DNA of 64,000 nucleotides from Parcubacteria bacterium C7867-006. GTDB taxonomy: Bacteria > Patescibacteriota > Minisyncoccia > Phycocordibacterales > DATDWN01. This document shows, piece after piece, positions 1 through 64,000 of the stretch. Location: assembly GCA_001189155.1 (NCBI GenBank), contig LFCP01000001.1, positions 23,160 through 87,159 on the forward strand, read 5' to 3'. Each line of letters opens with the position of its first letter. Positions within the stretch are counted from its first letter, which is position 1. Made by a program: the position numbers and the translations under genes. The notes beneath the pieces were generated by a model. The model worked only from the letters and a program-made list of their open reading frames with translations, had not been told where the DNA came from and ran no database searches.

Positions 1-1162
1 AATAGATGTAAGCTACCGCTAAGCCAACTAATATAAAAAAGAAACTATAAAATCCAACACACCAGGAACCAATAATAGCAATGGCAAAAAAGATATAACT
101 AGAACCAATCATATCTTCTTTAGAGATAATATTTTCTGGTAGAGGCCTCTCTGTGTTAGAGATCTTGTCTATCTCGATGTCATAAATATCGTTTATGTGA
201 ACTGAATACATCCACATTCCAAACCAAGATATAAGTAGACAAATTACCCCTAAAATATCTACCCATGAATAAAAAGTTCCATAATCAAAAAATACAGCAT
301 AGCCCATAGCTATAATTAGTGGAGCAAGATAATAAGTTATTCTAATTGGTCTTGAATTTTTTAATATTGATGAGAGTTTTTGTTTATCACTTTTCCAGAA
401 AAATCCAATAGTTATAAAAAAAGATATAACAAAAAGTATTTGTGACATCAGTTTATCAAAACCCAATTGGAAAAATCTAAATCTTGATACAGAAAAAGCT
501 CCTTCGTGAAGAGTATTGTGAAAAATATTTGATTTTAATATTACATCTTCTAGGTATAAAGAAATTTGAGAAGTAGTGATTCCTATGTTGTTAGCGTGGG
601 AGATTATATACAAAAGACTTGGAATTGCTCCGAGTACAAACATAAAAATATAAGAAGATAGTATGGTAAAAAATATATTTTTATAACTACCAGTTTTTAT
701 CCAAACATATGAAGCTATAGCTATAAAAAGAACAGCTATCTGAACATTCATTCCGAAAGTTATTCCGTTTACTGGGATGAAAAAAGGAAATTTAAAAAAA
801 TTAAAAAAAAGTTCTCTTGGTAGTGCGTATATGTATGACATTGCTTGTCCACCCCTATTTAAAGATAGGTCTATAAGTGGAGCTGTCCACATTATTGGAA
901 ATATAAAAAGTATAAATTTACTTGAGCCAACAAAATTTTTTGTAAAATATCCTGTGATAAATATTAGCCCCAGTATTACAGCTAGAAAAAATAATCCATA
1001 ATGAATCAGTGTATATGGATCAGTCGGCATCATTCCAGATGGAGAAGGACTAGATATTGATTCAAGTAAAAATCGGACGAAGACTATGCAAATAAAACCA
1101 ATTATCCAGTCGAAAATACTAATTTTAGTATTTTCTATTTTTTCTATAATTCCTCTAATCAT
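1..1162 (-). pseudogene. UbiA-family prenyltransferase-like integral membrane protein. The 3' end lies outside the window and the frame is broken by at least 3 frameshifts between 1162 and 790; the frame from 790 to 1 is intact.
   Basis: The minus frame is open for 263 codons from 790 to 1 and encodes a hydrophobic protein with NDIYDIEID...ERPLP (UbiA Asp-rich motif NDxxDxxxD...RPL) at about 199..119. Upstream hydrophobic segments sit in the other two minus frames (1162->1031, 1034->921, 1020->772). The ATG at 1162 overlaps the ksgA stop (ATGA). The shifts coincide with A/T homopolymer runs (795-810, 935-941). Confidence 0.45.
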
Positions 1163-1941
1163 ATACTTATTTCTTTACAAAGTTTTATCCAGGTTTCCAA
1201 TCCTAAATCCTCAGCTCTGGCTTTTTCATTTATTTCACATTTTTTAAAAACATCAGCTAAGTCCCCCCTTTTATATATACTACTTAAGTTTGGAAGAAGT
1301 TGTTTTCTTTTGTGTGCAAATCCAGAATGTATAACTTTAAAAAATAATTCTTCTTTAACCCCCCCGAGTCTATTTTTGTTTATGTTTTCTATGTTTATTA
1401 CAGCTGAATCTACATTTGGTTGTGGGGTAAAGGCCCCTCTTCCAACAGTTCTGATTATCTTTGGTTCGCCGAAAATTTTTATAGAAAGAGATAGTAGACT
1501 CTCTTTTCCATCTCTGGCAACGATTCTATCAGCTACTTCTTTTTGAATAAGAAGAGTCATTGAGGTAGGTTGAGCGTCGCTTTCCAAAAACATTCTCATG
1601 ATCTGGCCTGTTATGTAGTATGGAATATTTGCAACTAGTTTATATTTATCTTTTGTTATATGAGTAATACCAACATCCAAAACATCGGCGTGTATAAGTT
1701 CTAACTGTTTGAGGGATATTTCTTTTGAAAATCTTTTTTGGAGTTCGGGTATTAATCTGTCATCTTTTTCTATTGAAATTATATGGGCTCCAGTTTCCAG
1801 AAGTTTTTCCGTGAGAACCCCTTCTCCTGGACCAATCTCTAAAACAACATTATCTTTATTAACATTTCCAGCAGAAACAATATCTTTCACAATCTGTGGT
1901 GAATTTAGAAAATGTTGACCTAGTGATTTTTTCTTTAACAT
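1159..1941 (-). CDS. rsmA: 16S rRNA (adenine1518/1519-N6)-dimethyltransferase RsmA/KsgA
   Basis: SLGQHFL, LEIGPGEGVLT (SAM-binding) and NIPYYIT motifs; 260 aa. Confidence 0.9.
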   Translation of the reverse strand: MLKKKSLGQHFLNSPQIVKDIVSAGNVNKDNVVLEIGPGEGVLTEKLLETGAHIISIEKDDRLIPELQKRFSKEISLKQLELIHADVLDVGITHITKDKYKLVANIPYYITGQIMRMFLESDAQPTSMTLLIQKEVADRIVARDGKESLLSLSIKIFGEPKIIRTVGRGAFTPQPNVDSAVINIENINKNRLGGVKEELFFKVIHSGFAHKRKQLLPNLSSIYKRGDLADVFKKCEINEKARAEDLGLETWIKLCKEISI

Positions 1942-1943
1942 TT

Positions 1944-3923
1944 TTAGAAATCTATACTAAACAAAGGAGCTTTTGGACTCTCACCAAATCCCTCTCTGTC
2001 TATATATTTAGAAGGTATATCATCTATAAACTCAGATGGAGAGTTAACTTCCATTGTACCAAATATAGTGCGTGTTTGGGCGTACGTTAAAAACAACTTT
2101 TTTCCAGCTCTTGTTACTGCTACATAGAATAACCGTCTTTCTTCCTCAGCATCTTCTCCAGATTTTCTAGATTCGCCCATACCTTTATGTGGGAATAAGT
2201 CATTTTCAAGGCCACAAATAAAGACATAATTAAACTCTAACCCCTTTGATGCGTGTACTGTCATTAGTCTTACTCCAGTTTTTTCTCCATCTAGAGAATC
2301 TTGGTCTGAGGCTAGTGATGTATCGGTTAAAAACTTCTCGATTCCCTCCTCTGGGGTCAGTTCGTCATATTTTGTAGCTAAGGTCACCAACTCCATAATG
2401 TTTTCAAGTCTGTCTGTGTCTTCCTCTAATCCCGTTTTTAGAGAGTCTTCGATACCTGATTTTTTAACAATATATTTTAAAGCTTCACTTGGCTTTTCTG
2501 TTGTTAGGACGTTTTTAAAATCCAAAAGCATTTTCCTAAAATTATTTATTTTTATTTTCATGCTTTCTGGAAGTTCACTCTCTTTTCCTTCCATTATTTT
2601 TTGAAGAGTGGTTTTGCCTATTCCTCTAGCTGGAATATTTATTATTCTTGCAAAGTCGCTGACATTTTCTGGATTAAGGCTTGCCCTTATAAAACTAACC
2701 ATATCTTTTATTTCTTTTCTTTCAAAGAACTTTGTTCCTAGCATTTGATATGGAACCCCATATGAAAGAAATGCATCTTCCAAAACTCTAGATTGAAAGT
2801 TTGCTCTATATAGAACAGCTATATGATCTGCTTTTACCCCGTTTTCTATTAGCCATTTTGATTTAAGCGCAATAAAATGTGCCTCATCTATCTCGTTTCT
2901 TCCTTCAAATAACCCTATTTTTTCTCCAGAATCATTTTCTGTAAAAAGTTTTTTTGGTATACGAAAATTATTTTTTTCTATTATTTCATTCGCTACTGCT
3001 AGAATATTTTTTGTTGAACGATAATTCTGTTCTAGAAAAAAAGTTTGAACTTCTGGATATGATCTTTCAAAATGCAGCATATTTTTTATTTCTGCACCTC
3101 TCCAGCTGTATATGTTTTGGTCCGTGTCTCCTACAACACAGATGTTTCTATTTTTTCTGGCAAGCATTTCAACTATTGAGTTCTGGACTTTGTTTGTGTC
3201 TTGGTACTCGTCTATATGGATGTATAAAAACCTTTCTTGGTATTTAGTTAAAACATCAGGATATTTTTCTAGAAGTTTTAAGGTCTTAAGGAGTAAATCA
3301 TCAAAGTCTAATGCATGTTCTTTTTTCAAGCTTTCTTCATAAAGAACCCAGACTTTTTTTGTCATTTCTGAATTAAAATCATAACTTGCTCTTTCCTCGT
3401 ATTCGGAGACGGTTACTCCTCTTCCCTTTTCTCCAGATATTATGTGACGAACACGTTCTAAATGTTCTTTGGGATCAAGTCCAACTTTTGTTAAAACATC
3501 TTTTAAAGTTTTTTTAGTATCAGATGTGTCAAAAATACTAAAATGTCTTGGCAGTTTTAAAATCTCTGCATTTTCTTTTATTATCTGCACTCCCAATGAG
3601 TGAAAGGTGCTGATAAAAGGAGCTCTCTTTCTTAAGTGGGCTAAATTAGTATCGTTTTCTAACAAAGACATAACTCTCTCCCTCATTTCTCTCGCAGCTT
3701 TGTTTGTAAATGTTATAGCTAGAATCCTTTCTGGAGATACCCCACTAGCAATAATATGTAGGATTCTATGTGTTAGGGTTTTTGTTTTGCCTGCTCCTGC
3801 TCCAGCCACGATGAGTACCGGTCCTTCGGTAGCTAAAACTGCCTTTTTTTGTTCAGAATTAAGAGAGTTTAAGTAATATTTTTTATCTTCCATTGCGAGA
3901 TTATAGCATTTTCGTATATCCAC
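1944..3923 (-). CDS. pcrA: UvrD/PcrA-family ATP-dependent DNA helicase
   Basis: Walker A GAGAGKTKTLTHR, DEYQDTN motif and VTRA near the C-terminus; 659 aa. Confidence 0.85.
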   Translation of the reverse strand: MDIRKCYNLAMEDKKYYLNSLNSEQKKAVLATEGPVLIVAGAGAGKTKTLTHRILHIIASGVSPERILAITFTNKAAREMRERVMSLLENDTNLAHLRKRAPFISTFHSLGVQIIKENAEILKLPRHFSIFDTSDTKKTLKDVLTKVGLDPKEHLERVRHIISGEKGRGVTVSEYEERASYDFNSEMTKKVWVLYEESLKKEHALDFDDLLLKTLKLLEKYPDVLTKYQERFLYIHIDEYQDTNKVQNSIVEMLARKNRNICVVGDTDQNIYSWRGAEIKNMLHFERSYPEVQTFFLEQNYRSTKNILAVANEIIEKNNFRIPKKLFTENDSGEKIGLFEGRNEIDEAHFIALKSKWLIENGVKADHIAVLYRANFQSRVLEDAFLSYGVPYQMLGTKFFERKEIKDMVSFIRASLNPENVSDFARIINIPARGIGKTTLQKIMEGKESELPESMKIKINNFRKMLLDFKNVLTTEKPSEALKYIVKKSGIEDSLKTGLEEDTDRLENIMELVTLATKYDELTPEEGIEKFLTDTSLASDQDSLDGEKTGVRLMTVHASKGLEFNYVFICGLENDLFPHKGMGESRKSGEDAEEERRLFYVAVTRAGKKLFLTYAQTRTIFGTMEVNSPSEFIDDIPSKYIDREGFGESPKAPLFSIDF

Positions 3924-4170
3924 AGCTGAAGTTTGCCTAATTGGCTATTGTGTTGACTGTTGGTAACTGCTATTGACCCACAGAGTCCAGTTTATATAAT
4001 GGTTAAGTACAGAAAAGGTTGTAAATAATATGGCTCAACAAAGCCATATTATAATTCGGAAAACTAGAATATACGTTAAATTTTAGCTTATTTTAGGTCT
4101 ACTACAGGATCCAAAGTTCTGGTCAGGTCTTAAAATCACCTCAAAAGTTTTATTTTTAAAACTAAAACAG

Positions 4171-5211
4171 GTGGGATCTACCATTTCCTCGGTGAACATA
4201 TTTGCGTCAATAATCCCAATTTTTCTAATTTTGACGTTATTTTTAGCCCCAAAAACTACACATGCAGGTGTTAGTGATGTTACCTGTTCTATATTTGGGA
4301 TTTTTTGTCCTGTAGAAGCAGAGACAGAAGAACTAGAGGCAAATTCTCAGAACATGGCCCTTCTTCAAGCTGTCATTTCTCCAGACCCAAAAGCTTCTTC
4401 AACAAAAGATAACTCTGTCATTGTTGGTGGTAATTCCCTTGCTCCAGAGACTCAGGCACCAGAATCTAAATCAATAGAGGATGATCAGATTAGTTTATAT
4501 GTTGTTCATCAGGGAGACACCTTGCCAGCTATAGCCAAGATGTTTGGTGTTACAGTAAACACAATAAGATGGGCTAATGATATAAAAGGTAACACAATAA
4601 GTGTCGGTCAAACTTTGGTAATTCTTCCTATATCTGGAATACAACATACTGTTAAATCTGGAGATACACTTCAAAGTATTGCTAAATTACATAAAGGAGA
4701 TTTGAATGAAATATTGCAATATAACAACTTAACTAAAGATGCAAAACTAGCAATCGGAGATATCATTGTTATTCCAGATGGTGAGGCAACAGTCACAACA
4801 AGTTCTTCTGGAACAAAAACTGGAACTACAAAACCTAGTTCCTCATATCCTGTTTACGATGGTTACTATATGAGACCTATAATAGGTGGAATTAGAACTC
4901 AAGGAGTTCATGGTCATAACGGTGTTGATTTGGCTTCATCATATGGCGCAAAGATTTATGCTGCTGCTGATGGTGATGTTATTATTTCAAGAAGTTCTGG
5001 ATGGAATGGTGGTTATGGTTCATATATTGTAATCAAGCATGGAAATGGAACACAAACTTTGTACGGACATTTGAGTGGAACTGCGGTTTCTGCTGGTCAA
5101 CGTGTTACACAAGGACAGGTAATAGGATATATGGGTAACTCAGGACAGGTAACGGGACATACTGGAGTACATCTACACTTTGAGATTCGTGGTGCCAGAA
5201 ATCCATTTTAA
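4171..5211 (+). CDS. Secreted peptidoglycan hydrolase with two LysM domains and a C-terminal M23 peptidase domain
   Basis: N-terminal signal/TM segment. Two LysM repeats (YVVHQGDTLPAIAKMFGV..., HTVKSGDTLQSIAKLHKG...). M23 motifs HNGVDLA and GHTGVHLHFEIR. Confidence 0.8.
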   Translation: MGSTISSVNIFASIIPIFLILTLFLAPKTTHAGVSDVTCSIFGIFCPVEAETEELEANSQNMALLQAVISPDPKASSTKDNSVIVGGNSLAPETQAPESKSIEDDQISLYVVHQGDTLPAIAKMFGVTVNTIRWANDIKGNTISVGQTLVILPISGIQHTVKSGDTLQSIAKLHKGDLNEILQYNNLTKDAKLAIGDIIVIPDGEATVTTSSSGTKTGTTKPSSSYPVYDGYYMRPIIGGIRTQGVHGHNGVDLASSYGAKIYAAADGDVIISRSSGWNGGYGSYIVIKHGNGTQTLYGHLSGTAVSAGQRVTQGQVIGYMGNSGQVTGHTGVHLHFEIRGARNPF

Positions 5212-5366
5212 CACTCAGGTCTTTTTCCTGAATCTCATCGTCTAAAATTTGAAAAATATCTTCACCGTACTATAAGTACGCCTCAGATAATTTTTAAAAT
5301 TTTATACGCGACCTTCAGGAAAAATCCTCTGAGTTATTTTTCAAATTTGATTTTTTTAAAAACCAA

Positions 5367-6929
5367 CTACAAAGTTTGATATTTCTTAGGACGATACTGG
5401 AGAGCTTCTAAAATGTGGTTTTCAGAAATTTCTTTCTCCCCTTCCATATCAGCAATAGTTCTCGCTAGTTTGATAATGCGATGATATGAACGCGCAGAGA
5501 GGTCTAGTTGTTTTGCTGAATTATTTAAAACCTCTTTTACTTTATCTGAAAGTTTTATATGAGAGACTAAATCTTTTGCCGTTAGTTCAGCATTGGTTTT
5601 TATTTTTAATTTTTTATATCTACCTTCTTGTATTTTTCTAGCCTTCCCTATTCTCGGAATTATTTTTTCAGTTTTTTCGTGAAGATCCCTTGAGTCAGTT
5701 AGTTTACCGTGTTCTATCTTTGAAACTTCAACCCATAAATCTATTCTATCTACTATTGGTCCAGATAATTTTCTTTTATATCTTTCTATTGCTTGTACTG
5801 AACAAGTGCAATCTTTGCCTTTTACTCCTAGGTTTCCGCACGGACAAGGATTCATTGTGGCAACCAAAATAAAATGGGCAGGATATTTTACTGAACCTTT
5901 TGCGCGAGAGACCGTCACCACTCTGTCTTCTAGAGGTTGTCTTAAAGTTTCCAAAACTTTTCTATCAAACTCTGGGAATTCATCTAGAAACAAAACTCCT
6001 TTATGGGCCAAAGTCACTTCACCGGGTTTTAGGTTTGTTCCTCCTCCAACCAAAGAGACATATGATGCTGTGTGGTGAGGTGAACGAAAAGGAGGATTCT
6101 CTATTAGACCTTCTTGTAGGATTCCGCCGATAGAATAAATAGATGTAACCTCTAGCATCTCATCAAAAGAAAGTTTTGGAAGTAAGTGCGTAAAAGCTTT
6201 TGCCAGCATAGTTTTTCCAGTTCCAGGTGGGCCATACATTATGATGTTGTGTCCTCCAGCCGCAGCTATCTCAAGTCCCCTTTTTGCGGACTCCTGACCC
6301 TTTACATCTGCAAAGTCTACTTCAATTTCTCTTTTTATTTTCTTTTTCTTTTTGCTCTTGTATAAAGGAAGAAAAATTTTTTGAACAGGATTTGTTTCCT
6401 CATCATATTCTTTTGTGTTTATATGTTTCACCACATCGAGAAGTGACTCTGCTCCGTAAACTTTTATTCCATTTATACTAGAAGCTTCCTCAGCATTTTC
6501 AATTGGCAAAAATATTTCTGTGAAACCATGCTTCGCTGCCATCTGTGCTATAGGCAGAGCACCTTTGATTGGTCTAAGTTTTCCATCCAAAGATAATTCG
6601 CCAATGAATAACCTGTTTTCAACAGACGCTTCTATGTCTCCGGAGGCGATAAGATAAGCTAGTGCAATAGGTAAATCAAACAACGGTCCTTCTTTTTTAA
6701 TATCTGCTGGGGCCAGTGAAACAACAACTTTTTGATTTTTGTTTTTAGGAGATTTCCAGCCAGAATTTTTTATTGCAGCTCCAACTCGGTCTTTTGATTC
6801 ATCAACGGATTTATCGGCTAGGCCGACTATAGAAAAAGAGTGGAGCCCTTTTGAGAGATCCACCTCTATATCTATTAACTGTGCGGAAAGTAGTATTGCT
6901 TGAGCTGAATATATTTTTGAAACAGCCAT
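5367..6929 (-). CDS. comM: YifB/ComM family Mg-chelatase-like AAA+ ATPase
   Basis: Lon-like N-terminal domain, Walker A GPPGTGKTMLA and a ComM/YifB-like C-terminal region. Carries an internal KKKKKIKRE Lys-rich insertion. Confidence 0.85.
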   Translation of the reverse strand: MAVSKIYSAQAILLSAQLIDIEVDLSKGLHSFSIVGLADKSVDESKDRVGAAIKNSGWKSPKNKNQKVVVSLAPADIKKEGPLFDLPIALAYLIASGDIEASVENRLFIGELSLDGKLRPIKGALPIAQMAAKHGFTEIFLPIENAEEASSINGIKVYGAESLLDVVKHINTKEYDEETNPVQKIFLPLYKSKKKKKIKREIEVDFADVKGQESAKRGLEIAAAGGHNIIMYGPPGTGKTMLAKAFTHLLPKLSFDEMLEVTSIYSIGGILQEGLIENPPFRSPHHTASYVSLVGGGTNLKPGEVTLAHKGVLFLDEFPEFDRKVLETLRQPLEDRVVTVSRAKGSVKYPAHFILVATMNPCPCGNLGVKGKDCTCSVQAIERYKRKLSGPIVDRIDLWVEVSKIEHGKLTDSRDLHEKTEKIIPRIGKARKIQEGRYKKLKIKTNAELTAKDLVSHIKLSDKVKEVLNNSAKQLDLSARSYHRIIKLARTIADMEGEKEISENHILEALQYRPKKYQTL

Positions 6930-6938
6930 AGTTTTTAA

Positions 6939-7295
6939 CTACATATGAGACTTGCAAGTTCTGGCTGAAGGGTTGGCCATAAGTCGGTCTTCCTCTATTT
7001 CCTCACCACCAACTTCACAAACTCCATATGTTCCATTTTCTATTTTTTCTAAAGCATCTTTAACATCCTTTAGTTGTCTTTCAAGATTTTCAACTTCAGC
7101 ATTGTTGTTTTCAAATTGTTCTAGACTTCCCGCTACTTCTCCTTCGTCGGCTTCGTCTGCACCATTCTCTGGGATAGTTGCTTGCCAATCAGATGGATTT
7201 TCTGGATTCATTCTTCCAATAGAAGCAAGCTGTTTCTCTACAGTTTCTTTCTCTTTTGATAAAACTTCTTTGAAATGTTGTGTGTCTATAGTCAT
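6939..7295 (-). CDS. DksA/TraR-family zinc-finger-like regulator
   Basis: Coiled-coil N-terminus and a DksA-like C-terminus (GTYGVCEVGGEEIEEDRLMANPSARTCKSH). Only 2 Cys are present, so the zinc finger is degenerate. Confidence 0.55.
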   Translation of the reverse strand: MTIDTQHFKEVLSKEKETVEKQLASIGRMNPENPSDWQATIPENGADEADEGEVAGSLEQFENNNAEVENLERQLKDVKDALEKIENGTYGVCEVGGEEIEEDRLMANPSARTCKSHM

Positions 7296-7332
7296 AATCC
7301 AATTATACCAAAATTAAGATAAATAACCAAAG

Positions 7333-8190
7333 TTATTTTGCTTGTTTGCTAACAGTAAATCTACCAATAATAGCGTTGAAAATCTTATCATTTTTTGTAA
7401 TCAGGAGGGTTTCTTTGTCTATAAAAGAATAAAGAAGTTCAATTTTCCCAGAAGGGCTTCTCAGCACCCTGAGGTCTTTGTTTTTTACTGCTAGGTCGCT
7501 AAATGGACTGGTTGTGCTAACAAGGTCTGGGTTGATTGAAAATATTTTTTGTAAATCTTTCGGCATATCATTTTCCCATTTAAGCATTCCAGAATAACTT
7601 GAAGCAAAATCTTTTACTTTGATGATAAAAAATATTTCATTTGTATCATACGAATAAACCCCAATCATATATTGGCTATCAAATGACCTGATTAGAGATG
7701 ATGGTGCGCTTGGTCCAACAAGAGACATTATTTTACTGAGTTGAACCGGGTTTGTTCCATCTGTGGTGTTTACATACAAAACAGAATTAACTGGTTGTTT
7801 AAATCCCTCTTTCTCTTTGGTTAGTGCGATTATAAGATTTTCTCTTGTTGAGCTAGCGACAGCAATACTGTCTTCTTTTGTAAAACTCAAAAGAGTTTTT
7901 GTTGCTTGTTCTACAATAGTTTTTTCGTGAGCTCTAAAATAATATATACCTATAACACTTCCCACTCCTAGTATAAAAAATATCACACTCAAATATATAA
8001 AAATTTTGTTTCTTGTTCCGCTGTATCTGACACTCACCACTTTCTCAGGTCTCTCTTCTTTTCTCTTTTGTTCTGCAACAAGAATAGTGGTACTGGAGTA
8101 TTTATTTTTACCAATAGCTTCCTCCACATCACCTTGGTATGTACGTAGTGATTTTATTGGAATTCTTCCTTTTTTTTCTTCTGGAGGCAT
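7333..8190 (-). CDS. Hypothetical membrane-anchored protein
   Basis: 285-aa ORF with a single N-terminal TM segment (IFIYLSVIFFILGVGSVIGIYYF); no recognisable domain. Confidence 0.5.
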   Translation of the reverse strand: MPPEEKKGRIPIKSLRTYQGDVEEAIGKNKYSSTTILVAEQKRKEERPEKVVSVRYSGTRNKIFIYLSVIFFILGVGSVIGIYYFRAHEKTIVEQATKTLLSFTKEDSIAVASSTRENLIIALTKEKEGFKQPVNSVLYVNTTDGTNPVQLSKIMSLVGPSAPSSLIRSFDSQYMIGVYSYDTNEIFFIIKVKDFASSYSGMLKWENDMPKDLQKIFSINPDLVSTTSPFSDLAVKNKDLRVLRSPSGKIELLYSFIDKETLLITKNDKIFNAIIGRFTVSKQAK

Positions 8191-8244
8191 TTGTATTAGT
8201 TTAACAAAATATTATCAATTATAAAATCAATTTTTTTGAAAATA

Positions 8245-8440
8245 AAAAAGACCGGCATGTGCCGATCGTGTGTGACTTAACTTTGCACTGACCATATGGT
8301 CAGTAACTCATAACGAACTCCTTAACCTGGTCGGGAGAAGGAGGATCAGAACCAAACGCCCGCATTGGAGGCGCGCGCGTATGGTGCTGGCCCCGCCCCC
8401 CTTCTCCCTTCCAGGTCCCGCCAATTCTTTACGATGGCGA
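8245..8440 (-). ncRNA. Candidate structured small RNA, unclassified (possibly SRP-RNA-like or 6S-like), ending in an intrinsic terminator
   Basis: About 60% GC island in a 33% GC genome with no ORF. A long-range helix CCUGG..GGGAGAAGG / CCUUCUCCC..CCAGG encloses about 60 nt. Minus strand carries tandem 3' hairpins (ACUGACCA/UGGUCAGU, CGGCA/UGCCG) followed by a U6 tract. Confidence 0.35.
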
Positions 8441-8496
8441 AATATCTACCAATATAATATATCTAAAAGTGGTTTATGTCAATTATTATAGACAAC

Positions 8497-8532
8497 AAGA
8501 AACGGAGCTTAAATGCTCCGTTTCTTGTTATT
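8497..8532 (-). terminator. Rho-independent terminator downstream of the NYN gene (possibly bidirectional)
   Basis: agaaacggagc-ttaaat-gctccgtttct hairpin flanked by A/T runs. Confidence 0.6.
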
Positions 8533-9084
8533 TTATTCTTCTGTTTTTGTTCTAGGAACTCTTCTTGTGCTCCTATCTCTGAATCCAAGTAAATATTTTC
8601 TAGGATTTAAATCTAGGTCTATGAAGTCATCACTAGCTTCTATAAGTTTTGCTGAAGTAGCTTTTCCAAAAGACATTACCTCAACTTGGCACCCTTCATT
8701 CTGCAAGTATTCAACTAGTGGAACAAAATCACCATCTCCTGTTACTAGTATTATCGCATCTAGTTTTGGAGCAAGTTTGATAGCATCAACAGCGAGGCCG
8801 ACATCCCAGTCTGCTTTTTTTGAGCCTCCAGCAAATATCTGGAGATTTTTTGTTTTTGTTTCTATTCCCATCTTACCAAGAGCTTCGAAAAAGTTTTTCT
8901 CATCCCCTGCTTCGGTGGTAATAACGTAGGCAACAGCTCTGGTTAGAGATCTGCCTGCTAGACCGTCTTTTACAACTTGGTCAAAGTTTACTTTTGCGCC
9001 ATAAATATTTTTGGCACAATGATAAAGGTTCTGGGTATCTATGAAGATCCCAACCCTTTGGTTTTTGTGTTTAATTACACTCAT
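8533..9084 (-). CDS. NYN-domain (LabA/YacP-like) putative RNase
   Basis: VGIFIDTQNLYH and LVTGDGDFVPLV motifs typical of the NYN/PIN-like fold. Confidence 0.75.
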   Translation of the reverse strand: MSVIKHKNQRVGIFIDTQNLYHCAKNIYGAKVNFDQVVKDGLAGRSLTRAVAYVITTEAGDEKNFFEALGKMGIETKTKNLQIFAGGSKKADWDVGLAVDAIKLAPKLDAIILVTGDGDFVPLVEYLQNEGCQVEVMSFGKATSAKLIEASDDFIDLDLNPRKYLLGFRDRSTRRVPRTKTEE

Positions 9085-9199
9085 ATATAAAAAATTAATT
9101 CTAAAATTTCAAAAAATAGTACAAATCTAATTGTATATCATTTCTAAAATAAATGCTTATTAAAGAAAACAAACTCCGAAGAGTTTGCTTTCAAAGAGA

Positions 9200-9466
9200 T
9201 TATTTTTTAAGACCGATTTTTTTGACTAGCGCACTGTATCTTTTTGGGTTTTTCTTTTCAAGATACTTCATGTGAGTTTTTCTGTCAGCTACCATTTGCA
9301 GTAATCCTCGTCTTGAGTGATTATCTTTTGCATTTTTCTTCAAGTGAGAAGCTAACTCATCAATTCGACGAGTCAAAATAGCTATTTGTACTTCAGGAGA
9401 GCCAGTATCTTTGTCGTGTACTTGCACATCCTTAATAACCTTTGATTTCTTTGTCTTTGTAAGCAT
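9200..9466 (-). CDS. rpsO: 30S ribosomal protein S15
   Basis: HDKDTGSPEVQIAILTRRIDELASHLKKNAKDNHSRRGLLQMVADRK. The true start is at internal Met 9466; the longer ORF listed to 9643 is an artefactual extension. Confidence 0.9.
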   Translation of the reverse strand: MLTKTKKSKVIKDVQVHDKDTGSPEVQIAILTRRIDELASHLKKNAKDNHSRRGLLQMVADRKTHMKYLEKKNPKRYSALVKKIGLKK

Positions 9467-9596
9467 TGATGAAAGAATATCATAAATACCTTTATTTTGC
9501 AAGCTGTTTTGCATAGCTATAAACAGCCTGTTTTCTCTCTTAAAACACTTGACATTTATCTTATTTATGATATTATTGTAGGTAAGGGAGGTCGTC

Positions 9597-9785
9597 ATGG
9601 CTAGCTTCTCAGTTTCTCTCATCGGGTCCACTAACCATATCATCGTTCACTCGTTTGTGGACGGAGACCGGATTGTGGAAATCCCAACTCGCCGCTCCAA
9701 GGAAGACTTTCTCGCTCACATCCGTTGGCTCGAACGCCACGGGCGCCGTGAAGAAGCAAGGGTGCTCCGAGAGAAGTACTCTTAA
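9597..9785 (+). CDS. Small protein (62 aa) of unknown function in GC-rich mini-cassette A
   Basis: About 55% GC versus a 33% host. GGGAGG SD 7 nt upstream of ATG. Upstream TTGACA-16-TATTAT promoter. Followed by a GC-rich terminator. Confidence 0.55.
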   Translation: MASFSVSLIGSTNHIIVHSFVDGDRIVEIPTRRSKEDFLAHIRWLERHGRREEARVLREKYS

Positions 9786-9797
9786 CTCACAACTTTT

Positions 9798-9835
9798 GGC
9801 CGTCAGTTCGTAAGAGCTGACGGCCTCTTCATTTA
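9798..9835 (+). terminator. Intrinsic terminator of cassette A
   Basis: ggccgtcag-ttcgtaagag-ctgacggcc hairpin followed by tcttcatttat. Confidence 0.7.
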
Positions 9836-9924
9836 TATTGATATCGTACCAGAAGAGTACTTCTACTAGACTAAGTATAGTATGTCGCACAATATTTTGA
9901 TTTAATGATACAATTAGACTAAAT

Positions 9925-10881
9925 ATGGCTTCTTTAAAGCAGTTAAAACAACAATTTCTTGAATATATAGAGATAGAAAGAGGACGTTCGGTGAAAACTG
10001 TTGAAAATTACGACCACTACCTTAGTCGTTTTTTTGAATTTATAAAAACAGACAAGCCAGAGGAGATAAAAGATGAGGTTGTGCGACAATTCAGACTTTG
10101 GCTCAACCGCCAACCAACAGGAAATACCAAAGTTCCAAATGAAACTCTCTCTAGAAAAACTCAAAACTACTATCTTATTGCAGTTAGAGCTTTTCTTAAA
10201 TATCTAGCAAGGCAGGAAATCAAATCACTTCCAGCCGAAAGGATAGAGTTAGCAAAAGTCGGAGAACGTTCACTCGATCTTATTACCGAAACAGAGCTTA
10301 ACCGTCTCCTCAATTCTCCAAAAGGTACTGATTTAAAAGATTTAAGAGATAAAGCCATTCTAGAGCTTCTTTTTTCTACCGGTTTACGAGTTTCAGAGCT
10401 ATGTTCCCTTACATCAGATATTGATTTAAGCTCTGACGAAATAAGTATCCGAGGAAAAGGAGGAAAAGTTAGAGTGGTATTTATTTCAGACGAAGCAAAA
10501 AGGCATTTAAGAGCATATCTTTCTGCTAGAAAAGATATGAATGAAGCTTTGTTTGTTCAAGTTGGTGTTGAAATAAAGAAAAAATCAATCCAGAGCAAAA
10601 ACGGAGTTAAGAAAAATGGAGAAAAAGAAATCGGAGCCTTAACTAAGCGTTCTATAGAGAGAATTGTAAAACAACACGCCACAAAAGCTGGTATTTCTAA
10701 AAAAGTTACCCCGCATACCATAAGACACCTTTTTGCTACAGGGCTTCTTTCAAATGGTGCAGATATTCGGTCAGTTCAAGCAATGCTTGGACATTCGAGT
10801 ATTGTCACAACACAGATATATACTCATGTTACTGATAAACATTTAAAAGATATTCACAAGAAGTTTCATAAAAAGAACTAA
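9925..10881 (+). CDS. xerC: Tyrosine recombinase XerC/XerD family
   Basis: SAM-like N-terminal domain. C-terminal catalytic motifs HTIRHLFAT...LGHSSIVTTQIYTHV. Carries an internal Lys-rich insertion. Confidence 0.85.
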   Translation: MASLKQLKQQFLEYIEIERGRSVKTVENYDHYLSRFFEFIKTDKPEEIKDEVVRQFRLWLNRQPTGNTKVPNETLSRKTQNYYLIAVRAFLKYLARQEIKSLPAERIELAKVGERSLDLITETELNRLLNSPKGTDLKDLRDKAILELLFSTGLRVSELCSLTSDIDLSSDEISIRGKGGKVRVVFISDEAKRHLRAYLSARKDMNEALFVQVGVEIKKKSIQSKNGVKKNGEKEIGALTKRSIERIVKQHATKAGISKKVTPHTIRHLFATGLLSNGADIRSVQAMLGHSSIVTTQIYTHVTDKHLKDIHKKFHKKN

Positions 10882-10898
10882 GTTGATACAATAACTTT

Positions 10899-11696
10899 AT
10901 GAAAATTATCTCTTGGAATGTTAATGGAATAAGAGCAGTTCATAAAAAAGACCTATTTGTGCCTTTTGTTGAAAAATACAAGCCGGATTTGCTTTGTTTG
11001 CAGGAAACTAAGGCACAGGAATATCAAAGTGAAGTAGATTTGCCAGAATATGAGGAATATTGGAACTCTGCAGAAAGAAAAGGTTATAGTGGTACAGCTA
11101 TATTTACCAAAGAAAAACCCCTCTCTATATTACTAGGTTTGCCAGAGAAGATTACTAAAAAATATGATTGGAATGAAAACGGATATGGTGATCCAAATAC
11201 AGAGGGTCGTGTTACTACTTTGGAATACAATGATTTCTACATAGTGACTGTCTATACTCCGAACGCAAAAGATGACCTCTCTCGCCTATCTCTTCGTCAC
11301 AAACAATGGGACCCAGCTTTTCTGGCTTATGTTAAAGAGTTAGATAAAAAGAAACCAGTTATATTTTGTGGAGATTTAAATGTTGCTCACACAGAAGATG
11401 ATCTTGCTAGACCAAAAGATAATATTGGTAAAAAAGGTTTTACAAATGAAGAACGCGAAGGAATACAGAAAATGATAGATGAAAATTTTGTAGATACTTT
11501 TAGAATTTTTACAAAAGGAAACGGGTATTACACATGGTGGAGTCATTTTGCAAACGCTCGAGAAAGAAATATTGGTTGGAGAATTGATTATATTTTTGTT
11601 AGTAAAAGACTAGAAGGAAAAGTCAAAAAAGCGTTGATACATAAGGATGTTTTTGGTTCTGACCACTGCCCTGTTGAGTTAGATATTTCTATATAA
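10899..11696 (+). CDS. xth: Exodeoxyribonuclease III (AP endonuclease)
   Basis: IISWNVNGIR, LCLQETK and GDLNVAH...SDHCPV motifs. Confidence 0.9.
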   Translation: MKIISWNVNGIRAVHKKDLFVPFVEKYKPDLLCLQETKAQEYQSEVDLPEYEEYWNSAERKGYSGTAIFTKEKPLSILLGLPEKITKKYDWNENGYGDPNTEGRVTTLEYNDFYIVTVYTPNAKDDLSRLSLRHKQWDPAFLAYVKELDKKKPVIFCGDLNVAHTEDDLARPKDNIGKKGFTNEEREGIQKMIDENFVDTFRIFTKGNGYYTWWSHFANARERNIGWRIDYIFVSKRLEGKVKKALIHKDVFGSDHCPVELDISI

Positions 11697-12053
11697 GACT
11701 TAAAATAATTTAAGGTTATCCACACATTTGTCTCACATTGTCCTTTACTTGTCTTTTAAAAAAACATAAAATGAATTTCAGAACGAGATTATAAATTCGA
11801 TAAACCCCGGATGGACATTCTCAATTGTTCTTTCATATTGTGCTTGAGAGGTGCGCACCTCTCCCCTTGGAAGACACTTTCTGGTTAAGGTGGTGTTGTT
11901 CGATCAACTCATCCCCAACCTTATCTATATTTTTTAGCTTGTGATGCTGTTATCCGCATCATTCTTTGCTGGAGTGATCTTTCTCTCTTCAACCGCCCAA
12001 TGACGAGTGCCTGTGTAAAGATAACACACGGACCCCCTTTATTGGGCGGTTTT

Positions 12054-13520
12054 TTATTTAACGTGATGACTAGAACGGATTTTTTTGATTTCCTCTTCGT
12101 CAGCTTCTTCTTTAGACATTTTACCTTTTTCTCCAAGTGCCTCAAGTTCCTTAATCGGTAAATTAACTAGTATTTTAGCCTTATTTTCCAAATATTCAGC
12201 TGTATTTTTTTTTGGATCTTCTAAAACTTCCTCTAGTAACGCATGCAAAATATAACCAATTTTGGGTCCTGGAGTAATTTCTGTAACTTCCATTATTTTT
12301 TTACCATCAATCTTTAACATTCCAACAGAAATTGGGTCACGAAGAGCCTCTTCTATCATCGCATGATATTTTCGGAGACGGTAGGGGTCTTCTTTGGGTC
12401 TACCAGTCCCTATACGGTCGCATATGCGTAGATTCATCAAATCCCATATATTCTCTCGTCCAACATTTACAATCATTCTACGGACCGCTGAGAGCGTTAT
12501 TTGCTCTGTGTCAGAAAAGAACATATGCCAACGGACCATATTGGTAACTTTTTCAATAATTTTTGTTGGATATTTGAGATTCGTAAGGATTTTTTTTGTA
12601 GTTCTTGCTCCAAGTACTTCATGACCATAAAAAGTCCAAGTATCTTGTTCTTTCCCCCATCTTCTAGATTCCGGTTTAGAAATATCGTGGAATAGAGCCG
12701 CCAAACGGAGATCTAGGGGGTATTTTTTATCAGCAGCTCCCTGCAAAGAACGTAGTAAATGTTCCCAAACATGATATGAGTGTGCCCTGTTTTGCTCTAC
12801 TCCCACAGTTTTTTCTAATTCAGGAACAATGTAAGGTAATAAACCTAGTTTTTTTATGGCCAATAAACCATCCATTGGTCTATCGGACATAATTATTTTT
12901 GTGAATTCATCTCTTACTCTCTCCATTGAGATGTTTTTCAAGAGCTCTGCATTTTCAAATATAGCTTTTTCAGTGTTAGCTTCTATTTCAAAGCCTAATT
13001 CAGCTGAAAATCTAACTGCACGCAGTATTCGAAGACCATCTTCCTTAAAACGACTAACAGAATCCCCTACAGTTCTGATTATTTTATTTTCTATGTCATT
13101 TTGTCCCCCAAATAGGTCAATTATCTCTTTTTTTGATGTAGAGTAAGCCAAAGAGTTCATTGTGAAGTCCCTTCTTTTTAGATCATCTTCTATTTTTTGG
13201 CTAAAAATAACGGTATCAGGGTGTCTATTGTCGGAATATTCCCCTTCTATTCTGTATGGAGTAACTTCAATAACAGTAAGGGTTGGATCAGTTGTTTCCT
13301 CGTTTACAACCCCGACTGTTCCAAAGGTATTTTCGTAAAAAGTCTTTGGAAATAAAGCGATAATCTCATCTGGTTTTGCATTTGTTGTAATATCCCAATC
13401 CTTTGGAGTTTTATTTAACAAAAGATCTCTTACGCATCCACCTACGACAAAAGCCTCAAAACCATCTTTTTCAAGTTGCTCTGTTACATATGAAACTTCT
13501 GTTGGAATTGAGAATGTCAT
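12054..13520 (-). CDS. cca: CCA-adding tRNA nucleotidyltransferase with an HD domain
   Basis: GGCVRDLLL...DWD polymerase-beta motif plus an HD motif (HD..K); 488 aa. Confidence 0.85.
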   Translation of the reverse strand: MTFSIPTEVSYVTEQLEKDGFEAFVVGGCVRDLLLNKTPKDWDITTNAKPDEIIALFPKTFYENTFGTVGVVNEETTDPTLTVIEVTPYRIEGEYSDNRHPDTVIFSQKIEDDLKRRDFTMNSLAYSTSKKEIIDLFGGQNDIENKIIRTVGDSVSRFKEDGLRILRAVRFSAELGFEIEANTEKAIFENAELLKNISMERVRDEFTKIIMSDRPMDGLLAIKKLGLLPYIVPELEKTVGVEQNRAHSYHVWEHLLRSLQGAADKKYPLDLRLAALFHDISKPESRRWGKEQDTWTFYGHEVLGARTTKKILTNLKYPTKIIEKVTNMVRWHMFFSDTEQITLSAVRRMIVNVGRENIWDLMNLRICDRIGTGRPKEDPYRLRKYHAMIEEALRDPISVGMLKIDGKKIMEVTEITPGPKIGYILHALLEEVLEDPKKNTAEYLENKAKILVNLPIKELEALGEKGKMSKEEADEEEIKKIRSSHHVK

Positions 13521-13572
13521 TTAAGTTTAATTATAGACCACTTTGTAGATTTATAGTATAGTAGTTTACTAA

Positions 13573-13644
13573 TGCACCCGTAGCTCAACGGATAGAGTAC
13601 CGGTCTTCGGAACCGTGGATGTGGGTTCGATTCCTGCCGGGTGC
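13573..13644 (+). tRNA. tRNA-Arg (anticodon TCG); no encoded CCA
   Basis: Manual fold: acceptor GCACCCG/CGGGUGC, GGUUCGAUUCC T-arm, anticodon loop CUUCGGA. Confidence 0.8.
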
Positions 13645-13797
13645 ACAATTTGTTTTTATAGTGCGGGATACACGACTCGGAAACCCAAGGTTTTCCGACG
13701 CTCGTTTCACTCGCTGCCTTCCTCCACGGAAAACTACCGTTTTCCGACCCTTTCCCACCGCTACCCACACAAAACATTCGCTATGCTCATTTATTTG

Positions 13798-13868
13798 TGC
13801 GGGTAGCGGTAATCGAAACCGCGTCTCGTCCTTGGCAAGGACGTGTTCTACCACTAAACCATACCCGC
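13798..13868 (-). tRNA. tRNA-Gly (anticodon GCC)
   Basis: Minus-strand GCGGGUA acceptor, anticodon loop UUGCCAA, T-loop UUCGAUU. Confidence 0.8.
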
Positions 13869-14173
13869 AATATTTGAACTTTATCATCATATACTAAAGC
13901 TTTTAAAATTAAAAGAGGTGGACTTATCCCCTAGTTTTTGTGGAAAACTGTGGATAAGTCTGGGGACATGTGTATTAAAGACAGGTCTTTGACTAGTGTC
14001 AATTTTTGAGACATTTCTCTGTCTCTATCCGAGATATGGCTCTAAATAAGGTTATTTTTACAGACATATGTCTCTATTCTGTCTGTTTTTTAGAAATATA
14101 GATAAATGTTTCACGTGAAATATATAAATAAGGTTACATGTGTAACAACCAGGGTTAGAGTTATAATATAGCA

Positions 14174-14632
14174 ATGTATAACAAAAACTTCTTCAAAGAA
14201 CCAACAGAAAAACAAAAAATTGGCCAGATAGGGGAAGATTCTGCTTGTAAATGGCTAGAAAAGGAGGGTTACAGGGTTATTGAGAGGAACTATCTAAAGA
14301 AGTGGGGAGAGATAGATATTGTTGCCACAAAGGGAAATAAGATCCATTTTATTGAGGTCAAAAGTGTTTCTAGAAACTTATCTGATGTTACACATGTAAC
14401 CTCAGTAGCAGAGCAGAGCTCGCTAATGGGCAGGCAATCAGAGGGGGATTATAGGGCAGAGGATAATATGCATCCATGGAAACTAAAAAGGTTGGGCAGG
14501 GCAGTTCAATCATATTTTCTGGATAGAAATGTTTCAGATGAAACAGATTGGCAGTTTGATATTGTAACTGTTCATATAGATATGTCTAAAAGACTAAGTC
14601 GTGTCTTTTTTATTCCAGATATTGTTTTATAG
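14174..14632 (+). CDS. yraN: YraN/UPF0102 family endonuclease-like protein
   Basis: GEDSACKWLEKEGYRVIERNY...EIDIVA...IHFIEVK and a C-terminal WQFDIVTV; carries an extra internal ~35-aa insert. Confidence 0.7.
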   Translation: MYNKNFFKEPTEKQKIGQIGEDSACKWLEKEGYRVIERNYLKKWGEIDIVATKGNKIHFIEVKSVSRNLSDVTHVTSVAEQSSLMGRQSEGDYRAEDNMHPWKLKRLGRAVQSYFLDRNVSDETDWQFDIVTVHIDMSKRLSRVFFIPDIVL

Positions 14633-14691
14633 GCTTTTTATTTGTTATTTGAATTTTTTGTGATAGACTCTATTCTGTATTTGTCGGTATT

Positions 14692-14733
14692 CGGAGTGTA
14701 GTGTAACGGCTAACATTCCTTTTTGGGGAAGTG
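14692..14733 (+). repeat. Degenerate copy of the tRNA-Pro 5' half (acceptor through anticodon stem), 59 nt upstream of the intact gene
   Basis: 29/29 nt identical to 14751..14779 (cggagtgtagtgtaacggctaacattcct), then diverging. Confidence 0.7.
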
Positions 14734-14750
14734 ATCTTTGAAAATTGCGT

Positions 14751-14823
14751 CGGAGTGTAGTGTAACGGCTAACATTCCTGTTTTGGGAACAGGCGACTCC
14801 GGGTTCGAATCCCGGCACTCCGA
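14751..14823 (+). tRNA. tRNA-Pro (anticodon TGG)
   Basis: Acceptor CGGAGUG/CACUCCG, anticodon loop UUUGGGA, T-arm CCGGGUUCGAAUCCCGG, discriminator A. Confidence 0.8.
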
Positions 14824-14876
14824 CGGAATTTTTAAAATCAATTCCAGAAACATGTTATGTTTCTGTGGTCCGCAGG

Positions 14877-14911
14877 AAGGCGACTCCGGGTTCGAATCCC
14901 GGCACTCCGAC
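14877..14911 (+). repeat. Direct repeat of the tRNA-Pro 3' end (variable loop, T-arm and acceptor 3' strand), 55 nt downstream of the gene
   Basis: ggcgactccgggttcgaatcccggcactccgac is identical to 14790..14822. Confidence 0.75.
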
Positions 14912-14919
14912 AATTTAAA

Positions 14920-15225
14920 ATGGTTTTTATTCGTAAAACTGAAGATTTTACTTGCGAGCATTGCGGATTTTTTGTAGAAGGCAATGGTTACACTAATCAC
15001 TGTCCTCAATGCCTGTATTCAAAACATGTTGATATAAACCCTGGAGATAGGTTGGCTACTTGTGGGGGATTGATGAAACCTATTGGAATAGAAAAGAAAG
15101 GTAAAGAATATATAATTAAACACAAATGTGTTAAATGTGGTTTTGAAAAACCAAATAAGGCAGTAAAGGAGGATAGTTTTGATATGATAGTTCAGATTTC
15201 TGCCAGCAGTCTTTCGAAGATTTAG
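14920..15225 (+). CDS. RNHCP-domain zinc-ribbon protein
   Basis: CEHCGF...NGYTNHCPQCLYSKHVD...GDRLATCGGLM...CVKCG matches the RNHCP domain pattern. The start is taken at Met 14920, inside the longer listed ORF. Confidence 0.65.
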   Translation: MVFIRKTEDFTCEHCGFFVEGNGYTNHCPQCLYSKHVDINPGDRLATCGGLMKPIGIEKKGKEYIIKHKCVKCGFEKPNKAVKEDSFDMIVQISASSLSKI

Positions 15226-15418
15226 TTTTCCAGAGACTGCGGAAGTAATTAGCAATTAACGACGAAGATAAAGTAAGCCCGAAGCATTGTTTGAGCACTA
15301 GTAATCTAGGCGAGTTTGCGAGAGGGCTACGTATCGAGAAGATTAATTGCTTGATTGCTGAGCGAGAGGAAAATTCTAGCAAGAATTTATCCGTGCTCTG
15401 GAAAACTAAATCGGAGTA

Positions 15419-16546
15419 TTATTTATTTAACTCGTCGGTTATTAGTTTTGTTAGTTCTGGTGCTGTGGTGCTTGCAAACATTTTTGCAAAATCTCCTGGA
15501 TCCTGAGATAGGAATTGAGCAAAATTAATTTTCAGCTCTCTTTGTAGGTCTCTGTTTATGTATGCGAGAGTTATAGCATTTAAACCTCTTTGGCTTGTTG
15601 TATCTCCGTCTGAACTAGTAGATATAACACCTATGAGTGTAGCTTTTTTATCAACTACGAGTCCTCCAGATGAGCCCTTTTGAGAAACAATTGTGCCTCC
15701 GACCGAAATAATATCAATAGTTCCATCTTTGAAAGTATAAACATCTTGAATATTTGTTATTGAGCTTGTTATATTCAGATTTTGCAGTATTGATAATCCA
15801 CCTAAAAATCCAGCAGGGTAGGAGACAAGTATTACTGGTTCATTTATCTCTATATTTTCACGAACATTCATAGTTATAAACGGTAACTGCTCTGGAAGGT
15901 TTGAGTTGTCTATCATTTTTGTTATTCGCAAGAAAGCAAAATCATCTTCGCCCGTACCTTTTGGATTTTGTTCTTTTAGTTCTGTTTTGTTATTTGCTAC
16001 CCAAGTAGGGGATATGTAAACCAGTTCCAAGTTGTATGTTGGGTATGCGGGGCTTCCTGTTCTAGCAACACATTGAATAAAATCTTTTTCTCTATAATCT
16101 TTTAGTAATAAATATTGTGCTACGTGTGCGTTGGTTAATATAAGACCGTTCGGTTCAACTATGGCTCCGGTCCCAGATATTGGGTTTAACTCTCCACCTT
16201 TCGTTGTACACAAAATATTCACTGTAGCTTTTCTAGCAAAAGTGTTTATTGCTTCAAAATCTGGTGTAGGTTCAGGAGCTTTTGGGATTTGGGGTTGGAC
16301 AACTACTTCCGGTGTTGTTTTTTGAACCTCTGCCGGCTTTTTTACTGTAGTTTTTTTAGTCTCTGTTGTAGTGGGTTTGGTGTCTTTTATTGTTTTTATT
16401 ATTGAAGATGTTGCTATCGCAATTGTGTTTGTTGTGGTTGCTTGGATAGAAATAGGTTCTTCTGGAGCAACATACACTTTAGTGTTTGTTCCTCCCAGAA
16501 ACATTAAGTGGGCCAATATGAAAGATATGACTGTTTTAATAAACAT
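15419..16546 (-). CDS. Secreted trypsin-like (S1 family) serine protease with a Thr-rich linker
   Basis: N-terminal signal/TM segment. LILTNAHV (His region) and GSSGGLVV (Ser region). Confidence 0.65.
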   Translation of the reverse strand: MFIKTVISFILAHLMFLGGTNTKVYVAPEEPISIQATTTNTIAIATSSIIKTIKDTKPTTTETKKTTVKKPAEVQKTTPEVVVQPQIPKAPEPTPDFEAINTFARKATVNILCTTKGGELNPISGTGAIVEPNGLILTNAHVAQYLLLKDYREKDFIQCVARTGSPAYPTYNLELVYISPTWVANNKTELKEQNPKGTGEDDFAFLRITKMIDNSNLPEQLPFITMNVRENIEINEPVILVSYPAGFLGGLSILQNLNITSSITNIQDVYTFKDGTIDIISVGGTIVSQKGSSGGLVVDKKATLIGVISTSSDGDTTSQRGLNAITLAYINRDLQRELKINFAQFLSQDPGDFAKMFASTTAPELTKLITDELNK

Positions 16547-16632
16547 TGGTTAATTATAGCACTTTAGTTATAGTACTCATTTGATAGAGGATTTATTTTC
16601 TGGTATGATGGCCTAGTTGAGATAGTGAATAT

Positions 16633-16703
16633 GCGGGATTAGTTTATCGGTAAAACGACAGTTTTCCAAACTGTAGTGAGCGGTTCGACTCCGCTATCCC
16701 GCA
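16633..16703 (+). tRNA. tRNA-Gly (anticodon TCC)
   Basis: Acceptor GCGGGAU/AUCCCGC, anticodon loop UUUCCAA, T-arm AGCGGUUCGACUCCGCU. Confidence 0.8.
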
Positions 16704-16749
16704 CAGACGAAAGGCCCCTCGAAAGAGGCGGCCTTTCGCTTTTAGCGGG

Positions 16750-16960
16750 ATAGCGGAGAGAGGGGTCGGGAGAGGATACTCTCCCGTGGAGGAAGGTGAG
16801 GTTGGGATGGGACCCAACCGCAAGACCTTTTTCAGGTATTTTATGAGCAGAGCGAAATAAAATACCGAAAAGGTGTACTGCTCCTGTAAGGAGGGGAGTA
16901 TTTAAAACCGCCGGTTTCCCAGCCCGCGTATTCCCGCACTTTACAATTATTTTTGTAATG
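16750..16960 (+). other. GC-rich structured non-coding element bracketed by tRNA-Gly-like 5' and 3' end sequences
   Basis: Starts GCGGGAUAGCGG (compare tRNA 5' GCGGGAUUAG) and ends UAUUCCCGCAC (compare tRNA 3' UAUCCCGCACA). Internal hairpins GGGAGAG-GAUA-CUCUCCC, GGUUGGG..CCCAACC and GGUAUUUUAU..AUAAAAUACC. Preceded by a 13-bp terminator hairpin at 16706-16745. Confidence 0.3.
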
Positions 16961-16973
16961 ATAAAGTTCGTTT

Positions 16974-17594
16974 ATGTTAACAGCAACAAGTACAGAATTT
17001 ATACTCCTTTCTCGTCAGGTAGATTATTTGAATAATTCATTTAATTGGGTTGTGGGTGGAATTGGTGTAGTAATTACAATTGTAATTGGAGTTATTGGTC
17101 TGACCCAGTTTTTTTACAATAGAAAATTGATTTCACAAGAATCAGAGGTAATAAAGAAAGATCTTGCTGATGTTGTAAATAAGATAGTGGACGATAAGGC
17201 GCTAAGTTTGCAATCATTTATCGAGGAAAGCATTGCAGATGTAAGGATGGAGTTGGAACTTCAAAAGAAATCAATGGGAGGTGATATTGCAAGAAGTTAC
17301 GCTCTTTCGTGTGAAAAAGATGATCTTCATGCCACTGCATTTAATTGGTGGCTTTCTGCTGCAGAAAATTATGATTCTAGAAATAATGGTTTGTTGCCAA
17401 TGACTATTAAATCAGCAAAAGATTGTCTGGAAAAGATAGTAGCCGGTGATAGTTTTAATATAAAAATATTGTGGGATAAAATGACAGATAATCAGGAAAA
17501 AATAGCTAGACTAAAAATAAAGCACCCCACAGAGGCAAAATTACTTGAAGATTTAATGATGGCGAAAGCTAGTCTTTCAGAAACAAAACTTTAA
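16974..17594 (+). CDS. Hypothetical membrane-anchored protein
   Basis: 206-aa ORF with one N-terminal TM segment (VVGGIGVVITIVIGVIGLTQFF). Confidence 0.5.
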   Translation: MLTATSTEFILLSRQVDYLNNSFNWVVGGIGVVITIVIGVIGLTQFFYNRKLISQESEVIKKDLADVVNKIVDDKALSLQSFIEESIADVRMELELQKKSMGGDIARSYALSCEKDDLHATAFNWWLSAAENYDSRNNGLLPMTIKSAKDCLEKIVAGDSFNIKILWDKMTDNQEKIARLKIKHPTEAKLLEDLMMAKASLSETKL

Positions 17595-17607
17595 TATTTA
17601 ACCAATC

Positions 17608-17637
17608 AAAAAAGAGCTCAATTGAGCTCTTTTTTGA
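17608..17637. terminator. Bidirectional intrinsic terminator between the 16974 ORF and hup
   Basis: aaaaaagagctcaattgagctctttttt: an 8-bp perfect palindrome flanked by A6 and T6. Confidence 0.75.
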
Positions 17638-17656
17638 TTTCTCTCGAGAGAAATGT

Positions 17657-17929
17657 CTATTTTACGGCCTCCTTCAAAGCCTTAGCAGCTCTGAATTTCG
17701 GAACCTTCATTGAAGGAACTGAGATAGTCTCTCCAGTTCTAGGGTTTCGAGCCTGTCTTGCAGCTCGAGTCTTTGTTGAGAAGATACCTAGACCAGCTAT
17801 TGATACCTCACCACCTTTTTTAAGTGTTGAGACAATTGAGTCGATCATTGTATCTACAACCTCCTCCGCCTGAACTTTCGTACCACCTAGTTTCGCATGT
17901 ACTGCGTCAACAATTGCTTGTTTATTCAT
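17657..17929 (-). CDS. hup: DNA-binding protein HU
   Basis: MNKQAIVDAV...GFGIFSTKTRAARQARNPRTGETI; 90 aa. Confidence 0.9.
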   Translation of the reverse strand: MNKQAIVDAVHAKLGGTKVQAEEVVDTMIDSIVSTLKKGGEVSIAGLGIFSTKTRAARQARNPRTGETISVPSMKVPKFRAAKALKEAVK

Positions 17930-18028
17930 GATGATAAAAATTAACTACACTTATAAATCCATACCTTATCTATAAAGGTATTATATATTAAGGCTTTTTT
18001 AACGCAACATCTAGACAAATGTCAATTT

Positions 18029-19561
18029 TTATCGTGCAAATTCTATGTTTCTAGACTCTCTGATTAGTGTAACTTTTATTTCACCAGGATATTTTAGTTC
18101 TGATTCAATACGAAGTGCAATATCACGCGCCATTTTCTTTGCTTCTAGGTCTGTAACTTCAGTTGGTGTAACAAAAATTCTTATTTCACGACCAGCTTGT
18201 AATGCATAAGATTTTTCTACACCTTTAAATGAAGAGGCAACAGCTTCTAGGTCTTTCAATCTCTTCAAATAATTTTCAATACTATCTCTTCTTGCACCAG
18301 GTCGTCCTCCAGATATTGCATCAGCAGATTGAACGATCATTGATTCCAATGTTTCGTAAGGATACTCGTTGTGATGCGCTTCCATTGCTTTGATAATATT
18401 TTCATCAGTTCCAAATTTTTGTAGAATTCTTCTTCCGATTTCAACGTGAGTACCAACAACTTCATGATCAAGAGCTTTTCCGATATCGTGAACTAGTGCT
18501 CCCGCTTTTGCAACCTGAACATTTGCACCGATTTCTTCTGCAATCATTCCTGCGATGTGCGCCATCTCAACAGAGTGTGCTAGAACATTTTGTCCGTAAC
18601 TTGTTCTGAAGTGCAGTCTTCCTAGTATAGAAACAACTCTCGGATCCAAACCAAGCACTCCGGTTTCGTAAACAGCTTCTTCACCTTTTTCTTTTATTGT
18701 TTTTGCAATTTCTGCCTCAGCTTTTTGAACCATCTCTTCAATTTTTGCTGGTTGTATTCTTCCGTCAGCAACCAGTTTCTCGAGAGCGTTTTTAGCTATT
18801 TGTCTTCTGACTGGATCAAAAGAAGAGATTGTGATTGAACCGGGAGTATCATCCACGATAACTTCAACTCCTGTTGCTCTCTCAAAAGCCTTTATATTTC
18901 GACCTTCTTTTCCGATTATTTTTCCTTTTAGCTCATCGTTAGGAATAGCAACTTGGGTAGTTAGCATATCCGAAGAAACAGAGTTGGCCAAACGCTGTAT
19001 TGATGTGGCCAGAATTTCTTTTGCTTTTTCTTCAAGTTTTTCTTGGCCAGATTGTTCTAGTTTTCTCATCTTAACCAAAATGTCTTCTTCTGATTCTCTC
19101 TCAACTTTTTTTATAATTTCTTCCCTAGCTTCTTCTTGTGAAAGTTTTGCAATTTTTTCTAACTCTTCTTTTTTCTGAGACTCAAGTAGTTCCGCATTTT
19201 GTCTGATATTTTTTATTTCTTCAATTCTTTTTTTTACTTCTTCTACTTCTTTATCTATTTCTGTTTGTCTATGATCAAGAAGCTCATCTTTTTTGATAAG
19301 TCTTTCCTCATTTTTTTTGTTATCTTCTTCTTTCTGCTTTATTTCTACTCGGGCTACTTTCAGTATTTCTTCAGCTTTGTTTTCCGCCTCTTCAATTATT
19401 TTCTGTTCTCGGTCTTTGGCTTCCAACATCATTTGTTTGATGTCGAGTTCCATTGATCCTCGTCTTCCTCTTGAAACCAAAATTCTCAAACCGTAACCAA
19501 GCGCCAATGAAACCAGTGACGCTGTGCTCAACATGAGCGCAATTATTTTTAATGAAAACAT
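18029..19561 (-). CDS. rny: Ribonuclease Y
   Basis: N-terminal TM segment, coiled coil, KH domain (GKIIGKEGRNIKAFERATG) and HD domain (HSVEMAHIAGMIAEE...VHDIGKA). Confidence 0.9.
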   Translation of the reverse strand: MFSLKIIALMLSTASLVSLALGYGLRILVSRGRRGSMELDIKQMMLEAKDREQKIIEEAENKAEEILKVARVEIKQKEEDNKKNEERLIKKDELLDHRQTEIDKEVEEVKKRIEEIKNIRQNAELLESQKKEELEKIAKLSQEEAREEIIKKVERESEEDILVKMRKLEQSGQEKLEEKAKEILATSIQRLANSVSSDMLTTQVAIPNDELKGKIIGKEGRNIKAFERATGVEVIVDDTPGSITISSFDPVRRQIAKNALEKLVADGRIQPAKIEEMVQKAEAEIAKTIKEKGEEAVYETGVLGLDPRVVSILGRLHFRTSYGQNVLAHSVEMAHIAGMIAEEIGANVQVAKAGALVHDIGKALDHEVVGTHVEIGRRILQKFGTDENIIKAMEAHHNEYPYETLESMIVQSADAISGGRPGARRDSIENYLKRLKDLEAVASSFKGVEKSYALQAGREIRIFVTPTEVTDLEAKKMARDIALRIESELKYPGEIKVTLIRESRNIEFAR

Positions 19562-19773
19562 ATTTTATGCTGGCAGTTTCTCGTCTCTCGTTTTAGGAAT
19601 TTCTAGTGTTATTTAAGTAAATTCTATAAGTCTTTAAGATTTTGTATGTGTTGGGGTTTCAGTCAGTCGGGATATAAACAGGAAAGTCATCAGGAAAAAC
19701 AAAAAACAACCGTTTATTATTTAATCAATAATAAACTCACTATATAAGAAACGTCGTCATAAGTCAAAAATGG

Positions 19774-19903
19774 ATAAAACTCGTAAATCTGGCAAATTTC
19801 TGTGTTGCTAGGATTATTTGCTCCACGCGCAGTACTATAATGTACAGCTTGGTCACAAATAATCCGTCGCGCCTTGAACTTTACTCAGATTTACGAGTTT
19901 TAT
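19774..19903 (-). repeat. Structured repeat element, copy 1: nested long hairpin (18-bp outer and 10-bp inner inverted repeats) homologous to 41722..41834
   Basis: Outer ataaaactcgtaaatctg / cagatttacgagttttat; inner ggattatttg / caaataatcc; conserved core GUUCAAGGCGCGACG...UAGUACUGCGC.UGGAG...CUAGCAAC. Confidence 0.6.
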
Positions 19904-19926
19904 GAAATACCAGAATAGATTTGAGA

Positions 19927-20499
19927 CTATAAAACTTTATCCACGATTCCGTATTTTTTAGCCTCCTCAGCTGACATAAAGAAATCTCTATCCATATCTT
20001 TTTCTACTTGAGCTAGGGGTTTACCTGTATTTTTAGAGAATATTTTGTTCAGACTGTCCTTGTTTTTAAGCATTTGTCTAGCTGTAATTTCAATATCTGA
20101 GACTTTTCCTTCAATTCCTCCTCCCCAAGGTTGGTGGATCATAACCTCTGCGTTAGGCAAAGAGAATCTTTTACCCTTTGTCCCTGCAGCTAGTATGTGA
20201 GCGCCCATAGAAGCAGCTATCCCTACAGCAACTGTAGAAATATCGTTCTTTATATGGTTCATTGTGTCTATAATAGCCAAACCTGCTGTAACGCTACCTC
20301 CAGGAGAGTTTATATAGAAAGAAATATCCTTTTTTGGGTCTTCTGACTGCAAAAATAGCATTTGAGCTATGATGAGGTTAGCTACGTGGTCATCAATTGG
20401 ACCATCTAGAAAGATGATATTGTCTCGTAAAAGTCTAGAGAATATATCGTATGCTCTCTCTCCAAACTGTGATTTTTCTATTACTGTTGGTATTAACAT
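19927..20499 (-). CDS. clpP: ATP-dependent Clp protease proteolytic subunit
   Basis: ClpP fold with the catalytic Ser in GIAASMGA, plus MIHQP. Confidence 0.9.
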
Positions 20500-20604
20500 G
20501 AAAATGAGTATAGCAGAAAGTAAAGAATAGGTAAAATTGGTTTAAAAAAGAGCCCGGCAGAATTATCTACCGGGCCCTCAACTCTTCCAGTGGCCGTTCG
20601 ACCT

Positions 20605-20790
20605 CTACTGGAAACGCGATCTTCCTTCCGATGTGGTCCTCAGCCCGACGGTTTCGTCCTGGGTCGGGTTGTTTTTGGGAAGGTTGTTGTACTCGGGACA
20701 CGCCTTGCCGTGCCCTGCATTTCCATGGAAAGTCTGGTTGCACCACGGGCACTCGCGTTCCCGAGGCGGGTCCACAAAAGATCTTGGCAT
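20605..20790 (-). CDS. Small Cys/His-rich protein (61 aa, putative zinc ribbon) in GC-rich mini-cassette B
   Basis: About 60% GC. GGAGGAGGAG SD immediately upstream of ATG. CPWCNQTFHGNAGHGKAC motif. GC hairpin terminator gagggcccgg..ccgggctc followed by T6 at 20550-20590. Confidence 0.5.
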   Translation of the reverse strand: MPRSFVDPPRERECPWCNQTFHGNAGHGKACPEYNNLPKNNPTQDETVGLRTTSEGRSRFQ

Positions 20791-20822
20791 ACTCCTCCTC
20801 CGAAATATGTTATCATTTTGTC

Positions 20823-21527
20823 ATGAGAATTCATAGATTCTACATAAGTACACCAATAACTGATAAAAAGTTTGATATTTCAGATAGGGAGTTAGTTCAT
20901 CAGTGGAGGTCAGTATTTCGTTATAATGTTGGTAGTCAGGTTATTCTTTTTGATGGAAGCGGGGTAGACTATGTTTGCATGATAACCTCAATCAGAAACC
21001 TCGGCGCATCCGTAGAAGTATTTAGTGAGAAAAATACAGAGCTTGCACCACGTAGGAATATCTACCTGTGTATGGCGCTTGTTAAAAAGGATAACTTTGA
21101 ACTTATTGCGCAAAAAGCTACAGAACTTGGTGTTAACCATATTATTCCAATACTATGTGAGCATAGTGAAAAGAGAAAATTAAATATGGAGAGATTAAAA
21201 AAAATTACGATTGAAGCCTCTGAACAGTCTGGTAGGGGAGATGTTCCAACTATTTACGAAATAATGAAGATCGAAGAGATCTTCCAGAAGGGTATTCTCC
21301 CTCAAGAAAAAATAGCTCTTCATCCAGAAGGTGAAGGTATTCATAAATATTTGTCAGGGTTAAATAGTGTAAACTCCTTTGCTGTTTTTATTGGTCCAGA
21401 AGGAGGATTTAGTCCAAAGGAAATAGAACTTTTTAAGTCATATAACATATCAGTCATATCTCTAGGTTCTCAGATTCTGCGTGCAGAAACAGCAGCTATT
21501 GCTACTGCAAGTATTTTATTGATTTAG
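20823..21527 (+). CDS. rsmE: 16S rRNA (uracil1498-N3)-methyltransferase RsmE
   Basis: MRIHRFYI start, PUA-like N-terminus and a SPOUT C-terminus (GPEGGFSPKEIE). The listed ORF from 20631 is an upstream extension running into cassette B. Confidence 0.8.
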   Translation: MRIHRFYISTPITDKKFDISDRELVHQWRSVFRYNVGSQVILFDGSGVDYVCMITSIRNLGASVEVFSEKNTELAPRRNIYLCMALVKKDNFELIAQKATELGVNHIIPILCEHSEKRKLNMERLKKITIEASEQSGRGDVPTIYEIMKIEEIFQKGILPQEKIALHPEGEGIHKYLSGLNSVNSFAVFIGPEGGFSPKEIELFKSYNISVISLGSQILRAETAAIATASILLI

Positions 21528-21568
21528 ATTAAACAAAAAAACGGTATTCACCGTTTTTTGTTTCGCTG

Positions 21569-22000
21569 TTATTTATTGTACCAATTTTTATACCACTCTT
21601 GCATTTGTAATATTTCTTTGTTTTGTGCGGTAATTATGTTTGTAGACAAGTCTTTTATCTCTTGGTGTTTTGCATTTTGTAGTGCTGACTGTGCCATTAG
21701 GACTGCACCTTGATGATGAACTATCATTTCAGAAAGGAAGGCTTTGTCAAAATCATCTCCTGTCTTTCCATTTAGACCCAACATCATATCATCCATCATT
21801 CCAGACATACCTCCCGCACCATTGTTACTCATTAACTGTCCGTCTGGCATTTTATGCATACCTGAAAATTTTGAAGAGTTGTTACTAGCAAGCATATAAC
21901 CAAGAACAAGTCCCAAGATCATAGTTGATACCACCAAAACAATCGTATTGTTTTTTTCCATTATATTTTCAATTAATTTAGTCCTATGTTTGTTATACAA
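21569..22000 (-). CDS. DUF305 family membrane-anchored protein
   Basis: FDKAFLSEMIVHHQGAVLMAQ DUF305 motif with an N-terminal TM segment. Confidence 0.6.
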   Translation of the reverse strand: MYNKHRTKLIENIMEKNNTIVLVVSTMILGLVLGYMLASNNSSKFSGMHKMPDGQLMSNNGAGGMSGMMDDMMLGLNGKTGDDFDKAFLSEMIVHHQGAVLMAQSALQNAKHQEIKDLSTNIITAQNKEILQMQEWYKNWYNK

Positions 22001-22014
22001 ACATCAAGAGGCTT

Positions 22015-23085
22015 TTATTCCAAATTCTCTAAAAATTGAAATACTAACTCATTTGTCATAAAAGTCTCTACATACATTCTTACTCGGAATCTATCAGCGT
22101 CTTTGTAGTGAGAAAGAATATGTTCCATTTCTTTTTTAACCTCCTCTTCGTTTGGAGATAGACTCTCATCTTTTGCTATAGTGTTCAGTATTACTTGAGA
22201 TTTAGCTCTTTTTGTCGCTGTATCTTTCCACTCAGATCTTAAATCATCCTCTGTTTTCTTAATGTGTTTCAAGTAATCTTCAAAAGATAATCCTGATCTA
22301 GCAATATCGTCTTTGAACTGTGCTGTCATTTTATCCAGCTCTCCATCAATTATTATTTTAGGTAAATCAATAGTTGATTCTTCCATAATTTTTTCCAACA
22401 CCTCTGTTCTTCTTTTATCTTTTTCTTTAACTTCTTTTTCTTTGGCTAGGTTTTCTTTAATTTTTGACTTGAAGTCATCAACATTTTTGAAGTCTCCCAA
22501 CATTTTTACAAAATCATCATTTACTTCCGGTAGGTCTGCATCAGTTACTTCTCTGTGGTTATGCTCTTTACCTCCTCCAGCTTCAGCGTGAACTTTTTCG
22601 TGAGCAATATTTTCTCTGATTGTTTTTATTACATCATCAACTTCTTTTTCGGAAACTTCAGTTTTCTCAACATCTTTTGAGAAAGTTTTTTTTGAAATTT
22701 TTTTGTAGTCAGCAAGTTTTACCTCTGGCATTAAAGCAGTTTTAACTTTAAACTCCATATCACTACCAACACCAATTTTTGTGATCGTTATTTCCGGTCG
22801 TCCAATAGCGTCTATTTTGTGTTCTTCCAAAATATTAGGATATTCTTCGTTTAGAGCTATTTCAGCAGCTTCTTCTAATAGAGAACCCTCTCCAACTTTT
22901 TGAGCAATAAGATTTTCTGGAGCATTACCTTTTCTAAATCCCGGTATTTCTACGGTCTCCCTAAGTCTTTTTATAGCTTTCTCTCTCATTAAGCTCATTT
23001 TTTCTGCAGTAATAGTTCCTATAATTTCCAACTCTCTTTCTGGAAGAGGGCTAAGTTTAACGTCTTTATAGTGTTTTTTTGTCAT
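22015..23085 (-). CDS. tig: Trigger factor lacking the PPIase domain
   Basis: N-terminal ribosome-binding domain (GFRKGNAPENLIAQKVGE signature) and C-terminal chaperone arm. Synteny with clpP. Confidence 0.7.
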   Translation of the reverse strand: MTKKHYKDVKLSPLPERELEIIGTITAEKMSLMREKAIKRLRETVEIPGFRKGNAPENLIAQKVGEGSLLEEAAEIALNEEYPNILEEHKIDAIGRPEITITKIGVGSDMEFKVKTALMPEVKLADYKKISKKTFSKDVEKTEVSEKEVDDVIKTIRENIAHEKVHAEAGGGKEHNHREVTDADLPEVNDDFVKMLGDFKNVDDFKSKIKENLAKEKEVKEKDKRRTEVLEKIMEESTIDLPKIIIDGELDKMTAQFKDDIARSGLSFEDYLKHIKKTEDDLRSEWKDTATKRAKSQVILNTIAKDESLSPNEEEVKKEMEHILSHYKDADRFRVRMYVETFMTNELVFQFLENLE

Positions 23086-23170
23086 GGATTTCAGTCTATA
23101 TTGCTGATTTACTTTTGTAAAGCAAAAATCACCTTTAGGGTGATTTTTGTTAATTTACCTATTTTTTATT

Positions 23171-23449
23171 TTAGTTGCTTACTTCTGTTCCTAGGCCGTC
23201 TAGTTTTGTGTTATTTAGGTCTGCTTCGATAGAGTTCAGGTCGTCAGAATTTGAAACACTTTTTATTGTTGCAGCCTCACTCATTTCTACTGGCTGTTGA
23301 GTGTTTGCACTATCTGTTACAAGGTTTTGTCTCAATTTTGATTCTTCTACTCTTTTACCCCAGAAATAGAGTCCTCCAAGAATAATAATCGCGATGATGA
23401 CTATTGTTCCTATGATAGAGCCAACTGATGATTTGTTTTCTTGTTCCAT
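23171..23449 (-). CDS. Small hypothetical membrane protein
   Basis: 92 aa with one TM segment (IIGTIVIIAIIILGGLYFW). Confidence 0.4.
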   Translation of the reverse strand: MEQENKSSVGSIIGTIVIIAIIILGGLYFWGKRVEESKLRQNLVTDSANTQQPVEMSEAATIKSVSNSDDLNSIEADLNNTKLDGLGTEVSN

Positions 23450-23469
23450 ATGTTTTATTTATCCTATTG

Positions 23470-24069
23470 TTAATTTGTCTCTTTAGTAGAAGATGCGTTT
23501 TTTAGCTGTGATACTCCTCTCAAAACTCCCACTGATTTCAATAAATCTTTGTGTGCCTCTCTAAGGTGTTTTTCTATTTCCTGAGCAGAATTTCTCATGC
23601 TTTTTATTGTTGTTGTTGAGAGTCTATCTGTAGTTGATGATGCTATTTCTTTGTCTTCATTCGCTATTACTTCTAGAGCGTCTAAATTTTTCTGTGCCTC
23701 ATCTATGTGAGTTTTTGCACTAGCTACCAATTTTTCTGCTTCTGTTGTTGATCCTCCGTTGGCTTTAATTTTGTCAATTCTTGAGTTTATTTTTGCCATT
23801 ATTATTTTCTCTCTGTCTATTGTAGCTTGGAATCTGTCAAACATTTTTCCATATCTTTTTTCAACTTTGTTTTTTATAAGATCCTTCAATGCATTTATTT
23901 GTGCCTGAGTTGAGCTCGCTATGTTTTTTATTTCTGCACGAGTATCCTGTCTAACAGTTTTCATCTGATTTCTTATTGTCGAACTAGAATTTGTTTCAGC
24001 ATTTGCAACTACAGCTCCTCCTAGTGCTAGAGCAGTAATCAATGAATTTAATATAATTTTTTTCATCAT
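23470..24069 (-). CDS. Hypothetical secreted coiled-coil protein
   Basis: Signal peptide MMKKIILNSLITALALGGAVVANA, then an alpha-helical repeat-like sequence. Confidence 0.45.
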   Translation of the reverse strand: MMKKIILNSLITALALGGAVVANAETNSSSTIRNQMKTVRQDTRAEIKNIASSTQAQINALKDLIKNKVEKRYGKMFDRFQATIDREKIIMAKINSRIDKIKANGGSTTEAEKLVASAKTHIDEAQKNLDALEVIANEDKEIASSTTDRLSTTTIKSMRNSAQEIEKHLREAHKDLLKSVGVLRGVSQLKNASSTKETN

Positions 24070-24210
24070 CTTTGGATAATTTTATTAATGGATAATATTA
24101 TATACCAAATAGGGTATATTTGTCCTTGCGACGTTTAAAACATTATGAACTTACAAAAAACTGTATCATGTTTGTGATACAGTTTTTTGTTTTGTTTTAT
24201 TACAATAGCT

Positions 24211-24732
24211 TTATTTCTGGCTGTTTTTGTAGCTTTCTATTGCGTGATCAAAAGCTTCTTTTGCTTTATCTGCTCCCTCAGTACTTTTTATTTCTACAGT
24301 TTTCTTTGAAAGACCTTTGTATGTTTTATAGAAATGCTCGATTTCTTTCATTGTATGTTTGTTAACATCAGCTAGGTCTCTTACATCGTCCCATCTTGGA
24401 TCATGAACTGGTACTGCAATAATTTTTACATCACTTTCTCCACCGTCAATCATATCTACCATTGCAACAGGTCTAACCTTCACTAGGATCCCTGGTAGTA
24501 GTGGGTATGTTGTTAGAACAAGCACATCTAGTGGGTCTCCATCTTCCCAAAGAGTCTGTGGAACAAATCCGTAGTCGTATGGATAGTCTTGTGCAGTGTG
24601 CATTGCTCGGTCTAGGCTGATAAGACCAGTTTTTTTATCTATCTCGTACTTGTTTTTAGAACCTTTATTTATTTCTATGATGACATTTATTTCATCTCGT
24701 GTTCCTGGATCAACTTCTTTTATTAGATTCAT
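24211..24732 (-). CDS. ppa: Inorganic pyrophosphatase (family I)
   Basis: EINKGSKNKYEID...DYPYDYGFVPQTLWEDGDPLDVLV. Confidence 0.9.
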   Translation of the reverse strand: MNLIKEVDPGTRDEINVIIEINKGSKNKYEIDKKTGLISLDRAMHTAQDYPYDYGFVPQTLWEDGDPLDVLVLTTYPLLPGILVKVRPVAMVDMIDGGESDVKIIAVPVHDPRWDDVRDLADVNKHTMKEIEHFYKTYKGLSKKTVEIKSTEGADKAKEAFDHAIESYKNSQK

Positions 24733-24772
24733 GTTTTTATTAAATTTAATCCTGATATTGTATCACAATTTA

Positions 24773-25930
24773 TTATTCTGATACTCCTGTTTCAGATTCT
24801 ACTGGAGCTTCTGAAGTTTCAGTTTTTCCTCCAACAGACTGAATATCTATTTTCCAACCAGTAAGTTTTGCTGCTAGTCTAACGTTCTGTCCACCTTTTC
24901 CGATTGCTAATGACTGTTGGTCTTCAGAAACAGTAACAGTTGCTTGTTTTTCTGCTTCATTGATTTTTACGTCAATAGTTTTTGCAGGGGATAGAGCATC
25001 CTCAATGAATTTCTTTGGATCATCATTCCACTCTATAATATCTATTTTTTCTCCACCCAACTCTGACATAACAGTAGAGACACGAACTCCTCTTTGTCCA
25101 ACCATAGAACCGACAGGATCTATATGAGAATCTTTTGATGAAACAGCTATTTTTGTTCTAGAGCCAGCTTCTCGTGCTATAGATTTAACTATTACAGTTC
25201 CATTAGCTATTTCTGGAGCCTCTGTTTCAAAAAGTTTTTCTAGGAATTTTGGATGACTTCTAGAAAGTCTTAGAAACACACCTTTTCCTGACTCTTCTAC
25301 TCTGTATAGATAGGCTCGGATTCTCTCTCCCTGACCAAATCTTTCTCCAGGGATTTGTTCCTCATATGGAAGTAGTCCAGTAGCTCGGCCCATATCTATA
25401 AATATATTACCTCGCTCTATTCTCTGAACTGTTCCAGAGACAATTTCTCCTTCTCTTTTTCCATATTCAGACATAACAGAAACTTTCTCTGCTTCTCTGA
25501 TTTTTTGCATAATAACCTGCTTTGCTGTTTGAGCGGCAATTCTACTATAATCTTCCTGGCCTTCTAGAGGGAAAACCATCTCATCCCCAAGCTGAACGTC
25601 TTTTTTAATACGACGAGCATCACCAATCATTATGTGTTTCTCTGGGTTGTATAGTTCTATTTCAGCTTCACCTTCTTTGGGTTCTAGGGGTATTTCGTCC
25701 TCGTTCATTGCTACTGTTGACTCATCAACTACGATTTTTACCTGAAACATTTCAGTTTTTCCTGAATTCATATCAAATTTAGCTCGAACGATTTGTCCTT
25801 TCTTTCCATATTCCTTTTTGTAAGCAGTAGCTAAGGCAAGTTCAATAGCCTCAATGATTTTTGCTTGAGGGATTCCTCGCTCTTCTTCTAGTTGAGCTAG
25901 TACTGAATGTATAACTTTTAAGTCCATCAT
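24773..25930 (-). CDS. nusA: Transcription termination/antitermination factor NusA
   Basis: NusA N-terminal domain, S1 and KH domains. Start taken at MMDLKV (25930); the listed ORF to 26053 is an upstream extension. Confidence 0.85.
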   Translation of the reverse strand: MMDLKVIHSVLAQLEEERGIPQAKIIEAIELALATAYKKEYGKKGQIVRAKFDMNSGKTEMFQVKIVVDESTVAMNEDEIPLEPKEGEAEIELYNPEKHIMIGDARRIKKDVQLGDEMVFPLEGQEDYSRIAAQTAKQVIMQKIREAEKVSVMSEYGKREGEIVSGTVQRIERGNIFIDMGRATGLLPYEEQIPGERFGQGERIRAYLYRVEESGKGVFLRLSRSHPKFLEKLFETEAPEIANGTVIVKSIAREAGSRTKIAVSSKDSHIDPVGSMVGQRGVRVSTVMSELGGEKIDIIEWNDDPKKFIEDALSPAKTIDVKINEAEKQATVTVSEDQQSLAIGKGGQNVRLAAKLTGWKIDIQSVGGKTETSEAPVESETGVSE

Positions 25931-25949
25931 AATGATTTTTGTTAATTTT

Positions 25950-25980
25950 TTTAAAAAAATGGCCCGCCGTGAGGCGAACT
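25950..25980 (-). terminator. Intrinsic terminator/attenuator hairpin immediately upstream of the nusA start
   Basis: Minus strand GUUCGCC-UCAC-GGCGGGC followed by U7, about 25 nt before the ATG. Confidence 0.5.
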
Positions 25981-26029
25981 TCAATAAAACAATAATATCA
26001 GCAACTAAATTATTTGTCAAATTAATAAA

Positions 26030-26300
26030 GAGAGGGGGCCTGTCCGAAGACAAGGCCCCCTCTGGTTTTGGTGCGGGACGTTATTAGTCCGCACCTAGGG
26101 TATAGGAATACCCTATAGCATCCAAGTCTAGATCTAAAAGACAATGATTACGACTACGGCGTGCTCTCAAGTCCCAGATGTACGTCTGTGGACGAGGCAC
26201 AGGTGACGGACTAATCATTGGTTTTGATCTAAATGAGTGTTGCGGGCACCCACTGGTGATATGGACTTGTCACCATTACGACACGGCGTCCGTCACCCCT
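26030..26300. promoter_or_regulatory. GC-rich highly structured leader/intergenic element between divergent nusA and pilB
   Basis: Hairpins AGAGGGGGCC..GGCCCCCUCU (10 bp), UAGGGUAU-AGGA-AUACCCUA and GGUGACGGAC...GUCCGUCACC (10-bp inverted repeat spanning about 75 nt). No ORF. Confidence 0.3.
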
Positions 26301-26373
26301 CAAATGTAAACGATATGCAGATTATTGCTTTAGTCAATTATTTTTATTTCTTATTAACATATGCGATTAGAAA

Positions 26374-28167
26374 TTGAATACTACGGCATGCTATAATTTA
26401 AAAACAAATTTCTCTATGCACATTGAAGAATCACAATTAAAGAATTTTATTCTTGATTCAGGCCTTGTCTCACGCGCTGATTTAGAGTCTGCAGAAAAAG
26501 AAGCAAAAGAAACTGCCGGCAATCTTGGGAAAATTCTTGTAAATAAAGGAAAACTAACGGAGGATGATCTGCGAAGAATGCAAGCTTATATTCTCGGGAT
26601 ACCATTCGTAGATTTGAAAGGCGAGAAACTGCCTTTTGATGTACTTTCTCTTATTCCAGAACCAATTGCTAGAAACCACAACATTGTAGCTTTCAAAAAA
26701 ACTAGTGACACACTAGAGGTTGCTATGCTTGATACAGAGGATCTAACAGCTATTGATTTCGTAAAGAAAAAAGTAGGCTTGAAAATTCTTCCTCGTCTTA
26801 CAGATGCTGATTCAATGAAAAGTGCTATTTTGCAATATCAAAAAAGTTTGAAAGCAGAGTTTGGTGATTTGATTGCAGAAGATGTTGGTCAAATAAAAAG
26901 TATCCCAGATGATAAACTAGATGATTTGAATGAATCCGATCTAAAAAAGTTGGCTGATGATGTGCCGATGATTCGTATAGTAGACACTCTTTTAAAGCAT
27001 GCTATTTTACAAAATGCATCAGATATTCATATCGAGCCACAAGAAACTCAGCTTTTAGTTAGATATAGGATAGATGGACTTTTGCACGATGCTATGATTT
27101 TGCCAAAAAATATGGCTCCTAGTATAGCCGCCCGTATAAAAGTTCTTTCCGGTTTGAAACTAGATGAAAAAAGATTACCTCAGGATGGAAGATTTAAAAT
27201 TGACTCTGATGGAGAAAAAGTTTCTTTCCGTGTTTCTACGTTACCAACATACTATGGAGAGAAAATTGTAATGCGTCTTTTGAGAGATGCTGTTTCAGGA
27301 TTTACTTTGGAGGGTTTGGCTTTTCATGGTTCAGGTCTTGAGAGAATTCACACAGCTTTGAAATCTACAACAGGAATGATTCTAGCTACTGGTCCAACTG
27401 GTTCTGGAAAAACAACCACTCTTTATACTATTTTGGATATTTTAAATACTCCAGACGTAAATATTTCTACTATTGAAGATCCTATTGAGTACCAAATGAA
27501 AAGAATCAATCAAACTCAAGTCAGACCAGAGATAGGTTTCTCTTTTGTATCTGGACTTAGAACTTTAGTTCGTCAGGACCCAGATATTATTATGGTTGGT
27601 GAAATTCGAGATAACGAAACAGCTTCTTTGGCTGTTAACGCTTCTCTTACTGGTCACGTTGTGCTTTCTACTCTTCACACAAACTCTGCTGCTGGAGCCG
27701 TACCAAGACTTATAGATATGAAGGTAGAACCTTTTCTTATCGTTTCCACGGTAAATATAATAGTAGGACAGAGACTTGTGAGAAAATTAACAGATCAAAA
27801 AGAAAAATACTTTTTAACAAAGGCAGAAATAAACACTCTCGGTAAGTCAATTAATCTAGATAAAGTTTTGAATGCATTGAAAGAAGAAAAAGTTGTTGGA
27901 AAGTCAGACGACTGGGAAAAAATTCCATTTTGGAGAGTTAAAGAAGGAGTCTCTCCTTCAGAGGGTTTTTCTGGAAGAGCTGGTATTCATGAGATTTTGA
28001 AAGTTTCTCCGGCAATTAAAGAAGCTATTTTGAAATCTGGAAATGCTGATGAGATTCAAAAAATTGCAGAACAGGAGGGTATGCTAACTATGTTTGAGGA
28101 CGGTATTTTCCAAGCAGTACAAGGTAACACAACAATAGAGGAGGTATTAAGAGTAATATCAGAGTAA
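26374..28167 (+). CDS. pilB: Type IV pilus assembly ATPase PilB (GspE family)
   Basis: T2SE N-terminal domains and Walker A GPTGSGKTTTL; 597 aa. An alternative start at 26416 is possible. Confidence 0.85.
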   Translation: MNTTACYNLKTNFSMHIEESQLKNFILDSGLVSRADLESAEKEAKETAGNLGKILVNKGKLTEDDLRRMQAYILGIPFVDLKGEKLPFDVLSLIPEPIARNHNIVAFKKTSDTLEVAMLDTEDLTAIDFVKKKVGLKILPRLTDADSMKSAILQYQKSLKAEFGDLIAEDVGQIKSIPDDKLDDLNESDLKKLADDVPMIRIVDTLLKHAILQNASDIHIEPQETQLLVRYRIDGLLHDAMILPKNMAPSIAARIKVLSGLKLDEKRLPQDGRFKIDSDGEKVSFRVSTLPTYYGEKIVMRLLRDAVSGFTLEGLAFHGSGLERIHTALKSTTGMILATGPTGSGKTTTLYTILDILNTPDVNISTIEDPIEYQMKRINQTQVRPEIGFSFVSGLRTLVRQDPDIIMVGEIRDNETASLAVNASLTGHVVLSTLHTNSAAGAVPRLIDMKVEPFLIVSTVNIIVGQRLVRKLTDQKEKYFLTKAEINTLGKSINLDKVLNALKEEKVVGKSDDWEKIPFWRVKEGVSPSEGFSGRAGIHEILKVSPAIKEAILKSGNADEIQKIAEQEGMLTMFEDGIFQAVQGNTTIEEVLRVISE

Positions 28168-28171
28168 TAAT

Positions 28172-29389
28172 ATGCCAATATTTAAATACAAAATTTTAAC
28201 TCCAGCTGGAAGTTCGAAAGAGGGGACAGTGGATGCAAAGGATAAATTCTCTCTTTATCACTCCATAAAACAGGATGGAAGTACTGTTATATATGCAGAG
28301 GAAGTTAAAAAGGGGGGATTATCTCTCAACAATATTAAACTTCCTTTTTTGGGTGGAGTGAAAATGCACGAGAAAATTGTTTTTGCAAAAAATATGTCAA
28401 AAATGATTGATGCAGGTCTTCCCATGACAAGAGCTCTGACTATCATGGAAAAAGAATCTAAAGGAGATTTGAAAAGTATTTTGAATAATCTTAATGATTC
28501 TCTGTCCAAAGGAAACACTTTAAGTGATGCTATGAAAAACTATCCAGATGTGTTTTCTACTTTATTTGTTTCTATGGTTAGGGCTGGAGAAGAATCAGGT
28601 AATCTTTCTTTAGCTTTGCAAAATGTTAGTTTACAGATGGAAAAATCCTATCAGTTGAATAAGAAAATTAGAGGAGCTTTGATGTATCCAACAATCATTT
28701 TGATTTTAATGGTTGCTATCGGTATTTTGATGATGATTTATATGGTTCCAACTCTTACTTCGACATTTACCGGACTTGGATTAAAACTTCCTCTTTCAAC
28801 AAGGCTTATAATTGGAACTAGTAATTTTTTGGTTTCTTACTTTTTGTTTGTTTTAGCTGGACTTATTGTTTTAATTGCTGGTTTGGTTTTTGCTTTTAGA
28901 ACAGCTAGAGGGCAAAGATTTCTTGATTATTTTATTTTGCACGTTCCGGTTATAAAAGAAATGGTTAAGCAGATTAACTCCGCTAGAACTACTAGAACAT
29001 TATCATCTCTTGTGACTTCTGGAGTAGATATCGTTGTAGCTATAGATGTTACAAAGGATGTTTTACAGAACTCTTATTACAAAGAAGTTCTGGATGAAAT
29101 AAAAGTTGTTATTCAAAAAGGAGGTTCAGTTTCATCAGTTTTCTCATCTCACTCAAATCTTTATCCAACATTCGTTTCAGAGATGGCTTCTGTTGGAGAG
29201 GAAACTGGAAAAATTGGCGATATGCTTTTGAGTGCCGCTATGTTTTATGAAGAGGAGATAGACCAAAAGACAAAAGATCTATCTTCTGTTATAGAACCAT
29301 TCCTAATGATATTTATAGGTTTGGCTGTTGGATTTTTTGCTATTTCAATAATAAGTCCTATTTATTCTATAGGAGACAGTATTCAATAA
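28172..29389 (+). CDS. pilC: Type IV pilus platform protein PilC (GspF family)
   Basis: Two T2SSF domains with three TM segments. Confidence 0.85.
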   Translation: MPIFKYKILTPAGSSKEGTVDAKDKFSLYHSIKQDGSTVIYAEEVKKGGLSLNNIKLPFLGGVKMHEKIVFAKNMSKMIDAGLPMTRALTIMEKESKGDLKSILNNLNDSLSKGNTLSDAMKNYPDVFSTLFVSMVRAGEESGNLSLALQNVSLQMEKSYQLNKKIRGALMYPTIILILMVAIGILMMIYMVPTLTSTFTGLGLKLPLSTRLIIGTSNFLVSYFLFVLAGLIVLIAGLVFAFRTARGQRFLDYFILHVPVIKEMVKQINSARTTRTLSSLVTSGVDIVVAIDVTKDVLQNSYYKEVLDEIKVVIQKGGSVSSVFSSHSNLYPTFVSEMASVGEETGKIGDMLLSAAMFYEEEIDQKTKDLSSVIEPFLMIFIGLAVGFFAISIISPIYSIGDSIQ

Positions 29390-29391
29390 TT

Positions 29392-29856
29392 ATGAATATA
29401 AAATACAAATTAGGTATTACTCTGGCAGAACTATTGGTAGTTCTGGGAATAATGTCTTTGCTCGTCACTATATTTATGGGAACTTTTATAAGTTTTAGAA
29501 GAAATCAGGCTTTAGTTATGGATACAGATACTGTAGTTAGTTTACTCAGACAAGCCAGAAACCAAACTTTGTCGTCAAAAAACTCTATGTCGTATGGCGT
29601 TCATTTTACTGCTCCGAAAGTCACAATTTTTACTGGACCAACATATGATGCAAACGCGGTAGATAATCAAGATTTTGTTTTAAGTTCCACCGATACTGTT
29701 CTGGCGATTAGTTTAAATGGTGGTGGAAGTGATGTCGTTTTTAATCGTTTGACCGGTGAGACTTCACAAGATGGGACAGTCGTCATATCTTCTACTGGAA
29801 TATCACAAACAAAAACTGTTACAATATATAAAACAGGATTGGTTCAGTCTCAATAA
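29392..29856 (+). CDS. Prepilin-type N-terminal cleavage/methylation domain pilin
   Basis: KLGITLAELLVVLGIM class III signal (G|xTLxE). Confidence 0.75.
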   Translation: MNIKYKLGITLAELLVVLGIMSLLVTIFMGTFISFRRNQALVMDTDTVVSLLRQARNQTLSSKNSMSYGVHFTAPKVTIFTGPTYDANAVDNQDFVLSSTDTVLAISLNGGGSDVVFNRLTGETSQDGTVVISSTGISQTKTVTIYKTGLVQSQ

Positions 29857-29861
29857 TAAAT

Positions 29862-30332
29862 ATGAAAAAAACAAAAGGCATGGCCTTGGTTGAAATCATA
29901 ATAGGTTCAGCAATCATCTCAGTAGGAATACTGGCAGCTATAACTTCTTATAATACTTATATAAATTACGCCCTAGCGAATAATAAAAACATTCAAGCTT
30001 CATATATCTTGGAAGAGGGCTTGGAGGTTATGACTTTTTTTAGAGATGTGTCTTGGACAAATATATCGGGTTTAAGTACAACAACTACTTATCATTTAGT
30101 TTTCAATGGTGTTTCTTGGGCTACCACGACAACACCAGAGTATGTTGACGGAGAATTTTTAAGAAGTATTACTGTTTCAGATGTGAAAAGGAATGGTAGC
30201 GACCAGATAGATATTTCTGGGGTTTACGATCCAAATATTAAAATGATTACTACTACAGTTGATTATTCACAAGGTCACACAACAACAACAAAGTCTATTT
30301 CAACTTATATAACAAATATAAATGCAAATTAA
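29862..30332 (+). CDS. Prepilin-like pseudopilin
   Basis: KGMALVEIIIGSAIISVGILA N-terminal methylation-motif-like segment. Confidence 0.65.
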   Translation: MKKTKGMALVEIIIGSAIISVGILAAITSYNTYINYALANNKNIQASYILEEGLEVMTFFRDVSWTNISGLSTTTTYHLVFNGVSWATTTTPEYVDGEFLRSITVSDVKRNGSDQIDISGVYDPNIKMITTTVDYSQGHTTTTKSISTYITNINAN

Positions 30333-30834
30333 AAATAAAAAATCTGGTTATACATTGGTAGAGATGGTCATTTATGTGGCTGTAATGTCTATTGTATTTT
30401 TACTTATAGTAAATACAGTTTTATCTTTCACTAAATCTTATAAAGGTATTTACGTTTTAAGAATTGTAGATGGCTCTGCGGTAGATGCGATGGAAAGAAT
30501 GACTCGAGAAATAAGGGGAGCTACTAGTGTAGATACTGTGAACAGTACATTTGGCTCTAATCCTGGAGTTCTAACTTTAGTTTCTGTATCGAGCAGTAAC
30601 TCCACAACAACTAAGTTTTATTTAGATAATGGAGTTTTAAAGGTTGATATTAATGGAGTTTATTCCGGTCCTTTAAGTGGGGTTGGGGTTAGTGTTGATA
30701 GTCTAATCTTTACAAAACTCGATAGTGGTATATCGACAGCTATAAAAATAGATATGATTGTTCGTGGTACAGCTGGACAGACAACTAGGACAAAAAATTA
30801 TCATACAACCATATTATTAAAAATATTTAATTAA
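30322..30834 (+). CDS. Prepilin-like pseudopilin
   Basis: SGYTLVEMVIYVAVMSIVFLL prepilin N-terminus. Confidence 0.65.
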   Translation: MQIKNKKSGYTLVEMVIYVAVMSIVFLLIVNTVLSFTKSYKGIYVLRIVDGSAVDAMERMTREIRGATSVDTVNSTFGSNPGVLTLVSVSSSNSTTTKFYLDNGVLKVDINGVYSGPLSGVGVSVDSLIFTKLDSGISTAIKIDMIVRGTAGQTTRTKNYHTTILLKIFN

Positions 30835-30838
30835 AAAT

Positions 30839-32122
30839 ATGACTAACAATAAAATTAGAACTGATGGTGGCGCTGCTATGCTTATCGCAGTTATATTTTT
30901 TCTATTTGCAACGATGACTATTATTTTGGGAGTAGCGAGTCCGGTACTAAAACAGGCTGCTGTTTCAAAAAATATAATTACCTCTAAAGGGAGTTATTAT
31001 TCTGCAGAGTCTTCTGTTGAAGATATTTTATATAGGTTAAAAAATGGAAAACAAGTTTCTGCTACAGAGTCTCTGTCTTTAAATGGGGGAACAGTAATTA
31101 CTGATGTAACAGATACTGGAAATGGAAAGAAACTGGTTTCTAATGGTGTAATCTCAAGTTTGAACAGAAAAGTACAAACGATTGTATCTTTCGGTACCGG
31201 AGTAGCATTCTTTTACGGTGTACAAGCTGGACAAGGAGGATTCGATCTTCAAAATAGTTCTTCTATTGTTGGTAATGTATATTCTGGCGGTCCAATAACT
31301 GGTAGTGGGAATATTATCTACGGAGATGTAGTTTCATCTGGCCCAAGTGGTATTATAGATGGCATTCATGCAACAGGCACTGCTTATTCTCACACAATAC
31401 AAAATTCAACCATAGATAAAGATGCTCACTATGTAACAAAAACTAGTACTACTGTCGGGGGAGTCTCCTATCCTAATAGTCCAGATTTGCCAGATGCACC
31501 ACTTCCTATTTCAGACGCTCAGATTTCAACATGGGAATCTGATGCTACTACTGGCGGAACCGCAACCTGTTCTGGTGGCACATATACAATAAGTTCAAGT
31601 AGATCAATTGGACCAATTAAAATTCCTTGTGATTTGTCTATTAGCGGAAACACAACTTTGACTTTAAATGGAGCTGTTTGGGTTACAGGCAATATAACTG
31701 TACAAAACAGTGTCATAATAAAAGTTTCTCCAAGTTTTGGTAATAAAAGTGTTATGATGATTGCTGACAATCCATCGAACAGAAGCTCAAGTAGTAAGAT
31801 TTCTCTACAAAACAGCAGTTCATTCCAGAATTCCGGCACAGCTGGCTCTTTCGTGTTAATGATAGCTATGAATAATAGTGGTGAAAACGGTGGAGGAACA
31901 GCTGCTATTGAAAACGCAAATAGTGCCGGAGGAGCTGTTGTTTTATATGCACCACACGGACTAATCACTCTTCAAAATAGCATTAATGTGAAAGAAGTTA
32001 CAGCTTATAGAATAACCCTACAAAACTCTGCACAAGTTAAGTACGATACGGGTTTACCAAGCTCACTTTTTGATAGTGGTCCTGGGGGAGGATACACTAT
32101 AACTGACTGGAGAGAGATTTAA
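30839..32122 (+). CDS. Large pilus-associated protein (putative minor pilin / tip adhesin) with Gly/Ser/Thr-rich beta-helix-like repeats
   Basis: N-terminal hydrophobic pilin-like helix, then repetitive GxxxSG/NxS motifs; 427 aa. Confidence 0.45.
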   Translation: MTNNKIRTDGGAAMLIAVIFFLFATMTIILGVASPVLKQAAVSKNIITSKGSYYSAESSVEDILYRLKNGKQVSATESLSLNGGTVITDVTDTGNGKKLVSNGVISSLNRKVQTIVSFGTGVAFFYGVQAGQGGFDLQNSSSIVGNVYSGGPITGSGNIIYGDVVSSGPSGIIDGIHATGTAYSHTIQNSTIDKDAHYVTKTSTTVGGVSYPNSPDLPDAPLPISDAQISTWESDATTGGTATCSGGTYTISSSRSIGPIKIPCDLSISGNTTLTLNGAVWVTGNITVQNSVIIKVSPSFGNKSVMMIADNPSNRSSSSKISLQNSSSFQNSGTAGSFVLMIAMNNSGENGGGTAAIENANSAGGAVVLYAPHGLITLQNSINVKEVTAYRITLQNSAQVKYDTGLPSSLFDSGPGGGYTITDWREI

Positions 32123-32165
32123 TAAAACTTTCCTTTTATCCGTCTAAATCTGATATAATCGGGTT

Positions 32166-32924
32166 ATGAAAAAAGTAAAGAAACTTGTTGTTGGGAACTG
32201 GAAGATGAACCCGGTTAGTCTAGAGGAGGCCAGAAAAATTGTTGGTACGGTTAAAAGAAATATGAAAAATATAAAGAGGACAGAGGTTGTTTTTTGTCCT
32301 CCATTTGTATATCTATCTCCATTATCAAAAGCAATGAAGGGCAGTTTGTCTTTAGGAGCACAGGATGCTAACAGTGAAACTGCAGGACCTTTTACAGGTG
32401 AGGTGGGGCATCTCCAGTTGCCACAGTTTGGTGTTAAGTATGTAATCGTCGGTCACTCAGAGAGAAGAAACATGGGGGAGACTGATGAAATTGTAAACAA
32501 AAAAGTTCAATCTGTTACTTCTTTAGGTATGACCGCTATAGTTTGTGTTGGGGAGTCTTCAAGGGACGCAAATGGAGAGTATTTGGATTTTGTAAAACAA
32601 CAAATATTGAAAGCTTTAAAAGATGTTCCTAAAAAATCTTTTGAAAATATTGTTATTGCATATGAGCCAATATGGGCAATTGGAGCAAAGCAAGCAATGA
32701 CATCATTGGATCTGCACGAAATGTCTATTTTTATAAAAAAAGTTTTGAAAGATAGTTACAGTATTGCCTCTGATGGAGTTAGAATTATCTATGGCGGTTC
32801 TGTTGATAGAGTAAATGCTAGTTCTTTAGTGAAAGAGGGTAATGTTTCAGGTCTTTTGGTTGGACGACAAAGTTTGGAATCAAAAGATTTTGTTGAGATT
32901 ATTAATTTAGTTGATGCACAGTAA
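32166..32924 (+). CDS. tpiA: Triosephosphate isomerase
   Basis: VVGNWKMN, GHSERR and AYEPIWAIG motifs. Confidence 0.9.
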   Translation: MKKVKKLVVGNWKMNPVSLEEARKIVGTVKRNMKNIKRTEVVFCPPFVYLSPLSKAMKGSLSLGAQDANSETAGPFTGEVGHLQLPQFGVKYVIVGHSERRNMGETDEIVNKKVQSVTSLGMTAIVCVGESSRDANGEYLDFVKQQILKALKDVPKKSFENIVIAYEPIWAIGAKQAMTSLDLHEMSIFIKKVLKDSYSIASDGVRIIYGGSVDRVNASSLVKEGNVSGLLVGRQSLESKDFVEIINLVDAQ

Positions 32925-32934
32925 ATAATTCTTT

Positions 32935-34074
32935 ATGAAATACATTGATGAATTAAAGGGTGACGATCTGAAAGGTAAGTATGTTTTACTTAGACTTGAT
33001 TTGAATGTTCCTGTGTCTAACGGACAAGTTGTTAATGCATATAGAATAGACAGAGCAATTCCAACTATAGATTATTTGAGAGAGCATGGGGCCAAAGTGA
33101 TTATAATCGCTCATACTGAAAGCGATGCAAATATGACTCTTGTTCCGGTTGCGCAGTATTTAAGTGGTTTTTTTAAAATTGATTTTTGTCAGACCTACTT
33201 TAATCCAATAGCTATAGATAAAATATCAAAACTAGAAGATAGAGGTGTTTTGCTTTTTGAAAATCTCAGAATAAATCCAGAAGAAAAAGAAAACAATATA
33301 GAATTTGCAAAAAAATTAGCTCAAATGGCAGATATCTACGTTGATGATGCTTTTGGTGCAATGCACAGAAAGCACGCTTCCATTATAGGAGTCCCGGAGT
33401 TTCTTCCTCATTATGGTGGTTTGCTTTTGAAACAGGAGATTGAAAATCTATCAAAAGTTTTTTCTCCAAAGAAACCATTTCTATTTATTGTTGGTGGAGT
33501 GAAGTTCAGCACAAAACTACCTTTAATTAAAAAATATTTAGATAAGGCCGATTATGTTTTTATTGTTGGAGCTTTAGCTAACGGGATTTTTAAGGAGAAG
33601 GGTTTCACTTTGGGAACATCGCTATCTATTGATGGAGATTTTGGCATTAAAGAATTAATGAATAAGGATAATTTTTTGTATCCTATTGATGTAACAGTTC
33701 AAAAATCAGATGGATCTTTTGAATTCAGAAATCCAGATGAAATAGGTAACGACGAATATATCGGAGATCTTGGTCCAAAAACTATGGAAAAATTAAAGGA
33801 ATTGATTGGTATTTCAAAAACTGTCGTTTGGAATGGACCTTTGGGTGATTTTGAAAAAGGTTTCAAGGATAAGACAGAACAATTAGCAGAGGTTATTATG
33901 AAAGCTACAGAAGAAGGAAAGATAGAGAGTATTGTTGGTGGAGGTGATACTTTGGCTTCAATAAATATAAATGAGTTTGAGCATGGGTTTACTTTTGTCT
34001 CTACTGGTGGTGGAGCAATGCTTGATTATCTTGTCAACGAAACACTACCCGGCATAGAAGCATTAAATAAATAA
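32935..34074 (+). CDS. pgk: Phosphoglycerate kinase
   Basis: LLRLDLNVP N-terminal motif and GGGDTLA...STGGGAML C-terminal motif. Confidence 0.9.
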   Translation: MKYIDELKGDDLKGKYVLLRLDLNVPVSNGQVVNAYRIDRAIPTIDYLREHGAKVIIIAHTESDANMTLVPVAQYLSGFFKIDFCQTYFNPIAIDKISKLEDRGVLLFENLRINPEEKENNIEFAKKLAQMADIYVDDAFGAMHRKHASIIGVPEFLPHYGGLLLKQEIENLSKVFSPKKPFLFIVGGVKFSTKLPLIKKYLDKADYVFIVGALANGIFKEKGFTLGTSLSIDGDFGIKELMNKDNFLYPIDVTVQKSDGSFEFRNPDEIGNDEYIGDLGPKTMEKLKELIGISKTVVWNGPLGDFEKGFKDKTEQLAEVIMKATEEGKIESIVGGGDTLASININEFEHGFTFVSTGGGAMLDYLVNETLPGIEALNK

Positions 34075-34076
34075 AA

Positions 34077-34100
34077 TAAAACCGCCAATTGGCGGTTTTA
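34077..34100. terminator. Bidirectional intrinsic terminator shared by pgk and the HIT gene
   Basis: aaaaccgccaattggcggtttta. Confidence 0.75.
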
Positions 34101-34102
34101 TT

Positions 34103-34471
34103 TTATATAAACTCTTTTATCTTTTTTAAATTCTCTTCAAAATCTTTTGGATTGCCGGAGACTTCTTTGTTTGGAAACACCCATATATGAGCGTGGGGGA
34201 CTTCGTCTCCTATTATTCTAGATAATATAAAATCAGTATTAAAAGCTGATCGGAGAGCTAGAGCCACTTTTTTTGCTACTTCAAAATACTCTCCAGTGTT
34301 ATCAGTGTCCCAAACCCATCGAACGTGCTTCTTTGGGATTATTTGAGTATGTCCAGGGGATTGGGGGTTGATGTCTAGAAAAGCTAGATAATTATCATCC
34401 TCATATACTTTATATGAGGGTATTTCTCCAGCTACTATTTTGCAAAATATACAGTTTTCCATGGACTTCAT
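34103..34471 (-). CDS. HIT-family nucleotide hydrolase
   Basis: HIT motif HAHIWVFP and a CxxC N-terminus. Confidence 0.7.
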   Translation of the reverse strand: MKSMENCIFCKIVAGEIPSYKVYEDDNYLAFLDINPQSPGHTQIIPKKHVRWVWDTDNTGEYFEVAKKVALALRSAFNTDFILSRIIGDEVPHAHIWVFPNKEVSGNPKDFEENLKKIKEFI

Positions 34472-34485
34472 TATATCAAATGATG

Positions 34486-34628
34486 AGGTTTTTGTTTTTC
34501 CAGACCGCTCACTCCGCCAGCGCTTTGTTCGCTTAGTCCTCGGTTGAAATCTGTCAATGAGCCTTGCGGACGTTGACAGAACCAGCTTTCAACCTGCAGG
34601 GTCTTTCAAAACAAAAACCTCATCATTT
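34486..34628. ncRNA. Candidate structured RNA: about 140-nt nested perfect hairpin in the HIT/recJ divergent region
   Basis: Outer 18-20-bp stem tgatgaggtttttgtttt / aaaacaaaaacctcatca. Inner stems AGACC/GGUCU, GGUUGAAA/UUUCAACC and CUGUCAA/UUGACAG. GC-rich core. Confidence 0.3.
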
Positions 34629-34648
34629 GGTTGTGGTAAACTGTTTCT

Positions 34649-36391
34649 ATGTCAAAAAAGTACGCCTTGCGGGAGCCTATTCCAGAAAAGATAGATAAAT
34701 TATTTGAAGCTTATTCTCCTTTAGTCAGGTCACTTCTATACTCTAGAGGGATAGAAGATTTAGAGAATGCAGAAAGTTTTCTGAATCCAAAATACGAAAG
34801 TCTGCATAATCCTTTTCTTTTGAAAAACATGGATAAAGCGACGGAAAGAATTTTGAAAGCAATAAAAGAAAATGAAAAAATTGCCATATTCAGTGACTAT
34901 GATGCAGACGGTATTCCTGGGGGAGTAACGCTGCACGACTTTTTCAAAAAAATAGGTTACAACAATTTTATAAACTACATACCTCTCCGAAATGAAGAAG
35001 GGTTTGGACTAAACCATACAGCTATAGATAACATTGCATCACAAGATGTAAAATTGGTTATCACAATAGACTGTGGTATCACAGATGTTGAACAAGTAGA
35101 GACTGCGAACAAACATGGAATGGATGTGATCATCACCGATCACCACATTCCTGGAAAGAAACTTCCAAAAGCTTTTGCAATAATTAATCCAAAACAAAAT
35201 GGATGTGATTATCCAGAGAAAATGTTGCGTGGATCTGGAGTTGTTTTCAAAGTTATTCAGGCACTAATAATAAAAGGAAAAGAGGAAAAAGTTTTTGATT
35301 GGAAAGATGGGCAAGAGAAATGGTTTTTGGATATGGTTGGGCTTGCTACGCTTTCTGACATGGTGCCACTTTTAGGAGAGAATAGAATACTTTCATATTT
35401 TGGAATGAAAGTTTTACAGAGGACCCCGCGAGTTGGGCTTTTGAAACTATTATCCTTACTCAAGATAAACCAGGTAACACTTACAGAGGATGATATTGGT
35501 TTTATGGTTACTCCTCGTATAAATGCAGCCTCACGAATGGGTATACCACTTGATGCATTTAAACTTTTGTCTACAACAGACGAGGTTGAGGCGGGAATGC
35601 TGGCAGAACATTTGAATAATAAAAATGACGAGAGAAAAGGTGTGGTGGGGAGTATGATAAAGGAGGTTAAAAAAAGAATTGAAAATAGTGATACTGAGAT
35701 GAAGCATGTGCTCGTGTTTGGAAATCCAGAATGGAAACCGTCATTACTTGGTTTGGTTGCAAACAGTTTTGGTGATGAGCACAATCGACCAGTTTTCTTT
35801 TGGGGTAGGAATGGAGAGACAGAAGGTGATGGGATAATAAAAGGATCTTGTAGAGCTGGCGGAGATACAGATATAGTAAAACTAATGGAGAAAGCCAGTA
35901 CAATTTCTCCGGATATTTTTGTCGACTATGGGGGACACAAGGGAGCTGGAGGGTTCTCTATTTTGCAGGACAATATTCATACACTCGAAGACAGATTGAA
36001 CAAGGCTTTTGTAGAACTCTTGAATGAGCACAAAATTATAGAAGACACTCTACTAGACAAAAAGCTTTCAATCGATGACGTTAATTGGAATACATACAGC
36101 TCTGTCGAAAAGTTTGCACCATTTGGATTGGATAATCCCAAGCCACTATTTCTATTTGAAAACATAACTGTTTCGGCAATGAAATTGTTTGGTAAAGAAA
36201 AAAATCATCTAGAATTAAAATTTAAAAATTCAAATAGTAAGGATGTTACTGCAATAGCATTTTTTCAAAATGGAGACAGATTCGCTGTTCCAGTAAAAGA
36301 AGGAAGCAGTATAAATCTTGTAGCCACTTTGGAAAAATCCACTTTCCGAAACTTCCCAGAACTCCGTCTCAGAATAGTGGATGTGTTTTAG
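34649..36391 (+). CDS. recJ: Single-stranded-DNA-specific exonuclease RecJ
   Basis: DHH motifs (DYDADGI, DHH) and a DHHA1 domain; 580 aa. Confidence 0.85.
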   Translation: MSKKYALREPIPEKIDKLFEAYSPLVRSLLYSRGIEDLENAESFLNPKYESLHNPFLLKNMDKATERILKAIKENEKIAIFSDYDADGIPGGVTLHDFFKKIGYNNFINYIPLRNEEGFGLNHTAIDNIASQDVKLVITIDCGITDVEQVETANKHGMDVIITDHHIPGKKLPKAFAIINPKQNGCDYPEKMLRGSGVVFKVIQALIIKGKEEKVFDWKDGQEKWFLDMVGLATLSDMVPLLGENRILSYFGMKVLQRTPRVGLLKLLSLLKINQVTLTEDDIGFMVTPRINAASRMGIPLDAFKLLSTTDEVEAGMLAEHLNNKNDERKGVVGSMIKEVKKRIENSDTEMKHVLVFGNPEWKPSLLGLVANSFGDEHNRPVFFWGRNGETEGDGIIKGSCRAGGDTDIVKLMEKASTISPDIFVDYGGHKGAGGFSILQDNIHTLEDRLNKAFVELLNEHKIIEDTLLDKKLSIDDVNWNTYSSVEKFAPFGLDNPKPLFLFENITVSAMKLFGKEKNHLELKFKNSNSKDVTAIAFFQNGDRFAVPVKEGSSINLVATLEKSTFRNFPELRLRIVDVF

Positions 36392-36395
36392 AAAT

Positions 36396-36424
36396 TTGAC
36401 ATTAATAATATTTACTACATAATC
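36396..36424 (+). promoter_or_regulatory. Near-consensus sigma70 promoter driving cassette C
   Basis: TTGACA, 17-nt spacer, (c)ATAAT(c), directly abutting the AGGAGG SD. Confidence 0.5.
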
Positions 36425-36460
36425 AATTTCTGATCCCAATATTGGGGAAAGGAGGCCAGA

Positions 36461-36826
36461 TTGAAGGTTGTGTACACAGCGCAAATGCCATTCATGAGAG
36501 ATGGGCGTCCTGTTGGTGCGCGTTTCGAGACTGAGGATGACTTTATCCCTGATTTCGAAATGGAAATCAAGCCAACAGACGACGTAACTCTCTACGTTGA
36601 GAGTCGATCGTACAACCCGCATGACAAGTCGGTCTGCATCGAACTCACATTCCTCAACCCCTTCGATGAAGAAGACGAAGGCGCAACAGATCTCGATTCA
36701 CGAGAGCTGGCGCAGATCGAGATGGCACTCGAGCAGTTGATCGCGAATGGTTGGTTACCCATCAACGATGATGACCTCATTCGTTCTGATGGTGAGTTGC
36801 CGAAGCGCAGGGAGTCGACTCACTAA
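36461..36826 (+). CDS. Acidic protein (about 121 aa, roughly 23% Asp+Glu) of unknown function in GC-rich mini-cassette C
   Basis: AGGAGG SD 6 nt before a TTG start (alternative ATG at 36485). About 55% GC. Terminator ggtcggcac-ttcg-gtgccgacc at 36851-36880. Confidence 0.5.
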   Translation: MKVVYTAQMPFMRDGRPVGARFETEDDFIPDFEMEIKPTDDVTLYVESRSYNPHDKSVCIELTFLNPFDEEDEGATDLDSRELAQIEMALEQLIANGWLPINDDDLIRSDGELPKRRESTH

Positions 36827-36962
36827 CTCTTTCAACCTCCACCCATGAGTTCAACAAGGTCGGCACTTCGGTGCCGACCACTTTTATATAAAAATATATT
36901 CTGAAATAGTCGAAAGGCCCCGGTCAGATGACACGAGGCCTGTTCTCAGTTGACTTGAGCGT

Positions 36963-37340
36963 CTAGATACCCAAGTCGTAGCGTTCGGTTGATGGAAGAT
37001 ATTTTCTTCCCAGCCACCGAAAGATGTAGTCCACGATAGATGAGACTTCAGGGATTTCTGGGTCGTTAGTCCTCCCGTACGGCTCAAATTTCATGAAGGT
37101 GAACTTCTTCACGAACACTCGGAGCGGAACTCCTCTTTGCAAGGAAGCCGAAGTTCCCATTGCAATAGAGTTCAGAAGACCAGAGAGAGTTGAGCCCTCT
37201 TTGTTCATTCTGACAAAAATCTCACCGAGTGTACCGTCGTCATAGACGCCGGTAGTGATGATGATTTCGTGTTCTCCGTTGATCCACACTGTCCGTGTAA
37301 ACCCGGCCCTTTCTGGGGGTAGACGATTTCTTTCTGCCAT
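36963..37340 (-). CDS. Isolated C-terminal fragment (125 aa) homologous to class II (B12-dependent) ribonucleotide reductase, part of cassette C
   Basis: GEIFVRMNKEGSTLSGLLNSIAMGTSASLQRGVPLRVFVKKFTFMKFEPYGRTNDPEIPEVSSIVDYIFRWL resembles the NrdJ C-terminal region. Own GGAGG SD. About 48% GC. No N-terminal catalytic part nearby. Confidence 0.45.
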   Translation of the reverse strand: MAERNRLPPERAGFTRTVWINGEHEIIITTGVYDDGTLGEIFVRMNKEGSTLSGLLNSIAMGTSASLQRGVPLRVFVKKFTFMKFEPYGRTNDPEIPEVSSIVDYIFRWLGRKYLPSTERYDLGI

Positions 37341-37407
37341 AGCGCCTCCGGACTTGATACTACCATTGATTACAAATAAGAAAAGACTTTCTGATATAAT
37401 AAAAAAT

Positions 37408-38082
37408 ATGACAATTATATTTACTGACGGATCATCTAGAGGTAATCCTGGTCCAGGAGGGTGGGGGGCGATAGTCTTAACAGAGGATTCTGCTCATGAA
37501 CTTGGTGGTAGGGAGGATGAAACTACAAACAACAGAATGGAAATGATGGCAGTTATTTCTGCATTAGAGTTCGCAAAAAATGAAAATGATATAATTCTAT
37601 ATACTGACTCTGCATATGTACTGAACGGTGCCACTCGTTGGGTAAAAGGTTGGGAGAAAAATAATTGGAAAACTTCAACAAAGGAAGATGTTGTAAATCG
37701 TGATTTGTGGGAAAAAATAATTCCTTTAACTGTACACAAAAATATTGATTGGCAGTTGGTTAAAGGTCACAGCGGAACAGAAGGCAATGAGCGTTGTGAT
37801 GTTATAGCAACATCATTTGCAGATAATGCTCCAGTTGTTTTGTATAACGGATCACGTGAGAGATATGGTGTTGATGTAAAAATAAACCAACCGAATTCAA
37901 ATAAAAAATCTAAATCAAAGAGCAAAGCCTATTCATATGTGAGTATGGTAGATGGTGTAATTCAAACTCACAAAACTTGGGATGAGTGCAAAGCTCGTGT
38001 AAATGGTGTTGCTGGAGCAAGATATAAAAAATCTGTTTCACCTGCAGACGAAGAGGAGATTATAAAAGAATTTGCTAACTAG
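37408..38082 (+). CDS. rnhA: Ribonuclease HI with a C-terminal hybrid-binding (caulimovirus viroplasmin-like) domain
   Basis: RNase H core TDGSSRGNPGPGGWG...TNNRMEMMAV...YTDS. C-terminal YSYVSMVDGVIQTHKTWDECKARVNGVAGARYKKSVSPADEEEIIKEF matches the HBD consensus. Start taken at 37408. Confidence 0.75.
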   Translation: MTIIFTDGSSRGNPGPGGWGAIVLTEDSAHELGGREDETTNNRMEMMAVISALEFAKNENDIILYTDSAYVLNGATRWVKGWEKNNWKTSTKEDVVNRDLWEKIIPLTVHKNIDWQLVKGHSGTEGNERCDVIATSFADNAPVVLYNGSRERYGVDVKINQPNSNKKSKSKSKAYSYVSMVDGVIQTHKTWDECKARVNGVAGARYKKSVSPADEEEIIKEFAN

Positions 38083-38222
38083 TTATGACACCTACTATAG
38101 TTAAAATTTTTTTGGAACATCGCGGAGTCCGTGAAGAGACGAGCGCGAAGAAAATTTTCAGCAGAAAATTATTCTGTTTCCAAAAAAGTTTTAAATATAG
38201 TAGGCGATAAATTTTAAAATTT

Positions 38223-39689
38223 ATGTTACTTCAACTCTCGATTGGTTTCATGGTTGGGATTGCGATTGGGTCATTTATTCCGATTAACTTCGGATTTTTT
38301 ATTGCTTGTGCTTTTCTGACTATTCTTGTTTATTTTTATAAATATTTTGTTTCAGAAAAAGAAAGGAATTTTGTTGTAGCAACTTCGTTTATTTTGATTG
38401 GAGTTTTGTTTGGGATGGGTCGAATGCTTGTTTCTGATTTATATAAACCATCACATCTAGATAGCTATGTTGGTGGAAAAATATCTGCAGAGGGAATAAT
38501 AGTTGATGAACCGGATATTAGGGAGAGTAATACAAAATTAACTGTGAAACTCACAAACGTAGAGGGCAATAGTGTTTCGGAGAGGGTTTTGGTTTCTGTG
38601 CCCATTCATCCAGAGTACCAGTATGGAGATAAAGTTTCACTAACTCTTGTGCTGAAAGAACCAGAGCTAATTGAATCAGAAAATGGAAGAGTTTTTGATT
38701 ACAAAGGATATCTTCGTGTTCGTGGTATTTGGTATACAAGTCAGTTTACAACTATCAAACTACTCTCTTCGGGTAACGGTAGTCCTATAAAAACAATGTT
38801 ATTCAGAGTTAAACATTTATTTACTAACTCGATTAACAACACTCTACCTGAACCAGAATCAAGTTTGCTTTCAGGGCTTTTATTGGGAGGGAAACAGTCA
38901 CTTGGAAAGGATTTGTTATCAGAGTTTCAAAAAACTGGCACGTCACACATAGTTGTTCTTTCTGGTTATAACATTGTAATAGTAGCAGAAAGCATAATGG
39001 ATGTTTTTAAGTTTCTGCCAAAAAATATTTCGTTTGGTGCAGGGGCAGTGGGGATTATTTTATTCACTATTTTATCTGGTGGTGGAGCGTCAGCATGGAG
39101 AGCGGCTATTATGGTTTTGGTTGCTCTGTTTGCAAAAAAGATGAACCGGGATTACAAAGTTTCTCGCGCATTAGGTTTTGCTGTTGTCCTCATGCTTGCT
39201 GGAAATCCAACTCTTCTTGTTTTTGATCCATCGTTTCAACTTTCTGTTTTAGCAACAATAGGACTTGTTTTTGTTTCACCATTTATTGAGCCATTTCTAA
39301 AAAAAGTTCCAGAACGTTTTGGTTTGCGAGAAATTATTTCAGCTACTATTGCAACTCAAATAACAGTTCTACCTTATCTTGTCTATTCAACAGGAATAGT
39401 TTCTCTAGTTTCACTGCCAGTAAATATTTTGATATTGAGCACCATTCCGTTAACAATGTTTCTTGGTTTTGTAACAGGAATATTTGGTTTAGTTTCTCTT
39501 TATCTTTCTTTCATCCCTGCATTATTTGCATACAGTCTTTTGTGGTACCAGTTAGCTGTTGTTCATATTGGAAGTATTGTGCCGATGGGTTACATAAAAC
39601 TCCCAGCTTTTTCACCAGGAGTTTTATTGTTTACCTATTCAGTTATTTTTATTGGATTATATTTTTTAAAACAAAATAAAACTATTTAG
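38223..39689 (+). CDS. comEC: ComEC/Rec2 competence channel protein (membrane core, no MBL domain)
   Basis: Multi-TM protein with a DUF4131-like N-terminus and a competence-domain core; 488 aa. Confidence 0.7.
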   Translation: MLLQLSIGFMVGIAIGSFIPINFGFFIACAFLTILVYFYKYFVSEKERNFVVATSFILIGVLFGMGRMLVSDLYKPSHLDSYVGGKISAEGIIVDEPDIRESNTKLTVKLTNVEGNSVSERVLVSVPIHPEYQYGDKVSLTLVLKEPELIESENGRVFDYKGYLRVRGIWYTSQFTTIKLLSSGNGSPIKTMLFRVKHLFTNSINNTLPEPESSLLSGLLLGGKQSLGKDLLSEFQKTGTSHIVVLSGYNIVIVAESIMDVFKFLPKNISFGAGAVGIILFTILSGGGASAWRAAIMVLVALFAKKMNRDYKVSRALGFAVVLMLAGNPTLLVFDPSFQLSVLATIGLVFVSPFIEPFLKKVPERFGLREIISATIATQITVLPYLVYSTGIVSLVSLPVNILILSTIPLTMFLGFVTGIFGLVSLYLSFIPALFAYSLLWYQLAVVHIGSIVPMGYIKLPAFSPGVLLFTYSVIFIGLYFLKQNKTI

Positions 39690-40308
39690 CTTTAGCAAAA
39701 TTCTCTTCAATCTTTGACCAGTTTAGATTTGCAAAAAAGTCTTCAATGTATTGTTTCTTTCCAGATGGTTGGTAGTCAGCAACAAAAGAGTGCTCCCACA
39801 TATCTAGTGCAAGTATTGGTGTACAACCCTGGAGTTGTCCTAGATGCTGTTCATCAACCCATGTATTGAGTAGTCTATCTTCTTGTTTGTTGTACCACAT
39901 AACAGCCCATCCGACTCCGCGAGTCATTGCAAGCATTTTGAAAATTGAGAGCCATGTTTCAAAAGAACCTTGAGTTTCTTCAATTTTCTTTTTTAGAGGG
40001 CTATTGTCTGAAAGTGGAGTTGCTCCTCCAGATAGTGAATCAAAATAAACTTCGTGATTTCGCATTCCATTGTATTCAAAACTGAAACGTCTAACTATTT
40101 CAGAAGCCTCATATTGATGTTTATCCATTCCATCTTTGTACATTTCTCCAAGTTTCTCTCCAACAAGGTTTGCGTTCTTTACATAACCAGAATATAGCTT
40201 CAAATGTTCCTCAATAGTTTTACTACTTATACCTTTCAGTTCACCGATGTTAAATTTTTTCTCTTCAAATGGTTTCATATTGTTTTTATAAAATCTTTTA
40301 CTCGGCAC
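39682..40308 (-). CDS. sodA: Fe/Mn superoxide dismutase
   Basis: HHxxHH-type N-terminus and DMWEHSFVADYQ C-terminal metal-ligand motif. Confidence 0.8.
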   Translation of the reverse strand: MPSKRFYKNNMKPFEEKKFNIGELKGISSKTIEEHLKLYSGYVKNANLVGEKLGEMYKDGMDKHQYEASEIVRRFSFEYNGMRNHEVYFDSLSGGATPLSDNSPLKKKIEETQGSFETWLSIFKMLAMTRGVGWAVMWYNKQEDRLLNTWVDEQHLGQLQGCTPILALDMWEHSFVADYQPSGKKQYIEDFFANLNWSKIEENFAKAK

Positions 40309-40398
40309 AATTTTTGATAGGCCAGACCCTACCCCTAACCCCTATAAAAAATTTTGCCTCGACGAGATTTTCAAATATTAATAAGTATAATATAGCAT

Positions 40399-41307
40399 AT
40401 GCGAAGTGCCTTTTCCCATTTCAAAACCTATTTGCGTTGGTATATATTAGTTTTTCTAATAATTCTGAGTACTTTAATTTGGTTTGCTGTATTTCATGAA
40501 AACAGACAGGGCATTCTTACTTTTGAAGTTTTAAATATTGGTCAGGGTGATGCTCTTTGGATCGAGTCTCCAACTGGGGTCCAAGTTTTGGTTGATGGTG
40601 GGCCAAACAATACTTTGATGAAAGAAATATCAAAAGTGATGCCTTGGTATGATAGACACATAGATATGTTGGTGGTAACAAATCCGGATAAAGATCACTT
40701 TGAAGGTTTTATTTCTCTTTTAAAAAAATACTCTGTTGACGTTGTTTTGGAACCTGGTACTGAAAATAATACTGATACATATAAAACTTTAGAAAAAGAA
40801 ATTGATGATAAAAAAATTCCAAAAGTTTTGGCTCGTCGTGGTCAGGTGGTGGATTTGGGTGGGGGAGCTTATTTACAAATACTTTTTCCAGATAGAGATG
40901 TCTCAGGATTGTCTTCAAATGACGGTTCTCTTGTGATGAAACTAGTTTATGGGGAAACAACCGTTATGCTTACAGGAGATTCTACAGAAAAAATAGAGCA
41001 TTATCTTGTGAGTATGGATGGAGAAGGTCTAAAAAGCACAATACTTAAAGCTGGTCATCATGGAAGTAGAACTAGTAGCAGTGAAGAATATGTTAGCGCT
41101 GTTAATCCGGAGTGGACTGTGATTTCTTCTGGGATAAAAAATGATTACGGTCATCCTCACAAAGAAACTATTGAGACTATGCAAAAATTAAAAATCCTAA
41201 CATATGATACCTGTAATAACGGTAGAATCATTTTTGTCTCGGATGGAGAAAAATTTGTACTAAAAAATAAAAATATAAAAGAAGCTGTTGTTGGGTGTAA
41301 AATTTAA
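40399..41307 (+). CDS. MBL-fold metallo-hydrolase (ComEC C-terminal-like beta-lactamase domain) with an N-terminal TM segment
   Basis: VLNIGQGDALWIE...LVVTNPDKDHFEGF...LKAGHHGSRTSSS...YGHPH. Confidence 0.7.
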   Translation: MRSAFSHFKTYLRWYILVFLIILSTLIWFAVFHENRQGILTFEVLNIGQGDALWIESPTGVQVLVDGGPNNTLMKEISKVMPWYDRHIDMLVVTNPDKDHFEGFISLLKKYSVDVVLEPGTENNTDTYKTLEKEIDDKKIPKVLARRGQVVDLGGGAYLQILFPDRDVSGLSSNDGSLVMKLVYGETTVMLTGDSTEKIEHYLVSMDGEGLKSTILKAGHHGSRTSSSEEYVSAVNPEWTVISSGIKNDYGHPHKETIETMQKLKILTYDTCNNGRIIFVSDGEKFVLKNKNIKEAVVGCKI

Positions 41308-41358
41308 TTTTGACAGAGTCCAAAAACAGTGTTATTTTGATAAACAGAGGAGGCCGCC

Positions 41359-41643
41359 GTGAGACACGCCAAATTTGAGCAGTATACTTTCCGGTATACT
41401 GTCCCAAGCACTGACGCACAAGGAGAGGAGACGAGGGTGAAAAGAGAGATTCCCCTCGGTTTCAAGACCAGAGAGACAGCTTTGGCGATGGTGAGGGAAT
41501 ACGCCATCAGCCTCAGCTCTGACCCGAATCTTCAAGGGTTCAAGCTCATCTGCCCAGACGATTCCGAGATCGAAATCGATGTCTCGGGGGTGGTTCGGGT
41601 GAACGAGACGGCGCTGGGGATGCTTTCCCACAGCCGGCCTTAA
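41359..41643 (+). CDS. Small protein (94 aa) of unknown function in GC-rich mini-cassette D
   Basis: AGGAGG SD 5 nt before a GTG start. About 55% GC. Upstream TTGACA-17 promoter. Terminator acgaccgg..ccggtcgt followed by a T-run at 41668-41710. Confidence 0.5.
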   Translation: MRHAKFEQYTFRYTVPSTDAQGEETRVKREIPLGFKTRETALAMVREYAISLSSDPNLQGFKLICPDDSEIEIDVSGVVRVNETALGMLSHSRP

Positions 41644-41721
41644 TCTCAAGTTCTACACAAACAAAACGACCGGGCCTATCAAGGTTCCGGTCGTTCTCAT
41701 TTTTATTTAAGTTTGTGTGGA

Positions 41722-41834
41722 TTTTTGTTTGAGTTCAAGGCGCGACGTTTTATTTTTGACTAAGCTTTACATCTAGTACTGCGCATGGAGAAAATAAAAC
41801 TAGCAACGAAGAAATCAGACAAAAAGACGACAAA
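41722..41834 (+). repeat. Structured repeat element, copy 2 (homolog of 19774..19903)
   Basis: Shares GUUCAAGGCGCGACG, UAGUACUGCGC(A/G)UGGAG and CUAGCAAC..AGAAAU. Inner stem GUUUUAUUUU / AAAAUAAAAC shows compensatory changes relative to copy 1. Confidence 0.6.
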
Positions 41835-42077
41835 CTATACTATTCCTGCTTTGTGGAGTGTGGCGTATGCTCCGTTTTTCTGAATAGTTTTTATTCCTTT
41901 TGTAGATAGAGTTAAAGTTACTGATTTTTTAAGTTCAGGAATGTAGATCTTCTTTTTCTGAAGATTTGCGTATCGTCTTTTTACTCCAGTTGGGTTGAAC
42001 TGTGTAGCACGAGTTCGGTTAGAGTAACCTCCACCTAACTGAGATGATTTGTTTGTTATTGCGCAGACTTTTGCCAT
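41835..42077 (-). CDS. rpmB: 50S ribosomal protein L28
   Basis: MAKVCAITNKSSQLGGGYSNRTRAT...; 80 aa. Confidence 0.85.
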   Translation of the reverse strand: MAKVCAITNKSSQLGGGYSNRTRATQFNPTGVKRRYANLQKKKIYIPELKKSVTLTLSTKGIKTIQKNGAYATLHKAGIV

Positions 42078-42118
42078 ATGTTTTATTTGTTTGGATATGC
42101 TAACATAAAACTCATATT

Positions 42119-42733
42119 ATGCAAATAGATTTCATATTTTCAATAATAATACTTATATTTTCAGTTATTGTTCACGAAGTATCTCATGGTTACTCAGCCT
42201 ATCTTCTAGGGGATAATACTGCTAAATATGCTGGCAGACTTAACCTAAACCCGTTAAACCATCTAGAGTGGTTTGGTTCATTTATATTACCAGTACTCTC
42301 GTATAGTCTAGGAGGTTTTATTCTTGGTTGGGCGAAACCAGTACCTTTTAACCCTTATAATCTTAGAAATCAAAAATGGGGTGAAGCTATGGTGGCTATA
42401 GCTGGGCCTCTATCTAATATATGTATAGCTCTATTTTTCGGATTACTTATTCGGTTTGGTATAGCAGCACAGTTCGGTGTGCCTTTTGTTAATATCTCTC
42501 TTATGATAGTTATTATCAATCTAGTATTGGCAACATTTAATCTAGTGCCAATCCCTCCTCTAGACGGTTCAAAAATACTGTTTTCTTTAATACCATATAA
42601 TATGAGGTATATAAGGGATTTTCTTGAGAAAAATCAGCTTTTTCTTATTCTTGTGTTCATATTCTTTCTTTGGAATCTTATTTCTCCACTGGTCAGTCTA
42701 GAACTCAAACTTATTACAGGCCTATCTATTTAG
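42119..42733 (+). CDS. Site-2 protease family (peptidase M50) membrane metalloprotease
   Basis: HEVSHG (HExxH) and NLVPIPPLDGSKIL motifs; multi-TM. Confidence 0.75.
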   Translation: MQIDFIFSIIILIFSVIVHEVSHGYSAYLLGDNTAKYAGRLNLNPLNHLEWFGSFILPVLSYSLGGFILGWAKPVPFNPYNLRNQKWGEAMVAIAGPLSNICIALFFGLLIRFGIAAQFGVPFVNISLMIVIINLVLATFNLVPIPPLDGSKILFSLIPYNMRYIRDFLEKNQLFLILVFIFFLWNLISPLVSLELKLITGLSI

Positions 42734-42796
42734 CCGCGGTAAATCACTTGCGTTTTTCTATCGGATATATTAGAGTAGCAAGGTTAATTAAAAGAA

Positions 42797-43210
42797 ATGT
42801 CAACAATAAATCAACTAATCAGACGAAAGCGATCAAAGCCTAAGGTAAAGCCAAAGGCTGTTGCTCTTACTCGTGGTTTTAACACTCTTACAAACAGACC
42901 TGTATTTTATGGTTCTCCATTTAAGAGAGGTGTATGTACAAAGGTAACAACAAAGACTCCAAAGAAGCCTAACTCAGCTATCCGAAAATACGCGAGAGTT
43001 CGACTTACAAACGGAATGGAAGTTTCTGCTTACATCCCAGGTATGGGTCACAACCTACAGGAGCACTCAGTGGTTCTACTTCGAGGAGGAAAGGTAAAGG
43101 ATGTCGGTCTTCGATACACTATTGTTCGAGGTGTTTTGGATGCTACTGGAGTTGATTCAAGACGACAAGGACGATCACGATACGGTAACAAGAAGCCAAA
43201 AGCTAAGTAA
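42797..43210 (+). CDS. rpsL: 30S ribosomal protein S12
   Basis: [11 protein letters not shown]...[19 protein letters not shown]. Confidence 0.95.
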
Positions 43211-43221
43211 TTTAAATATAT

Positions 43222-43692
43222 ATGCGACGAAAAGTAACTAACAGAAATATAGTAGGACCAGATCACGTATACAACTCTGAAAAGATTGGTAAATTTATCA
43301 ACTATGTAATGCTACGAGGTCAAAAAGAAACAGCTAGAGGTATAGTTTACGAGGCTCTTGAGTTGGTTAAAGAAAGAGCAAAAGTAGAAGATCCTATGGA
43401 GGTTTTGGATGCAGCTTTGAAAAATGCAGGTCCTCTAACAGAAGTACGATCAAGACGAGTTGGTGGTGCTAACTACCAGATTCCTCGAGAGGTTAGACCT
43501 GAGAGACGATCTTTTCTATCTATGAAATGGATCATCGAAGCAGCACGAGAAGGAAAGGGTGCTCCTATGGCATCACGACTAGCAGATGAGATCATTCTAG
43601 CTTCAAAGAACGAAGGAAAGGCGGCAAAGAAGAGAGAGGATACTCATAAGATGGCGGAAGCCAATAAAGCCTTTGCTCATTTTGCTTGGTAA
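43222..43692 (+). CDS. rpsG: 30S ribosomal protein S7
   Basis: Canonical S7 sequence with str-operon synteny. Terminator at 43692-43722. Confidence 0.95.
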   Translation: MRRKVTNRNIVGPDHVYNSEKIGKFINYVMLRGQKETARGIVYEALELVKERAKVEDPMEVLDAALKNAGPLTEVRSRRVGGANYQIPREVRPERRSFLSMKWIIEAAREGKGAPMASRLADEIILASKNEGKAAKKREDTHKMAEANKAFAHFAW

Positions 43693-43924
43693 GAAAAAGC
43701 CCTTCGGGGCCTTTTTCTTACCAAGCAAAATCAATTAAATAGTGCATGGTCGGTAGATAAAATTGCTTTAGAAATTTTATCTCCGGGTGTATTTTTTAAA
43801 AACTCTTAACGTCGTATCTCATCCAAATTGTGAAAACTTAAATTAAACAGTGCTTGATCGGTAAGAAAAAGTTTTTTAATTTTTGTCTTCTGGGTTGGAT
43901 TTTACTTATGATAAAATATTTCAT

Positions 43925-44122
43925 ATGGAAACCTTTTTTGATCTAGTTAAAGATCCGGCACATTGGGAGTTTGAGATATTACTCATCATTATTTTTGATG
44001 TAATTATTGGTTTGGTTATCTGGCCTTTTGTACAGAAGGCTCTTGTTCACCACAAGTCAGATCACGAGAGGTTGGAGGATTTAGAGAGGGAAGTTGAAAG
44101 GCTGAAGAACCCTCAGGGTTAG
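43925..44122 (+). CDS. Small hypothetical membrane protein between rpsG and fusA
   Basis: One TM segment (ILLIIIFDVIIGLVIWPFV); 65 aa counted from the internal Met. Confidence 0.35.
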   Translation: METFFDLVKDPAHWEFEILLIIIFDVIIGLVIWPFVQKALVHHKSDHERLEDLEREVERLKNPQG

Positions 44123-44207
44123 GATTGCTCAAAATGGTCTTTTGGTATATAGTTTGCACATTCCACTCAGGAATTTTTTTTACTCTTTATTATTCATTAA
44201 TTAATTT

Positions 44208-46349
44208 ATGAACCGCGATTATTCATTAGATAAAGTTCGAAACTTCGGTATTATTGCTCACATTGACGCAGGAAAGACAACAACTTCAGAGCGTGTGCTT
44301 TTCTATACAGGAATGACTCACAAAATCGGTGAGGTGCACGAGGGAGAAACTGTTACAGACTGGATGGAGCAGGAGAGAGAGCGAGGTATCACTATTACAG
44401 CTGCTGCTATTACTTGTTTCTGGAACCCAACATACAAACCAAAGGGACAGAAGCCAGAGTATCGATTTAACGTTATTGATACACCGGGTCACATTGACTT
44501 TACAGCTGAAGTAAAAAGATCTCTTAGAGTTTTGGACGGCGCGGTTGTTGTGTTCGATGGAGTTGCTGGAGTAGAACCTCAGTCAGAAACTAACTGGAGA
44601 TACGCTGATGATGGAAACGTTCCACGAATCTGTTTCATCAACAAACTGGACCGAACGGGTGCATCTTTTGAGCGTTCATATGCTTCTATTCTAGATAGAC
44701 TAACTAAAAATGCTGTTAGAGTTCAGATTCCTATCGGACTTGAAGATAAGTTTGAGGGGGTTATCGATCTTTTGAAAATGAAGGCGTTTTACTTTGAGGG
44801 AAACATGGGAATGACTATTAGAGAGGAAGAAATTCCTGCTGAGTATTTAGATGAAGCAAATAAATACAGAGCTGAGCTTGTTGAAAAAGTTGTCGAGCAA
44901 GATGATACTTTGATGGCCGCATATTTAGAAGGAAAGGAGCCTTCATTTGATGACTTAAAGGCTACACTTAGAAAAGCTACTTTGGCGGTTAAGCTAGTGC
45001 CGGTATTTGCTGGTTCAGCTCTGAAAAACAAAGGAGTTCAGTTGGTGCTAGACGGTGTGGTTGATTATCTACCATCTCCACTAGATATTCCTCCTGTTCA
45101 CGGAATTGATCCAAAGACAGGTGGTGAGATATATAGAAATGCATCTGACACAGAACCTTTTGCAGCGCTTGCATTCAAACTTCAGAACGACCCATTCGTA
45201 GGACAGCTAACATTCTTTCGAGTATATTCTGGAACAGTAGAAGCTGGTACATATCTATATAACTCAACTACAGGTGAGAAAGAAAGACTGGGACGTATTG
45301 TGCGACTACAGGCAGATAAACGAGAAGAAGTGAAAAAAGTTTTTGCCGGAGAAATCGCAGCCGCTGTGGGACTAAAGTCAGCAAAGACTTCTCACACGCT
45401 TTGTGATGAAACAAATCCGATCATCCTAGATCCTATTAAATTCGTTGCACCTGTGGTGTCTCTACGAATTGAACCAAAAACAAAAGCAGACCAGGAGAAA
45501 ATGGGTATGGCTTTGAAGAAACTTTCTGACGAAGATCCAACTTTTGTTATTTCATCAAACACAGAAACAGGAGAGTCTATTGTTTCAGGAATGGGTGAGC
45601 TACACCTTGAAATTATGGTTGATCGTATGAAAAGAGAGTTCGGTGTTGAAGTAAATGTCGGTAAACCTCAAGTAGCATACAGAGAGACTATTTTGGGAAC
45701 TGCAGAAGCAGAGCACAAATACATCAAGCAGACTGGAGGTAAGGGTCAGTATGGTCACGTTAAACTGACAATCAAACCAATGGAGAAGATTGAGGAGGGA
45801 GATAAAATTCCAAAGAATGTTAAAAGATACGAAGACTTTGAATTTATTGACTCAATCAAAGGAGGAGTTATTCCACAGGAGTTTATTCCTGCAGTTGAAA
45901 AGGGAGTTCACGAGGCTATGGATAGAGGAATCGTTGCTGGTTTCAAAATGGTAAATATTTCTTGTGAACTAACATTCGGTTCATACCACGATGTGGACTC
46001 ATCTGAAATTGCATACAAGATTGCAGCATCACAAGCCTTCCAAGAAGCAGCTAAAAAAGCAAAACCAGTTATTCTAGAACCTATTATGAAAGTTGAAGCT
46101 ATAATGCCAGAACAATTCATGGGAGATGTGACTGGTTCACTTTCAGGTAAACGAGGACAGATAGAAGGAATGGATGAAAGAGGAATGCTTCGAGTTATTC
46201 ATGCAAAAGTACCTCTATCAGAGATGTTCGGTTATACAACAGATATCCGATCTATGACACAGGGAAGGGGTTCAGTGATGATGGAGTTTGATCATTATGA
46301 AGTTGTTCCTCCTAATGTTGAGAAACAAATAGTAGAAAGCAGAAAATAA
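44208..46349 (+). CDS. fusA: Elongation factor G
   Basis: AHIDAGKTT and DTPGHIDF motifs; 713 aa. Terminator at 46355-46388. Confidence 0.95.
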
Positions 46350-46441
46350 TTAAACAAAAAACTCACCGTACGGTGAGTTTTTTGTTTTAATACACAGAAT
46401 TTTTTGCTAGTACATTTTAAAAAAGTTACAATGTATGCATA

Positions 46442-49400
46442 ATGGTTACTGTTTCAGAAAAAATACAATCTCCAGATGAATTAAAAAGTGAGCTTGATCG
46501 TGAACTTCATGGTGCTCATTTTTCTGAGTCTAGTGAAAAAGATCTTGGAAAACTAGTTTCTCACCAACCGACAGAACTTCCTCCAGTTGAGTACATTCCT
46601 ACATCAGTTAGAGGAAAAAGGCACGGTCCTTTAACCAAAAAAGAAGATCAAAAAAGAGTATTTAGAGAGAGTTCTGAGGGTATAGCTTTATCAAAAGAGT
46701 TGGAAGCTTTAAATACGGGGAAACCATCTGATATTGATAAATCTCAATTTAATTTTAATCCAGACGAGGTTAAAGAGTTTGTCCCGTCAGGAAGACCTTT
46801 TAAGCCATATGAAGATGTCGCAAAACCATCATATATTCTTAAGAGAAAAATTAAAAAACTCATAAGTTTTGTAAGATCAAATATAAAAAATTCAGCCAGT
46901 ATTGTTTTTGATTTATACCAGTTCGAAAAAGATTCGGATACTCCTTTGGTTATAAAAGAAATAGATAAATTAGAGGAGAATGGAGTTCTAAATACTGAAC
47001 AAGCAGATGAAGCTAGAAGCTTGATTTCTGATGATTCACAAAATATTATTGAAGAAAAATCAGAAGTTGATAATGTTTTAAAAACAGAAACGGAAACGGA
47101 AACAAAGCCAGAACCTGAAGTTAATACTGATAAAGTTGAGCCGGTTAAAAATATAGATAAAAAAAGAGAGTTAAGTGTAGATGAACTCAAGGCTAGTGCA
47201 ATGGATGCTTATGAAAAAGGAAATACAAGCATCTCTTTGTCTTATATTGATAAAATAAATGACGAAGAGGTTAGAGCTAATTTAATACGAGATATTGTTA
47301 TAGACTCCGTAAACAATAAGTCTTTCTCAAAAGCACGTAAATTTATAGACAAAATTAGGGATGATAGTTACAGGGTAGAATTGGGCGGTTGGTTAGATGG
47401 TCAGATTAAAATTCCTGTAGAAAAAATCAGGTCAGATAACGGAGAGGTATCTTTTGTGAAACCAGAGCCAAAATCTGTATATGCAGATATGCCAGTTATA
47501 GAGGATGACACACAAAAACCTGATTTAGATTTAAATACTGAATCTGAGACAGAAAATAATATTGGTGATTTGAAAATTAGAGAAGCTGAGGCGGAAGAAG
47601 AAACTCCAAAGATTGAGGATGTTAAGCCAAAAGATATTCCAGTAGTTGAAAATTCTGAAGTATTCGGTCCAGAAAACACTCCTCAGTTAGGGCCTTTAAC
47701 ACAAAAAGCACAGGAAGAAGCAGATAAAAAATTGGAAGAAAATCTAGAAAAAACTCGTGATGAGTACGCGAGATTTTATATTGATCATAAAAATAAAATA
47801 AGAGATAGAAAAGGATGGTTTGGTAAACATTTGGCTGATTTAGGTTTCGATAAACAGTTACCAAAAACAGAAGAACCAGAAGAGCTTAGGGAGGCACATA
47901 GAGCTTATGTGGAGGCAAAGAAACATAAAAATGAAATACTTTTTTCTCAGACAGAAAAACGTAAAAAAGAAGTAACTGGCCAGATACTATCGTTGAGAGA
48001 AGTTAGTTATGATTTCAACCCAAAATTACTAGATGAGACAGAAAAGGAATTTGTACTACTTCAAGAGAGAATACAGAACGGTATGCCTCCGTTAGAAAAA
48101 GGTATTGCTGGAAAAGTTTTTGAAAAGTGGGCAAAAATGAGTCGAGTTCAGAGAATTGCATTTAGTAGTGCAATTATAACTGGTACAAATATTGTTTTTG
48201 GAGCATTAACTTTACCAGCAGCTGTTGCGTATGGGGGTTACAGGGCTGGGCGTTCTGCATTGATTGGAACAGGGGTTTCTCAGGGAGTAGGTAAGGGGGT
48301 GGATACTATATTTAAAAAGAAAAATGAAAAGATTCATAAAGAAATGGCCGAAGAGTATTCATTTGAAATAAATGAAGAAAATTTTGCTGAAAAGGAAAAA
48401 GAGATGATGGAAAAAATGCAGAATGAGCAAAATAAAATAAAACGTCAACGCCTCTACAAAGCCGGAGTAATGATTGGAGCAGGAGGTTTGGCCACAATGG
48501 GAGCAGCAAGTTTGGAGTCTTTGGTTAAATCAACTATCGATATTCCTACTACTGTACCAGAACTTCCAAATCATCCAAAAATTAGAATCATGGATTCTAT
48601 TCCAGAAAAAAATATTCCTGAGAGCGTACATTCAGTAGAGGTTCCTGTTTCAAGTAAAGGTTTTATTGATACTTTCCATAATATAAAAGATGAGATAGTA
48701 AAACAGTATGGGGGAGAGGGTAATGTTCCAGAAGAAATTCACCGAACTATTCTAGATAGGTCAGATGTTGATTTGGCAAAACAGTTTCATATGTATGATC
48801 CAGAGCATAATTTGAGCGCAGTTGGGTATAAAGGAGAAACTCTCGGTTTAGATAGCTCAGGAAATCTCGTGTATCATCATTTGGATGGAAACAGTGAAAT
48901 AATGCTTGATACAAAAACCGGATTAACTCACGAGTTTGGTGGTCAGATTGAACATCATCCCGTTAAATTGAAAGTGGTTAGTCATGATACTCCCGGTAAT
49001 CTTGAAGTGAACGAGACTCCAGTTCAATCAACTCATATCGAAGATCAGGATGTTATTCCTACTGGAGATTCTATTCAAGAGTCTATTCCAGTTAGTGAAG
49101 TTACAAACTCAAATATAGAGAGTCGTGTATTTTATAATAATTCGTCTGTTGATGTGCTCCCAATAAACAATGGTGCCGGAAAAGCTGTGACATATCTTGG
49201 TAGGGAAATTGCTCATGAGTATACCGTTGGTGATAAAAAAGTTTTTTATCTAGATGATCAGTATCAAGACAATCCAGCATTCAAGGAAATTAGAGGAGCC
49301 TTTAATGCTTTTTATGAAAAAAATATCCCTAGTAATACACAGGTAGTTGCACCAATAGATTTTGAAGGTGGTAAGATATATATAATAAAGGACGCGATTA

Positions 49401-49585
49401 ATCCTAAAGGTGTAAGTGTGTTGTTAAATGGAAGGGAGATTGCCAAAGGCTTAATAAATGGAACTAGTGCGAAGGTTCAAATAATCAGTAATTTAAAAGG
49501 AGGATGGTTTCTCGCTGACAATGCTTACGAAAGGGCTTTTAAGTTGGCACAGAATGTCATAAAGAACTCTAAATTAACACCATAA
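46442..49585 (+). CDS. Large (1047 aa) acidic membrane protein of unknown function inserted between fusA and tuf
   Basis: N-terminal 550 aa acidic and repetitive (ETETETKPEPEV). Two central TM helices (AIITGTNIVFGALTLPAAVAYGGY; AGVMIGAGGLATMGAASL). C-terminal 350-aa domain. No recognisable family. Confidence 0.55.
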   Translation: MVTVSEKIQSPDELKSELDRELHGAHFSESSEKDLGKLVSHQPTELPPVEYIPTSVRGKRHGPLTKKEDQKRVFRESSEGIALSKELEALNTGKPSDIDKSQFNFNPDEVKEFVPSGRPFKPYEDVAKPSYILKRKIKKLISFVRSNIKNSASIVFDLYQFEKDSDTPLVIKEIDKLEENGVLNTEQADEARSLISDDSQNIIEEKSEVDNVLKTETETETKPEPEVNTDKVEPVKNIDKKRELSVDELKASAMDAYEKGNTSISLSYIDKINDEEVRANLIRDIVIDSVNNKSFSKARKFIDKIRDDSYRVELGGWLDGQIKIPVEKIRSDNGEVSFVKPEPKSVYADMPVIEDDTQKPDLDLNTESETENNIGDLKIREAEAEEETPKIEDVKPKDIPVVENSEVFGPENTPQLGPLTQKAQEEADKKLEENLEKTRDEYARFYIDHKNKIRDRKGWFGKHLADLGFDKQLPKTEEPEELREAHRAYVEAKKHKNEILFSQTEKRKKEVTGQILSLREVSYDFNPKLLDETEKEFVLLQERIQNGMPPLEKGIAGKVFEKWAKMSRVQRIAFSSAIITGTNIVFGALTLPAAVAYGGYRAGRSALIGTGVSQGVGKGVDTIFKKKNEKIHKEMAEEYSFEINEENFAEKEKEMMEKMQNEQNKIKRQRLYKAGVMIGAGGLATMGAASLESLVKSTIDIPTTVPELPNHPKIRIMDSIPEKNIPESVHSVEVPVSSKGFIDTFHNIKDEIVKQYGGEGNVPEEIHRTILDRSDVDLAKQFHMYDPEHNLSAVGYKGETLGLDSSGNLVYHHLDGNSEIMLDTKTGLTHEFGGQIEHHPVKLKVVSHDTPGNLEVNETPVQSTHIEDQDVIPTGDSIQESIPVSEVTNSNIESRVFYNNSSVDVLPINNGAGKAVTYLGREIAHEYTVGDKKVFYLDDQYQDNPAFKEIRGAFNAFYEKNIPSNTQVVAPIDFEGGKIYIIKDAINPKGVSVLLNGREIAKGLINGTSAKVQIISNLKGGWFLADNAYERAFKLAQNVIKNSKLTP

Positions 49586-49587
49586 AT

Positions 49588-49887
49588 ATGAACACAGCTT
49601 TATCTATAGATGTAATAAAAGAATGGGGCTTACAAAAACTTTCTCCCGAGAAACAGGAGGAAATGGTTGAGCGCATAGGTCGTATAATGTACCAGGCTAT
49701 TTTAGTGAGGTCTTTGGATATTCTTTCAGAAAAAGAACAAGATGAGTTCGATGCTCTTTTAGACAAAGACGATACAACTCCACAGACCGTTCTATCTTTT
49801 CTAGAATCAAAAATCCCAACTTTTCAAGAGTTACTAAAAGAAGAAAAAAACAATCTAAAGAGAGATTTATTGATACCGTTGGAGTAG
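49588..49887 (+). CDS. Hypothetical 99-aa protein
   Basis: ORF tightly coupled to the preceding gene (3-nt gap); no motif recognised. Confidence 0.4.
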   Translation: MNTALSIDVIKEWGLQKLSPEKQEEMVERIGRIMYQAILVRSLDILSEKEQDEFDALLDKDDTTPQTVLSFLESKIPTFQELLKEEKNNLKRDLLIPLE

Positions 49888-50075
49888 GGCAACCATTGAC
49901 TATTTTTGGTGTTTTGACTACTATATTCTAATCGCCGTTTTTGCGTGTCAGGAAAGTATTTTTCTGCACTAAAGTTCCTAAAATTCAGCGATAATATTTA
50001 TTGCTCGAACGTTGAGTTTTTGGAATTTCCAAAATGGCAAAATTATAAGGGTTTAATAATTTTAATAATAAAAAT

Positions 50076-51272
50076 ATGACAGATTTTGATCGATCAAAGC
50101 CGCATATGAACGTTGGTACAATCGGCCACGTTGACCACGGTAAGACAACATTAACAGCAGCTATCCTTACAGTTCTAGGACGACAAGGAAATGGTTACGG
50201 TGCCAAAATCAAGGGAGTTGGAGAAATCGACTCAGCACCTGAGGAAAAAGCAAGAGGAATTACTATTGCTCTTTCACACAACGAGTACGAGACACCTACA
50301 AGACACTATGCTCACGTAGATGCCCCAGGACACGCTGACTACATCAAAAACATGATTACTGGTGCCGCTCAAATGGACGGTGCAGTACTAGTGGTAGCAG
50401 CTACAGATGGTGTGATGCCTCAAACACGAGAGCACGTACTTTTGGCAAAGCAGGTTGGAGTTCCAAAGATCATTGTTTTCCTAAACAAGTGTGACATGGT
50501 TCCAGATGCAGAGCTTATTGATCTAGTTGAGGAGGAAGTTCGAGAACTCCTTACAAAGCAAGGATTCGATGGAGCAGGAGCTCCAGTTATCCGAGGTTCA
50601 GGACTAAAAGCTCTTGAATCAGCATCTAACGACGACGAGTGGGCAAAGAAAGTGTTGGATCTAGCAAATGCACTAGACACATACTTCCCAGTTCCACAAC
50701 GAGATCTTGATAAGCCATTCCTAATGCCAGTTGAGGACATATTCTCAATCGAAGGACGAGGAACAGTGGTTACAGGAAGAATCGAGAGAGGTGTTATCAA
50801 AGTAGGTGAGGAAATCGAGTGTGTTGGTCTACACGATACACAGAAGTATACAGTTACTGGTATTGAAATGTTCAACAAATCTCTATCAGAAGGACAAGCT
50901 GGAGACAACGCAGGTATCCTACTCCGAGGTGCAAAGAAAGAAGAAATTCACCGAGGTCAGGTTCTTGCAAAGCCAAAGTCAGTGACTCCACACACAGAGT
51001 TTACAGCTGAGGTTTATATCCTAAAGAAAGAGGAAGGAGGACGACACACACCATTCTTCTCTGGTTACAAGCCACAGTTCTACATCCGAACTACAGACGT
51101 TACAGGAGATGTGACTCTAAACGAGGGAGTAGAGATGGTTATGCCAGGAGATACAGTTACATTCAAAGTTAAACTAGTAGCACCAGTTGCTCTAGAAGAT
51201 AACACAAGATTTGCTATTCGAGAGGGAGGTAAAACAGTTGGAGCCGGCGTGGTTACAAAAATCATCGCTTAA
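50076..51272 (+). CDS. tuf: Elongation factor Tu
   Basis: [10 protein letters not shown] and DAPGHADY motifs; 398 aa. Confidence 0.95.
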
Positions 51273-51293
51273 TTTTAAACTTTAATAAGTTTT

Positions 51294-51322
51294 CAAAAAA
51301 CCACCTTTGGGTGGTTTTTTGA
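51294..51322 (+). terminator. Intrinsic terminator after tuf (module copy 1)
   Basis: aaaaaaccaccttt-gggtggtttttt. Confidence 0.75.
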
Positions 51323-51388
51323 TTGTATGAAAAAACACTTGAACAAAAAATGATTATCTGGTAGTATCTTGAAATCAATTAAATTGAC

Positions 51389-51769
51389 ATGGCAACAAAA
51401 GAAACAACAAAGAAATCAGCTCCAAAGAAGGCTTCTGCAAAGTCTGCTGTAAAATCAGATGTTATTTCAAAGCTACGAATACGAGTTCGAGCTTATGAAT
51501 ACAAGATTCTAGACCTTTCAGTAAAGCAGATTATAGATACAGCTCTAAGATATGATGCAAAGGTAGAAGGACCCATCCCTCTTCCTACTGAGATAAAGAA
51601 ATATACTGTAAACCGATCATCTTTCGTTTACAAAAACGCCAGGGAGCAGTTCGAAATGAGAATTCACAAGAGGGTAATAGACATTCTAAACCCTACACCA
51701 AAGATAATGGAGGCTTTAACAAACCTTTCATTACCATCAGGAGTGAACATCGACGTAAAGATAATTTAA
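51389..51769 (+). CDS. rpsJ: 30S ribosomal protein S10 with an N-terminal Lys-rich extension
   Basis: IRVRAYEYKILD... Confidence 0.9.
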   Translation: MATKETTKKSAPKKASAKSAVKSDVISKLRIRVRAYEYKILDLSVKQIIDTALRYDAKVEGPIPLPTEIKKYTVNRSSFVYKNAREQFEMRIHKRVIDILNPTPKIMEALTNLSLPSGVNIDVKII

Positions 51770-51771
51770 TC

Positions 51772-51800
51772 AAAAAACCACCTTCCAGGTGGTTTTTTGA
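51772..51800 (+). terminator. Intrinsic terminator after rpsJ (module copy 2, near-identical to 51294..51322)
   Basis: aaaaaaccaccttcc-aggtggtttttt, followed by the same acttgaa(t/c)aaaaaa...tagtat promoter-like segment. Confidence 0.7.
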
Positions 51801-51946
51801 TATCTACTAAAAAAGACTTGAATAAAAAAACATTATCTGCTAGTATGACCCAATCGCCGAATAGGCTTTTTTAAATGGTAACTAGTGAAGGGCAATGTTG
51901 AGAAATTCTTTCTCATTACTGTCCGCAAATCGTTACCGCAAATAAC

Positions 51947-52558
51947 ATGAAATTTATATTAGGAACAAAAGTAAATATGACTCAGATCTTTGACGAAAAA
52001 GGTCTAGTTCATCCTGTAACAGTTGTAAAAGCTGGTCCAGTTGTTGTTACACAGGTTAAAACAGTTGCAACAGATGGTTACAATGCTGTTCAAGTAGGTT
52101 TTGGCTCAAAGAGTGCAAAGAACACAAACAAAGCCATGACAGGTCACACAAAAGGTGGTAACTATGCACACCTAGTTGAGTTTAGAACAGAAGGAGAGCC
52201 TTCTTTTAAAGTTGGAGACTCTATCGATCTTTCTACATTTTCAGCGGGTGATATGGTTGTTGTTTCTTCAGTTTCTAAAGGAAAAGGATTCCAAGGGGGT
52301 GTTAAGAGACATGGTTTCAAAGGAGGTTCACGAACACATGGTCAGAAACACTCTGAACGAGAACCAGGTTCTATTGGAGGAGGGGGACGAGATGGAGGCC
52401 GTGTTGCAAAAGGAAAGAGAATGGCCGGAAGAATGGGTGGTGATAGAATCACATCAAAAGGTCTAACAGTTGTTAGTGTAAAGCCAGAGACTAACGAGAT
52501 TTTTATACAAGGAGCTATTGCTGGACGAAGAGGGACTCTTGTTGAGGTTGTAGGCTAA
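51947..52558 (+). CDS. rplC: 50S ribosomal protein L3
   Basis: Canonical L3 sequence. Confidence 0.9.
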   Translation: MKFILGTKVNMTQIFDEKGLVHPVTVVKAGPVVVTQVKTVATDGYNAVQVGFGSKSAKNTNKAMTGHTKGGNYAHLVEFRTEGEPSFKVGDSIDLSTFSAGDMVVVSSVSKGKGFQGGVKRHGFKGGSRTHGQKHSEREPGSIGGGGRDGGRVAKGKRMAGRMGGDRITSKGLTVVSVKPETNEIFIQGAIAGRRGTLVEVVG

Positions 52559-52569
52559 TTTTAAATAAT

Positions 52570-53235
52570 ATGGAAACTGTAATCTATAACACAAAAGGAA
52601 AAGAAGCGGGAAAAATTTCTCTACCAGAGGCAGTATTTGGTCTAAAATGGAATGCAGACTTGGTTCACCAGGTTGTGACTTCAATGGAGTCGTCTGCTAG
52701 AACAAATGTAGCTCATACAAAAAACCGAGGAGATGTACGAGGAGGAGGAAAGAAACCTTGGCAGCAAAAAGGAACAGGACGAGCTAGACACGGTTCTATC
52801 CGATCTCCACTATGGAGAAAGGGAGGTGTTACTCACGGTCCTTTAAAGGAGGAAAATTTTGAGAGAAAAGTAAACAAGAAAATGAAAGCAAAAGCTCTTT
52901 ATACTATTCTTTCATCAAAACTAAAAAAAGGTCAGATACTTTTCGTTGATGATATTTCAATGACTGCTCCAAAAACTAAAGACGCTGTTAGTGTAGTATC
53001 AAATCTTTCAAAAATAAAAGGTTACACAGATTTACTTTCAAAGAGAAAAAATTCAGCATATATAAATCTAGCTGATAAAAATATAAATACAGAAAAGAGC
53101 TTTAGAAACATGAATAACTTAGTTGTTGATGAAATAAGAAATATGAATCCTGTTGATTTGATGAAATATAAATATGTTGTTATTTCAAATCCAGAAAAAG
53201 CTCTTCCTCAAATAGTAAATAAACTCGATAAATAA
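52570..53235 (+). CDS. rplD: 50S ribosomal protein L4
   Basis: Canonical L4 sequence. Confidence 0.9.
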   Translation: METVIYNTKGKEAGKISLPEAVFGLKWNADLVHQVVTSMESSARTNVAHTKNRGDVRGGGKKPWQQKGTGRARHGSIRSPLWRKGGVTHGPLKEENFERKVNKKMKAKALYTILSSKLKKGQILFVDDISMTAPKTKDAVSVVSNLSKIKGYTDLLSKRKNSAYINLADKNINTEKSFRNMNNLVVDEIRNMNPVDLMKYKYVVISNPEKALPQIVNKLDK

Positions 53236-53236
53236 T

Positions 53237-53518
53237 ATGAAAAAAGATCTTAACGCATTTATAATAAGACCTCACATTACAGAAAAAGCTTCAATGAAGG
53301 CTGAGGGAGGAGTTTATGTTTTTGAAATTGCTTCAAATGCAACAAAGGCACAGGTTGAAAAAGCTTTCGAGGAAAAATACAAATTTAGTCCAGTAAAAGT
53401 TTCTACTGTAACTATTCCTGCAAAGAACGTTTTTGTTAGAGGAAAGAGAGGAAAGAAATCTGGCTATAAAAAAGCTTATGTTTACCTAAAGAAAGGAGAC
53501 AAGATTGAGACTCTATAA
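53237..53518 (+). CDS. rplW: 50S ribosomal protein L23
   Basis: Canonical L23 sequence. Confidence 0.9.
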   Translation: MKKDLNAFIIRPHITEKASMKAEGGVYVFEIASNATKAQVEKAFEEKYKFSPVKVSTVTIPAKNVFVRGKRGKKSGYKKAYVYLKKGDKIETL

Positions 53519-53534
53519 TTTTTAAAAAACTTAT

Positions 53535-54377
53535 ATGAAACGATATAAACCAACATCAAAGTCTCGACGAGGAATGACAACAATCTCTTTTGGAGACTAC
53601 ATAACAGCAACAGAACCAGTAAAGTCACTTACTCATGGTTTTAGACGACAGATGGGAAGAAACCATCATGGAAAAATAACTACTCGACATAAAGGAGGAG
53701 GAGCAAAGAGACTATTCCGAGAGATTGATTTTAAATATGACAAAATAGACGTGCCTTATACTATAAAAACAGTTGAGTACGATCCAAATAGATCAGGATT
53801 TATTGGTCTCGCTCAGTATCAAGATGGAGCAAAGAGATACGTTCTTATCCCTAGAGGAATAAAAGTTGGTGATACATTTATAACATCTCCAAACGCTGAA
53901 CAAAAACCAGGAAATAGATTACAGTTAAAGAACATTACTATTGGTACTTTTGTTTACAATGTTGAAGTAAAACCAGAAGGGGGAGCAAAGCTAGCTCGTT
54001 CTGCTGGAAACTATGTAGAAGTTATTGCAAAGGATGCAGGATACGTAGATATCAAACTTCCATCAACTGAAGTTAGAAAAATAAAAGATACAGCATGGGC
54101 TTCTATTGGAGATGTTTCAAACCCAGAAAACAGACTAGTTAATCTAGGAAAAGCTGGAAGATCACGATGGCTAGGTATAAGACCTACAGTTCGAGGAACA
54201 GCTCAAAACCCAGTTGACCACCCATACGGAGGAGGAGAAGGAAGACAGGGAAGAGGCCGAAAGAGAGCAATCTCAGTTTACGGAAAGCCGACAGGAAAGG
54301 GTCAGAAGTCACGAACTCCAAAGAAGTATTCAAACAAATTCATCGTTTCAAGACGAAAAGTTGGAAAGAAGAAGTAA
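53535..54377 (+). CDS. rplB: 50S ribosomal protein L2
   Basis: Canonical L2 sequence. Terminator aaaaccgccgaaaggcggtttt at 54378-54412. Confidence 0.95.
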   Translation: MKRYKPTSKSRRGMTTISFGDYITATEPVKSLTHGFRRQMGRNHHGKITTRHKGGGAKRLFREIDFKYDKIDVPYTIKTVEYDPNRSGFIGLAQYQDGAKRYVLIPRGIKVGDTFITSPNAEQKPGNRLQLKNITIGTFVYNVEVKPEGGAKLARSAGNYVEVIAKDAGYVDIKLPSTEVRKIKDTAWASIGDVSNPENRLVNLGKAGRSRWLGIRPTVRGTAQNPVDHPYGGGEGRQGRGRKRAISVYGKPTGKGQKSRTPKKYSNKFIVSRRKVGKKK

Positions 54378-54615
54378 AAAACAAAACCGCCGAAAGGCGG
54401 TTTTGTTTTTGGTTTATTTATTCGAAATTATTGGATTTTAGTGAAAATAGTCAAAGGTTGGTTTATTGGGGTTATATCTGTTGACATTATTAAGAGTTTT
54501 GTATAGTATAGTCGTCACTGAAGTATTTACATTCTGTTTGAGTTTTTAAGTAAGTCAGTACCACGAAAATGTGGTTTTCTTCTTGCCGATTTGGCGGGGA
54601 ATTAAAATAGACACA

Positions 54616-54960
54616 ATGACACGATCATCAAAAAAAGGTCCATATGTTGACGAAAGACTCCTTAAGAAAATTGAGGGTAAAAAGCCTATAGAAACAGGTG
54701 TTATAAAAACATGGTCTAGAGCCTGTGTTATTTCTCCCGAAATGATAGGTTTTAATTTTGGTGTACACAATGGAAAGACTCATATAGAAGTTCTAGTTTC
54801 AGAAGATATGGTTGGACACAGACTAGGCGAGTTCTCTCCTACAAAGAAATTCATAAAACACGGAGGAAAGATGCAGAAAGAGTTAGAGCAGAAGAAAAAG
54901 GAAAGTGAAATTGCTGCAGCTCAATCAGCTAAATCAGCAGGTGATTCAGCTAAGAAATAA
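54616..54960 (+). CDS. rpsS: 30S ribosomal protein S19 with a C-terminal Lys/Ala-rich tail
   Basis: [19 protein letters not shown]. Start at 54616 inside the listed ORF. Preceded by TTGACA-17-TATAGT. Confidence 0.9.
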
Positions 54961-54969
54961 TAAACTATC

Positions 54970-55410
54970 ATGGCAACAGCAAAAGCAACATTATCAAACT
55001 TCCGACAGGCACCTCGAAAAATGCGAATGGTGGCTAATACAGTAAGAGGAAAGAAAGTTTCTGAGGCTTTGATAAACCTAGACTTTGTTGCAAAGAAAGC
55101 TTCAGCTCCTATTAAAACTTTAATTGCTTCTGCTCTTGCTAACGCAAAAGCTCTTGATATTCCTACAGAAAATTTGGTTGTAAAAACAATCAAAGTTGAT
55201 GGTGGTTCAATAATGTACAGAAGACGACCAGCTGCTAGAGGATCAGCTCATCCTATCCGAAAGAGAACTTCTAGTATTTTTGTTGAGTTAGGAGAAGTAG
55301 AGTCAAAAAAGAAAGTTAAGGTTGCAAAGGAGGTTGCTATAGAAGCTCCAAAGGCTGAAGTAGTTAAAAAAGCTCCTAAGGCTAAAAAAACAACTACATC
55401 TAAAAAATAA
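54970..55410 (+). CDS. rplV: 50S ribosomal protein L22
   Basis: Canonical L22 core with a C-terminal Lys-rich extension. Confidence 0.9.
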   Translation: MATAKATLSNFRQAPRKMRMVANTVRGKKVSEALINLDFVAKKASAPIKTLIASALANAKALDIPTENLVVKTIKVDGGSIMYRRRPAARGSAHPIRKRTSSIFVELGEVESKKKVKVAKEVAIEAPKAEVVKKAPKAKKTTTSKK

Positions 55411-55415
55411 ATTCT

Positions 55416-56072
55416 ATGACACATACAGTACACCCATATTCACATAGACTTGGAATCATAAGAGATTGGAAATCTCGATGGTTTGGAGTTAAAGGAAAGT
55501 ACAAAGAGTTCTTAAAGAGCGATGTGCTTTTGCGAGAGTACCTAGAAAAGAAAATGCGAGGTATGTATGTTTCTAATATAGAGATGGAAAGAGGGGAGAA
55601 GGTTTTAAGAATCATTATAGAAACATCTAGACCTGGAGTTATTATAGGACGATCTGGTGATGGTGCTGTAAAACTAAAAAACGATATCATTGCTTTTCTA
55701 TCAAAAAATAAACTATCTTCAGGAGGAGAAGTAAAAGTTGATATCAAGGAGGTAAAATCTCCTGAATCAAATGCTACTATTGTTGCTCAGATGATTGCTG
55801 ATGGTCTTGAAAAGAGACTTCCTTTCAGAAGGGTAACAAAACAAATGGTTGAGAAAGTTATGGCTAACAGAGATGTTCTTGGAGTAAAGATTGAACTATC
55901 TGGAAGACTAGCTGGAGCAACTATGGCACGACAGGAGAAGATAAAGAGAGGACGAATTCCTCTTCAAACTCTTCGAGCTGACGTGGATTTCTGTAAGTAT
56001 GAAGCTAGACTTCCATACGGAGGAATCGGAATAAAGGTCTGGATATACAAAGGTGATATTTTCAATAAATAA
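55416..56072 (+). CDS. rpsC: 30S ribosomal protein S3
   Basis: KH-type S3 N-terminal and C-terminal domains. Confidence 0.9.
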   Translation: MTHTVHPYSHRLGIIRDWKSRWFGVKGKYKEFLKSDVLLREYLEKKMRGMYVSNIEMERGEKVLRIIIETSRPGVIIGRSGDGAVKLKNDIIAFLSKNKLSSGGEVKVDIKEVKSPESNATIVAQMIADGLEKRLPFRRVTKQMVEKVMANRDVLGVKIELSGRLAGATMARQEKIKRGRIPLQTLRADVDFCKYEARLPYGGIGIKVWIYKGDIFNK

Positions 56073-56082
56073 TTAAACTACC

Positions 56083-56505
56083 ATGTTATTACCAAAGAAA
56101 GTTAAATACAGAAAGTGGCACACATTCAGAAAAAACGCTAACAAGGTTGGAGTTGCTTCTCGTGGAACAACTGTTGCTTTCGGATCTCATGGTCTAAAGG
56201 CTCTTGAGGGTGCTCGAATTATGTCTAACCAGCTAGAGGCTGCTCGAAAAGCACTTTCAAGAGAGTCTGGAAAGACGGGAAAACTTTGGATTAGAGTTTT
56301 TCCAGATATGCCTCTTACAAAGAAACCAGCTGAAGTAAAGCTTGGAAAAGGAAAAGGAGACTTGTTTGGTTACTGTGCTCCAGTAAAACCAGGAAGAGTT
56401 ATTTTTGAAGTTGACGGTGTTTCAGATGCCGTTGCTAGAGAGGCTCTAAGAAAGGCTGGAACAAAGCTTCCTTTAAAGACAAAGGTAATAGCAGCTCACA
56501 ACTAA
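56083..56505 (+). CDS. rplP: 50S ribosomal protein L16
   Basis: MLLPKKVKYRK... Confidence 0.95.
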   Translation: MLLPKKVKYRKWHTFRKNANKVGVASRGTTVAFGSHGLKALEGARIMSNQLEAARKALSRESGKTGKLWIRVFPDMPLTKKPAEVKLGKGKGDLFGYCAPVKPGRVIFEVDGVSDAVAREALRKAGTKLPLKTKVIAAHN

Positions 56506-56509
56506 TACT

Positions 56510-56698
56510 ATGAAAGATTTAATCAAAAAAACTCCAAAGGAATTGATGACACTTTTGAAAGAAAAGCAGACAGCTCTTCGAGCATTCAGATTTTCTGTTG
56601 CAGGAAGTAATGCTAGAAATGTAAAAGAGGGAAGTGTGTTGAAAAAAGACATAGCTAGAATAATGACACTTCTTAACAAACCTACAGAGGCTAAATAA
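56510..56698 (+). CDS. rpmC: 50S ribosomal protein L29
   Basis: 62 aa, at the syntenic position. Confidence 0.85.
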   Translation: MKDLIKKTPKELMTLLKEKQTALRAFRFSVAGSNARNVKEGSVLKKDIARIMTLLNKPTEAK

Positions 56699-56703
56699 AA
56701 CAT

Positions 56704-56961
56704 ATGAACAAGACTATGAAAAAAACAGAAGTAAGTAAATCACGAAAGCAACTAGTTGGAACAGTTGTTTCTGACAAGATGAAAGACACGGTAGTTGTTG
56801 AGGTAAGCCGCTTTGTAAAACACCCAAAGTATGATAAATATCTTTCTAAGGATAAGAGATTTAAAGCTGACGATAAGGGAAACACAAAGAAAGTGGGAGA
56901 TAAAGTAACTATCGAGGAGTGTGCACCTATCTCAAAAGATAAGAAATTCCGAGTAATATAA
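56704..56961 (+). CDS. rpsQ: 30S ribosomal protein S17
   Basis: GTVVSDKMKDTVVVEV... Confidence 0.9.
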   Translation: MNKTMKKTEVSKSRKQLVGTVVSDKMKDTVVVEVSRFVKHPKYDKYLSKDKRFKADDKGNTKKVGDKVTIEECAPISKDKKFRVI

Positions 56962-56982
56962 TCTCGATTAACATTAAAAGCC

Positions 56983-57360
56983 ATGATACAACCAAGAACA
57001 ATAGTTAAAATAGCTGACAACACAGGAGCAAAGCTCGGAAGAATTTTCAAAGTGCTTGGAAGCTCAAAAAAGCGATACGCTAGTATCGGTGAATTGGTTG
57101 TACTTTCAGTTCAGAAGGCAGAGCCAAGAAAGTCTACAAAGAAAAAAGACGTAGTTTACGGTATTGTTGTTAGGCAAAAAGCTCCTTTCAGAAGAAAAGA
57201 TGGATCATACATTAGATTTGATGAGAATGCTGTTGTTATTGTAATGAAGGATGCAAAGAAAAAAGAGCCAGTTGCTGGACGTGTATTCGGTCCTATTCCA
57301 AGAGAGATTGGTGAAGTTGGATATCAGAAGATTATTTCTCTAGCACCAGAGGTAGTTTAA
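56983..57360 (+). CDS. rplN: 50S ribosomal protein L14
   Basis: MIQPRTIVKIADNTGAK... Confidence 0.95.
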   Translation: MIQPRTIVKIADNTGAKLGRIFKVLGSSKKRYASIGELVVLSVQKAEPRKSTKKKDVVYGIVVRQKAPFRRKDGSYIRFDENAVVIVMKDAKKKEPVAGRVFGPIPREIGEVGYQKIISLAPEVV

Positions 57361-57371
57361 TTTTTAAATAT

Positions 57372-57593
57372 ATGCACGTAAAGAAAGATGATAAAGTAAT
57401 AGTTCTAACAGGAAAAGACAAGGGAAAAACTGGTACAGTTATTAAGTCTATGCCAAAAGAGGGTAAGGTAGTAGTTTCTGGAGTAAACGTATTAAAGTCT
57501 CATCAGAAGCCTAGAAGAGGGGGGGAGAAGGGACAGATTGTAGAGAAGACTATGCCTATTAGTGCTTCAAATGTTAAGAAAGTAGGTAAGTAA
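57372..57593 (+). CDS. rplX: 50S ribosomal protein L24 (short form)
   Basis: MHVKKDDKVIVLTGKDKGKTG, KOW motif. Confidence 0.9.
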   Translation: MHVKKDDKVIVLTGKDKGKTGTVIKSMPKEGKVVVSGVNVLKSHQKPRRGGEKGQIVEKTMPISASNVKKVGK

Positions 57594-57608
57594 GATAAAT
57601 AAAACACC

Positions 57609-58157
57609 ATGGAATCAACAAAAACAAAAACAGCAGGTGCATTCGAGGCTTTGAAAAAAGATTTCGGATACAAAAATAAGATGCAGGCTCCAAAAATACA
57701 GAAGCTGGTTGTTTCTGCTGGTGTCGGTTCAATAAAAGATAAAAAGAAAATTGAATTAGTTGCAGATAGACTTTCAAAAATCACTGGACAAAAACCAGTT
57801 AAGAAAGGAGCAAAGGTTTCTATTGCATCATTTAAAACACGACAGGGTGATATTGTTGGAATGCAAGTTACTTTGCGAGGAGCTAGAATGTATGATTTCC
57901 TAGATAAGCTTATTCATGTTGCTATTCCTAGAACAAAGGACTTCCGAGGTATTTCTCCTACAGGAGTAGATGAGATGGGTAACTACACTATGGGTATAAA
58001 AGAAAATACTATTTTCCCAGAATGTTCAGATGAAGAGTTGAAAGATGTTTTCGGCCTAGCTATCACAGTAGTTACAAACATAAAGAATCCAAAGGAAACA
58101 AAAGCATTTCTAGACTATCTAGGATTTCCATTTAAAAAAGTAGAAGCAAAGAAGTAG
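57609..58157 (+). CDS. rplE: 50S ribosomal protein L5
   Basis: Canonical L5 sequence. Terminator aaaaaccgctcaattgagcggttttt at 58166-58193. Confidence 0.95.
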   Translation: MESTKTKTAGAFEALKKDFGYKNKMQAPKIQKLVVSAGVGSIKDKKKIELVADRLSKITGQKPVKKGAKVSIASFKTRQGDIVGMQVTLRGARMYDFLDKLIHVAIPRTKDFRGISPTGVDEMGNYTMGIKENTIFPECSDEELKDVFGLAITVVTNIKNPKETKAFLDYLGFPFKKVEAKK

Positions 58158-58269
58158 CATTAAGAAAAACCGCTCAATTGAGCGGTTTTTCTTTGGATTA
58201 CTAATGTTGACTTTTAATGGCTATTCTGATAACCTAAACCCAGCTTGAAAAAGCTTTTTTAATTACTTT

Positions 58270-58455
58270 ATGGCTAAGACATCAGTAAAAGCACGAGCAG
58301 CAAAGAAACCAAAGTTTAGTACAAAAGCTACTAATCGATGTTTTCGATGTGGCCGTGGAAGAGGATTCATGCGAGATTTCGGTCTTTGTAGAATCTGCTT
58401 TAGAGAGTTAGCTAATGAAGGTAAGATCCCAGGAATAAAAAAAAGTTCTTGGTAA
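58270..58455 (+). CDS. rpsZ: 30S ribosomal protein S14 type Z (zinc-binding)
   Basis: [23 protein letters not shown]. Confidence 0.9.
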
Positions 58456-58525
58456 GATAAAAGAAGTCTAGGAAAGTCTAGAACCGCTAGGGGACAGAAA
58501 CTGCCGAGATATAATAACAAAACAA

Positions 58526-58915
58526 ATGCACGATCCAATCGCAGACATGATAGTTAGAATGAAAAACGCTTCTGATTCAAGAAAAGAGTCAGTTGTATTT
58601 CCTCATTCAAAATTAAAACTAGCAATTCTAGATGTTTTAATGAAAAATGGTTTCGTAAAATCATTTGGTAAAAAGGGTAAGAAGGTTGCAAAATTTATTG
58701 AGGTTGTGTTGTCATATGATGATAATGGACCAAAAATAACTGGAGTAGAAAGAGTCTCAAAAACTTCAAAGAGAGTTTACAGTAAATCAAAAGAAATTAG
58801 AAAAGTTAAAAATGGTCTAGGTTTACTTGTTATATCAACTCCAAAAGGCATTATGACAGACAAAGAAGCGAAAGCTGCAAATGTTGGAGGTGAAGCTCTA
58901 TTTAAGATCTGGTAA
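58526..58915 (+). CDS. rpsH: 30S ribosomal protein S8
   Basis: Canonical S8 sequence. Confidence 0.9.
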   Translation: MHDPIADMIVRMKNASDSRKESVVFPHSKLKLAILDVLMKNGFVKSFGKKGKKVAKFIEVVLSYDDNGPKITGVERVSKTSKRVYSKSKEIRKVKNGLGLLVISTPKGIMTDKEAKAANVGGEALFKIW

Positions 58916-58927
58916 TAATATAAATAT

Positions 58928-59461
58928 ATGTCACGAATCGGAAAAAAAATAATAGCAATACCAGCAGGAACAGAAGTCTCTTTCACTTCAGGTGTTTTGA
59001 CTGTAAAAGGTTCACAAGGAACTCTATCAAAAACTTTCAAGGGTGATATTTTGGTAAATATTGCTGATGGAAATGTAACATTATCTCCAAAAATAATGAA
59101 TCTTGAAAACAAAGCTCTTTGGGGAACATATGCTTCTCACGTTATGAATATGATAACTGGTGTTACAACTCCATTTACAAAGAAACTTATCCTAGAAGGT
59201 ATTGGATATAAGTCAGAGGTAAAAGGAACAAATCTCGTTTTGGCCCTAGGTTTCTCACACCCAGTTAATGTACCAATTCCAGAGGGATTGAAAGTTACAG
59301 CTGATAAAAACGTTATAACAGTTACAGGTATAGATAAAGAAGTAGTAGGTGAGTTCGCTGCATCTGTTAGAGCTCTAAAGAAACCAGAACCATATAAAGG
59401 TAAGGGTATGAGATATGATGGTGAGGTTATTAAGCGAAAGCAGGGTAAGAAGACTGCATAA
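58928..59461 (+). CDS. rplF: 50S ribosomal protein L6
   Basis: Canonical L6 sequence. Confidence 0.9.
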
Positions 59462-59475
59462 TAGAATCTAAAAAA

Positions 59476-59826
59476 ATGAAATCATTAAATTCAAAAGTAG
59501 CTAGTAGAACAAGAAGACACAAGAGAATCCGAGCAAAGATTTCAGGTACTTCTGACACACCTCGTCTTTCTGTTTTCAAATCTAACAAGCACATATCTGC
59601 TCAGCTTATTGATGACGTAAATGCAAAAACAATTGCTTCTGTGCACTCAAGAGATGTAAAAGGAAAGGGGATGATGGAAAAATCAACTAAAGTTGGAGAG
59701 GAGATTGCAAAGAAAGCTATTGCAAAAAATATAGATAAGGTTGTTTTTGATAGAGGAGGATTTATTTACACAGGGAATGTTAAGGCTTTAGCAGATGGTG
59801 CAAGAGCTGGAGGACTTAAGTTTTAA
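59476..59826 (+). CDS. rplR: 50S ribosomal protein L18
   Basis: Canonical L18 sequence. Confidence 0.9.
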
Positions 59827-59837
59827 TTAAAAATTAT

Positions 59838-60416
59838 ATGGAACCAATTGTTACAAAAACAGAAGAAGTAATAGCAGAGACTCTACCAGTAGAGACTGCT
59901 TCTCCTGCACAAGATAAACAAGGAAGAGAATTCAAAAAGAATTCACGAAAAGGAGCTCCAAGAAGAGAAGCTAGAGTTAAGCCTGAATTTGATCAAAAAA
60001 TAATTGATATCAGAAGAGTGACTCGTGTTGTTACTGGAGGACGAAGATTTTCTTTCTCAGTATCAGTTGTTATTGGAGACCGTAAAGGACGTGTTGGTGT
60101 TGGAATGGGTAAGGCAGGGGATACTCCTGTTGCTATTGATAAGGCTGTTAGAGATGCGCGAAAAAATATGATCAAAGTGAATCTAACAAAAAATTCTTCT
60201 GTTCCTCATGAAGCTGATGCAAAATACTCAAGTTCAAGGATATTGATTATGCGAGCTCCAGGTAAAGGAGTTTTGGCTGGATCTTCTGTTCGTGTAGTTT
60301 TGGAGCTTGCTGGAATAAAAGAAGTCAGTGCAAAAATATTCTCTAGAAGTAAAAACAAAATCAATAACGCAAAGGCTGCTATCAAAGCGCTAAGCAAAAT
60401 GAAAGCTGTTAAATAA
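59838..60416 (+). CDS. rpsE: 30S ribosomal protein S5
   Basis: Canonical S5 sequence, followed directly by L15 with no L30 gene between them. Confidence 0.9.
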   Translation: MEPIVTKTEEVIAETLPVETASPAQDKQGREFKKNSRKGAPRREARVKPEFDQKIIDIRRVTRVVTGGRRFSFSVSVVIGDRKGRVGVGMGKAGDTPVAIDKAVRDARKNMIKVNLTKNSSVPHEADAKYSSSRILIMRAPGKGVLAGSSVRVVLELAGIKEVSAKIFSRSKNKINNAKAAIKALSKMKAVK

Positions 60417-60437
60417 TATTGATTTAATAAAAAAGCC

Positions 60438-60878
60438 ATGCAAAATCATAATTTAAAAAGAAAAACAAAAAATAAGAAGCACCGACAGATGGGGCGAGGA
60501 GGAACTCGTGGTAAAACTTCTGGACGAGGTACAAAAGGACAGAATGCTAGAGCGGGTCACAAAAAGCGACCAGAAATCCGAGATTTCATCAAAAGAATTC
60601 CAAAGATGAGAGGACGAGGAAAAAATCTTAACACAGGTATTCAATCTAAATACTCAGTAGTTAATATTGGTCTTTTGAATAAACTATGTAAAAACGGTGA
60701 TACCATATCTCCAGAGACATTGGTAAAACACAATGTTCTATCTATGAACAAGGGTTCTCTTCCAAAGGTAAAAATTTTGGCAAAAGGAGAGCTAGATAAA
60801 AAACTATCTTTTGAAGGTTGTTTAGTTTCAGCTACTGCAAGAGTAGCTATTGAGAAAGCAGGTGGTAGTGTAAAATAA
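60438..60878 (+). CDS. rplO: 50S ribosomal protein L15
   Basis: Canonical L15 sequence. Confidence 0.9.
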   Translation: MQNHNLKRKTKNKKHRQMGRGGTRGKTSGRGTKGQNARAGHKKRPEIRDFIKRIPKMRGRGKNLNTGIQSKYSVVNIGLLNKLCKNGDTISPETLVKHNVLSMNKGSLPKVKILAKGELDKKLSFEGCLVSATARVAIEKAGGSVK

Positions 60879-60882
60879 TAAT

Positions 60883-62154
60883 ATGAAAGACTTCTTCAAT
60901 AAATTTTCTCTCGTCTTTGCTGATAAAATCCTAAGACGACGAATATTTTTCACACTTTTTGCTCTAGTAATATTTAGAGTTCTTGCTTCTATTCCAGTTC
61001 CAGGAGTTGATCATGGTAGACTAGCTCAGTTTTTCTCAAGCAACGAATTTTTCGGTCTACTTAATATTTTCTCTGGAGGAGGACTTTCACAACTTTCTAT
61101 TGTTATGCTAGGAGTTGGTCCTTATATTACTGGTTCAATCATAATGCAGCTTTTGACTATCATGTCTCCTAGATTAAAGGAGATGTATCAGGAAGAAGGG
61201 GAAGCAGGAAGAATGAAGTTTGCTCAATACTCAAGACTTATAACTGTGCCTTTAGCAGTGCTTCAGTCATTTAGCTTTATAAAACTTTTAGAAAGTCAGG
61301 GTGTAATAGCTCATTTGTCACCATTGGCTTTAATTACAAATATTTTAGTAATAACAGCAGGTTCAGTTCTACTTATGTGGATTGGAGAACTTATTTCTGA
61401 GTTTGGAATTGGTAATGGTATGAGTCTCATTATCTTCTCTGGTATTGTTGCTTCTCTACCAACAGAGATAAGTCAGTTAGCATTTGCTTTTGATGTATCA
61501 CAGATACCTGTTTATCTAGCTTTTGCGGCAGTCGCAGCTATTGTTATTGTTGCTGTAGTTGTTATTACAGAAGCCGAAAGACCAATACCGGTAACATATG
61601 CAAAGCAGGTTAGAGGAAATAGAGTTTATGGTGGAACTTCAACATATCTACCACTAAGAATAAATCAAGCTGGAGTTATTCCAATTATTTTTGCTTTGTC
61701 TATTCTTCTTTTCCCTCAGATGATTTTGAGATTTTTGCAGAATTCAAGTCACGCTATTGTAAAAACAGTTTCATCTGCAGTTTTGGGAGTTTTGGCTAAC
61801 AGCTGGTTCTATGCAATAGCATATTTCCTACTAGTATTTATATTCACATATTTCTATACAGCAGTTACTTTTGATCCAGATCAGATTGCAAACAACCTTC
61901 AGAAAAACGGAGCATTTATTCCAGGAGTTAGACCAGGAAAATCTACTTCAGAGCATATCGCTAGAATACTAACTAGACTTACTCTTGTCGGTGCGCTATT
62001 CCTAGGTTTCATCGCAGTTCTTCCGTTAATCATGAGAGGTGTTACAGGTATCACAGCTGTTTCAGTTGGAGGTACAGCTCTTCTTATCGTAGTTTCTGTA
62101 GTTATTGATTTGATTAAGCGAGTTGATGCTCAGGCTTCAATCCGAGAATATTAA
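60883..62154 (+). CDS. secY: Preprotein translocase subunit SecY
   Basis: 10-TM SecY; 423 aa. Terminator hairpin aaaaaacagtgtt...gacactgtttttt at 62196-62245. Confidence 0.95.
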   Translation: MKDFFNKFSLVFADKILRRRIFFTLFALVIFRVLASIPVPGVDHGRLAQFFSSNEFFGLLNIFSGGGLSQLSIVMLGVGPYITGSIIMQLLTIMSPRLKEMYQEEGEAGRMKFAQYSRLITVPLAVLQSFSFIKLLESQGVIAHLSPLALITNILVITAGSVLLMWIGELISEFGIGNGMSLIIFSGIVASLPTEISQLAFAFDVSQIPVYLAFAAVAAIVIVAVVVITEAERPIPVTYAKQVRGNRVYGGTSTYLPLRINQAGVIPIIFALSILLFPQMILRFLQNSSHAIVKTVSSAVLGVLANSWFYAIAYFLLVFIFTYFYTAVTFDPDQIANNLQKNGAFIPGVRPGKSTSEHIARILTRLTLVGALFLGFIAVLPLIMRGVTGITAVSVGGTALLIVVSVVIDLIKRVDAQASIREY

Positions 62155-62288
62155 TTAGTTTTTTGTTCTGTTTCGTTACATTGAATTTGTAGAAAAGAAA
62201 AAACAGTGTTGGAATATTAAATATTTTGACACTGTTTTTTCTTTTCTATAGACTGGCATAAGAGTTGTTAAAGAGAGGAGGCGATAAG

Positions 62289-62993
62289 GTGGCAGATTGG
62301 AAAAAGAGCAAACCTAGAAGAGACTGGAATGCTCCTCCGAAGAAGTACGCAGGCCTACCACCCCCTCCAAAAGAGGCTGTGGCTAGGTATGTCGAGATGC
62401 TCGACAAAATCCCCAGACCAGGAAGGGTCATTGATTGGGGGCTTAGGGAAGGTGACCAGTTGCTCGTGAGCTGGCTTCCTCCATACGTAGCTGATGGTTC
62501 TCCACAAGGTGATATAAGAGGGTGTCAGATCGCAGTTCTGCGAGACGGCAAGTATCTTCTTTGGAGCGCTCGGCTCCTAATGAAGGACCCAACTGAAACT
62601 TACCTTTGTGCTCCATACCTAACATCCAAGAAGGATGTCGGCCACTTTGTTGATCTCATTGCGCGACTCTCCGGTTACGCTTTGCAGGTGAATGTAGAGG
62701 CTACAACATCCTTCAGGGCTGTGCTGGTGGATTCTGGTAATGAAGTTAGTCGCCGTGTGGTTCGTGGCGACGAGCTTTACTACAGCTTCGCATCCAGAAT
62801 ATTCACTGTTTCTCGCTCTCACATGACAATTGATATGAACCTTTATCATCCAACTGACTCTGGTATTATCATTGAGGCTAGGACTCCATACCTCAATGCT
62901 ATTCACCATGGTGTTGCGCTGGTGCACTTGGCCGCTGAGGTCAACGGGTTCATGCCAAAGTGTGTGGGTAACAACAAGTACGTTTGTGTGTAG
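62289..62993 (+). CDS. Protein (about 234 aa) of unknown function in GC-rich mini-cassette E, inserted between secY and adk
   Basis: About 55% GC. AGGAGG SD 7 nt before a GTG start (62289). Upstream TTGACA-17-TAGACT embedded in the secY terminator. GC hairpin terminator ggccgcgacgatgttctcgtcgcggcc at 62997-63023. Confidence 0.5.
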   Translation: MADWKKSKPRRDWNAPPKKYAGLPPPPKEAVARYVEMLDKIPRPGRVIDWGLREGDQLLVSWLPPYVADGSPQGDIRGCQIAVLRDGKYLLWSARLLMKDPTETYLCAPYLTSKKDVGHFVDLIARLSGYALQVNVEATTSFRAVLVDSGNEVSRRVVRGDELYYSFASRIFTVSRSHMTIDMNLYHPTDSGIIIEARTPYLNAIHHGVALVHLAAEVNGFMPKCVGNNKYVCV

Positions 62994-63076
62994 TTAGGCC
63001 GCGACGATGTTCTCGTCGCGGCCGGCTTGTTTACATTATATGAGCAATATTTATATATTTTGGTATAATTCTTTTT

Positions 63077-63667
63077 ATGACACCACAAACTTTTATATTT
63101 ATAGGGCGTTCTGGATGCGGAAAGGGAACACAGGCGGCACTGATACAAGAATTAATAAAACAAAAAGATCCAACAGGCGAGGTGTCTTATATTGAAACAG
63201 GAGCTCAGTTCAGAGAGTTCATAAAAGGTTCTGGTTTCTCAAATAAACTTTCAAATAAAATATATGAGAATGGAGAAAGACAACCAGACTTTTTAGCTAT
63301 ATGGATGTGGGCGCATCTTCTTTTGGAAAAATTTAAAGGAACAGAGCATTTAGTTTTTGATGGAATAAATCGATCTTTAGCAGAAGCTATGGCTTTTACT
63401 ACTGCTTTAGAGTTTTATGGTAGACGGGCAACCATTGTTTTTATAAATGTTAGTAGAGAGTGGTCAAAAACAAGACTTTTGGAAAGAAAAAGATCAGATG
63501 ATATAAATCCCGCTGAAGTAGAAAAAAGATTGAATTGGTTTGATAGGGATTCAGCTCCCGCTATAGCTTATTTTAAGGTAAATGATAAATATGACCTTAT
63601 TCAGGTTGATGGTGAGAGGACTATTGAGGAAGTTCATGATGATATTGTGTCCAGAGTTAGTTGGTAG
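63077..63667 (+). CDS. adk: Adenylate kinase-like NMP kinase
   Basis: P-loop GRSGCGKGTQA; syntenic position after secY; 196 aa. Confidence 0.7.
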   Translation: MTPQTFIFIGRSGCGKGTQAALIQELIKQKDPTGEVSYIETGAQFREFIKGSGFSNKLSNKIYENGERQPDFLAIWMWAHLLLEKFKGTEHLVFDGINRSLAEAMAFTTALEFYGRRATIVFINVSREWSKTRLLERKRSDDINPAEVEKRLNWFDRDSAPAIAYFKVNDKYDLIQVDGERTIEEVHDDIVSRVSW

Positions 63668-63682
63668 TAGTATCAATCTATC

Positions 63683-64000
63683 GTGATTTATATAAAAACA
63701 CAGGAGGAAATAGCTATTCTAAGAGAGGGGGGAAAGCGCCATGCTTATATTCTTGCAGAAGTGGCAAAAAAAGTAGCTCCAGGAGTTTCAACACAACACT
63801 TAGAGGATTATGCCCAGAAACTTATTCATGAAGGTGGAGACACTGCGGCTTTTTTTAATTACACACCAAGAGGGGCAAAAAGACCATATCCAGCAGCTTT
63901 GTGTGTTTCAGTAAACAATGAAATTGTTCACGGTATTCCAAATGAAGACCCTATTATATTGCAAGATGGAGATGTAGTATCTCTGGATCTAGGTCTGGTC
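63683..64000 (+). CDS. map: Methionine aminopeptidase type I (5' part; continues beyond the window)
   Basis: IKTQEEIAILREGGKRHAYIL...PGVSTQHLEDYA...CVSVNNEIVHGIP...DGDVVSLDLG. GTG start. Truncated by the window edge. Confidence 0.7.
   Translation, partial: MIYIKTQEEIAILREGGKRHAYILAEVAKKVAPGVSTQHLEDYAQKLIHEGGDTAAFFNYTPRGAKRPYPAALCVSVNNEIVHGIPNEDPIILQDGDVVSLDLGLV

Follow-up and report, generated by a model that had tools for sequence, protein, structure and literature searches.

An apparently unannotated rod-hairpin repeat family of CPR bacteria that often lies flush with opposite-strand stop codons

Results

We identified a long imperfect hairpin against the stop codon of rpmB in a 64-kb stretch of a Parcubacteria genome (the window, to which all positions refer unless a locus is named). 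The ORF list places rpmB, which encodes ribosomal protein L28, on the minus strand at 41835-42077 with its TAG stop at 41835-41837, and its orthologues at two related loci, L117 and L119, match Pfam Ribosomal_L28. On the far side of the hairpin lies a small plus-strand unit, here called cassette D (41310-41643), with a promoter-like site (41310-41338) and a 94-amino acid, high-GC ORF (41359-41643). Between the two, and outside the element, a compact G+C-rich hairpin (41660-41706) has a stem formed by 41666-41673 and 41687-41694, T-runs on either side, and stable DNA-parameter folds on both strands (z -5.1 on the plus strand and -5.4 on the minus strand). The T-run on the rpmB side is the better one; that on the plus side lies 5 nt past the stem. 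This hairpin is the probable bidirectional terminator of the small upstream gene (plus) and of rpmB (minus), and the first-pass annotation was right that a hairpin adjoins the element on its left.

The region at 41310-41706 (plus) is one of several high-GC islands (about 0.5-0.55) in this 36% GC genome, the others being at 9609-9890, 20545-20800 (minus), 36461-37340 and 62265-62993 (plus). They are wedged between conserved genes, one of them between secY and adk, and mostly lack a Pfam match, with the exception of a TSCPD domain at 36963-37340. Two of them, 20545-20800 and 41310-41706, are small self-contained genes, each provided with a ribosome-binding site and a terminator of its own and the second also with a promoter-like site.

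The element at rpmB, which we refer to as copy 2, spans 127 nt (41710-41836, sense strand plus), as given by its minimum free energy hairpin and by the match to the covariance model described below. It had earlier been drawn from 41722 to 41834; the end at the rpmB stop stands, whereas the outer stem begins 12 nt before the proposed start. In the folds, the outer stems pair their 5' arms (41710-41731; AGTTTGT and GGATTTTTGTTTG) with their 3' arms (41816-41836), whose final two bases, 41835-41836, supply the C and T of the CTA that is complementary to the TAG stop of rpmB. A conserved basal internal loop consists of GTTCAAGGCGCGAC on its 5' side (41733-41746) and TAGCAACGAAGAAAT on its 3' side (41801-41815), and is followed inward by a middle stem (41747-41800), in which 41747-41757 pairs with 41790-41800 and which encloses an apical GACTAAGCTTTAC-loop-GTACTGCGCATGGA. 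RNA folding of 41715-41840 gave -33.2 kcal/mol (z -4.3) on the plus strand and -22.1 kcal/mol (z -1.65) on the minus strand, and the model interval 41702-41842 gave -40.0 kcal/mol in sense against -28.2 kcal/mol for the reverse complement. As single-stranded DNA, copy 2 folds weakly (-17.9 kcal/mol, z -2.7).

The covariance model and the folds place three copies in the window, at 41710-41836 (copy 2, plus), 19774-19903 (copy 1, minus) and, more divergent, 5205-5344 (copy 3, minus), each of which forms a long imperfect hairpin. The 16-mer AGTTCAAGGCGCGACG (41732-41747, plus, and 19865-19880, minus) and the 17-mer TAGTACTGCGCRTGGAG (41774-41790, plus, and 19821-19837, minus) each occur exactly twice in the 64 kb; shuffled windows contained a mean of 0.14 and 0.03 matches, respectively, and no shuffle run reached 2. 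The repeat shared by copies 1 and 2 is far above chance. When one is inverted and aligned to the other, a core of ~90 nt is roughly 85% identical, and the outer stem differs in sequence with its pairing kept. These shared oligomers, the core identity and the model scores (131.8 bits for copy 1; 127.5 bits for copy 2, matched over 41702-41842) confirm that both are the same structured element in opposite orientations, as had been proposed.

Copy 1 folds at -55.2 kcal/mol (z -10.1). It begins 24 nt past the clpP stop and is followed by UUUUAUCCAUUUUU, with a U-rich run, and then by a promoter-like site for rny; copy 1 could thus serve as a clpP terminator. Its orthologue was found at positions 4498-4638 of locus L063. 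Copy 3 (25.7 bits, E 0.0013) belongs to a different subfamily and sits between the convergent stop codons of a comM-like gene and an M23 peptidase gene. It has in common with the other copies GAGGAUUUUU...AAAAAGACC and an apical GUAC-loop-GUAC. A fragment of its subfamily lies just upstream of the copy at locus L110. Another long inverted repeat, with arms of ~28 nt (CCTACTATAGTTAAAATTTTTTTGGAAC), occupies 38092-38205 between an RNase H-like gene and comEC; its model score is weak (17.9 bits) and it may be a different hairpin repeat.

Copy 2 ends at the rpmB stop, and the rpmB mRNA must therefore carry its reverse complement as a 3'-UTR hairpin. No T-run follows copy 2 on the plus strand (CTATACTATTCC) or on the minus strand (CACACAAACTTAAAT), and the terminator scan made no call there. 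We predict that rpmB transcripts should include the reverse complement of the element and stop at 41660-41706, and that the cassette D transcript should end ahead of the element. The suggested role as a 3'-UTR structure applies literally to rpmB. The suggested role as a convergent terminator is not borne out at this locus, in view of the lack of a U-tract on both strands and of a scan call, of the 41660-41706 hairpin beside the element, and of L117 and L119, which have a bidirectional terminator and no element. Copy 2 does not look like the terminator of rpmB itself; 41660-41706 looks like the terminator for both genes.

In L117, a relative with 80% identity in ComEC, comEC and rpmB are separated by a 26-nt spacer holding a single bidirectional terminator, and the element is absent. 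L119 likewise lacks the element and has a homologue of the 41660-41706 terminator at the same place; it also has, at the cassette D locus, a 72-amino acid ORF of normal GC that is a weak homologue of cassette D and has no counterpart in L117. The window carries cassette D, the terminator and the element, which is therefore the latest arrival. Copy 2 was inserted, in this lineage specifically, into the gap of a few bases that separates the rpmB stop from the 41660-41706 hairpin. The length of the L28 protein is unchanged beside the element, and the rpmB stop is TAG in place of TAA.

Scanned for the two motifs in exact form, 185,579 species genomes gave 80 loci: nine true homologues and 71 chance matches in high-GC genomes. 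All nine are from Patescibacteria MAGs, labelled Harrisonbacteria, Zambryskibacteria, Paceibacterota, Minisyncoccia, ‘Saccharibacteria’ and WWE3, and a metagenome scan with a stricter motif added 34 more. The covariance model, built from 39 sequences, matched only CPR loci (0/71 of the chance motif loci from the genome scan and 0/2 of those from the metagenome scan) and also recovered more divergent copies, including 5205-5344 (minus) in the window and others elsewhere.

The ‘WWE3’ and ‘Zambryskibacteria’ contigs (L040 and L057) are identical over the element and its flanks, and the ‘Saccharibacteria’ MAG (L063 and L119) is syntenic with the window over tRNA-Gly, HU, rny and clpP and over comEC, rpmB, rpsL and rpsG; the MAG labels look unreliable. 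Between tRNA-Gly and HU, L063 has a high-GC stretch of ~200 nt (1893-2100) where the window has a 206-amino acid ORF without a Pfam match (16705-17640), and this slot appears to be a variable insertion hot spot beside a tRNA gene.

Among 44 distinct copies, drawn from CPR genomes and from metagenomes, 96.6% of pair cells hold a standard pair, compared with 77% in shuffles and 34-47% with slid partners. Compensatory evidence is broad: both sides have changed in 27 of 34 pairs, among them all seven pairs of helix 1 (the outer stems) and 10 of the 12 pairs of helix 4 (the middle stem). The covariation score is 0.507 against 0.134 in shuffles, of which 0/500 reach it, and at most 0.112 in slid controls. 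With this compensatory pair support, the element is a conserved structured RNA in the Rfam/R-scape sense; the folded molecule may be RNA or DNA.

What is conserved in sequence is the set of purine-rich internal loops with G.A mismatches, AAGGCGCGA opposite AGCAAC..AGAAAU, together with an apical part, GAC(C/U)AAGC...UGCGCRUGGAG, in which the length of the loop varies among copies. The search patterns account for some of this invariance. The 5' loop motif is invariant in alignments A2 and A3 partly because the search pattern required it, and it varies in the divergent copies found by the model. The 3' loop, AGCAAC..AGAAAT, lay outside every search pattern and yet is at least 90% conserved in the 39 sequences. 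Divergent copies show Watson-Crick pairs in place of the G.A mismatches, and therefore support the pairing model.

At gathering thresholds, Rfam 15 returned only four tRNAs in the window, none on the element. Rfam in E-value mode over 41600-41950 and 11 homologous loci found nothing on it either; the best overlap in 41600-41950 was a greA leader, whose 19.7 bits fall below the threshold of 60. The element had no BLAST match in phages, plasmids or E. coli genomes, a motif scan of viral contigs found none, and the literature, searched also by motif sequences, yielded no description of it. We also considered and rejected several specific identities. A tRNA or tmRNA was dismissed, as the tRNA/tmRNA search found four tRNAs, all elsewhere in the window. 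We discarded a small ORF (MQFKAR...), given stems and loops whose lengths differ by numbers not divisible by three and an in-frame stop in some subfamilies. Compared by eye, the symmetric loop of SRP RNA, the kink-turn, hairpin-ribozyme loop A, the tetraloop receptor and the dif/Xer core were none of them in register. A two-fold symmetry of the internal loops around the middle stem, seen by eye only, fails in the divergent copies.

We placed the 44 copies against simple ORF calls. In about 24 of them, as at rpmB, the element's 3' end either overlaps the stop codon of an opposite-strand gene or comes within 0-7 nt of it. These genes are functionally unrelated and encode L28, S7, HU, KH- and RRM-domain proteins, an mscS-like protein, PilB, FtsA, ArgS, XerC and an M23 peptidase. 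The 5' side of the element faces an A+T-rich spacer of 20-100 nt, which at a minimum of eight loci contains an ordinary bidirectional terminator hairpin, as read from the upstream sequences, and in about 14 of the stop-flush copies the upstream neighbour points away. Some nine copies lie in sense between co-directional genes: between clpP and rny (window, L063), between rny and HU (L063, L112), and upstream of rplC, atpA and nusA. After rpsG, L110 and L119 carry the rod element where the window has an ordinary terminator, and in L119 the reverse-complement hairpin is followed by a U-run. That ordinary terminator (43684-43725) incorporates the final codon of rpsG together with its stop into the stem, and a stop codon within a hairpin stem is therefore not peculiar to the element in this genome.

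The element-sense strand has the more stable fold in 42 of 44 copies (mean -50.1 versus -42.6 kcal/mol), and isolated A.C mismatches number 4 in the sense folds versus 29 in the reverse-complement folds of the whole set. The same bias holds in all 22 copies that are antisense to the abutting gene (A.C mismatches, 1 versus 21), and the fold is therefore kept on the element's own strand, whichever strand the host transcribes. Upstream -10 boxes are not enriched (best score 4.05 versus 4.15 in the shuffled control), and a downstream U-tract is not general, with a mean of 4.0 T in the 12 nt 3' of the hairpin (42 copies); a U-run after the stem is confined to copy 1 and a minority of copies. Given no -10 enrichment, no U-tract and terminators just upstream at eight or more loci, we consider an independent small-RNA gene of the standard kind unlikely.

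A cumulative GC skew minimum lies at ~25000-26400, where the predominant gene strand switches from minus to plus, and this region is probably the replication origin. We considered whether orientation follows replication, as it does in IS200/IS605. This would agree with the GC-skew switch and with all three copies in the window, which run with the replichore; the copies in L040, L110 and L119, which are antisense to ribosomal-protein operons, do not fit, and we rejected the proposal.

Each short genome stretch or contig carries 2-4 copies. Relatives differ in occupied and empty sites at rpmB, the HU stop, the region upstream of HU, xerC-xth and rpsG, and the KH-protein, mscS and rpsG sites are occupied in several genomes. 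Dispersed copies and sites occupied in one relative and empty in another are the marks of a MITE, and both were found. One subfamily, with the outer stem TTTTGTG(A)GG...CCACAAAA, follows rpsG (L110, L119), mscS (L115) and, slightly diverged, rpmB in the window; similarity among its members stops sharply at the base of the hairpin. Copying of the outer stem from the local gene end is ruled out by identical outer stems at unrelated loci.

The termini are always inverted repeats, and their sequence differs by subfamily (TARRAC...GTYYTA in many, TTTTGTG...CACAAAA in others). About half of the copies end in TA(R)...(Y)TA, many of these in TARRAC...GTYYTA, with the hairpin ends read by eye. A TA duplication fits the HU-stop site only, not L115 or L119, and the A+T-rich flanks make TA uninformative. 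No transposase gene was found in the window, where the ORF translations were read and eight ORFs compared with Pfam, or beside any copy, and no near-identical pairs were seen within one genome; the copies are old and divergent. Window copy 1 and L063 occupy the same locus in genomes ~77% identical in ComEC, and the fold is kept by paired substitutions. Such paired changes at one locus, and the sites shared by several genomes, suggest that selection acts on copies where they sit and hence that they serve the host, although templated correction inside a palindrome could produce a similar picture.

The locus L046 contains a diversity-generating retroelement (4538-7144), upstream of rpsH, with a reverse transcriptase gene at 4538-5521 (minus) and a template/variable repeat pair of 126 nt (5963-6088 and 6430-6555, 86% identical). 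Two rod elements lie beside it. A link between the rod element and this reverse transcriptase was rejected, as the gene belongs to the retroelement, which has its own template and variable repeats.

Discussion

Given the covariation, distribution and placement presented above, we very confidently regard the element as a CPR-wide, apparently unannotated rod-hairpin repeat family with a strong antisense, stop-codon-flush rule. What the fold is for is a more tentative matter. We favour, at a probability of roughly 0.4, a MITE-like mobile hairpin element that would depend on the fold when it is itself single-stranded. The element would be non-autonomous; its sense strand would pass through a single-stranded stage recognised by a putative enzyme acting in trans, and the fold would serve the element itself. 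Copies may persist at gene ends because they do little harm there, with the 3' terminus ...YTA doubling as the complement of the neighbour's stop codon. The long reverse-complement 3'-UTR hairpin of the rpmB mRNA, upstream of its true terminator, would then be a by-product. We know of no transposition mechanism that would account for the rule that the 3' end abuts an opposite-strand stop codon, which counts against the mobile reading. It is also possible, if doubtful, that this is an undescribed CPR-specific single-strand element, whose GA-rich loops bind a dedicated factor and which installs itself at stop codons in a fixed antisense orientation. If so, it would be either a new hairpin mobile element with its own targeting enzyme or an RNA device that marks or insulates gene ends.

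REP and ERIC hairpins act on mRNA 3' ends in enterobacteria, and the element could similarly be a host cis-acting RNA in the mRNA of the abutting gene, for protection of the 3' end, processing by RNase III or RNase Y, or as an aid to termination. With about 24 of 44 copies 0-7 nt from the opposite gene's stop, the mRNA would carry the hairpin before its terminator, and the occupation of identical gene ends in several genomes, the U-tract of copy 1 ahead of the rny promoter-like site, and the reverse-complement hairpin and U-run after rpsG in L119, where the window has an ordinary terminator, all point the same way. We nevertheless consider this reading somewhat unlikely. The strand present in most host mRNAs is the one that folds worse (22/22), and the conserved loops become pyrimidine-rich mismatches on it; a U-tract is not general on either side; no fewer than eight loci have canonical terminators after the element in the direction of the abutting gene; and the abutting genes have no common function. 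The strand of the fold and the flush position would both be explained if the rod, with a bound factor, acted as an insulator that stops or marks read-through or spurious sense RNA entering the 3' end of the convergent gene. At copy 2, where the plus-strand T-run lies 5 nt after the terminator stem, some read-through from the cassette D promoter-like site is conceivable. The upstream neighbour points away at ~14 flush copies, though, and eight or more have a bidirectional terminator upstream; these, the lack of a U-tract, and the sense copies in the HU 5' UTR (L063, L112), where a terminator would be harmful, make an insulator unlikely.

A trans-acting network appears quite improbable to us. 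In it, stable sense RNAs, for example the clpP 3' UTR, would pair through their loops with reverse-complement copies in other 3' UTRs; both orientations relative to transcription do occur in one genome (copy 1 versus copies 2 and 3 in the window; L063/L119), the loops are conserved and the stems variable, and copy 1 carries a tail that resembles a terminator. Purely inferential, the idea has no dedicated promoter to draw on and leaves the sense-strand fold of copies embedded in antisense unexplained. We rate as very improbable indeed a DNA-level site, at which a hairpin or cruciform would serve a structure-specific protein such as a recombinase or a nucleoid or replication factor. A strand-specific fold that is independent of host transcription and an Xer-type recombinase gene in the window are consistent with it; the weak fold of copy 2 as single-stranded DNA (-17.9 kcal/mol, z -2.7), the inconsistent orientation relative to the presumed direction of replication, and an apical loop too variable in length for a recombination core all argue against it.

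CPR/Patescibacteria form a large, mostly uncultured share of bacterial diversity and have tiny, tightly packed genomes; to our knowledge, almost nothing is known of their non-coding elements. The element shows unusually strong covariation, and neither Rfam nor the phage, plasmid and E. coli collections nor the literature searched contains it; its placement flush with stop codons, antisense to the gene, follows a sharp rule. If it is mobile, it would point to an unrecognised insertion mechanism aimed at gene ends; if it serves the host, it would be a widespread 3'-end module in organisms with reduced RNA-processing machinery. In either case, thousands of CPR assemblies would be better annotated with a covariance model of the element, which would also point out one cause of broken assemblies and wrongly called small ORFs.

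Among known systems, intrinsic terminators share with the element a stable hairpin right after a stop codon and, in copy 1 and a minority of copies, a U-run. The element differs in that copy 2 and most copies lack the U-tract, an ordinary terminator adjoins copy 2, and the hairpin is five times longer than usual and has conserved internal loops. With integron attC sites and IS200/IS605 ends it has in common that structure prevails over stem sequence, that the fold is strand-specific and that unpaired bases appear to serve recognition. The attC cores are RYYYAAC at the 5' end and GTTRRRY at the 3' end of the folded strand; in the element, by contrast, the GTT-motif comes first and the AAC-motif last on both strands, GTTCAAG does not fit GTTRRRY, and the core motifs are absent. 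Its copies are also dispersed, with no cassette array and no integrase, the sole tyrosine recombinase being Xer-like and 31 kb away. Unlike IS200/IS605 ends, it has no TnpA or TnpB gene nearby, and its orientation is independent of replication direction.

REP sequences are G+C-rich units of 20-40 nt that carry a conserved 5' tetranucleotide and occur as tens to hundreds of near-identical copies. REP/REPIN elements are mobilised by RAYT transposases, and it is thought that a single-copy enzyme recognises them as single-stranded hairpins; as side effects, REPs influence mRNA 3' ends and, when near a stop codon, translation. The element resembles them as a dispersed extragenic palindrome at gene 3' ends. 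It differs from the REP unit in being a single A+U-rich rod of ~125 nt with conserved loops and divergent copies, and no RAYT gene was seen in the partial genome stretches covered.

Bacterial MITEs include ERIC/IRU, which are enterobacterial imperfect palindromes of ~127 bp, and the Correia/NEMIS, RUP and BOX-type repeats. The element has no sequence similarity to anything in E. coli genomes, and neither a target-site duplication nor a partner transposase was found in the window and the flanks of the copies. Its stems covary in place of having conserved terminal repeats, its internal loops being conserved instead, and it adds a one-strand fold and a strong rule of a 3' end at an opposite-strand stop codon. 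What it shares with ERIC/Correia-type repeats is an imperfect palindrome of ~100-150 nt that forms a long hairpin, several copies per genome, short intergenic sites near or overlapping stop and start codons, differing occupancy and co-transcription with its neighbours. Of known kinds, ERIC, Correia and REP-type repeats come closest.

Follow-up and report, generated by a model that had tools for sequence, protein, structure and literature searches.

The canonical str operon has the gene order rpsL-rpsG-fusA-tuf. In the 64,000-nucleotide stretch of Parcubacteria bacterium C7867-006 that was analysed here (contig LFCP01000001.1; referred to as the window), the order of these four universal genes is retained, but the fusA-tuf interval spans 3.7 kb and carries two extra genes, encoding proteins of 1047 and 99 amino acids. 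The question raised by this locus is whether these genes truly belong there and, if so, what they might do. An initial annotation regarded them as novel coding sequence, suggestive of an abundantly made surface or interaction protein that is possibly related to host attachment.

Gene order at the fusA-tuf interval

All listed genes from rpsL to tuf are located on the forward strand (Table 1), and the two ORFs were indeed present between fusA and tuf, as the initial annotation had described. The start of the 99-aa ORF follows the stop codon of the large ORF after 2 nt, which bears out the tight coupling proposed for the pair. We regard the large ORF as real and not a chance reading frame because it extends over 3.1 kb in DNA of 36% G+C, and both ORFs as real because many homologues were found for each. 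Apart from the pair, the window differs from the canonical operon by a 79-aa membrane ORF between rpsG and fusA and by a strong predicted terminator 3′ of fusA. In addition, the str-S10 cluster of this clade has widened gaps that hold lineage-specific ORFs, including many other, unrelated inserted ORFs.

Table 1. Genes, transcription signals and protein regions at the locus, in coordinates of the window
Feature	Position	Strand	Basis
rpsL	42797-43210	+	
rpsG	43222-43692	+	
fusA (EF-G, 713 aa), upstream neighbour	44208-46349	+	ORF; 83-98% identical to fusA of related loci
Predicted intrinsic terminator directly 3′ of the fusA stop codon	46352-46387	+	RNA fold, U-tract
Promoter-like site TTGCTA-17-TACAAT, with its end 9 nt upstream of the large ORF's ATG	46404-46432	+	Consensus match only
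Large protein (BIG), 1047 aa, pI 5.25	46442-49585	+	ORF; GenBank AB201_00380, hypothetical protein, Parcubacteria bacterium C7867-006
Residues 1-240, variable acidic N-terminal region without signal peptide	46442-47161	+	phmmer
Residues 241-335, N-terminal block kept in a subset of the family	47162-47446	+	Matched by 26/193 family sequences; aligned with homologue P0002
Residues 430-565, domain A, helices and beta-hairpin, adjoining the membrane segments	47729-48136	+	AlphaFold2, family conservation
Residues 571-598, hydrophobic segment 1	48152-48235	+	Kyte-Doolittle
Residues 599-675, highly charged stretch between the hydrophobic segments, two long helices predicted	48236-48466	+	AlphaFold2, charge counts, alignment
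Residues 676-696, hydrophobic segment 2, weak, Gly/Ala-rich, followed by Pro-rich linker	48467-48529	+	Kyte-Doolittle
Residues 729-839, domain B, conserved alpha/beta	48626-48958	+	AlphaFold2, alignment
Residues 894-1044, domain C, conserved	49121-49573	+	AlphaFold2, hhalign
DUF5663 protein, 99 aa, pI 4.6, five helices, soluble	49588-49887	+	ORF; Pfam PF18908
Promoter-like site TTGACT-17-TACTAT upstream of tuf	49896-49924	+	Consensus match only
tuf (EF-Tu, 398 aa), downstream neighbour	50076-51272	+	ORF; 86-99% identical to tuf of related loci

Synteny comparison revealed the order fusA, large gene, 99-aa gene (DUF5663, after its Pfam family) and tuf in 44 species-level genomes of Zambryskibacteria and related Paceibacteria, as well as on several metagenome contigs. 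This showed that the insertion is real and clade-wide. As these genomes were assembled independently, the recurrence argues against an assembly artefact, which the initial annotation had named as a possible outcome of such a comparison. A recent mobile or foreign insertion might have been suspected from the G+C content of the insert (0.31-0.37 vs 0.40-0.45 for fusA and tuf); however, the insert equals ordinary genes of the window in this respect, and fusA and tuf are the outliers. Furthermore, no integrase or transposase genes were found, flanking repeats were chance-level 14-29-mers, and there was no match to phage or defence systems. With the position fixed in 44 species, a mobile element or prophage was rejected as well. 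An assembly error or recent insertion, to which we give next to no credence, can be regarded as already refuted by synteny.

The DUF5663 gene was located directly downstream of the large gene in every locus examined, including all 4 loci of the first homologues and 5 further loci (L050-L054) of 4 more distant family members. The distance between the stop codon of the large gene and the start of the DUF5663 gene had a median of 5 nt over 46 loci, and amounted to 30 nt or less in 35 of them. In distant lineages the pair is located outside the str cluster, between the gene for a cell-wall peptidase of the M23-LysM type and uvrD, with a 16S rRNA methyltransferase gene (RrnaAD) two genes downstream. 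A Rosetta-stone search detected no fusion of DUF5663 to the large protein among 193 family members, while an apparent fusion involving fusA in locus L009 turned out to be a run of N in the record. Across related loci, identity was 23-60% for the large protein, 49-87% for DUF5663 and 76-99% for fusA and tuf; the conservation of DUF5663 is about that of rplC and the M50 protease gene.

Transcription signals around the gene pair

The initial annotation had deduced abundant production of the large protein from its position in the operon. The predicted terminator directly behind fusA combines a 16-bp stem with a U-tract (-20.8 kcal/mol, z = -7.5); of 200 shuffled sequences, none folded as well. Its sequence forms a palindrome (A-tract, GC-rich stem, T-tract) and could be active in both directions. 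Of 36 related loci, 28 have a terminator-like hairpin behind fusA, whereas 7.5% of random 260-nt windows contain one. In the window, the predicted terminator separates fusA from the inserted genes, which argues against a single str transcription unit. Since it is followed by a promoter-like site, the pair is probably transcribed apart from fusA. Use of this site would give the large ORF a very short or absent leader.

A second promoter-like site upstream of tuf agrees with the earlier proposal that tuf has a promoter of its own, but such matches were not enriched over shuffled sequence (31 in the region vs 27.2 ± 6.0 expected). Between the 99-aa ORF and tuf, the window showed no terminator, and only 11 of 37 loci have a terminator-like site after DUF5663; read-through of the pair into tuf may be possible. 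The leader before tuf is mildly structured (z = -2.1), and the intergenic regions contain no Rfam element. Codon adaptation of the two ORFs is mid-range (0.61 and 0.585), compared to 0.70-0.82 for the genes of ribosomal proteins and elongation factors. The strong predicted terminator and the average codon adaptation thus speak against the idea of abundant production, and the pair looks like a separate, moderately expressed unit. Location inside the str gene cluster is not the same as membership of the str transcript, and this easy mis-inference is corrected here for a clade in which a predicted terminator interrupts the cluster and many lineage-specific inserts lie within it.

Architecture of the large protein and identity of its partner

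The large protein consists of a variable acidic N-terminus, domain A, hydrophobic segment 1, a charged helical hairpin, hydrophobic segment 2, and domains B and C, in this order. Its acidic character was confirmed (pI 5.0 for residues 1-560), while the reported repetitive nature of the N-terminus was not: Tandem Repeats Finder returned just three trivial arrays with scores of at most 39, and this region is of low complexity, acidic and non-repetitive. Residues 1-240 matched only the protein itself and one other family member in a phmmer search. A family motif, QPTEL, is located at residues 42-46 (46565-46579), and the pattern PT[DE][LI] occurs within the first 120 residues of 33 out of 166 family members, as opposed to 3.6 in shuffles.

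Domain A, which was modelled by AlphaFold2 with pLDDT values mostly of 80-97 (model residues 1-125), is conserved in 114 of 193 family sequences. The two TM helices of the initial annotation correspond to two hydrophobic segments, but these are only moderately hydrophobic, with 19-residue Kyte-Doolittle peaks of 1.66 and 1.25 (family means 1.63 and 1.26). Gly, Ala and Thr abound in segment 1, which has a Gly/Pro at its centre and positive charge on each flank, averaging +3.1 and +2.2 Lys/Arg over the family, whereas net positive charge is absent from the flank behind segment 2. AlphaFold2 was unsure of both segments, with low pLDDT at segment 1. Two conserved motifs, GYRxAR and KRQRLxKA, delimit the charged stretch between the segments, and its predicted helices (model residues 164-211 and 219-257) had block-mean pLDDT values mostly of 86-94, lower at the two ends.

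What had been described as one C-terminal domain of 350 aa was resolved by AlphaFold2 into two globular domains, B and C, with a disordered linker between them; in the alignment, Pro-rich linkers follow segment 2 and separate B from C. Domain B carries the motif VELSSKGF...KGE.L.LD..GNL (pLDDT 88-96 by 10-residue blocks) and is conserved in 167 of 193 family sequences. Domain C, present in 124 of the 193, has the motifs LLNGKEIA and GGWF..DNVYERAFK (pLDDT about 86-96). A module of five beta-strands plus one helix is duplicated within domain C, as hhalign aligned the two halves with a probability of 72% (E = 3e-5).

Word-indexed homologue searches recovered just 4 and 10 proteins for the large protein, since low-complexity words crowded the limit of 8000 candidates, and an exhaustive profile search was required to reveal the extent of the family. 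With a profile that included the window protein among the sequences used to build it, this search yielded 705 cluster representatives at E ≤ 1e-3 and 451 at E ≤ 1e-10. The commonest architecture (domain A, membrane loop, B, C) was found in 100 of 193 sequences, and variants of it also occur; distant relatives are without domain C. The window protein itself has the features that define the family, namely domain A, the charged hairpin between two segments, domain B, and a DUF5663 gene downstream.

Searches of the large protein against Pfam, NCBIfam, PHROG and PADLOC gave nothing significant, and Pfam on 51 family members found DnaJ only, in two of the 51. No PDB sequence profile scored below E = 0.06, and Foldseek of residues 430-1047 against the PDB gave at best E = 0.14 with a query TM-score of at most 0.14; MHC-like and phage-fibre rows in these results were noise. 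The name FecR, given by NCBI to homologue P0004, was not supported, as hmmscan of P0002-P0004 and the window protein at E ≤ 1 listed no FecR family. Taken as novel by the initial annotation, the large protein is, by these searches, the founder of a big family that appears uncatalogued, conserved yet without a Pfam or NCBIfam match. The 99-aa ORF, in contrast, belongs to a known family, PF18908.

The match of the 99-aa ORF to PF18908 (DUF5663) scored 26.9 bits (gathering cut-off 23.7; E = 7.6e-6) and covered 80 of the 84 model positions (2-81). In keeping with this family, the ORF is within the size range of about 85-115 aa and stands alone in a candidate-phyla bacterium. We found 183 homologues; the 120 listed were 61-100% identical, and most of the listed ones carry a precomputed PF18908 hit. 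The homologues have 97-104 aa and come from records of Parcubacteria, Paceibacterota and Zambryskibacteria. The protein is acidic, without a hydrophobic segment, and was modelled with a pLDDT of 85; Foldseek against the PDB gave no match (best E = 3.4). Three homologues bear the JGI name of the TraB/PrgY pheromone shutdown family, which we rejected, as hmmscan at E ≤ 1 showed no TraB family for the 99-aa ORF and about 98 aa compares with an expected several hundred. No function is recorded in the PF18908 entry, and our literature search found no paper mentioning DUF5663 or PF18908; nor does the family entry describe the obligate partnership with a large, hairpin-anchored protein or the location between fusA and tuf.

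Membrane orientation and possible roles of the pair

We next considered on which side of the membrane the large protein would reside. Neither protein has a signal peptide; the N-terminus of the large protein, MVTVSEKIQSPDELK, is hydrophilic, and about 570 residues precede the first hydrophobic stretch, which begins at residue 571. Lys and Arg are clustered on both sides of segment 1 and ahead of segment 2. Three family members carry an N-terminal J-domain, with the signature HPD in P0251 and HSD in P0260 and P0216. Moreover, seven species (L033, L044-L049) have short variants adjoining DUF5663 at the same locus that lack both hydrophobic segments and signal peptide and keep domain A and/or C, several of them together with the N-terminal motifs. 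The charge distribution, the J-domain (a cytoplasmic module) and the variants without hydrophobic segments favour a cytoplasmic orientation, and most of the large protein probably faces the cytoplasm. Segment 2, at a family mean of 1.26, is too weakly hydrophobic for a topology call from sequence.

An arrangement with the N-terminus inside, one effective crossing, and domains B and C outside on Pro-rich stalks would also fit the linkers and the flank behind segment 2, and it underlies the view that the large protein acts at the surface or in host interaction and evolves fast through contact with host or environment. Parcubacteria have been proposed to live as ectosymbionts and to make large surface or adhesion proteins (Nelson and Stegen 2015, PMC4508563). 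The large protein resembles these in being large, fast-evolving relative to its neighbours, lineage-specific and membrane-associated, and in other lineages the pair adjoins a cell-wall peptidase gene. It differs from them, however, in having no signal peptide, adhesin domain (or other known domain, by sequence or fold) or adhesin-type tandem repeats. The segment-less variants, several of which combine domain C with N-terminal motifs in a single soluble protein, the J-domains, and the soluble, acidic partner that invariably accompanies the large protein but lacks an export signal speak against an outside location, and the argument from abundance fails. We consider a surface role rather unlikely. 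The retained position might instead be explained if the module tethered EF-Tu, EF-G or ribosomes to the membrane, or regulated them, and were co-transcribed with tuf. The fixed site in 44 species, the scarcity of terminators before tuf, the conservation of DUF5663 and the nearby RrnaAD gene in the other context are consistent with this. Yet RrnaAD is the sole translation gene near the pair in more distant lineages, no RNA-binding, GTPase or ribosome-associated domain was detected, and position is weak evidence because the str-S10 cluster holds so many unrelated inserted ORFs. A role in translation is therefore very unlikely in our judgement.

The explanation that we prefer, holding it with about even confidence, is that of a conserved two-gene module composed of a hairpin-anchored, cytoplasm-facing scaffold and the conserved soluble adaptor DUF5663. 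The large protein would be anchored in the cytoplasmic membrane via its two short, weakly hydrophobic, Gly/Ala-rich segments around the charged hairpin, while the long, fast-evolving acidic tail with its short peptide motifs and domains A, B and C would make up the cytoplasmic mass. DUF5663, probably translationally coupled to the large gene, would serve as the cytoplasmic partner or adaptor of this membrane-tethered scaffold, and the variable tail may recruit further cytosolic partners by short motifs or, in some relatives, by a J-domain. In the Zambryskibacteria-like clade the module became fixed between fusA and tuf, where it is probably transcribed separately from fusA.

Known membrane-tethered proteins offer no more than an analogy. 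ZipA consists of a membrane anchor, a linker of charged or Pro-rich composition, and a globular domain for binding, and DjlA is a membrane-anchored J-protein. The large protein likewise combines an anchor in the membrane with small globular domains and with long linkers that are charged or disordered, and three family members have a J-domain, which in their case is located at the cytoplasmic N-terminus. In contrast, the large protein resembles neither of the two in sequence or fold, its anchor is internal and consists of two weak segments instead of an N-terminal transmembrane helix, and the window protein itself gave no match to DnaJ, which sets it apart from DjlA-like J-proteins.

Going further, the pair might be an unrecognised core system of Paceibacteria in which the strongly conserved DUF5663 docks a central machine at the membrane on the hairpin-anchored scaffold. 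We hold this to be quite unlikely. If true, candidates for this machine would be the division or cell-wall apparatus, the chaperone system of DnaK, or EF-Tu together with ribosomes; the pair would substitute for membrane tethers missing from reduced genomes, and the fixed site beside tuf would reflect growth-coupled expression.

The genomes of candidate-phyla bacteria are tiny, and a large share of their genes is without known function. The gene pair is kept together over hundreds of sequence clusters, one of its members is about as conserved as the genes for rplC and the M50 protease, and its site is fixed throughout one clade within one of the most conserved gene clusters of bacteria. Together these features mark the pair as a good candidate for a core function specific to the lineage, and with its domain boundaries and confident models of the domains, DUF5663 and its large partner represent a defined target.

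The conserved gene pair between fusA and tuf

C7867-006 is a 652-kb groundwater genome bin with 36% G+C (Nelson and Stegen 2015; PMC4508563). An initial annotation, made from the sequence alone, had described two ORFs inserted between fusA and tuf of its str operon, and this observation was confirmed to the exact coordinates, with all genes on the forward strand. The product of the large ORF is identical to the GenBank hypothetical protein AB201_00380, and that of the small ORF to AB201_00385. The small protein belongs to Pfam family PF18908 (DUF5663; score 26.9 bits, cut-off 23.7) and has 183 homologues, with identities of 61–100% among the matches listed (120 of 183).

Genes of the str cluster (window positions) and domains of the large protein (residues)
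Feature	Position	Strand	Description
rpsL	42797-43210	+	ORF
rpsG	43222-43692	+	ORF
79-aa ORF	43883-44122	+	between rpsG and fusA; one hydrophobic helix
fusA	44208-46349	+	ORF
Large ORF, 1047 aa	46442-49585	+	ORF
DUF5663 ORF, 99 aa	49588-49887	+	ORF
tuf	50076-51272	+	ORF
rpsJ	51389-51769	+	ORF; rplC next (+)
Domain A	aa 430-565		helices plus beta-hairpin; confident AlphaFold2
Domain B	aa 729-839		alpha/beta; confident AlphaFold2
Domain C	aa 894-1044		module with five strands and one helix, duplicated; confident AlphaFold2

An assembly artefact was ruled out by synteny, since the same gene order recurs on independent contigs. The contig of the closest homologue of the large protein (P0002; 51% identity across 600 residues) carries L28 (reverse strand), M50, rpsL, rpsG, fusA, the large gene and DUF5663 in the same order. 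Scanning one genome per GTDB species with the DUF5663 alignment retrieved 44 loci, from records of Zambryskibacteria, Paceibacterota and Minisyncoccia. Wherever contigs extended far enough, mapping by tblastn placed the large protein after fusA, followed in turn by DUF5663, tuf, rpsJ and rplC. Identity to the window proteins was 76–98% for fusA, 86–99% for tuf, 49–87% for DUF5663 and merely 23–60% for the large protein.

In distant family members, DUF5663 still directly follows the large gene outside the str cluster, with a divergent LysM-M23 peptidase gene on one side and uvrD and an RrnaAD methyltransferase gene on the other. These distant relatives possess domain A, the membrane loop and domain B and are missing domain C. 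The median gap from the large-gene stop to the DUF5663 start is 5 nt, and no fusion of the two was found among the family proteins searched. The pair is invariant; its genomic position is not. In one record (L009:2147-2246), fusA seems to be joined in frame to the large gene, but this is an effect of a run of N, from a scaffold gap or masking, and no true fusion.

Gaps in the str-S10 cluster are enlarged throughout the clade (L006-L049; in the window 43692-44208, 51272-51389 and 51769-51947), with medians of 708 bp for rpsG-fusA, 573 bp for tuf-rpsJ and 531 bp for rpsJ-rplC. They reach 3.2 kb and contain ORFs of 70–1064 aa, the fusA-tuf insert being the only universal one. The 79-aa ORF is a second clade-specific insert; it matches no family and is kept at the same site, with 68–89% identity, in 9 related genomes (including L012, L013, L014, L020, L023, L040, L045 and L048).

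Transcription and expression of the pair

Immediately downstream of the fusA stop codon is a perfect hairpin, a predicted terminator (46352-46387; −20.8 kcal/mol, z = −7.5), with an A-tract upstream and a T-tract downstream. Terminator-like hairpins of differing sequence were present in the 260 nt downstream of fusA in 28 of 36 relatives, compared with 7.5% of random windows; the corresponding counts are 11 of 37 loci for DUF5663 and 19 of 34 for tuf. Promoter-like hexamers sit directly ahead of the large ORF (46404-46432) and ahead of tuf (49896-49924), for which the initial annotation proposed a promoter of its own; the frequency of such matches does not exceed that in shuffled sequence. Codon adaptation, calculated against ribosomal-protein and elongation-factor genes, was mid-range among 47 ORFs for both members of the pair (large ORF, 0.61; small ORF, 0.585), and 0.70–0.80 for ribosomal-protein genes outside the reference set. 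On these data, the pair is probably a transcription unit apart from fusA; its transcript possibly reads into tuf. Nothing in the sequence is a sign of very high expression of the pair.

No recognisable Shine-Dalgarno sequence precedes the starts of the large ORF, DUF5663 or tuf (46432-46442, 49570-49590 and 50060-50076). A spacing of 9 nt between the −10-like hexamer and the ATG of the large ORF suggests that the mRNA is leaderless or nearly so. A copy of the 3′ arm of the fusA terminator with its T-run (CGTACGGTGAGTTTTT, 46367-46382), identical at 14 of 16 positions, lies at 50006-50021 (CGAACGTTGAGTTTTT), 55 nt upstream of tuf, where only a weak 5-bp hairpin can form. This repeat is probably a coincidence, because 4 kb of sequence should contain repeats as good as this by chance.

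Architecture and topology of the large protein

The large protein is acidic, as proposed (pI 5.25), whereas the supposed repetitiveness was not borne out, the ORF containing no meaningful tandem repeats at the DNA level. It matched no family in Pfam, NCBIfam, PHROG or PADLOC. When the conserved core (aa 430-837) was used for an exhaustive profile search, 705, 451 and 161 cluster representatives were retrieved at E ≤ 1e-3, 1e-10 and 1e-30, respectively; the start of the core in the matched proteins ranges from about residue 1 to residue 1077. Region-by-region searches indicated that aa 430-1047 are conserved family-wide, that aa 241-335 are common to a subset of the family, and that aa 1-240 and 336-429 are practically unique.

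AlphaFold2, run on aa 430-1047 with 51 sequences (overall pLDDT 78), predicted the three domains listed in the table and a pair of long, charged helices separating the hydrophobic stretches, with low confidence at these stretches and at Pro-rich linkers. The halves of domain C are related to each other (hhalign probability 72%, E = 3e-5). A fold search of the model against the PDB gave nothing significant.

The first 120 residues of family members show strong enrichment of certain short motifs, in the order FD[IV]LxxQ, SG[IV]HDF, [KR]PT[DE][LI]; the remainder of the N-termini is unalignable. [DG][IV]L..Q was found there in 43 of 166 members (1.25 expected from shuffles) and PT[DE][LI] in 33 (3.6 expected), and the window protein retains QPTEL at aa 42-46 (46565-46579). 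These motifs are probably binding peptides for some partner.

The two transmembrane helices of the initial annotation do correspond to two hydrophobic stretches, segment 1 (aa 571-598) and segment 2 (aa 676-696), but their hydrophobicity is moderate, with Kyte-Doolittle peaks of 1.66 and 1.25. The N-terminal 570 residues contain no export signal. Three family members (P0251, P0260 and P0216) start with a J-domain. Since J-domains act together with DnaK, which is cytoplasmic, the N-terminus is placed in the cytoplasm. A further candidate N-terminal module is a DHH-like motif, recognised by eye (FIDHHG or FFDHH), in P0178 and in a 645-aa ORF (L050:3336-5273).

Lys/Arg charge was +3.1 before segment 1 and +2.2 after it, in a nearly invariant GYRxAR; it was +5.2 before segment 2, in KRQRLxKA, and did not cluster after it (+1.3). 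By the positive-inside rule, this distribution would place the charged helical hairpin in the cytoplasm. Segment 1, of about 30 residues with Gly/Pro at its centre, would then be a re-entrant hairpin rather than a full span, and the location of domains B and C would hinge on whether segment 2, which is weak, spans the membrane. If it does, the C-terminus would be exposed. Seven species (L033, L044-L049) encode at the same locus proteins of 232–414 aa that retain domain A and/or C and lack both hydrophobic segments and a signal peptide; several retain the N-terminal motifs of the family. These soluble variants, together with the soluble partner DUF5663, favour a cytoplasmic domain C, which is fairly probable relative to an exposed C-terminus.

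A candidate scaffold and its putative small partner

DUF5663 was modelled as five helices (pLDDT 85, pTM 0.72); no PDB relative was found by sequence or by fold, and a literature search for DUF5663 or PF18908 found no mention. At one locus (L052:2170-6152), the family pair has immediately upstream of it another DUF5663 gene (108 aa), which is followed by a distinct 1210-aa protein carrying hydrophobic segments. DUF5663 may thus partner large membrane proteins of more than one kind.

The best reading of these data is that the large protein would be a scaffold tethered to the membrane and facing the cytoplasm, its variable tail bearing short recruiting motifs, with DUF5663 as its small conserved partner. 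The earlier proposal of an abundant surface or host-attachment protein is largely unsupported, given the missing export signal, the average codon adaptation and the terminator after fusA. The neighbours differ by clade, translation factors in one setting and M23 peptidase, UvrD and KsgA in the other, and indicate no single process. The two genes represent a widespread, uncharacterised gene pair of the Paceibacteria, of which one member already has an entry as a DUF.
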